This document shows positions 1 through 13,433 of a stretch of 13,433 bases of DNA, one piece after another. Numbering within the stretch: the stretch's first letter is position 1; each line of letters starts with the position of its first letter. Origin of the DNA: Promethearchaeota archaeon (GTDB lineage: Archaea; Asgardarchaeota; Lokiarchaeia; Sigyniarchaeales; SOKP01); assembly GCA_048941015.1 (NCBI GenBank), contig JBHLNZ010000077.1:1-13433 (forward strand), given 5' to 3'. The notes under the pieces are model-generated. The model was not told the DNA's origin. It ran no database searches and saw only the letters and a list, made by a program, of their open reading frames with translations. The translations under genes were made by a program, and so were the position numbers.

Positions 1-564
1 AAGTTAAAAATTAGAAGTGATATTTTAATCGAAAAATTAAAAAGAGCTTATATAGCGACAGTATTAAATGGCTATTCGGCAGAAGATATGATGATTGATA
101 AACTTGATGTTTTATTGGAGAAAGCATATTCAGTGAAAGATGTAGAAAAGTATAATGAGCAAATAAAGAAGATTGCAAGTTTTAACATATTATTTTATAC
201 ACCATTTCCATATTTATCTGGTAAAAAAAAGATTATTCCATATTTAAAAATGCCGAAAGAACTTCAAGAAGATTATTTGGAAGTTGTTCATTTTGAAAAG
301 TCAGGAGAAAATAAGTACCTTTTTATTGTTTCCCATTATGAATTGGGTTTATTGGGAATTATTATTAACAGTAATGAGACTTTCACTGGAATTGCTGAAA
401 ATTACACTTTAAAATTTAAATCTGAAGCGAAAGTAAAGGTTTATGCACCTAGTGAGGAATTAAAAGACACATACTTAATTCGTGCGATCATTGAAGTAAT
501 GGATAAGAGTCAGTGCGAAATAGTTTATACTTTACCTTCTTTCTTTAAAGCATTAAATCTTTAA
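1..564 (+). CDS. Hypothetical protein, C-terminal part (5' end lies outside the window)
   Basis: Frame is open with no stop from position 1 (KLKIRSDILIEKLKRAYIATVLNGYSAED) through ATG 88 to TAA 562-564. No recognisable motif. Confidence 0.7.
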   Translation, partial: KLKIRSDILIEKLKRAYIATVLNGYSAEDMMIDKLDVLLEKAYSVKDVEKYNEQIKKIASFNILFYTPFPYLSGKKKIIPYLKMPKELQEDYLEVVHFEKSGENKYLFIVSHYELGLLGIIINSNETFTGIAENYTLKFKSEAKVKVYAPSEELKDTYLIRAIIEVMDKSQCEIVYTLPSFFKALNL

Positions 565-565
565 T

Positions 566-838
566 TCATTCTTTTCTTAAATTTTTATCGCGCTGGCTAA
601 TTTGATGGCTATGAATCGCACAACTTATACAATAATATTTAGTTTTACTTGGAGCTTGAATTATTGTCCCTGATTTCTTTAATTCTGCATACATTCTACC
701 ATCTACTAATGATACCCTTCTTGTTACTGCTTTTGCTTTACTACGCGCTACAAATCGTCCACATTTGCTGCATTGGACTTTTCCATGTTGCCCTTTACTT
801 GAACCACTTTTACCGCCACTTTTTCTTTTCTTGGGAAT
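566..838 (-). CDS. rps26e: 30S ribosomal protein S26e (eS26), probable ATT start; missed by the ORF track
   Basis: Manual translation gives (M/I)PKKRKSGGKSGSSKGQHGKVQCSKCGRFVARSKAKAVTRRVSLVDGRMYAELKKSGTIIQAPSKTKYYCISCAIHSHQISQRDKNLRKE*. It has the MPKKR-type N-terminus and the CxxC...YCISCAIH zinc motif. It lies downstream of the CDP-alcohol phosphatidyltransferase, an adjacency known from other archaea. Confidence 0.96.
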   Translation of the reverse strand: MPKKRKSGGKSGSSKGQHGKVQCSKCGRFVARSKAKAVTRRVSLVDGRMYAELKKSGTIIQAPSKTKYYCISCAIHSHQISQRDKNLRKE

Positions 839-974
839 GAAAATCAGCCTATAATAATAATTCTAATCTAATTTCTTGTTTTCAAATATTTGAATAAGAC
901 AAAACTTAAAAAATTTATTATTTCCCTTGAGTTTTAACCATTTTAACGAATTTTCGTAATTTCAATTATTATTA

Positions 975-1661
975 TTAATTCTGAGTTTTATGGGGCTTTA
1001 ATGATTTAAATGAAAATATAAGCCTTTGAATCACTGTTATTAAAAGCAATCCAATATACACCAGAATAAAAATTGGGAAAAATAATGTAAAAGGAGTTCC
1101 TAAAATTAAATCTGTAAAGTAATAAATAAAAAATTCGGTAATAAAGGCAAACCATAAAAATATTAATCTTTCTGCTCTTTCCATGAAACCTACACCCCTC
1201 ATTTCAATGCCTTCATTTTCTGCTCTTGCTCTAATGTAGGAGATCATTATTACTAAAAATAACATAATATAGCCTACTACGAAATTTATTAACTTACTAA
1301 AAATTAAACCAAGAATTATAACTGCATCAGAGAGACGGTCTAAATTGGAATCTAAAAAGGCTCCCGATTTCGAAAGATTTTTAGTTCTTCTAGCAACCTC
1401 TCCATCAAAAACATCAAACGCTCCAGCCCAAAACATAAAAAAAGGAATCATCCATGATAACCAGAAATTATGAATAAATTCCATTGCTAAAAAGATTGCC
1501 ACACATACAGAAAATAAAAAACCAAAATAAGAAATAAGGTTAGGAGTGAAATTGTGCCTAATAAGATAATTTACTGGATGATCTATGAATCTATCTAAAA
1601 TTTTTCTTTGATTTGCTCGTTTATTATTTACTAATTCTTTTTCGCTCAAAATGATATCCAA
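975..1661 (-). CDS. CDP-alcohol phosphatidyltransferase (archaetidylinositol-phosphate synthase/PgsA-like)
   Basis: Signature DVFDGEVARR...GAFLDSNLDRLSD, TPN motif, SYIRARAE and GFMERAER; multiple TM helices; TTG start. Confidence 0.92.
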   Translation of the reverse strand: MDIILSEKELVNNKRANQRKILDRFIDHPVNYLIRHNFTPNLISYFGFLFSVCVAIFLAMEFIHNFWLSWMIPFFMFWAGAFDVFDGEVARRTKNLSKSGAFLDSNLDRLSDAVIILGLIFSKLINFVVGYIMLFLVIMISYIRARAENEGIEMRGVGFMERAERLIFLWFAFITEFFIYYFTDLILGTPFTLFFPIFILVYIGLLLITVIQRLIFSFKSLKPHKTQN

Positions 1662-1713
1662 GAACCATTATAGAAATAATTATATTCTAAAGTTCTTTAT
1701 AATAAAAAATTTT

Positions 1714-2313
1714 TCATATTTTTAACATAAGATTCAATTTTATTAGACTAATTACTGAAGAAGCTAAAAATGATTGGTATCCTAAACTTAAATTGGGTAG
1801 ATCTAATTCTTTCAATTCGGGTGATTCTATAAATTCACCACTTTGACTCCCTATCACGAAAACAACATTATTTCTTGAAAGAATCTCTACTTTATATTTA
1901 AAAAAATCTTCGCCACTTTCATTAAGAATATATATATTATATCCTTGCTCTCTCTTTAACTTTATTGCATCAATAATATTTATATCTCTATGTTCAATTG
2001 AGTTTAAAGGATTAACTTGCTTATTATTTCTGACTTGCCCTTCCTTTATTAACTTAACAAAATAATCGGTTAGAAGAATTTCATTTTTAGGAAATAACTG
2101 ATAATCTAATGAATTTGGATCAAAGATATATGTTCCATACTTTTCTAAAAAAGTCCAAATTTGAAAGTCTCTCTCGAATCCACCATCCTTTATTAAAGCA
2201 GATATTATGCACCTAGAAATTACATCAAATCTGCCGGAACTACCCGGAATATCTTTGATATTATACTTATCGATATTTACCGTGTTAGAATTAATGAAGA
2301 AGATAATAGTCAT
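1714..2313 (-). CDS. trmY: tRNA (pseudouridine54-N1)-methyltransferase, SPOUT family
   Basis: DIPGSSGRFDVISRC matches the TrmY D(L/I)PGSxGRxD motif. C-terminal SPOUT knot LNESG...FVIGSQSG...LSLG. Confidence 0.85.
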   Translation of the reverse strand: MTIIFFINSNTVNIDKYNIKDIPGSSGRFDVISRCIISALIKDGGFERDFQIWTFLEKYGTYIFDPNSLDYQLFPKNEILLTDYFVKLIKEGQVRNNKQVNPLNSIEHRDINIIDAIKLKREQGYNIYILNESGEDFFKYKVEILSRNNVVFVIGSQSGEFIESPELKELDLPNLSLGYQSFLASSVISLIKLNLMLKI

Positions 2314-2319
2314 TTTAGA

Positions 2320-2814
2320 TTAAATCTTTTTTAATTGCCATATTAAAATATAATTTATAAAAGCAACAACTGTAAGACTAAATTGGATCGCAAAGAAGAA
2401 AATTGGTATTCTACAATCTGGACCCATTAAATTTAAAAATATTGGTGTTAAAGTTTGAGCAATTAACCAACAAGCAACTGTAGCGAGATATGCATAAATA
2501 AACCTTTTTTTATATTTAGAAACTGCATGCGACTGATCTGTTTTAGAAAGTAGATTAAATGCTGCTTTACCTATATAAGATAATTTATATTTACTTTCTT
2601 TAGAATTTAACAATGGAATTAAACTTTTCAAGTGATAAGATAATGTCGGTGAGTCTATTGTACCAATTTGTTTTTGAATTGAAGAAAATGTCAGTCCATT
2701 TTCATTTCCTACTATTTTAATAATATCCCTTCTAACTTTATGACTAAGAGATTTAAATATTTCTTCTTCGTCAATAACTTCTTCCTTAAATTTCATTTTT
2801 TCATCTAAAGTCAT
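2320..2814 (-). CDS. Membrane-anchored ArsR-like winged-helix transcription regulator
   Basis: IFKSLSHKVRRDII...SPTLSYHLKSL...YKLSYIG wHTH, followed by two hydrophobic C-terminal helices. Confidence 0.8.
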   Translation of the reverse strand: MTLDEKMKFKEEVIDEEEIFKSLSHKVRRDIIKIVGNENGLTFSSIQKQIGTIDSPTLSYHLKSLIPLLNSKESKYKLSYIGKAAFNLLSKTDQSHAVSKYKKRFIYAYLATVACWLIAQTLTPIFLNLMGPDCRIPIFFFAIQFSLTVVAFINYILIWQLKKI

Positions 2815-2871
2815 ACTACATCATTTTCTTTACGAAAGTAGGATTCACCATATCTAATTATATTATAAATT

Positions 2872-2927
2872 ATTTCCTTAGTAAATAATTTTTAACTTAA
2901 TTTCCTTAGTAAAAAAACCCTTACTAA
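2872..2927. promoter_or_regulatory. Candidate tandem operator TTAGTAA-N8-TTACTAA in the divergent promoter
   Basis: 14-bp direct repeat ATTTCCTTAGTAAA at 2872-2885 and 2900-2913. Perfect inverted repeat TTAGTAA (2906-2912)/TTACTAA (2921-2927). The first copy has a degenerate partner TAACTTA (2893-2899) at the same spacing. Confidence 0.55.
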
Positions 2928-3094
2928 AAAGTTCTACACTTGGTATTATAAATATTTAGTCTTGTTATATTGAATTAAGAAAAATTGGACTACAATTTTT
3001 TTAATTAAGAATCTACCTGAAAATTTCGTGAAAATCAATTAGAAATCTAAAATTTTTGATCAATTTATAATTGAAAACAAAAGGAATTTAGAAA

Positions 3095-4087
3095 ATGGAA
3101 GTAAGAATAAACACTATAAAAAATAAGCAAAGGGATGATATTGCTATTGAGGCATTTAATATCAAGAAATACTTTGAGAATGTTAAAGCTTTAAATGGAA
3201 TTTCCTTTAAAATTAGAAGAGGTGAATGTTTCGGATTTCTTGGTCCAAATGGTGCTGGCAAAACTACAATGATTAATGTATTGTCATGCTATTTGAAACC
3301 TAATGCTGGAAGTGCGTATGTTGCCGGTTATAATGTTGTAAAGGAGCATGCTGAAGTGAAAAAAAACATAGGTATTGCTCCTCAGGAAAATATATTTTAT
3401 GATGAGCTAAGAGTCTACGAAAACTTAATTTTTTTTGGCAAAATGTATAGTATTGATTCTAACCTCCTTAAAAAAAGAGCAAATGAGCTTATTAAAAAAG
3501 TCGGCTTAGAAGAAAAAAGAAAAATCAAAGCAGAAAAATTAAGTGGTGGCATGAAAAAACGGTTGAATTTAATAATAGGACTTGTTCACGATCCTGATAT
3601 TCTATTTCTAGACGAACCTACAGCTGGATTAGATCCTCAAACGAGGAGGCTTATATGGGACTATCTTTTCGAATTAAAATCTCGCAATAAAACTATTTTT
3701 CTTACTACTCATTATATGGATGAGGCTGACATACTTTCAGACAGATTAGCAATAATCGATCATGGAAAAATTATCGCAGAAGGATCACCCGAACATTTAA
3801 AGGAAACTATAGGGAAAGGAGATTTACTTAATTTAAAAATAGAAGGGGTCAAATCAAATCTTTTGAAATCTATTGAGGAATTAAAGAATAATGAATATGT
3901 TTTAGATGCATTTTATGTAGAAGAAGAGATGCTAACTCGAGTTAGTGCTATGGATGGTATTGGAAAAATTGGTAAAATATTGAAAATTTTCACACAAAAC
4001 AATCTACAGGTTGTTGATGTTGGAGTTCAAAGAAATAGTCTAGAAAATGTTTTTTTAGCTTTAACAGGAAGATCTTTAAGAGAATAG
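3095..4087 (+). CDS. ABC-2/DrrA-type exporter ATP-binding protein
   Basis: Walker A GPNGAGKTT, signature LSGGMKKR, Walker B LFLDEPT, TTHYMDEA, and C-terminal SLENVFLALTG. Confidence 0.95.
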   Translation: MEVRINTIKNKQRDDIAIEAFNIKKYFENVKALNGISFKIRRGECFGFLGPNGAGKTTMINVLSCYLKPNAGSAYVAGYNVVKEHAEVKKNIGIAPQENIFYDELRVYENLIFFGKMYSIDSNLLKKRANELIKKVGLEEKRKIKAEKLSGGMKKRLNLIIGLVHDPDILFLDEPTAGLDPQTRRLIWDYLFELKSRNKTIFLTTHYMDEADILSDRLAIIDHGKIIAEGSPEHLKETIGKGDLLNLKIEGVKSNLLKSIEELKNNEYVLDAFYVEEEMLTRVSAMDGIGKIGKILKIFTQNNLQVVDVGVQRNSLENVFLALTGRSLRE

Positions 4088-4102
4088 GAGGAGTAATTAA
4101 AA

Positions 4103-5650
4103 ATGTCAAGATTTATTGTATTAGTAAAAAAAAATCTTTTAAGATTTATTAGAAATCCTAAAACGATTGGCTTTTTAATTTTTATCCCTATCCTGTATTA
4201 TTTAATATTAGGATTTATTTTTGGGGGGATAGATTTTAGTGATACTACTGCTACATATAATATCGGATGGGTTGATAATGATAATACAACAGCTGATTAC
4301 ATTCAGCATCCTCATTACAATTTGGATTACATTTTCAATATAACAAATGATATAACTGGAATTCAATTATTAAAATACTCATCAATTGTTGATGCGAAAG
4401 ATGCATCTCTAGAAGGGGATATAATATCTTATGTAGTATTTCCTGATGGATTCGAATCATATTTAGAAAGTCGTTCTTTTGTGGATATAGCATTTTGGAA
4501 TAATGATTCATCGAGTTCGGCTAACTTCTCAGTCATCGATTTTTATATATCGTTAGTATCAACAACAGCAGGTATCTTTAAGTTTACCTATATTCCTGAT
4601 TCAGCTACTGCCAATACTATTATCACAAATTTCGATGATTATGAATATGATGGAATGCTCATTTTAAACCAAAATTTTTTATTTGGTTTAGATAATGATT
4701 TAAATGTAAATATGAGCTATATGTTTAGAAATGGAACTTCAATATCAAAGAATTATTATGTAATAGGAACAATACAATCGCTAGCAAATAATTATTTTCA
4801 CATTTTAGGTGCAATTTCTAATATTAGTATTCCAGAGCAGTATAATAATGCTATTGATAATTCGACTCAATTTTCATCCATGAGTTTTGACATTTATTTT
4901 CTGCAAACTGTTTCCCCAGCAATTCAAGCAACTGTCGAAAATATAATAGTACAGGTATTATCAGGAGTGGTTAATAATAATCCAGCAGAAATTAAAATAA
5001 ACCATGAGAAAAGAAGTACAGTAGGTACAGTTGTAAATAATATCACTTTTTCAGCACCAGGTTATTTATTATATGGACCTATGACAATTCTTTCATTTGC
5101 GTTGATTATTCTAACTGGAGAAAAAAAAGAAGGCATATATAAACGCCTCTCTTCCACAGAAGTTAAAAACTGGGAACTTATTTTGTCAAGTATTGTATCG
5201 AATATTATGTTAGTATTTTTGCAATTTGGTATTGGATCTTTTATCCTTTCATTGTTTGGGTGGAATCCTGTTGTTAATTCCCTTTTCGACATGATTTTCG
5301 GCATTATATTGACAATGTTTTTGTTCTCATTTTTATTGCTAGCATTAGCTTTCGCATTAGCACCTGTATTTAAGGATCCTGATTCAGCTGGTGGTGGAGT
5401 GTGGATTATAATCATCCCCTTAGCAATGGTTAGTGGTATTTTTGTACCTCTTGAACTGTTTGGCGATTTTATGAAAAATTTGGCAGCTTGGTTACCTACT
5501 AGATTTGCGGTAGTAGCTTTACAGAATATTTTGTTGAATGGACAATCATTATTTTATCCAGAGACTCTCATAAATCTTGGATTATTAACCTTATATTCTA
5601 CTATAATTTTCATAATAGGGATTAGAGCGTTTAATAAATTTAAGAAATAA
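4103..5650 (+). CDS. ABC-2 type exporter permease with enlarged extracellular domain
   Basis: One N-terminal TM, a large Asn/Ser/Thr-rich loop, then a TM bundle with EKKEGIYKRL and SGIFVP...WLPT motifs. SD GGAGG upstream. Confidence 0.9.
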   Translation: MSRFIVLVKKNLLRFIRNPKTIGFLIFIPILYYLILGFIFGGIDFSDTTATYNIGWVDNDNTTADYIQHPHYNLDYIFNITNDITGIQLLKYSSIVDAKDASLEGDIISYVVFPDGFESYLESRSFVDIAFWNNDSSSSANFSVIDFYISLVSTTAGIFKFTYIPDSATANTIITNFDDYEYDGMLILNQNFLFGLDNDLNVNMSYMFRNGTSISKNYYVIGTIQSLANNYFHILGAISNISIPEQYNNAIDNSTQFSSMSFDIYFLQTVSPAIQATVENIIVQVLSGVVNNNPAEIKINHEKRSTVGTVVNNITFSAPGYLLYGPMTILSFALIILTGEKKEGIYKRLSSTEVKNWELILSSIVSNIMLVFLQFGIGSFILSLFGWNPVVNSLFDMIFGIILTMFLFSFLLLALAFALAPVFKDPDSAGGGVWIIIIPLAMVSGIFVPLELFGDFMKNLAAWLPTRFAVVALQNILLNGQSLFYPETLINLGLLTLYSTIIFIIGIRAFNKFKK

Positions 5651-5721
5651 ATATTTTTATAAATTTTCGAAATTCATTTAAAGAAAGGAAAAAAATAGAA
5701 ATTAAACAGATAATTATGAAT

Positions 5722-6045
5722 TTAAATTTGCTTCTGAGATGATATAGTTTCTTTTTTCTTGTATTTTATTATATAAAAAGCAAATAAAATTAATCCTACT
5801 GAAACCACTATACCGATAATCCCTGCTAAATATTCATTTTGAATCCAACTTAAGAAGGGTATCCATGGAGATGGTAAGTTTTCAAGCCATGATTCGCTAT
5901 TATTGTCTATTAAAACTCTTTCTAAGCCATCTGGGTTCTCAGAAAGAATTCCAATAGTAAAACCGATAGCAATCATTAACATTAATACAGCTACAATTAT
6001 TACTACTGTAATTAATGGCCATTTATATTTATTAATATTAACCAT
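5722..6045 (-). CDS. PDGLE-domain ECF accessory protein (NikN-like)
   Basis: SENPDGLE motif between two TM helices; directly downstream of the M subunit. Confidence 0.88.
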   Translation of the reverse strand: MVNINKYKWPLITVVIIVAVLMLMIAIGFTIGILSENPDGLERVLIDNNSESWLENLPSPWIPFLSWIQNEYLAGIIGIVVSVGLILFAFYIIKYKKKETISSQKQI

Positions 6046-6047
6046 CT

Positions 6048-6719
6048 CTATTTTACCCCCAAGAAAGACTCTGTAGTAATGAATTCTGGTTTAACCTTAT
6101 AAATATAAAAAATTATTAATGCTGAAATAATGCCTTCTCCAATTCCAATAAATAGGTGCCAAAAAACCATTGCTGAAACTGCAATCAAAAATGGAACTGC
6201 TCCAGCAATTCCTATTTCAATTCCACAAATAAAAGAAGCTAGGACAATTGCAATATAAGAACCAATAGCAGTAGCAAGCGTGACTTTTGTTATTTTCTTC
6301 CATGATGTTCTATTCAAAATCAAAATCAATCCTTTAACAATAAAAAAGCCTATGATACCACCAATTATTCCCATATTAAATGTATTTGCTCCTAAAGCTG
6401 TAATCCCTCCATCTCCAAAAAGACTCTGGACAACTAAGATTAAAAAAAGAACTATTACAGAAGCCCATGGTCCCAAAATAACAGCAATCATAGTTCCTCC
6501 TACTAAATGCCCAGAAGTTCCTCCCGGTACTGGATAATTAACAAATTGGAAAGCAAATATTACTGCTGCTAAAACTCCGATATATGGAATCAATTTCTCA
6601 GATTCTTCTTCTTCAAAGAGTTTTTTGATTTTAAAATACCCAATAATCATAATGGTGATCGCTATAATCCATAAAACTACTAAAGTAATGGGATCTAATA
6701 AACCGTCAGGAATGTGCAA
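6048..6719 (-). CDS. nikM: Ni/Co ECF transporter substrate-binding component (NikM/CbiM family; MHIPDG suggests the nickel type)
   Basis: N-terminal MHIPDG metal-binding motif (TTG start), GTSGH, GDGGITALGAN and IGIGEG. Confidence 0.9.
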   Translation of the reverse strand: MHIPDGLLDPITLVVLWIIAITIMIIGYFKIKKLFEEEESEKLIPYIGVLAAVIFAFQFVNYPVPGGTSGHLVGGTMIAVILGPWASVIVLFLILVVQSLFGDGGITALGANTFNMGIIGGIIGFFIVKGLILILNRTSWKKITKVTLATAIGSYIAIVLASFICGIEIGIAGAVPFLIAVSAMVFWHLFIGIGEGIISALIIFYIYKVKPEFITTESFLGVK

Positions 6720-6784
6720 TTTTAAACTACCAATATTTTATTATAGATTCATTTTTCTTTAATGAATAATATTTAATTGTAATT

Positions 6785-6847
6785 TAGTATGATTTTTAAA
6801 TAATGTTACTATTTTATAATCCAGTATGAAGTAATAAATTCTTGCTG
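6785..6847. promoter_or_regulatory. Candidate metal-regulator operators in the divergent MN/QO promoter
   Basis: Imperfect inverted repeats TAGTATGA-N11-TGTTACTA (6785-6811) and CAGTATGAA-N8-TTCTTGCTG (6822-6847), both containing AGTATGA. Confidence 0.35.
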
Positions 6848-6887
6848 TAAAATAGAATTAAGTTAAAAATTAGAGAGTATATATGCT

Positions 6888-7694
6888 TTGAAAGGAATCC
6901 TACCGTTTAAACATGAAGATAAGAAAAATTTTTTAAACCAAATCCATCCACTCATAAGATTCATTTTACCCTTTATTTTAGTTTTGCCGTTTCTAATAAT
7001 TAATAATATTTACTTGGCATTTACTATAATTCTTTTTACCATTTTTTTAAATATTGTTTTTAAGTTAAGAGTCTTTTATATTCTCTTTAAGTTAAGAGTT
7101 TTAATTCCTTTTTTATTGATACTGACAATATTTATTCCACTTTACATTGGTGATTCTCTTATTTTTCAAATTAAACTAGGATTTACTATAAATATTTACT
7201 CAGAAGGATTAAATTTGGCAATTCTTATTTTTCTAAGAGTAATTGGAGCAGCCTTTACTTTTATGACTTTCTTCTCTTCATTAACATATTCAGAATTCAT
7301 TGAAACTTTAATAATAATTAGACTAATCCCCTCATTTTTTATTGGGAGTATAGTTATCATGTTACATTACATTCCTATTTTAGCAAGCTCAAATCGAAAA
7401 ATTCTAGAGGCTCAAGAATTACGTGGCAAAAATTTAACGAGTTATTGGCTAAAACTTAGGACTCATGCATTTATTATGGGTAAAAATTTAATTCATAACT
7501 TACAACGTAGTGAAAAATTGTATGAAAGTCTGAAAATGAGAGGATTTACAGGAAAGATTACTTTTGTTACAAAAAAGCTTAAAATTTTAGATTTTGCATT
7601 TTTATTTTTTTTCCTTTTTGTTATTTTTTCTTTTATTTTTCTTATCGATTTAGATATGATCTATAAGGAGGTTTTCGCATTATTCTGGCTGTAG
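6888..7694 (+). CDS. ECF transporter transmembrane component T (NikQ/CbiQ family)
   Basis: LNQIHPLIR N-terminus, TM helices, and AQELRG and SLKMRGF coupling motifs; TTG start. Confidence 0.9.
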   Translation: MKGILPFKHEDKKNFLNQIHPLIRFILPFILVLPFLIINNIYLAFTIILFTIFLNIVFKLRVFYILFKLRVLIPFLLILTIFIPLYIGDSLIFQIKLGFTINIYSEGLNLAILIFLRVIGAAFTFMTFFSSLTYSEFIETLIIIRLIPSFFIGSIVIMLHYIPILASSNRKILEAQELRGKNLTSYWLKLRTHAFIMGKNLIHNLQRSEKLYESLKMRGFTGKITFVTKKLKILDFAFLFFFLFVIFSFIFLIDLDMIYKEVFALFWL

Positions 7695-8431
7695 AAGTTA
7701 ATAATTTAAATTTTAGTTATAATTCAACTTTTCAGATTAAAAACATGTCATTACATGTTGAAGAGAATTCCGTCTATGCTCTAACAGGAAATAACGGATC
7801 AGGTAAAACTACGCTATTAAGACTTTTAGTAGGATTATTGAAGCCAAACTCAGGACAAATTAAAGTATTCAATGAACTACTCACTCGAAATAAAAAACAA
7901 TTATGGAGAATTAGACAGAAAATAGGATTTTTATTTCAAAATCCAGATGATCAACTTTTTGCTCCAACTATTGAAGAAGATATAGCATTCGGGGCAAGAA
8001 ATCTGAAGTTTAATGAAAATGAAGTAAAAAGTAGATTGATGTGGGCTTTAAATGCTGTAGATTTAACCGAATTTAAACATTTTTCTCCATTTGACCTTTC
8101 ATGGGGTCAGAAGAAGAGAGCTGCTTTAGCTGGTTTATTAGTAATGAAACCAAAATTATTAATTTTGGATGAACCTTTCGCTAATCTGGATTTTAAATCG
8201 ATATACAATCATCTAGAAATCTTTGAAAAATTAAGAAAGGAAAATAATATGACTATATTATTTACAACTCATAATATCTTTTTTGTAGAAAATTGGGCAC
8301 ATAGGATGCTTTTTCTTCATAACGGTGAAAAAATATATGAAGGATCTCCTAAAGAAGGACTGAAGAATCCACTTGTTATGAATTTAGTTGGATCCTATAA
8401 TGACTTTTTAGATTTATTAAATAAATCTTAA
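7679..8431 (+). CDS. ECF transporter ATPase (NikO/CbiO family); true start probably ATT/CTG at 7679-7687 rather than ATG 7745
   Basis: GNNGSGKTT, FQNPDDQLF, LSWGQKKR and LDEP motifs. The in-frame upstream extension IILAVEVNNLNFSY is the usual first strand of ABC ATPases. SD AAGGAGGT at 7665-7672. Confidence 0.92.
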   Translation: MILAVEVNNLNFSYNSTFQIKNMSLHVEENSVYALTGNNGSGKTTLLRLLVGLLKPNSGQIKVFNELLTRNKKQLWRIRQKIGFLFQNPDDQLFAPTIEEDIAFGARNLKFNENEVKSRLMWALNAVDLTEFKHFSPFDLSWGQKKRAALAGLLVMKPKLLILDEPFANLDFKSIYNHLEIFEKLRKENNMTILFTTHNIFFVENWAHRMLFLHNGEKIYEGSPKEGLKNPLVMNLVGSYNDFLDLLNKS

Positions 8432-8512
8432 AATGAAAATCTATAAATATAAATTAGACAAAATAATGATTAAATTTTTTAGCTTAATGATTTTATTATA
8501 ATTTGGGAAATA

Positions 8513-8589
8513 ATGATGGAAATTTAGCATTCTCGAGGGCACATATGATAACAAATGATTATGTGTGCAAAATAATGCAGACATCCTGA
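8513..8589 (+). ncRNA. H/ACA guide RNA hairpin 1 nested within a box C/D K-turn; predicted 23S Psi2496 guide
   Basis: Lower stem GCATT 8527-8531/AATGC 8574-8578. Pocket CTCGAGG/GCAAAAT. Upper stem GCACATA/TATGTGT, then U.U and tandem GA.GA K-loop. ACA at 8581-8583, exactly 14 nt from the upper stem. Flanked by ATGATGG(A) 8513-8520 and (TC)CTGA 8584-8589. Confidence 0.8.
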
Positions 8590-8610
8590 ATTTAATAATC
8601 AAAAAATCCA

Positions 8611-8690
8611 CTACCCATAAAATGGGCTCTTGACTAAGCAATGGTATCTTCCACTGCAATGAAGTATGAGTCAGTACCCTTGGGCAGAAA
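8611..8690 (+). ncRNA. Candidate H/ACA-like hairpin 2 with a non-standard K-turn
   Basis: Lower stem CTACCCA/TGGGCAG, pocket TAAAATG/AGTACCCT, upper stem GGCTC/GAGTC. K-turn-like ACT-AA-[GCAATGG/CCACTGC]-AAT-GA-AGT. ANA-type AAA lies 15 nt from the upper stem. Confidence 0.5.
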
Positions 8691-8723
8691 TGATTATTTA
8701 CCCATAAAAGCATAGAAATTAAC

Positions 8724-8802
8724 GCCTAACACGAGAGAACTTTTTTGATATTTATGGTAAATCCTTGATATGATAAAAAAGTGTTAGTGTTTTTAGGCAA
8801 CA
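8724..8802 (+). ncRNA. Candidate H/ACA hairpin 3
   Basis: Lower stem GCCTAA 8724-8729/TTAGGC 8793-8798, followed by A-ACA (8800-8802). Upper stem ACTTTTTT/AAAAAAGT capped by a TGA...TGAT tandem GA motif. Confidence 0.6.
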
Positions 8803-8848
8803 ATATATGCCAAATAAAGAAAGATTCTATTATACTACAGAAAATATA

Positions 8849-9319
8849 TCATAGAAGACTGATACTATCTGAACTAAAAAGTTCCTTTAATTCCTTATTA
8901 ATCTCCCCTTTATCTTCTTGAAGATAACGATTCAATATTGTACTTATTCTTGAAGCATATTTTTTCATTAAAGCTCTTACATAACCAATCTGTACATTTT
9001 TATCTGTTGCAATGCACAAAACTCCTTTACCAACTTTTACAGAAAATATCATTCCCTTGAAATATTCTGTAATTTGAAGATCAATATCACCATAGCCTAA
9101 AATATGGCCCTGTTCTTCCCCAGCAGTAAAAACAGCTCCTCCAATCGCACCAATTTTTTCTACAGAGATGTCTTCTTCATTTTTAAAAGTAAATTTAGCT
9201 TCACTCATAATAGTTATTCCTGTATCATCAATAATAATAGCATATTTCAACCCAGGTGTACTATTGATAATATCACTTAATATTTTTTTCAATCTGTGTT
9301 CATCTTGTGAATAACTCAA
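8849..9319 (-). CDS. Roadblock/LC7 (MglB-like) domain protein
   Basis: TPGLKYAIIIDDTGITI, helix VEKIGAIGGAVF, and strands QITEYFKGMIFSVKVGKGVLCIAT, followed by NVQIGYVR; TTG start. Confidence 0.85.
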   Translation of the reverse strand: MSYSQDEHRLKKILSDIINSTPGLKYAIIIDDTGITIMSEAKFTFKNEEDISVEKIGAIGGAVFTAGEEQGHILGYGDIDLQITEYFKGMIFSVKVGKGVLCIATDKNVQIGYVRALMKKYASRISTILNRYLQEDKGEINKELKELFSSDSISLL

Positions 9320-9520
9320 AAGAAACTCACTTTTTCATATCTTATATTGTTTTAGACTTAATATTTTGATAACTAATTATTTAAAGTGAATGCTTAAATT
9401 AACCCATCTTCCTTATATACTATAAAAGTAATAGTTTAACTATAAAAATTTAATTAACTAAAAGCTTGCGCGTTTTTACAACATAAACATTTATTAAGCG
9501 AATTTAATATAATTGGATTA

Positions 9521-9877
9521 CTAAAACAATTCTTGATTTTTAATCAAATCTTTTAATGGTTTTACTCCATTTTTATAACTTTTAGTTTTTTCTAATAAAA
9601 TAAACAGTTTATATCTTTTACGCCTGTCTATATCAAATTTCAATTGTACTAAATTCGGATCTTTTATCAGATCTTTATTTTCTTTATTCTTTGACACAGC
9701 CCATAAAGCTAAAGTATTTTCATGAATCCAAAGTCTTTTTGAAATTGTTGATCCAATAGGAAAACCATTCCAGTCAGTTATAACTCCTGCTACAAAGTTA
9801 GGGAAATATTTTTTAATTCTGTGTAGAAAATAATTTACCTCAATCTGATTTATTAACCTCGTCGTTTCAGCTTTCAT
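9521..9877 (-). CDS. Divergent roadblock-like protein
   Basis: PNFVAGVITDWNGFPIGS resembles the roadblock beta-hairpin xxxxDxxGxxIxS. The remainder is poorly conserved. Confidence 0.55.
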   Translation of the reverse strand: MKAETTRLINQIEVNYFLHRIKKYFPNFVAGVITDWNGFPIGSTISKRLWIHENTLALWAVSKNKENKDLIKDPNLVQLKFDIDRRKRYKLFILLEKTKSYKNGVKPLKDLIKNQELF

Positions 9878-10070
9878 ATGATCTGACCTATCAAAAATCG
9901 TTATTAGATAGGATAGAATTGAAAAAATTAAATCATTAAATGGTATATTATGGTGATATCATTTTAATTAAATAGTGACAAGATTTTGAACGGTTCTTCC
10001 AATTAAGAAGAAGAATTAAATGCTTTAAAATTCTTAAAGAAGATAGAAATTCAAATATAATTTCGAGAGT

Positions 10071-11039
10071 TTATTCCTTTTTTTTTAATTTAATTCCGAG
10101 GTCTAAATTTTCAATTAATTCGGAGAAGCGATTTCTAACTGTCACTTCTGTAACTTGACTTATTTTAGCAATTTTTCTTTGTGTTCTTCTCTCTTTTGTA
10201 AGTAAAGAAGCAGCATAAATTGCTGCTGCACAAACTCCTGTTGGACCTCTTCCAGAAGTTAAACCCCTATCTTCAGCCATTTTAATAACTTTTTTTGCCA
10301 TTTTATGGCATTCAGGAGACAATTCTAATTCGGAAATAAATCTTGTTAAAAAATCTAGTGGTTTTGTAGGATTCAGGTTTAGGAGTAATTCCTTGGAAAT
10401 GAAGCGAAATGAACGTCCTATTTCTTTTTTATTTACTCGTGCAACTTCTGCAATTTCGTTAAGAGTCCTTGGAACTTTATACATTCTACATGCTGCATAA
10501 AGACTAGCCGCAGCAACCCCTTCAATTGATCTTCCTCTAATTAAATGGGCCTCAACCGCGTCCCTATAAATTTTTGCTGAACACTCCCTTAAATTTTTTT
10601 GGAGATCTAAATTAGAAGCCATGCGATCTAATTCACTAAGAGCAAATGTTAAATTTCTTTCAGTAGCATCTGAAACTCTAATTCTGCTCTGCCATTTTCT
10701 TAATCGATATATTTGACCCCTTAATTTCGCGGGTATCTCTTTTCCAAATATATCTCGATTTTTCCAATCAATCATTGTACTTAATCCTTTATCATGAATC
10801 ATATAAGTCATTGGAGCACCCGTTCTTGTTCTTTTTTTCTTCTGATCAGCATCAAATGCACGCCATTCAGGACCGTGGTCAATATGATTTTCGGAATGAA
10901 CTAAACCACATTCCTCACAAACCAATAATCCTCTATTTTCATCATGTAATATACTTTTACCGCATTCGGTACAGATATTACTCTCCAAATTTCGCTTCTC
11001 TTTAATGATGGTTTTAGTTTCATTCCAGCTCGAAATCAT
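10071..11039 (-). CDS. tfb: Transcription initiation factor IIB
   Basis: Zn ribbon CTEC...CEECG, B-reader [17 protein letters not shown], and two cyclin repeats ([23 protein letters not shown]). Confidence 0.98.
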
Positions 11040-11086
11040 CTACACCCTTTTTTAAACATTCATTACTTAAGAAAATATAAAATATA

Positions 11087-11335
11087 TTATTTCATTTTAG
11101 CATATAATTTTAAGTTTGAGTCAATTTGAATTTTAGATATGTTTTTTATAGAGATAAAAGGAAATTTTACGGGACCAAAAATCTCTTTAATATATCCAAT
11201 TTCTTTATATTCTTCTGTAAATACTGATTTGTTAAGGATTTTTTCTAGGTTTTTATTCCATCTTTTGGCTCTAAATATTTCATGCTTTTTTGATTCCCCG
11301 AGATAGAAAAAATCTAACTTAACCCAATTTAACAA
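11087..11335 (-). CDS. gar1: H/ACA RNP component Gar1/Naf1
   Basis: IGYIKEIFGPVKFPFISIK matches the Gar1 motif G(K/x)VxDxFGPVxxPY. Sits directly upstream of tfb, the conserved archaeal arrangement. Confidence 0.88.
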   Translation of the reverse strand: MLNWVKLDFFYLGESKKHEIFRAKRWNKNLEKILNKSVFTEEYKEIGYIKEIFGPVKFPFISIKNISKIQIDSNLKLYAKMK

Positions 11336-11378
11336 GAGATTACCCTACTTGATATTTGAGATATACAATAGAAAATTG

Positions 11379-11403
11379 ATGGGTTATATTTAAATATACC
11401 CAT
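11379..11403. promoter_or_regulatory. Palindrome containing the probable TATA box of gar1-tfb
   Basis: ATGGG-T-TATATTTAAATATA-CCCAT: a perfect 14-bp palindrome with GC-containing arms, about 45-70 nt upstream of the gar1 start. Confidence 0.45.
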
Positions 11404-11614
11404 TTTTTTCCCTTTTTTATACAAATTAGAAAAAGTTCGATATTTGTTCAAATAAATGTCTGAAAATTACAATTATATTAACGAATTAGTTCATAAATTA
11501 TTATAGTAATTTATTAAAAAAGTACAAAATTCACTATTTATAATTATTTGATTAATATTTCTGATCAATCACTTTATATAATAATTTTTTACATTTTTGT
11601 GAATTCTTGACTAA

Positions 11615-12712
11615 TTAATGGTATTTTTTTTGTAAATGATATAAAATTTTGCAATCACATTTAGCAGAATCCTTTATCTTCTGAATATGGGTAATATCTT
11701 GAGAAAGAACATAATTTTTTAGTCCTGTAATCATATTTTCATTACAATCTCTTTTCAAACAATTATGAATACCTCTTTTACTTCCTGCTCCTGAAGGATC
11801 AGATATAATTCTTGCATTTTTTATTCCTTTGATATCGCTGTTCGCTTTTATCAGACATTTAAATAACGAATAAAACCAAGGAGGGCGGTATCTATTTTGA
11901 AGCCATAAAAGTTCTACTAGTGTATCCTTTTGAATATTCGTAGGATTAATAGAAATAGTATCAACCTTTAAATCAATAAGTTTTTCAATTGAATTAAGGC
12001 AATCATCTATAGCCGCATATTCATTAAGAAATGGAGGTTTAAATAATAAATAGACTCTTATCCCAAATTTTAACTCTTTACAAATCTGAACTGTTTTTAA
12101 AAAATCTTTATATAATAATCCTTTATTTATATATTGATTTCTTATTTTATCATTGACAGTTTCAAGTCCAATTGCTATTTCAATATATTTATTTTTAATT
12201 AGATTCTGCATTGCTTCTAATTTTGCTTTTGAAATATATTCAGGTCTTGATTCCACAACAATTTCTTTTATTTTATCGATATTTGCAACTTTTTTATAGA
12301 TTTTTTCTCTAATTTGTTCTGAAATTTCATTATCATCAAAAAAGCTTCCCGAATTAAATATTTTCAATACATAATCCTCTTGATCTGAGTTAATTTGTTC
12401 TAATTTCGATTGAAGTACAAATTCAAATTGTTTTAAAATATTTTCGTGATCGATATCTTGTAAATAAGAATCGTTTATATATCCACACATAGAACACCCC
12501 CCTTTTTCACTTAAAGCCCAACTACATCCTTTTGTTCTTAATACAATTGCCAATTCTTTCCCTTTACCATTTAAAAGACGATCCTCTTTTATCCAAAAAC
12601 TAACAGGTCTATCTAAAGGAGGAATTGATTTCTTTCTCTTTTTATCCGTTGATTTTTTTCTTAAATATTTTACTTTCTCAACTAAAAGGTTCTCATCATT
12701 TAAGTTTTTCAT
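11615..12712 (-). CDS. Archaeosine biosynthesis radical SAM protein RaSEA (start may be 12712 or 12742)
   Basis: LRTKGCSWA...GGCSMCGY variant cluster motif, KIFNSGSFFD, VESRPEY, IGLET, YRPPW and RGIHNC; adjacent to ArcS. Confidence 0.92.
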   Translation of the reverse strand: MKNLNDENLLVEKVKYLRKKSTDKKRKKSIPPLDRPVSFWIKEDRLLNGKGKELAIVLRTKGCSWALSEKGGCSMCGYINDSYLQDIDHENILKQFEFVLQSKLEQINSDQEDYVLKIFNSGSFFDDNEISEQIREKIYKKVANIDKIKEIVVESRPEYISKAKLEAMQNLIKNKYIEIAIGLETVNDKIRNQYINKGLLYKDFLKTVQICKELKFGIRVYLLFKPPFLNEYAAIDDCLNSIEKLIDLKVDTISINPTNIQKDTLVELLWLQNRYRPPWFYSLFKCLIKANSDIKGIKNARIISDPSGAGSKRGIHNCLKRDCNENMITGLKNYVLSQDITHIQKIKDSAKCDCKILYHLQKKYH

Positions 12713-13433
12713 ATATTTCAGCAATCTTTCCTGATTGTGCATTTTTTATATAATTCGACCCTACTAACATCTTTACAACAGCTATAATTTTCTTTCTGCT
12801 CTTGTTTAATACGAAGGCATAATTATTTGGAATAAGATCAAGACTATAATCTATTATTCCAGGGCGAAATAATGTATTTCCACTGATTTCATCTCCATCG
12901 AATATTAAGCTATTCGAAAAATTATCAAATTGATAAATAATATTCGCCCCATTTAAACTCAATTCAATTTGTCCAATATCTTTCAAAAATCTTCCCAGAA
13001 ATTTATTTGTTGATTGTTCATATATTTCTAAACTTGAATCATTTCTAGTTCTTCTCATTATGATTCTATTTTTAGTAAACTTCATTCCATAACCTTTTCC
13101 AAACTGATAATCAATCACTTTTACAATCTTTCTATGCCATGATTTTAAAAAATCCTTATTTTTTGGAAAATATTCTTTTGGTATAAAACGATCTTTATAT
13201 TTTTCTATCAGACTCTTAAGGGAATCTAAAGAATTGCTGGAAGTGAGGTTTCTATCAACCTTAGTAAAAATTATATCATTTTTGACGTTATGTATAACCT
13301 TATTAATAACTTTTAGGTATCCATCCTCTTCAAAATGGCAAATAATTGGAATTTTAATATCGTATTTTTTAATTATTTCAATTAGCATATTCGCTGCAAT
13401 ATCTATTTCTTCTTCATTCCAATCACCTGTCAC
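12696..13433 (-). CDS. arcS: Archaeosine synthase ArcS, C-terminal part with PUA domain (5' end outside the window)
   Basis: VTGDW motif at the window edge, DYQFG motif, and PUA-like NTLFRPGII...IAVVKMLV; immediately upstream of RaSEA. Confidence 0.82.
   Translation of the reverse strand: MTGDWNEEEIDIAANMLIEIIKKYDIKIPIICHFEEDGYLKVINKVIHNVKNDIIFTKVDRNLTSSNSLDSLKSLIEKYKDRFIPKEYFPKNKDFLKSWHRKIVKVIDYQFGKGYGMKFTKNRIIMRRTRNDSSLEIYEQSTNKFLGRFLKDIGQIELSLNGANIIYQFDNFSNSLIFDGDEISGNTLFRPGIIDYSLDLIPNNYAFVLNKSRKKIIAVVKMLVGSNYIKNAQSGKIAEIYEKLK

Follow-up and report, generated by a model that had tools for sequence, protein, structure and literature searches.

Introduction

Archaeal H/ACA sRNAs carry one to three hairpins and have been described in Euryarchaeota (PMC7991803), with an ACA or ANA box placed 14-16 nt from the top of the pocket (PMC11077068). 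A comparable layout is known from the eukaryotic composite scaRNA U85, whose C/D core helps a large inserted RNA to be processed and to stay metabolically stable (PMC4041459). Our searches of the accessible literature found no described H/ACA sRNA of Asgard archaea, nothing relevant on archaeal composite C/D-H/ACA RNAs, and no described precedent for a basal kink-turn (K-turn) adjoining an ACA box.

Here we describe an RNA gene of a Promethearchaeota archaeon, located in a 13,433-nt stretch of DNA that we call the window. The original prediction read part of this gene as a possible composite guide, with a methylation guide whose 23S target lies directly next to that of a pseudouridylation pocket. 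We reach a different reading—the gene probably encodes an unusual three-hairpin H/ACA guide sRNA of Loki-type Asgard archaea, in which a K-turn at the base of the first hairpin would serve as an L7Ae-type hinge or clamp.

A Conserved Three-Hairpin RNA Gene

The gene is intergenic, with flanking ORFs that end at 8431 and 8849; its features are collected in Table 1. The homologues were compared in a set of 51 sequences from 14 genera and in a same-genus set of 20. Sequence identity across 19 same-genus genomes is 74-77%. Pairing over the complete structure amounts to 95.4%, and 15 pairs are doubly changed; the signatures of all three hairpins are kept across the family. A model of hairpin 1 and its K-turn finds a single full-length copy in 119 of 131 family genomes, spread over 13 genera, and one match in a sister family besides. 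A search of Rfam with the sRNA returned no match at gathering thresholds; the snoZ122 family, which scored 18.5 bits (E = 6), was dismissed as a chance-level hit.

Table 1. Coordinates of the sRNA gene and its elements, numbered as in the window.
Feature	Position	Strand	Remarks
Putative TATA-like promoter box (AAATTTTTTA)	8472..8481	+	T/A-rich box in homologues
Whole three-hairpin H/ACA-type sRNA	8505..8810	+	about 305 nt; 5' end placed by inference at G8505, 3' end approximate, just past 8810
K-turn C-stem, 5' strand AAAU	8508..8511	+	pairs with AUUU 8590-8593
K-turn 3-nt bulge L1-L3, AAU	8512..8514	+	NAU/GAU/AAU in homologues
G.A/A.G dinucleotide of bulged strand (GA of "box C")	8515..8516	+	opposite G8588-A8589
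3b position, U	8517..8517	+	opposite 3n U8587
K-turn NC-stem, 5' strand GGA	8518..8520	+	pairs with UCC 8584-8586
H/ACA hairpin 1	8527..8578	+	RNAalifold and manual structure
Hairpin 1 P1	8527-8531/8574-8578	+	96% paired, compensatory changes
Putative 5' pocket guide block UCGAGG	8533..8538	+	complementary to 23S CCUCGA
Hairpin 1 P2	8540-8545/8560-8565	+	99% paired; compensatory changes in 4/6 pairs
Hairpin 1 K-loop U.U/G.A/A.G	8546-8548/8557-8559	+	upper stem
Putative 3' pocket guide block GCAA	8567..8570	+	complementary to 23S UUGC
Proposed 9-nt "D guide" GCAGACAUC	8577..8585	+	P1 (GC), 2 variable nt, ACA box, NC stem (UC)
ACA box of hairpin 1	8581..8583	+	in internal loop between P1 and K-turn NC stem
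Non-bulged K-turn strand	8584..8593	+	UCC (NC), U (3n), GA, AUUU (C-stem)
Outer helix P0-2, 5' strand AUAAUCA	8595..8601	+	pairs with UGAUUAU 8691-8697; surrounds hairpin 2 together with the ANA box
H/ACA-type hairpin 2	8611..8690	+	G.A/A.A variant K-turn; ANA box 8688-8690
Outer helix P0-3, 5' strand GCAUA	8710..8714	+	pairs with UAUGC 8806-8810; encloses hairpin 3 and its ACA
H/ACA-type hairpin 3	8724..8802	+	P1 8724-8729/8793-8798; ACA 8800-8802

In nearly all of the 51 homologues a conserved TT-GGGA follows about 22-24 nt after the end of a T/A-rich box (TTTTTTA or TTTATAA), and by archaeal promoter geometry we infer that this box is the promoter of the sRNA. Because of this spacing, the sRNA very probably starts upstream of the 5' strand of the K-turn. 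Together with the covarying stems, which need both K-turn strands, the conserved promoter spacing supports the expectation that the RNA includes both of them. In principle, transcription might instead begin near 8525, driven from another TATA-like run at 8491-8501.

Hairpins 2 and 3, like hairpin 1, each combine a lower stem, a pocket, and an upper stem, with compensatory changes, and their ANA and ACA boxes lie about 16 nt 3' of the pocket top (the hairpin 2 box is AAA here, and AUA or ACA in homologues). Hairpin 3 also has two invariant strands, CACGAGAGAAC at 8730-8740 and GUUAGUG at 8783-8789. The helices that enclose these two hairpins covary. P0-2 is 92% paired across 20 sequences, with compensatory variants AUAAUU/AAUUAU in L091 and GCC..GGC in L092. 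P0-3 has A-U in place of one U-A pair in L017, a compensatory substitution; it loses both strands together in L014, L015, and L019, and it takes the forms GCGUGC/GCACGC, GAGCAU/AUGCUC, and CGCAUAG/CUAUGCG elsewhere in the family. Two other elements in this region were considered and set aside: a C'-like AUGAUUA after hairpin 2, which is the 3' strand of P0-2, and an AUGCC/GGCAU hairpin between hairpins 2 and 3, whose pairing is broken by mismatches in several of the homologues and which is in competition with the covarying P0-3.

Hairpin 1 and Its Predicted Target

Hairpin 1 has the classical archaeal spacing, with 15 nt between the end of P2 (8565) and A8581 of the ACA box; the box is ACA in homologues and, rarely, AUA. 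The K-loop of the upper stem keeps its G.A in 45 of 51 sequences and its A.G in 47. Both pocket strands, UCGAGG and GCAA, are invariant in 20/20 same-genus sequences, and UCGAGG is so in nearly all family sequences.

When the pocket is held to a fixed geometry, its target UUGC-UU-CCUCGA occurs once in 16S plus 23S rRNA, against 0.0026 occurrences expected, and the target site is identical for 20/20 same-genus homologues. These observations suggest that hairpin 1 directs Cbf5, and with it pseudouridylation, to a U of the 23S peptidyl-transferase region, at about E. coli position 2496. We take this position to correspond to Psi2865 of yeast 25S rRNA, the site guided by snR46. The latter RNA is a peptidyl-transferase center (PTC) guide (PMC1766470).

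We assume from their shape that hairpins 2 and 3 act as guides as well; searches of rRNA and genome-wide pattern searches gave no convincing target for either. The best rRNA match for hairpin 3, 23S UAGC[UG]GUUCUC, is not significant. In a loose, sliding search for H/ACA targets shuffled guides scored equally, and only the fixed-geometry test of hairpin 1 was significant.

A Kink-Turn at the Base of Hairpin 1

Judged by sequence pattern and by the covariation of both helices, which together correspond to the standard kink-turn definition, the strands at 8508-8520 and 8584-8593 are a true, conserved K-turn that clamps hairpin 1. In the 51 sequences the C-stem is paired in 93.9% of cells, with both-side changes in all four pairs and variants such as CAAC/GUUG, UUGAU/AUCAA, and AAUC/GAUU. 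The NC-stem is 99.3% paired (pair types GC 35/GU 10/AU 4 and GC 46/AU 2/GU 1; variants include AGA/UCU and GAA/UUC). Over the two stems six of seven pairs change on both sides; slid controls reach 21-64% pairing. Between the stems, the G.A is kept in 51/51 sequences and the A.G in 49/51, with A.A at 2b.2n in the other two genomes. The -1b:-1n pair is CG in 30, UG in 11, and UA in 10, with a mismatch in none of the 51, and 4b:4n is G:C in 37/51. The earlier proposal of a K-turn that is built from a C-like and a D-like strand and encloses hairpin 1 is supported; the motif is conserved and covaries across 51 sequences, far beyond chance. The C-stem is short in the window, at four A/U-rich pairs, and the bulge measures 4 nt in one sequence from the sister family.

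One position stands out by its variability. The 3b.3n pair is UU in 13 of the 51 sequences, AU, CA, and UG in 6 each, AA in 5, and UA in 4, with CC (3), AC (3), CG (2), CU (2), and GC (1) making up the rarer combinations; the 3n base itself is U in 21, A in 15, G in 8, and C in 7. This free range, which includes Watson-Crick pairs, is our reason for arguing that folding of the basal K-turn is protein-driven. It also weighs against a reading in which the K-turn folds in Mg2+ alone, or through another protein, and shapes the RNA without L7Ae. The C:G found at -1b:-1n in 30/51 sequences favours ion-induced folding (PMC5689011), but Watson-Crick pairs at 3b.3n prevent it (PMC4382518), and L7Ae is the general archaeal K-turn binder (PMC5539422); we consider that reading quite unlikely.

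The stems can also be drawn without a K-turn. When 8500-8600 is folded for minimum free energy, UUUGGGA comes to pair with UCCUGAA. On this reading UCC would pair with a 5'-terminal GGGA or GGA and the GA dinucleotides would be conserved for other reasons; alternatively, a start driven from the second TATA-like run would leave the leader outside the mature RNA. Against this stand the lack of conservation of the upstream AAUUU, the near invariance of both GA dinucleotides, and the covariation of the C-stem, which requires the K-turn register. In L083, moreover, the 5' end (GUAUUG) cannot form the alternative helix, and the C-stem there is compensated as UUGAU/AUCAA. A structure lacking the K-turn is therefore very improbable.

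We also scanned this genome with a crude descriptor, looking for further H/ACA hairpins that have a K-turn at their base, and recovered only hairpin 1 and one coding-looking match; the scan gave 269 matches against 160 in the control, a high background that makes it weak evidence of uniqueness.

The Box C/D Reading

The letters that gave rise to the composite reading are present: AUGAUGGA lies at 8513-8520 and UCCUGA at 8584-8589, the ACA falls at 8581-8583, and AAAU (8508-8511) faces AUUU (8590-8593), all as first proposed. The complementarity at eight of nine positions to GAUGUCGGC likewise exists in this organism, whose own 23S fragment contains CCUCGAUGUCGGCUC. Taken at face value, these features describe a composite C/D-H/ACA guide in which Nop5 and fibrillarin assemble on the basal K-turn and methylate U2506 through pairing to 23S 2502-2510, in alternation with Cbf5. 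The window has the matching boxes (C = AUGAUGG, D = CUGA) with the U.U and G-C pairs, and the genome encodes Nop5 and fibrillarin.

A box C/D guide is expected to be a conserved stretch of some 10 nt or more just before box D or D', with the modified nucleotide facing its fifth position. The guide proposed here, however, is not conserved. Contiguous pairing to 23S reaches 6 nt at most, with positions 6-7 variable (25 of the 51 sequences form 5 contiguous pairs, 11 form 6, and the other 15 form no more than 3), a full 9/9 match occurs in none, and a 1-nt deletion in 9 genomes shifts and destroys the register. The G that the guide requires before the ACA is found in only 4/20 same-genus homologues, and conservation of GACAUC, which was to be expected of a working guide, is absent. 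About 0.5 matches of 8/9 are expected by chance in some 4.9 kb of rRNA, and fixed elements of the hairpin supply a 7/9 baseline and account for all the matching bases: the GC belongs to P1, the ACA is the box itself, and the UC is part of the NC stem. These elements also explain why the match adjoins the pocket target. On this comparative evidence, the match is no more than constraint plus chance.

The boxes fare somewhat better. AUGAUGG and CUGA stand in the window, and a good C/D consensus is shared by 17/20 same-genus sequences, but outside the genus the reading fails: U.U is present in 13/51, CUGA in about a third, and the D tetramer varies widely in the family (CAGA, CCGA, CGGA, UGGA, UUGA, and others). 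Archaeal C/D K-turns show a strong preference for U:U, and for G:C at 4b:4n (PMC5689011). As controls we used two C/D sRNAs that this genome encodes (G000:C64:63537-63624 and C64:3767-3854), in which the UGAUGA and CUGA (or UUGA) boxes are kept in 30/30 family genomes, with U:U at 3b:3n and G:C at 4b:4n likewise invariant in 30/30, and the 11-12-nt guides are near-invariant in the same 30. This near-fixation indicates that the lineage conserves C/D boxes and guides where they matter; since genuine C/D sRNAs stay fixed while guide and boxes vary here, the suggested switch between Cbf5 and fibrillarin on one PTC strand is without comparative support.

Geometry points the same way. Canonical archaeal C/D sRNAs have K-turns about 12 nt apart, whereas the spacers between the putative boxes are about 25 nt here and mostly base-paired with each other, and the supposed guide is itself largely paired. 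The D-like strand does not sit near an end of the sRNA but some 220 nt before its 3' terminus, and the canonical C'/D' layout and 12-nt spacer are missing, as the sole internal K-loop is that of the H/ACA upper stem. Given all this, we regard the composite methylation guide as extremely improbable. C/D sRNAs of this lineage carry a hairpin between D' and C', and regex scans of the genome for canonical C-D'-C'-D sRNAs gave 0-1 matches. We also considered and rejected a terminal C/D motif made of the 5' box and a 3'-terminal CUGA; the window lacks this CUGA, which about a third of homologues have (at least 15 of 51), and when the strands are paired by hand from the alignments, Watson-Crick pairing fails past the G-C pair.

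A milder form of the C/D reading dispenses with methylation. L7Ae and Nop5, perhaps with fibrillarin, might assemble on the basal K-turn as a guide-less C/D core, at least in the genus with UGAUGG/CUGA, and act as a cap that protects the end of the RNA, stabilises it, or co-localises it, much as composite scaRNAs of eukaryotes draw on their C/D core for processing and stability. The same-genus consensus and the precedent of U85 speak for it, as does a topology (C, strand, K-loop with UGA...UGAU, strand, D) that mimics C-D'-C'-D. Yet the positions that distinguish C/D K-turns (3b.3n, and C or U at 4n) vary family-wide while the RNA remains single-copy and conserved, and the two K-turns lie much further apart than the canonical spacing of about 12 nt; we judge this core unlikely. 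A bolder combination, in which one sRNA joins both modification machineries, with L7Ae and Nop5-fibrillarin on a guide-less or weakly guiding core and Cbf5 on the hairpins, seems to us a long shot; if true, it would be an archaeal forerunner of the eukaryotic composite scaRNAs. In a related reading, L7Ae on the K-turn would stand in for the single-stranded hinge that hairpin-hinge-hairpin H/ACA RNAs have in eukaryotes.

Because the proposed methylation guide is unconserved, we prefer an unusual H/ACA RNA, which the alignments make the most likely reading, over a dual-function RNA, which appears unlikely. The case also illustrates how motif-based annotation can go astray when the letters around a K-turn are C/D-like.

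Proposed Architecture

As an unusual H/ACA RNA, the transcript is set apart by its outer helices. Each ACA or ANA box lies in an internal loop that is closed below by such a helix—the K-turn, P0-2, or P0-3—and in none of the three hairpins does the box occupy the single-stranded hinge or tail that is customary for archaeal H/ACA RNAs. Genes for the expected proteins are present, with Gar1 encoded in the window and L7Ae, Nop10, and Cbf5 in the genome.

In the arrangement that we propose, an additional L7Ae would bind the basal K-turn of hairpin 1. The K-turn would tie the 5' end of the sRNA to the strand after the ACA and may stabilise the short, 5-bp P1. P0-2 begins one nucleotide (A8594) from the C-stem, and with the C-helix so close to the helix enclosing hairpin 2, hairpin 1 would be kinked away from hairpin 2, which could leave the bulky RNP modules enough room next to one another. 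If L7Ae does bind there, the stoichiometry and spatial arrangement of multi-hairpin H/ACA particles would differ from the textbook picture.

Comparison with Known Systems

The basal K-turn resembles that of archaeal box C/D sRNAs, including the two in the same genome, in its geometry of C-stem, 3-nt bulge, G.A/A.G, and NC stem; however, those sRNAs keep their boxes and guides, whereas the basal K-turn of hairpin 1 is variable at 3n and has no guide. It also resembles the generic L7Ae-binding K-turns of the Kt-7 type (PMC5061560, PMC5689011) in its standard motif, its mostly C:G pair at -1b:-1n, and its variable 3b.3n. What differs from these is the position of the motif, directly 3' of an ACA box, where it forms the base of an H/ACA hairpin.

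U85 (PMC4041459) also places an H/ACA unit between 5' C-like and 3' D-like K-turn strands. Its insert is a whole two-hairpin H/ACA domain, and it has complete C, D', C', and D boxes with conserved methylation guides; here, in contrast, one of three hairpins is enclosed, the guide is unconserved, the C/D-specific positions vary, and fibrillarin recruitment finds no support.

Close counterparts are also found in the archaeal multi-hairpin H/ACA sRNAs. The RNA described here is like them in its lower stem, bipartite pocket, K-turn or K-loop in the upper stem, and ACA/ANA spacing, as well as in its three units per transcript and the presence of the Cbf5, Nop10, Gar1, and L7Ae genes. Unlike the H/ACA sRNAs described in Euryarchaeota, its host is an Asgard archaeon. 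The gene provides these archaea, the prokaryotes most closely related to eukaryotes, with a family of H/ACA guide RNAs, for which a specific pseudouridine is predicted within the 23S peptidyl-transferase region. The boxes of the known multi-hairpin sRNAs lie in a free hinge or tail, whereas those of the present family are enclosed by outer helices, the first of which is a K-turn—a new H/ACA architecture that bears on the origin of the eukaryotic hairpin-hinge-hairpin layout and of composite scaRNAs.

Locus and Genomic Context

As judged from sequence comparison, the locus encodes an Asgard H/ACA sRNA found family-wide, made of three hairpins whose ACA boxes are enclosed and the first of which has a K-turn at its base. 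It sits in a 417-nt gap (flanking ORFs end at 8431 and 8849), and in alignment a conserved T/A-rich promoter box is followed about 22–24 nt downstream by a conserved TT|GGGA, with about 305 conserved nucleotides after that. The homologue in 19 same-genus genomes is 74–77% identical across about 340 nt. A covariance model built from hairpin 1 and its flanking strands was used to search 131 family genomes—exactly one full-length copy was found in 119 of them (13 genera), and one in a sister family. Rfam holds no family for the region; its sole match, C/D-type (18.5 bits, E = 6), is at chance level.

The source genome (the window being on contig C18) comprises 3.59 Mb at 29% G+C and encodes profilin; 14 control prokaryotes lack this protein, and its presence is consistent with a Lokiarchaeia-type Asgard lineage. 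Fibrillarin, Nop5, Cbf5 (TruB_N), Nop10, and two L7Ae-family proteins are also encoded, and the Gar1 and TFB genes both lie inside the window. The small Gar1-like ORF (Pfam Gar1, 28.3 bits, slightly below cut-off) adjoins TFB, 2.3 kb from the sRNA gene; functional clustering is possible.

Three-Hairpin Fold

Each hairpin has the archaeal H/ACA layout (PMC11077068, PMC7991803): a lower stem (P1), a bipartite pocket, an upper stem (P2) with tandem G.A pairs, and an ACA/ANA box 15–16 nt past the upper stem. Over 20 sequences the full structure is 95.4% paired, with 15 pairs changed on both sides; slid controls reach 32–42%. An unexpected extra outer helix encloses every ACA/ANA box—the K-turn motif at hairpin 1, P0-2 at hairpin 2, and P0-3 at hairpin 3. 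Both P0-3 strands are lost together in three genomes, and other genera carry GCGUGC/GCACGC or CGCAUAG/CUAUGCG.

Two neighboring segments deserve mention. Between hairpins 2 and 3, AUGCC...GGCAU could form a small hairpin competing with P0-2 and P0-3; it is mismatched in L001, L012, and L018, and three homologues lack the segment. About one homologue in three (at least 15/51, L005 among them) has CUGA and then a U-run right behind P0-3, where the window has CCAA. No good K-turn can be made from this CUGA and the 5' box; it may be chance or part of a terminator.

Features of the sRNA, its locus, and control sRNAs (K-turn counts from 51 sequences)
Feature	Position	Strand	Sequence or variation
TATA-like run	8491-8501		TTTTATTATAA
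Hairpin 1 outer helix (K-turn motif)	8508-8520 / 8584-8593	+	covariation
C-stem	8508-8511 / 8590-8593		AAAU/AUUU
5' box	8513-8520		AUGAUGGA
3' box	8584-8589		UCCUGA
1b.1n			G.A 51/51
2b.2n			A.G 49/51; A.A 2
-1b:-1n			C-G 30, U.G 11, U-A 10; mismatch never
Remaining C-stem pairs			covary: CAAC/GUUG (one genus), UUGAU/AUCAA (L083), AAUC/GAUU (sister family)
Whole C-stem			93.9% paired; double changes in 4/4 pairs
NC stem			99.3% paired; GGA/UCC, AGA/UCU, GAA/UUC
Slid controls, K-turn stems			21-64% paired
Internal loop	8521-8526 / 8579-8583		near-symmetric 5x5
Proposed D guide	8577-8585		GCAGACAUC
ACA box	8581-8583		ACA
P0-2	8595-8601 / 8691-8697	+	AUAAUCA/UGAUUAU; compensated AUAAUU/AAUUAU, GCC..GGC in other genera
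Potential small hairpin	8691-8714		AUGCC...GGCAU
P0-3	8710-8714 / 8806-8810	+	GCAUA/UAUGC; compensatory U-A to A-U, one genome
Hairpin 3 5' pocket strand	8730-8740		CACGAGAGAAC
Behind P0-3	8811-8814		CCAA
TFB	10071-11039		
Gar1-like ORF	11087-11335	-	
C/D sRNA candidate	G000:C64:63537-63624	+	
C/D sRNA candidate	G000:C64:3767-3854	-	

Basal K-Turn of Hairpin 1

The motifs of the original prediction are all present where it placed them, and it was right that hairpin 1 is nested in a K-turn: both helices covary in 51 sequences. These come from 14 genera and are a chosen sample of 121 hits; being fitted to the model, their alignment favors the structure, and a MAFFT-only alignment of 20 sequences gives the same pattern. 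At the level of sequence, the basal K-turn is real as secondary structure. A GGGA/UCCU helix from single-sequence folding cannot account for the compensations and is impossible in L083. The second TATA-like run, about 25–30 nt upstream of hairpin 1, could as an alternative promoter exclude the 5' K-turn strand; its position is not conserved in the family, and C-stem and NC-stem covariation shows that this strand belongs to the RNA.

The K-turn sits directly 3' of ACA, P1 is short (5 bp), and one nucleotide, A8594, separates the C-helix from P0-2. On the strand facing the ACA side of the internal loop, most homologues likewise have an ANA-like sequence (AACA, AAUA, AGUA). A crude genome scan for further H/ACA hairpins closed by a basal K-turn recovered just hairpin 1 and one apparently coding hit, on a high background (269 hits, 160 in the control), so the evidence for uniqueness is weak.

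Box C/D Reading

In archaeal C/D k-turns, 3b:3n strongly tends to be U:U, and the G:C at 4b:4n is highly conserved (PMC5689011). Among the 51 sequences, 3b.3n is U.U in 13 and otherwise A-U, C.A, U.G, A.A, U-A, C.C, A.C, C-G, C.U, or G-C; 4b:4n is G-C in 37, G.U in 10, and A-U in 4; and the "D box" is CUGA in about a third, with CAGA, CCGA, CGGA, UGGA, UUGA, UAGA, CUAA, and CGAA elsewhere. Family-wide variation at all three does not bear out a box C/D motif.

Two C/D sRNA candidates of the same genome served as internal control. Both are conserved family-wide, and in each the boxes stay unchanged across 30/30 genomes: UGAUGA and CUGA in one, UUGA in the other, whose boxes are non-consensus (C AUGAAA, D UUGA). 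Their 11–12-nt rRNA guides (UGUCGCCCCAA; UUAUAGUUACU) are essentially invariant, with covarying terminal stems. A covarying hairpin lies between D' and C', which therefore form a K-turn rather than a K-loop; with this layout, standard C-D'-C'-D pattern scans are empty in this genome. The lineage thus fixes C/D-specific positions where a C/D RNP is expected, but not at the basal K-turn.

The 9-nt D guide proposed for 23S fails the conservation test set in the original prediction and is thereby refuted. Its nine bases comprise the GC that ends P1, two free positions, the ACA box, and the UC that begins the NC stem; GACAUC is not conserved, and 23S pairing requires a G at the sixth base from the box, which 4/20 sequences of the genus have. 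Contiguous pairing with GAUGUCGGC spans 5 nt in 25 of the 51 sequences, 6 nt in 11, and at most 3 nt in 15; total pairing is 7/9 in 30, 8/9 in 9, and never 9/9, and a 1-nt deletion in nine genomes leaves 2/9. Given these counts and this composition, the complementarity is a by-product of constrained elements. A full composite guide, combining C/D methylation with H/ACA activity, is therefore highly improbable: its guide is not conserved and its C/D-specific positions vary, unlike those of the control sRNAs.

Predicted Pseudouridylation Targets

A loose sliding target search was not significant, since shuffled pocket strands score equally well. We defined the hairpin 1 pocket blocks, UCGAGG and GCAA, by conservation alone; each lies one nucleotide from P2, and together they predict the target 5'-UUGC-N-N-CCUCGA-3'. 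In 16S plus 23S from two genomes of the same genus, and in the genome's own 23S fragment, this has exactly one match, with UU as the gap (0.0026 expected), and the site is the best consistent match in 20/20 homologues. By its distance from the universal GAUGU motif, we place the target at about E. coli 2496, presumably corresponding to yeast 25S Psi2865, guided by snR46. That snR46 is a PTC (peptidyl-transferase region) guide is all that PMC1766470 confirms.

The genome's own 23S is split across contig ends (C10, 1-1432; C58, last ~1 kb); 16S was not found in the assembly, so 16S targets were judged on same-genus genomes. The pocket strands of hairpins 2 and 3 are strongly conserved, yet rRNA and genome searches gave no convincing target. 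The invariant 5' pocket strand of hairpin 3 resembles the 23S sarcin-ricin loop region in its sense, not its antisense, sequence (ACGAGAGGAAC, same-genus 23S); this may be coincidence or mimicry.

Proposed Role and Comparison with Known RNAs

L7Ae, the general archaeal K-turn binder, would occupy the basal K-turn as an extra copy. Kink and clamp may hold the RNA 5' end, stabilize P1 and ACA for the Cbf5 PUA domain, and spread hairpins 1 and 2 apart, which would make a structured hinge. Watson–Crick pairs at 3b.3n block ion-driven folding (PMC4382518); a freely varying 3b.3n, such pairs included, would fit protein-driven folding. A guide-less C/D core binding Nop5-fibrillarin for stability is unlikely, though most plausible in the genus with canonical letters, and it has an analogue: the C/D core of U85 stabilizes inserted RNAs (PMC4041459). 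As an H/ACA sRNA with an L7Ae-bound clamp, the predicted RNA would differ from known H/ACA sRNAs in its enclosed ACA boxes and basal K-turn.

Follow-up and report, generated by a model that had tools for sequence, protein, structure and literature searches.

A probable three-motif box H/ACA guide RNA of Lokiarchaeal Asgard archaea with predicted targets in the functional core of 23S rRNA

Introduction

Among prokaryotes, no known group is more closely related to eukaryotes than the Asgard archaea. The working of archaeal box H/ACA ribonucleoproteins (RNPs) is established and is the basis of the mechanism proposed below; the usual spacing between target and ANA box in their guides is about 14-16 nt. 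About half of the activity has been reported at n+18 (PMC7075261).

Among the described systems, the three-motif box H/ACA sRNAs Pab40, Pf7, Pho40 and Afu4 of Thermococcales and Archaeoglobus are the closest in number of motifs (PMC2377435). Like these HgcG-type RNAs of Rfam, the RNA described here has three H/ACA motifs, every one of them with an ANA box and with a K-turn or K-loop, and all of its predicted targets lie in 23S rRNA. As reported there, motif 1 of the Pab40 type guides Ψ2588 of P. abyssi, in which position 2678 corresponds to Haloarcula Ψ2621; with an offset of 92 (2678 = E. coli 2586), P. abyssi 2588 would equal E. coli 2496, and motif 1 thus seems to share the target of the first hairpin of the Asgard RNA (PMC2377435). 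Unlike the Pab40 group, the Asgard RNA is undetected by Rfam models, even at E <= 10.

A second relative in design is sR-h45 of Haloferax volcanii, likewise a multi-hairpin RNA with a structured linker, in which a single pocket, that of SL2, serves both positions of the helix 69 pair (E. coli 1915 and 1917) and leaves UNUN of the target unpaired, as is predicted for the third Asgard hairpin; it differs in having two hairpins, the first of which targets Ψ2605 (PMC7075261). The joining of an H/ACA motif to a box C/D-type K-turn motif has a parallel in Pab21/Pf1, although Pab21 is described as a single motif with a 16S target, while in the Asgard RNA the K-turn closes the first hairpin directly past its ACA box (PMC2377435).

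In yeast, Ψ2865, Ψ2923 and Ψ2258/2260 are guided by snR46, snR10 and snR191, respectively; all of these positions are also modified in human, and the helix 69 pair is modified in E. coli too (PMC8307265). These snoRNAs and their human counterparts have the same sites as those predicted for the Asgard RNA (PMC8307265). However, in eukaryotes each guide is a snoRNA of its own that has two hairpins, an H and an ACA box and no K-turn, whereas the Asgard RNA combines three guides in one. No description of an Asgard guide RNA was found in the literature searched or in Rfam.

The window analysed here is a whole stretch of 13,433 nt from a Promethearchaeota archaeon (assembly GCA_048941015.1, contig JBHLNZ010000077.1). 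One of its intergenic regions very probably encodes a single primary transcript of about 310 nt that acts as a three-motif archaeal box H/ACA guide sRNA, predicted to target the functional core of 23S rRNA (target positions are given in E. coli numbering). The RNA belongs to a known class, the archaeal multi-motif H/ACA sRNAs; what is unusual is a set of extra clamp helices.

Genomic context

The RNA lies in a gap of 417 nt (8432-8848) flanked by convergent genes (Table 1). An earlier note, made from the sequence of the window, had placed three same-strand hairpins there and read them as a guide RNA cluster; the hairpins are now delimited at 8527-8578, 8611-8687 and 8724-8798 and are backed by compensatory changes. 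The G+C enrichment that it described also holds, with 0.35-0.36 at 8550-8774 against 0.19-0.22 in the adjoining spacers. The gar1 gene is located about 2.3 kb away, as stated, and the TrmY, ArcS and RaSEA genes listed for the window are represented by a TrmY-type methyltransferase gene (PF04013), an ArcS-like C-terminus and a radical-SAM gene. The latter two overlap by 47 nt. The window is thus rich in RNA-modification genes, comprising these three, gar1 and the guide RNA gene. No tRNA genes occur in it. Pfam gave no match for a 118-aa ORF (9521-9877, minus strand) that separates the roadblock-like gene from tfb. Rfam models gave no match to the RNA region at gathering score, and at E <= 10 over 8380-8900 only chance-level matches were obtained, none of them to an H/ACA family, HgcG included.

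Table 1. Predicted elements of the guide RNA locus and genes in its surroundings
Feature	Position	Strand	Remarks
Whole predicted RNA	8505..8812	+	about 310 nt, three clamped H/ACA modules; conservation, full-length models R1/R2/R3
Likely BRE/TATA element, AAATTTTTTAG	8472..8482	+	assigned from position and consensus only
Kt0 5' strand, box C-like AAUGAUGGA	8512..8520	+	3-nt bulge, sheared GA, NC-stem UGGA
H1	8527..8583	+	covariation; unique all-Watson-Crick 23S target
H1 lower stem GCAUU/AAUGC	8527-8531 / 8574-8578	+	
H1 5' pocket CUCGAGG	8532-8538	+	
H1 upper stem	8539-8566	+	7 bp and K-loop (UGA...UGAU)
H1 3' pocket GCAAAAU	8567-8573	+	
H1 ACA box	8581-8583	+	14 nt from pocket top
Kt0 3' strand, box D-like UCCUGA, then AUUU	8584..8593	+	AUUU pairs with AAAU 8508-8511 (C-stem)
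H2 clamp 5' strand UAAUCA	8596..8601	+	pairs with UGAUUA 8691-8696; RNAalifold
H2	8611..8690	+	lower-stem covariation, guide-23S covariation
H2 lower stem CUACCCA/UGGGCAG	8611-8617 / 8681-8687	+	5/6 pairs covary
H2 5' pocket UAAAAUGGGC	8618-8627	+	
H2 upper stem	8628-8671	+	K-turn with 3-nt bulge AAU, A.A at 2b.2n (second sheared position)
H2 3' pocket CAGUACCCU	8672-8680	+	
H2 ANA box AAA	8688-8690	+	ACA or AUA in relatives
H2 clamp 3' strand UGAUUA	8691..8696	+	directly 3' of ANA box
H3 clamp 5' strand GCAUA	8710..8714	+	pairs with UAUGC 8806-8810
H3	8724..8802	+	covariation of 10 pairs; unique all-Watson-Crick helix 69 match
H3 lower stem GCCUAA/UUAGGC	8724-8729 / 8793-8798	+	extended by CAC 8730-8732 / GUG 8787-8789
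H3 5' pocket GAGAGAA	8733-8739	+	
H3 upper stem	8740-8781	+	8 bp and K-turn (UGA/UGAU)
H3 3' pocket U-GUUA	8782-8786	+	
H3 ACA box	8800-8802	+	
H3 clamp 3' strand UAUGC	8806..8810	+	
TrmY-type methyltransferase gene	1714-2313		PF04013
CbiO-like ABC ATPase gene	7745-8431	+	5' side of gap
Roadblock/MAPKK1_Int-like ORF	8849-9319	-	3' side of gap
gar1	11087-11335	-	Pfam Gar1 match E 1.5e-6, 28.3 bits, just below the cut-off of 29.3 bits
Radical-SAM gene	11615-12742	-	
ArcS-like C-terminus	12696-13433	-	DUF5591, TGT_C2, PUA

Predicted promoter, strand and extent of the RNA gene

Conservation among relatives extends from GGG at 8505 to just past ATATGC ending at 8810. The TATA-like sequence to which the earlier note had drawn attention, TTTTATTATAA at 8491-8501, is indeed present, only 4-14 nt upstream of the start of conservation, and is unlikely to be the TATA box since it lies too close to this first conserved GGG; as a promoter element it was probably misplaced by about 18 nt. 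Better placed and better conserved is the A/T box AAATTTTTTAG, which precedes the invariant GGG by about 22-27 nt in both the genus and the family alignments (by about 27 nt in the window) and likely sets the predicted start of transcription near 8503-8505. The 3' end likely lies shortly past the 3' strand of the H3 clamp. T-runs occur just downstream of the RNA in relatives, while the window itself has no clean T-run.

Folding energy by itself does not pick the strand (z = -2.55 for the plus and -3.34 for the minus strand). Conserved G.U pairs, which had already been taken to favour the plus strand, do so in the alignments (for example, columns 139/188 are G.U in 20 of the 21 same-genus sequences), and together with the ACA boxes, the polarity of the K-turns and the upstream promoter they assign the RNA to this strand.

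On the minus strand a 90-aa ORF (8441-8713) is open in the window, and its conservation as a protein would have pointed to a coding region instead. It has no Pfam match, and it is not conserved: the longest open frames of 20 relatives from the genus measure 38-59 aa, with frames and strands changing, length differences are mostly non-triplet, and substitutions track base-pairing rather than codons. The probability that this region codes for a protein is therefore practically negligible. The ORF is a by-product of the RNA gene on the opposite strand and is likely to be annotated as a hypothetical protein by gene callers.

Secondary structure and covariation

A BLAST search against 40 relatives recovered the region in 20 of the 24 same-genus genomes, with 73-77% identity over about 320-380 nt. 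In the genus alignment, invariant blocks lie between stems that have changed on both sides. A hand-written structure of 65 pairs was scored on a 21-sequence alignment from the same genus, in which 93.6% of the cells were paired, as compared with 34-44% when partners were slid by 1-3 columns; 20 of the 65 pairs showed compensatory changes within the genus, and none of 500 shuffles reached the observed values. At the family level, H1 and H2 were paired in 92.7% of cells across 57 sequences, with compensatory changes in 29 of 40 pairs, in an alignment that was fitted to the model. H3 was tested apart on 21 sequences from 11 genera (90.6% paired; 10 of 22 pairs compensatory).

All three hairpins consist of a lower stem, an internal-loop pocket and an upper stem, with compensatory changes in the lower as well as the upper stems. 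Each upper stem carries a K-turn or K-loop whose conserved sheared pairs are placed 8-9 layers above the pocket, and which represents a predicted L7Ae site. An ANA box follows the lower stem in every case, ACA in H1 and H3 and AAA in H2. The distance from the top of the pocket to the ANA box is 14 nt in H1, 16-17 nt in H3 (including 2-3 bulged U in the lower stem), and in H2 either 16-17 or 13-14 nt depending on which of the two target schemes discussed below is adopted, that for the A loop or that for U2585. In stems, pocket, K-turn or K-loop and ANA box, the three hairpins have the sequence and structure by which H/ACA motifs are defined, in agreement with the proposal of a multi-hairpin guide RNA locus near gar1.

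The genome encodes Cbf5 (427.8 bits), Nop10, Gar1 and two L7Ae-family proteins. In the mechanism proposed, L7Ae would bind the K-turn or K-loop of each hairpin and Cbf5-Nop10-Gar1 its lower stem and ACA box; the pocket strands would pair with 23S rRNA on both sides of an unpaired uridine, which Cbf5 would isomerise to pseudouridine. The analysis shows conservation, the fold, the box elements, complementarity to rRNA, the covariation of the H2 guide with its target, and the genes for all four core proteins; transcription, RNP assembly and the modifications themselves are inferred.

Predicted target of hairpin 1

The assembly contains only the first 1.4 kb of the 23S rRNA gene, without its 3' half, and no 16S rRNA gene; targets were therefore read from relatives, using the complete rRNAs of two same-genus genomes. 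Same-genus 23S rRNAs (L033 and L034, in G017 and G008, respectively) are 3.33-3.37 kb long, compared with 2.99 kb for an archaeal model, and their genes are not next to the 16S gene in these assemblies.

The H1 pocket strands GCAA and UCGAGG pair with 23S UUGC-UU-CCUCGA, forming 4 and 6 bp around UU in a canonical arrangement. The pattern UUGC-U.-CCUCGA is the sole all-Watson-Crick H1 site in the 23S and 16S rRNAs of a same-genus genome, where 0.002 would be expected by chance, and in anchored scans the site scored 27-28 against a null maximum of 21-24 (p ~0.01-0.025). The target U is located five bases 5' of the C of CGAUG and therefore corresponds to E. coli 2496. Thus, H1 is predicted to target U2496 in the peptidyl-transferase ring, equivalent to yeast Ψ2865, by a mapping of yeast onto E. 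coli positions that was inferred via Um2921, equated with E. coli Um2552, and m5C2870.

An unconstrained RNAduplex ranking of targets was too noisy and did not rank the H1 site first, and a genome-wide regular-expression search returned hundreds of uninformative chance matches because the genome is AT-rich. No convincing two-arm target was found in 19 tRNAs predicted by ARAGORN in the same genome, in which the UGGGU-U-CA matches are T arms only.

Two candidate targets of hairpin 2

In H2, AAUGGGC pairs with 23S GCCCAUU, which is the 3' strand of helix 92 by the A loop. On the other side, CAG(N)ACCC and GGGGCUG form a duplex with a small bulge, so that U2554-A-C is left unpaired. Early definitions of the H2 pocket, with GGCUC/GAGUC or GGG/CCC at its base, gave no target. 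The A-loop site scored 36 in the anchored scan; the second-best real site reached 22-24, and shuffled sequences reached maxima of 25-28. GGG(.)CUG-U..-GCCCAUU is the sole all-Watson-Crick H2 site in the 23S and 16S rRNA of the same-genus genome searched for H1, and none of 2000 shuffles matched it, although the shuffle statistics for H2 and H3 are optimistic since both pairing schemes were fixed after the sites had been seen.

Further support is provided by covariation between guide and rRNA in four lineages, with the pairs AAUGGGC/GCCCAUU, GACAGGC/GCCUGUU, GAUAGGC/GCCUAUU and AACGGAC/GCCCGUU; in this comparison the own rRNA is the best fit for each 5' pocket guide. In family f5 the 3' strand has switched as well, to UAACC with GGUUG. 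Family f24, with the guide GACGGGC, was left out, as its sampled genomes have no assembled 23S A-loop region. The A-loop uridine U2554 lies two bases after the equivalent of Um2552 and thus corresponds to yeast Ψ2923.

The scheme is not fully canonical, however. Its 7 bp and bulged 6-7 bp surround UAC, so that three target bases are unpaired, and it needs a bulge of 1-3 nt in the 3' pocket strand; the ANA box and the first paired base are 16-17 nt apart, more than the usual 14-16 nt. In genus g9 (G038), only 4 of the 7 positions of the 5' pocket sequence CCUAGGC match GCCCAUU in the rRNA of the same genome. For these reasons, and because of the fit of an invariant ACCCAG to CUGGGU, U2585/U2586 of the peptidyl-transferase loop was kept as a rival or second site. 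This site is equivalent to Haloarcula Ψ2621 and Haloferax Ψ2605. The sequence ACCCAG(C) is invariant throughout the phylum at a fixed distance of 13 nt from the H2 ANA box, and its perfect pairing with (G)CUGGGU at 2578-2584, which is better than its pairing with the A loop, puts U2585 at the canonical n+14/15. Motif 2 of Afu4/Pf7 is also predicted to target the equivalent of 2585/2586, and two or three sites can be served by a single H/ACA motif (PMC2377435). However, only 4-5 of the 7 positions of the 5' pocket pair with GACCGUC, a G.A mismatch lies inside this pairing, and the lineage-specific changes of the pocket track the A-loop stem and not the invariant segment on the 2585 side. That H2 guides U2585/U2586, either instead of or besides U2554, is thus possible but not probable, and the A-loop uridine U2554 (helix 92) is the predicted target, while U2585/U2586 may be an alternative or additional one.

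In the same-genus 23S rRNAs, helix 91, which separates the target sites of H1 and H2, exceeds that of E. coli by about 31 nt. The 23S gene of G161 (L194) spans 4.8 kb; just past its A-loop stem lies an insert (CCCAUUAAAAAGG[...]GGGAACG) that may be an intron.

Predicted target of hairpin 3

With CAC/GUG (CAU/AUG in f5 and CAU/GUG in f18) counted into the lower stem, the H3 pocket is GAGAGAA and N-GUUA. The pocket pairs with UAAC-UAUAA-CUCUC of helix 69, forming only 4 and 5 bp around UAUA(A), so that H3, like H2, is not fully canonical. The pattern UAAC-U...-CUCUC is the sole all-Watson-Crick H3 site in the 23S and 16S rRNA of the same-genus genome, with 0.003 expected by chance, and the helix 69 site does not vary among the six Asgard 23S sequences in which it is covered. 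H3 is thus predicted to target U1915/U1917 within an unpaired UNUN, equivalent to yeast Ψ2258/2260. The 5' pocket fits helix 69 of the type shared by Asgard archaea and eukaryotes (ACUCUC), while the euryarchaeal sequence is ACGGUC.

Three other 23S sites were rejected. At UAGC-UG-GUUCUC (helix 35) the rRNA differs among families while the guide is invariant; pairing with UUAAC-UGUG-CUCGUG (p = 0.13) needs CAC, which is unconserved outside the family and paired with GUG in the hairpin; and GUUUUCUCGU matches a single arm only.

In f14 (L181, L182, L192 and L197), the two strands of the H3 pocket, AUAUUAA and UUAGUGU, could pair with one another, and this pocket may therefore be closed in the free RNA.

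Clamp helices and an additional K-turn

An outer clamp helix surrounds each hairpin and its ACA box; the 3' strand of the clamp begins 0-2 nt past the ACA. The H2 clamp has compensatory variants in two genomes (G069 and G103). In the H3 clamp, compensatory changes yield GCGUG/CACGC in G089 and replace A-U by U-A in G008, and both strands are absent together in four genomes. The clamps of seven other Asgard families are unrelated in sequence, but are still complementary and abut the ACA. No such clamps are known to us from the descriptions of archaeal H/ACA RNAs, although Pab21 of Pyrococcus carries a C/D motif (PMC2377435). Their role may be guessed to be scaffolding or protection of the 3' end.

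The H1 clamp contains a box C/D motif, in which AAUGAUGG (8512-8519) and CCUGA (8585-8589) form a K-turn, Kt0, with covarying stems. Its 5' strand pairs with 8584-8589, and the GG/CC stem is replaced by GA/UC and AG/CU in relatives; in other Asgard families Kt0 is a canonical K-turn of the form GC-NAU-GA...GA-GC. It is probably a further L7Ae site. Pairing of the 5' GGG (8505-8507) with CCC (8701-8703) is tentative; it is invariant in the family, while the 5' GGG is absent from most other Asgard families.

AUGAUGG...CCUGA is a good match to box C/D, and the K-turn is conserved across Asgard families, which raises the question of whether H1 belongs to a composite C/D-H/ACA guide, in which its K-turn recruits Nop5-fibrillarin and GACAUC upstream of box D directs 2'-O-methylation of 23S GAUGUC, a complementary sequence adjoining the H1 target. 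Pyrococcus Pab21 is a precedent for an H/ACA sRNA with a C/D motif (PMC2377435). However, this candidate methylation guide is only 6 nt long and overlaps the ACA box, and a free guide spacer of 10-12 nt is absent on both sides. Relatives have ACAGCC, AUAUCC, ACAUCU, ACAUUC, AUAUCU or ACA-CU here, matched by changes in the K-turn partner of the stretch, against an invariant rRNA sequence GAUGUCGG. A search for a conserved 9-12 nt methylation guide upstream of box D or D' at the H1 module found none. A composite guide that directs methylation from the H1 module is therefore very unlikely.

A broader proposal is that the locus represents an Asgard-wide variant of the H/ACA RNP, in which a clamp directly follows the ACA of every unit and the first of these clamps is a genuine K-turn of box C/D. 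A single scaffold would then carry three Cbf5 modules with at least four L7Ae sites and coordinate the modification of helix 69, the peptidyl-transferase centre ring and the A loop during large-subunit assembly, and the C/D-clamped module could be a prokaryotic forerunner of the eukaryotic composite C/D-H/ACA (scaRNA-like) RNAs. This proposal is speculative and, as a whole, improbable.

A probable single primary transcript

Whether the hairpins form one RNA or several guides had been left undecided. A single promoter-like box is conserved, with no conserved counterpart inside the RNA locus. The linkers are short, about 5-25 nt, and partly paired, with helices spanning them, and of the eight further Asgard families covered, seven (f14, f24, f18, f23, f5, f15 and f2) share the order H1-H2-H3. 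The single conserved promoter, the linker-spanning helices and the fixed order point to one primary transcript.

Such a transcript could still be a polycistronic precursor that is cut into three single-hairpin guides, with the clamps as processing signals. Each module is self-contained and closed by a helix whose 3' strand starts right by the ACA, the RNA of family f28 appears to have only two modules, and Pab21 is reported to occur in vivo in two forms, with and without the C/D motif (PMC2377435). On the other hand, no bulge-helix-bulge motif was found at the clamps, the linkers are short and partly base-paired, the modules are conserved in order and number across families, and mature three-motif H/ACA sRNAs are known, namely Pab40, Pf7 and Afu4 (PMC2377435). 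Cleavage into separate guides is thus rather unlikely, and a three-hairpin RNA is the preferred reading. In f28 (L188), H1 and an H3-like helix 69 guide lie within one clamp, GCGCCGG/CCGGCGC, and H2 is seemingly missing.

Distribution and synteny

Three covariance sub-models (R1, R2 and R3) were built, of which R1 covers H1 and H2. With R1, one full-length copy each was detected in 93 of the 101 genomes of the family, across 12 genera, and the H1 module was found in 30 more genomes from eight other Asgard families. The diverged copies of f2 were missed by R1 and R3 and were recovered with R2 and BLAST.

Of 80 tfb loci, 57 have the RNA at a distance of no more than 3 kb, which bears out the synteny with the tfb-gar1 neighbourhood that had been proposed as a check. 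In 13 of these 57 loci (L099, L113, L137, L128, L131, L126, L101, L138, L120, L166, L125, L102 and one more) tfb and the RNA gene have the inverted relative orientation; their linkage thus survives local inversion.

Implications

The clamps and the extra K-turn are a small but well-supported oddity, with a bearing on how the ACA box is presented to Cbf5. For annotators, the RNA is a missing gene that is present in most genomes of the group. Its points of interest are the clamp architecture and the eukaryote-like choice of sites: Lokiarchaeal rRNA is predicted to carry pseudouridines at eukaryotic core sites, namely in helix 69, at the equivalent of Ψ2865 and at that of Ψ2923 in the A loop, and one compact guide of archaeal style would do the work of three snoRNAs.

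Follow-up and report, generated by a model that had tools for sequence, protein, structure and literature searches.

The hairpin at 8527-8583 on the plus strand of the window (the whole stretch of Asgard DNA that was analysed, 13,433 nt) is a real, strongly conserved H/ACA-type structured RNA, and it is motif 1 of an RNA of ~310 nt with three hairpins, located at about 8505-8811 (+). We consider it likely, though with less confidence than we have in the RNA itself, that this hairpin guides pseudouridylation of the uridine in 23S rRNA that is equivalent to position 2496, by the whole of the mechanism described below. Its structure, conservation, covariation, complementarity to rRNA and partner genes were observed directly in the genomes, and from these we infer that the RNA would be transcribed, assembled into an RNP and used for the formation of pseudouridine. 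By direct reading, folding and conservation with covariation, hairpin 1 was divided into the following parts.

8527-8583, + strand, H/ACA motif 1 as a whole
8527-8531 (GCAUU) with 8574-8578 (AAUGC), + strand, lower stem of 5 bp
8532-8538 (CUCGAGG) and 8567-8573 (GCAAAAU), + strand, 5' arm and 3' arm of the pocket (7+7 nt)
8539-8545 (GCACAUA) with 8560-8566 (UAUGUGU), + strand, upper stem, with G.U as its bottom pair
8546-8559, + strand, K-loop, with U8546.U8559, G8547.A8558 and A8548.G8557
8581-8583, + strand, ACA box, 14 nt 3' of the upper stem and pocket top

The H/ACA architecture that the sequence-only reading had proposed for these positions was confirmed by direct reading and by the fold, since the minimum-free-energy structure from ViennaRNA (-16.9 kcal/mol, z = -2.41) reproduces the lower stem, the pocket and the upper stem, with the non-canonical pairs of the K-loop drawn as ordinary ones. 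The motif has what defines the H/ACA class, namely a hairpin of lower stem, pocket and upper stem, and an ANA box 14-15 nt from the pocket top. The same reading had given the upper stem 7 bp; seven pairs can indeed be read in this genome, but the bottom pair is open in 7 of 21 sequences of the genus and is thus optional, so that the conserved stem has only 6 bp. This matches the published rule (PMC2377435, PMC7991803) by which the L7Ae-type K-turn or K-loop of an archaeal H/ACA RNA is separated from the pocket by 5-6 bp. Here U.U and the tandem G.A/A.G come after six conserved Watson-Crick pairs, with the seventh pair as an option at the bottom, and the K-loop is the predicted L7Ae site.

The shape of such a hairpin says little by itself. 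A loose H/ACA descriptor found 19 hairpins in this genome (3.6 Mb, 29% G+C) and 25-31 in random genomes, which were first-order Markov sequences scanned with the same descriptor; the shape is hence not enriched, and architecture alone was dropped as evidence. Hairpin 1 is lifted above chance by its conservation, its covariation and its rRNA match, which is the best among the 19 descriptor hairpins of the genome. The sole other convincing H/ACA-like candidate of the scan (contig C50:80321-80381, +) is G+C-rich; it has a lower stem of 9 bp and a pocket, its apical loop contains GA...GA, and an ACA lies 14 nt from the upper stem. Against rRNA it reaches no more than a weak match (3+5 bp).

The region of hairpin 1 was found by BLAST at 72-80% identity in 21 of the 24 genomes of the genus, and a covariance model of the hairpin and its flanks matched 93 of 101 genomes of the family, with a single full-length match in all of the matching genomes but two (G009 and G083). 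A broader covariance model gave matches in eight further Asgard families; in family f2 of the same order, the model search found the family-type hairpin in only 1 of 14 genomes. Within the genus, 96% of the alignment cells of hairpin 1 form pairs, compared with 26-45% when the partners are slid, and double changes occur in six pairs, the upper stem having them in four of its seven. The sequence-only reading had proposed a covariance model search of related genomes for compensatory changes, and these were found: across the phylum they are present in 18 of 19 pairs, and the observed score was reached by none of 500 shuffles, in an alignment that was fitted to the model and is thereby biased toward structure. 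The ACA is invariant in the genus and becomes AUA or AAA in other families, and in some lineages a true K-turn replaces the K-loop. Moreover, no aligned copy departs from the guide sequence CGAGG, and only L138, the weakest match (26 bits), departs from GCA of the 3' arm, where it reads GGU, while the pocket bases outside the rRNA pairing vary among relatives. Conserved guide bases beside variable unpaired bases are the pattern expected of a guide.

Two observations concern copy number. In one genome (G018) the hairpin 1 model also matched weakly (27 bits, E about 4.5e-4) at a second place, L009:2722-2827 (+), some 1.1 kb away from the main RNA; this match carries a C-like box, a D-like box and other pocket bases, and it may be a further K-turn-clamped hairpin, or noise. 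In the genome G009, each of two short contigs (C124 and C465) carries the RNA in nearly the same sequence, and these two copies probably reflect strain heterogeneity in the bin rather than a true duplication.

The pocket of hairpin 1 matches the peptidyl-transferase region of the host 23S rRNA, which reads GGCUUGC-U-U-CCUCGAUG and has the target core CUUGC-U-U-CCUCGA. The sequence-only reading had given the target as UUUGCUACCUCGA (5'-UUUGC-U-A-CCUCGA-3'), and this is not the sequence that the host carries. It had also claimed that both arms pair, and this stands for the 5' arm, where UCGAGG:CCUCGA forms 6 bp, but the 5 bp assigned to GCAAA of the 3' arm are really 4 bp (GCAA:UUGC); the pairing of hairpin 1 with 23S rRNA is of 4+6 bp with UU left unpaired. 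The position to which it pointed was right, and the alignment of the pocket to the host 23S, which it had suggested as a check, gave a single best rRNA site at the 2496 equivalent: the target U aligns with E. coli C2496, and the site is the unique best match in 16S plus 23S (score 26, next best 14). With shuffled arms, a score of 26 was attained in 20 of 3000 trials. The 23S gene of the host is split over two contig ends (C10:1-1447 and C58:128483-129963), between which about positions 1365-1753 of the 23S model are missing, and no 16S gene was found in this assembly. Relative to E. coli, the host 23S has about 29 extra bases after position 2530.

The target sequence is invariant in all the Loki relatives that were checked, and it reads CUUGCU(U/A)CCUCGA in three other Asgard families with readable upstream 23S, so that covariation between guide and target gives no information. 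In some copies the fifth base of the 3' arm is G (GCAAG) and pairs with the C of CUUGC to make 5 bp, and some genera have GCAU, which forms only 3 bp and then a U.U mismatch, though their 23S is unchanged. The conserved fifth A of the 3' arm faces a C, and pairing does not account for it. Natural H/ACA guides work with no fewer than 3 bp on each side and 8 bp altogether (PMC6800473), and 4+6 bp is therefore within the natural range; in Pyrococcus, the 3' guide was found to be more important than the 5' guide. In another Asgard genome (L142; contig C57 of G180, ~1312-1325) the 23S directly 5' of CUCGAUGUCGG is unrelated (AUCAUCAUACACCUU), which points to an intron or an insertion exactly where the target is predicted.

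In the mechanism that we propose, the K-loop of hairpin 1 would be bound by L7Ae, and the lower stem and ACA by Cbf5-Nop10-Gar1. The open pocket would pair with 5'-UUGC-UU-CCUCGA-3' of 23S rRNA through GCAA:UUGC on the 3' arm and UCGAGG:CCUCGA on the 5' arm, and the first unpaired U would be converted into pseudouridine by Cbf5; this U aligns with E. coli C2496 and lies next to the peptidyl-transferase centre, in the base of helix 89. The predicted substrate sequence of the Cbf5-Nop10-Gar1-L7Ae-hairpin 1 particle is GGCUUGCUUCCUCGAUG. The base of the hairpin would be clamped by a box C/D-type K-turn and a short helix, so that the ACA box would come to lie within an internal loop. Genes for Cbf5 (427.8 bits), for Nop10 (47.3 bits) and for two proteins of the L7Ae family are present in the genome, and a candidate for the remaining protein is found in the window itself.

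11087-11335, - strand, Gar1-like ORF of 82 aa (Pfam PF04410, 28.3 bits, E 1.5e-6)

Its score falls just below the curated cut-off of PF04410 (29.3 bits); the ORF lies ~2.5 kb from the RNA and is likely its protein partner. Genes for RNA modification are clustered in the window (1714-2313, 10071-11039, 11087-11335, 11615-12742 and 12696-13433, all on the minus strand) and include an RNA methyltransferase with PF04013 that is presumably TrmY-like, a gene of the radical-SAM type and an ArcS-like gene with DUF5591/PUA/TGT_C2, and the Gar1-like ORF directly adjoins tfb.

Hairpin 1 does not stand alone. Its conservation runs on through two further H/ACA-type hairpins, and the conserved stretch reaches from a TATA-like block at 8470-8483 through GGG at 8505 and the hairpins to about 8811.

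8470-8483, + strand, candidate archaeal BRE/TATA promoter (TTAAATTTTTTAGC), the most conserved upstream block in 22 sequences of the genus
8611-8690, + strand, H/ACA motif 2 (family alignment, helices 2-5)
8611-8617 with 8681-8687, + strand, lower stem of motif 2
8625-8629 with 8668-8672, and 8632-8635 with 8663-8666, + strand, inner stems of motif 2
8656-8657 (GC), 8658-8660 (bulge AAU) and 8661-8662 (GA), opposite 8636-8637 (AA) and 8638-8639 (GC), + strand, K-turn of motif 2
8688-8690 (AAA), + strand, ANA box of motif 2
8724-8802, + strand, H/ACA motif 3 (family alignment, helices 7-10)
8724-8729 with 8793-8798, + strand, lower stem of motif 3, with the extension 8730-8732 (CAC) with 8787-8789 (GUG)
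8733-8739 (GAGAGAA) and 8782-8786 (UGUUA), + strand, 5' arm and 3' arm of motif 3
8740-8746 with 8775-8781, + strand, upper stem of motif 3
8747-8774, + strand, apex of motif 3, with a GA...UGAU K-loop-type element and an apical hairpin
8800-8802 (ACA), + strand, ACA box of motif 3

The block at 8470-8483 is probably an archaeal BRE/TATA promoter, lying ~25 nt upstream of GGG at 8505, which is the likely transcript start. The RNA probably ends shortly after UAUGC at 8806-8810; relatives carry GAUUUU at this point, and the window has no clear T-run there. Hairpins 2 and 3 together with the helices around them are paired in 91% of cells among 32 sequences of the family, compared with at most 43% when slid, and double changes occur at 18 pairs; in the lower stem of motif 2, compensatory changes were seen in 3 of 4 pairs.

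Canonical pocket scans and RNAcofold found no clear rRNA site for hairpins 2 and 3. For hairpin 2 we tentatively suggest the CUGGGU region of 23S rRNA (E. coli 2579-2584, beside U2585/U2586), to which the 3' arm of the family, ACCCAG, is complementary. Its complementarity to the A-loop strand GCCCAUU was rejected for its wrong topology; the A-loop U2555 position is U in this genome and A in the relative G017. The host itself has ACCCUU in the 3' arm of hairpin 2 in place of the consensus ACCCAG, and its 23S reads GGGUUCAGACC, compared with GGGUUUAGA(C/A)C in relatives and E. coli, with a C at the U2586 position (C58, L003:1984-3464, -). The two differences could be connected with each other, or could be noise of the assembly. 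The best fit of hairpin 3, a weak one, is on the 3' side of 23S helix 69: a canonical fit fails on U1915 and on U1917 of this helix, and only UAAC-UC-UCUU (E. coli about 1921, 4+4 bp) suits the invariant bases of the hairpin.

All three hairpins sit inside an outer clamp helix of their own, and that of hairpin 1 has the form of a K-turn.

8508-8520, + strand, 5' half of the K-turn clamp: C-stem AAAU 8508-8511, bulge AAU 8512-8514 and GAUGGA 8515-8520, the last being the box C-like AUGAUGGA
8584-8593, + strand, 3' half of the K-turn clamp: UCC 8584-8586, U8587, GA 8588-8589 and AUUU 8590-8593, with the box D-like CUGA at 8586-8589
8596-8601 (UAAUCA) with 8691-8696 (UGAUUA), + strand, clamp 2, around hairpin 2 (32 family sequences)
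8710-8714 (GCAUA) with 8806-8810 (UAUGC), + strand, clamp 3, around hairpin 3 (family alignment, helix 6)

Clamp 1, formed by AUGAUGGA/UCCUGA with AAAU/AUUU, is a box C/D-type K-turn whose pairs covary. In the genus, 8508-8511/8590-8593 and 8518-8520/8584-8586 are 99-100% paired, and the pair 8511-8590 varies from U-A through U.G to C-G; phylum-wide, 6 of the 7 pairs have compensatory changes, and the K-turn was seen in matches from families across the phylum. Clamp 2 is paired in 96% of cells among the 32 family sequences, mostly with U-A to U.G variation and with one compensatory change, from C-G to U-A. In five sequences both the 5' strand of clamp 3 and the consensus 3' UAUGC are missing, and this joint loss indicates that the two strands act together. 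No C'/D' boxes and no conserved antisense element were found around the K-turn of hairpin 1, and we thus take the clamp for a structural L7Ae site rather than for a guide of methylation. The ACA of hairpin 1 runs directly into a helix, whereas solved RNPs have a free tail at this point. That the outer clamps are a functional novelty of Asgard H/ACA RNAs, with a nested composite RNP, seems to us doubtful, but if this were true, the K-turn of clamp 1 would recruit a second L7Ae, and possibly Nop5-fibrillarin, at the foot of the H/ACA module, and the ACA box would lie inside an internal loop of a composite particle reminiscent of the eukaryotic C/D-H/ACA scaRNAs. Eukaryotic composite scaRNAs such as U85 hold H/ACA and box C/D elements in one transcript.

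Guides for what is probably the corresponding position are known from other organisms. Muller et al. 2008 showed that motif 1 of Pab40 guides Psi2588 of P. abyssi 23S rRNA, positive in CMCT mapping and strong in vitro, and placed 2588 among the sites conserved in eukaryotes (PMC2377435); helix 89 of P. abyssi carries four Psi (PMC2377435). In T. kodakarensis, the equivalent Psi2592 was lost in cbf5, nop10 and gar1 deletions (Fujikane et al. 2018, PMC6138745). In yeast, Psi2865 sits in helix 89 (bioRxiv 10.1101/2021.06.02.446812), snR46 is listed among the guides for pseudouridylation of the peptidyl-transferase centre (PMC1766470), and the offset from yeast to E. coli numbering is 369 at Um2921/2552 and U2953/2584 (PMC2584109). 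By numbering offsets and membership of helix 89, P. abyssi 2588 would correspond to E. coli 2496 and to yeast 2865, because the offset between P. abyssi and yeast is constant, four Psi fall in helix 89 of P. abyssi, the yeast-to-E. coli offset is 369 and Psi2865 is in helix 89. The constant offset is 277, if P. abyssi 2549, 2588, 2603 and 2698 are set against what we take to be the yeast list, Psi2826, 2865, 2880 and 2975. On this numbering, the site would be the same position as yeast Psi2865, guided by snR46, as the sequence-only reading had said. In the Loki sequence, Us are present at -3, 0 and +15 around the target.

Pab40, Pho40, Pf7, Tko1 and Afu-4 (HgcG, RF00064; Thermococcales, Archaeoglobus), the closest known RNAs, likewise have three H/ACA motifs per transcript; their K-turn or K-loop is set off from the pocket by 5-6 bp, their ANA box lies at 14-15 nt, and their motif 1 is aimed at a U of helix 89 and the peptidyl-transferase region that would correspond to the present one. 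Moreover, for motif 2 of Pf7 and Afu-4 the proposed site (the E. coli 2586 region) agrees with the tentative target of hairpin 2. The Asgard RNA differs from this group in that it is AT-rich, every motif is clamped, and clamp 1 is a box C/D-type K-turn; we know of no description of outer clamps for Pab40. The RF00064 model gave no match in the window or in the whole genome, neither at the gathering score of 77 bits nor at E <= 10, and hence the Asgard RNA is not filed as a member of RF00064. An Rfam scan found no credible family at gathering score, nor at E <= 10 on 8400-8900; a line for snoZ122 (18.5 bits) was dismissed as noise. The Asgard RNA would be a functional and architectural counterpart of Pab40, by homology or by analogy, in a comparison drawn from layout and target rather than from the Pab40 sequence.

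Other guides share single traits with it. Yeast snR46 (25S Psi2865) addresses the same rRNA position by numbering, the two RNAs being set side by side by target and architecture rather than by sequence, and it differs as a eukaryotic two-hairpin snoRNA that has no K-turn and uses Nhp2 instead of L7Ae. Pab21/Pf1 with snoR9 (RF00065) likewise joins H/ACA and box C/D, with L7Ae-type K-turns in both, but in Pab21 the two units follow one another and the C/D unit does guide methylation, whereas in the Asgard RNA the C/D-type K-turn is nested around the hairpin. Haloferax volcanii sR-h45, which has two stem-loops and directs Psi1940, Psi1942 and Psi2605, is likewise a multi-hairpin RNA and is aimed at helix 69 and the 2585/2586 region, comparable to the tentative targets of hairpins 3 and 2; no 2496-equivalent guide motif is attributed to it in the compared literature.

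These comparisons bear on what else hairpin 1 could be. It might be a real H/ACA-type module that acts as a chaperone in assembly or folding of the 23S peptidyl-transferase centre, or as a guide for another RNA, without pseudouridine at the 2496-equivalent U. The short 3' guide (3-5 bp) with its conserved non-pairing A, the unusual outer clamps and the lack of a canonical target fit for hairpins 2 and 3 all suit such a role, which we nevertheless hold to be improbable, because the geometry is canonical (unpaired U-N, ACA at 14 nt, 6-bp upper stem), the Thermococcales pseudouridylate what is probably the equivalent site in a guide-dependent manner, and the conserved guide bases fit no other rRNA site. 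Much less probable is a box C/D guide for 2'-O-methylation in which the hairpin is merely an internal structural insert: C'/D' boxes are absent, the 12 nt upstream of box D consist of the 3' strand of the lower stem and the ACA, which covary and are not constant, and the invariant single-stranded elements are the pocket arms instead, all of which outweighs the covarying K-turn formed by AUGAUGGA, CUGA and the terminal stem.

We give hardly any credence to a chance hairpin, to a 3' UTR or terminator element of the upstream cbiO gene, or to a part of the minus-strand ORF at 8441-8713. Look-alike hairpins are equally frequent in random sequence, and the ORF, of 90 codons, does overlap the site, but these readings do not agree with the phylum-wide compensatory changes, nor with an RNA that is single-copy in nearly all matching genomes and has its own conserved promoter-like upstream block. 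The ORF itself has no Pfam match and was rejected, as the open frames of relatives are at most 62 codons long and vary in frame and strand.

We thus retain the reading of hairpin 1 as a guide for the 2496-equivalent U. The sequence-only reading had seen an evolutionarily notable site shared by Asgard archaea and eukaryotes; what is probably the same pair of guide and site is already proven in Pyrococcus and Thermococcus, so that the pair would be common to euryarchaeal and Asgard lineages, and hence not an Asgard-eukaryote novelty. Its occurrence in both Thermococcales and Asgard would support the older view of an ancient site in the lineage of archaea and eukaryotes. The literature searched gave no account of H/ACA RNAs from Asgard archaea, and the present RNA adds an uncatalogued guide RNA to Asgard annotation, with the K-turn and helix clamps as its sole unusual feature. 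In the ribosome of these archaea, the base of helix 89, adjoining the peptidyl-transferase centre, is where a pseudouridine is predicted from it.
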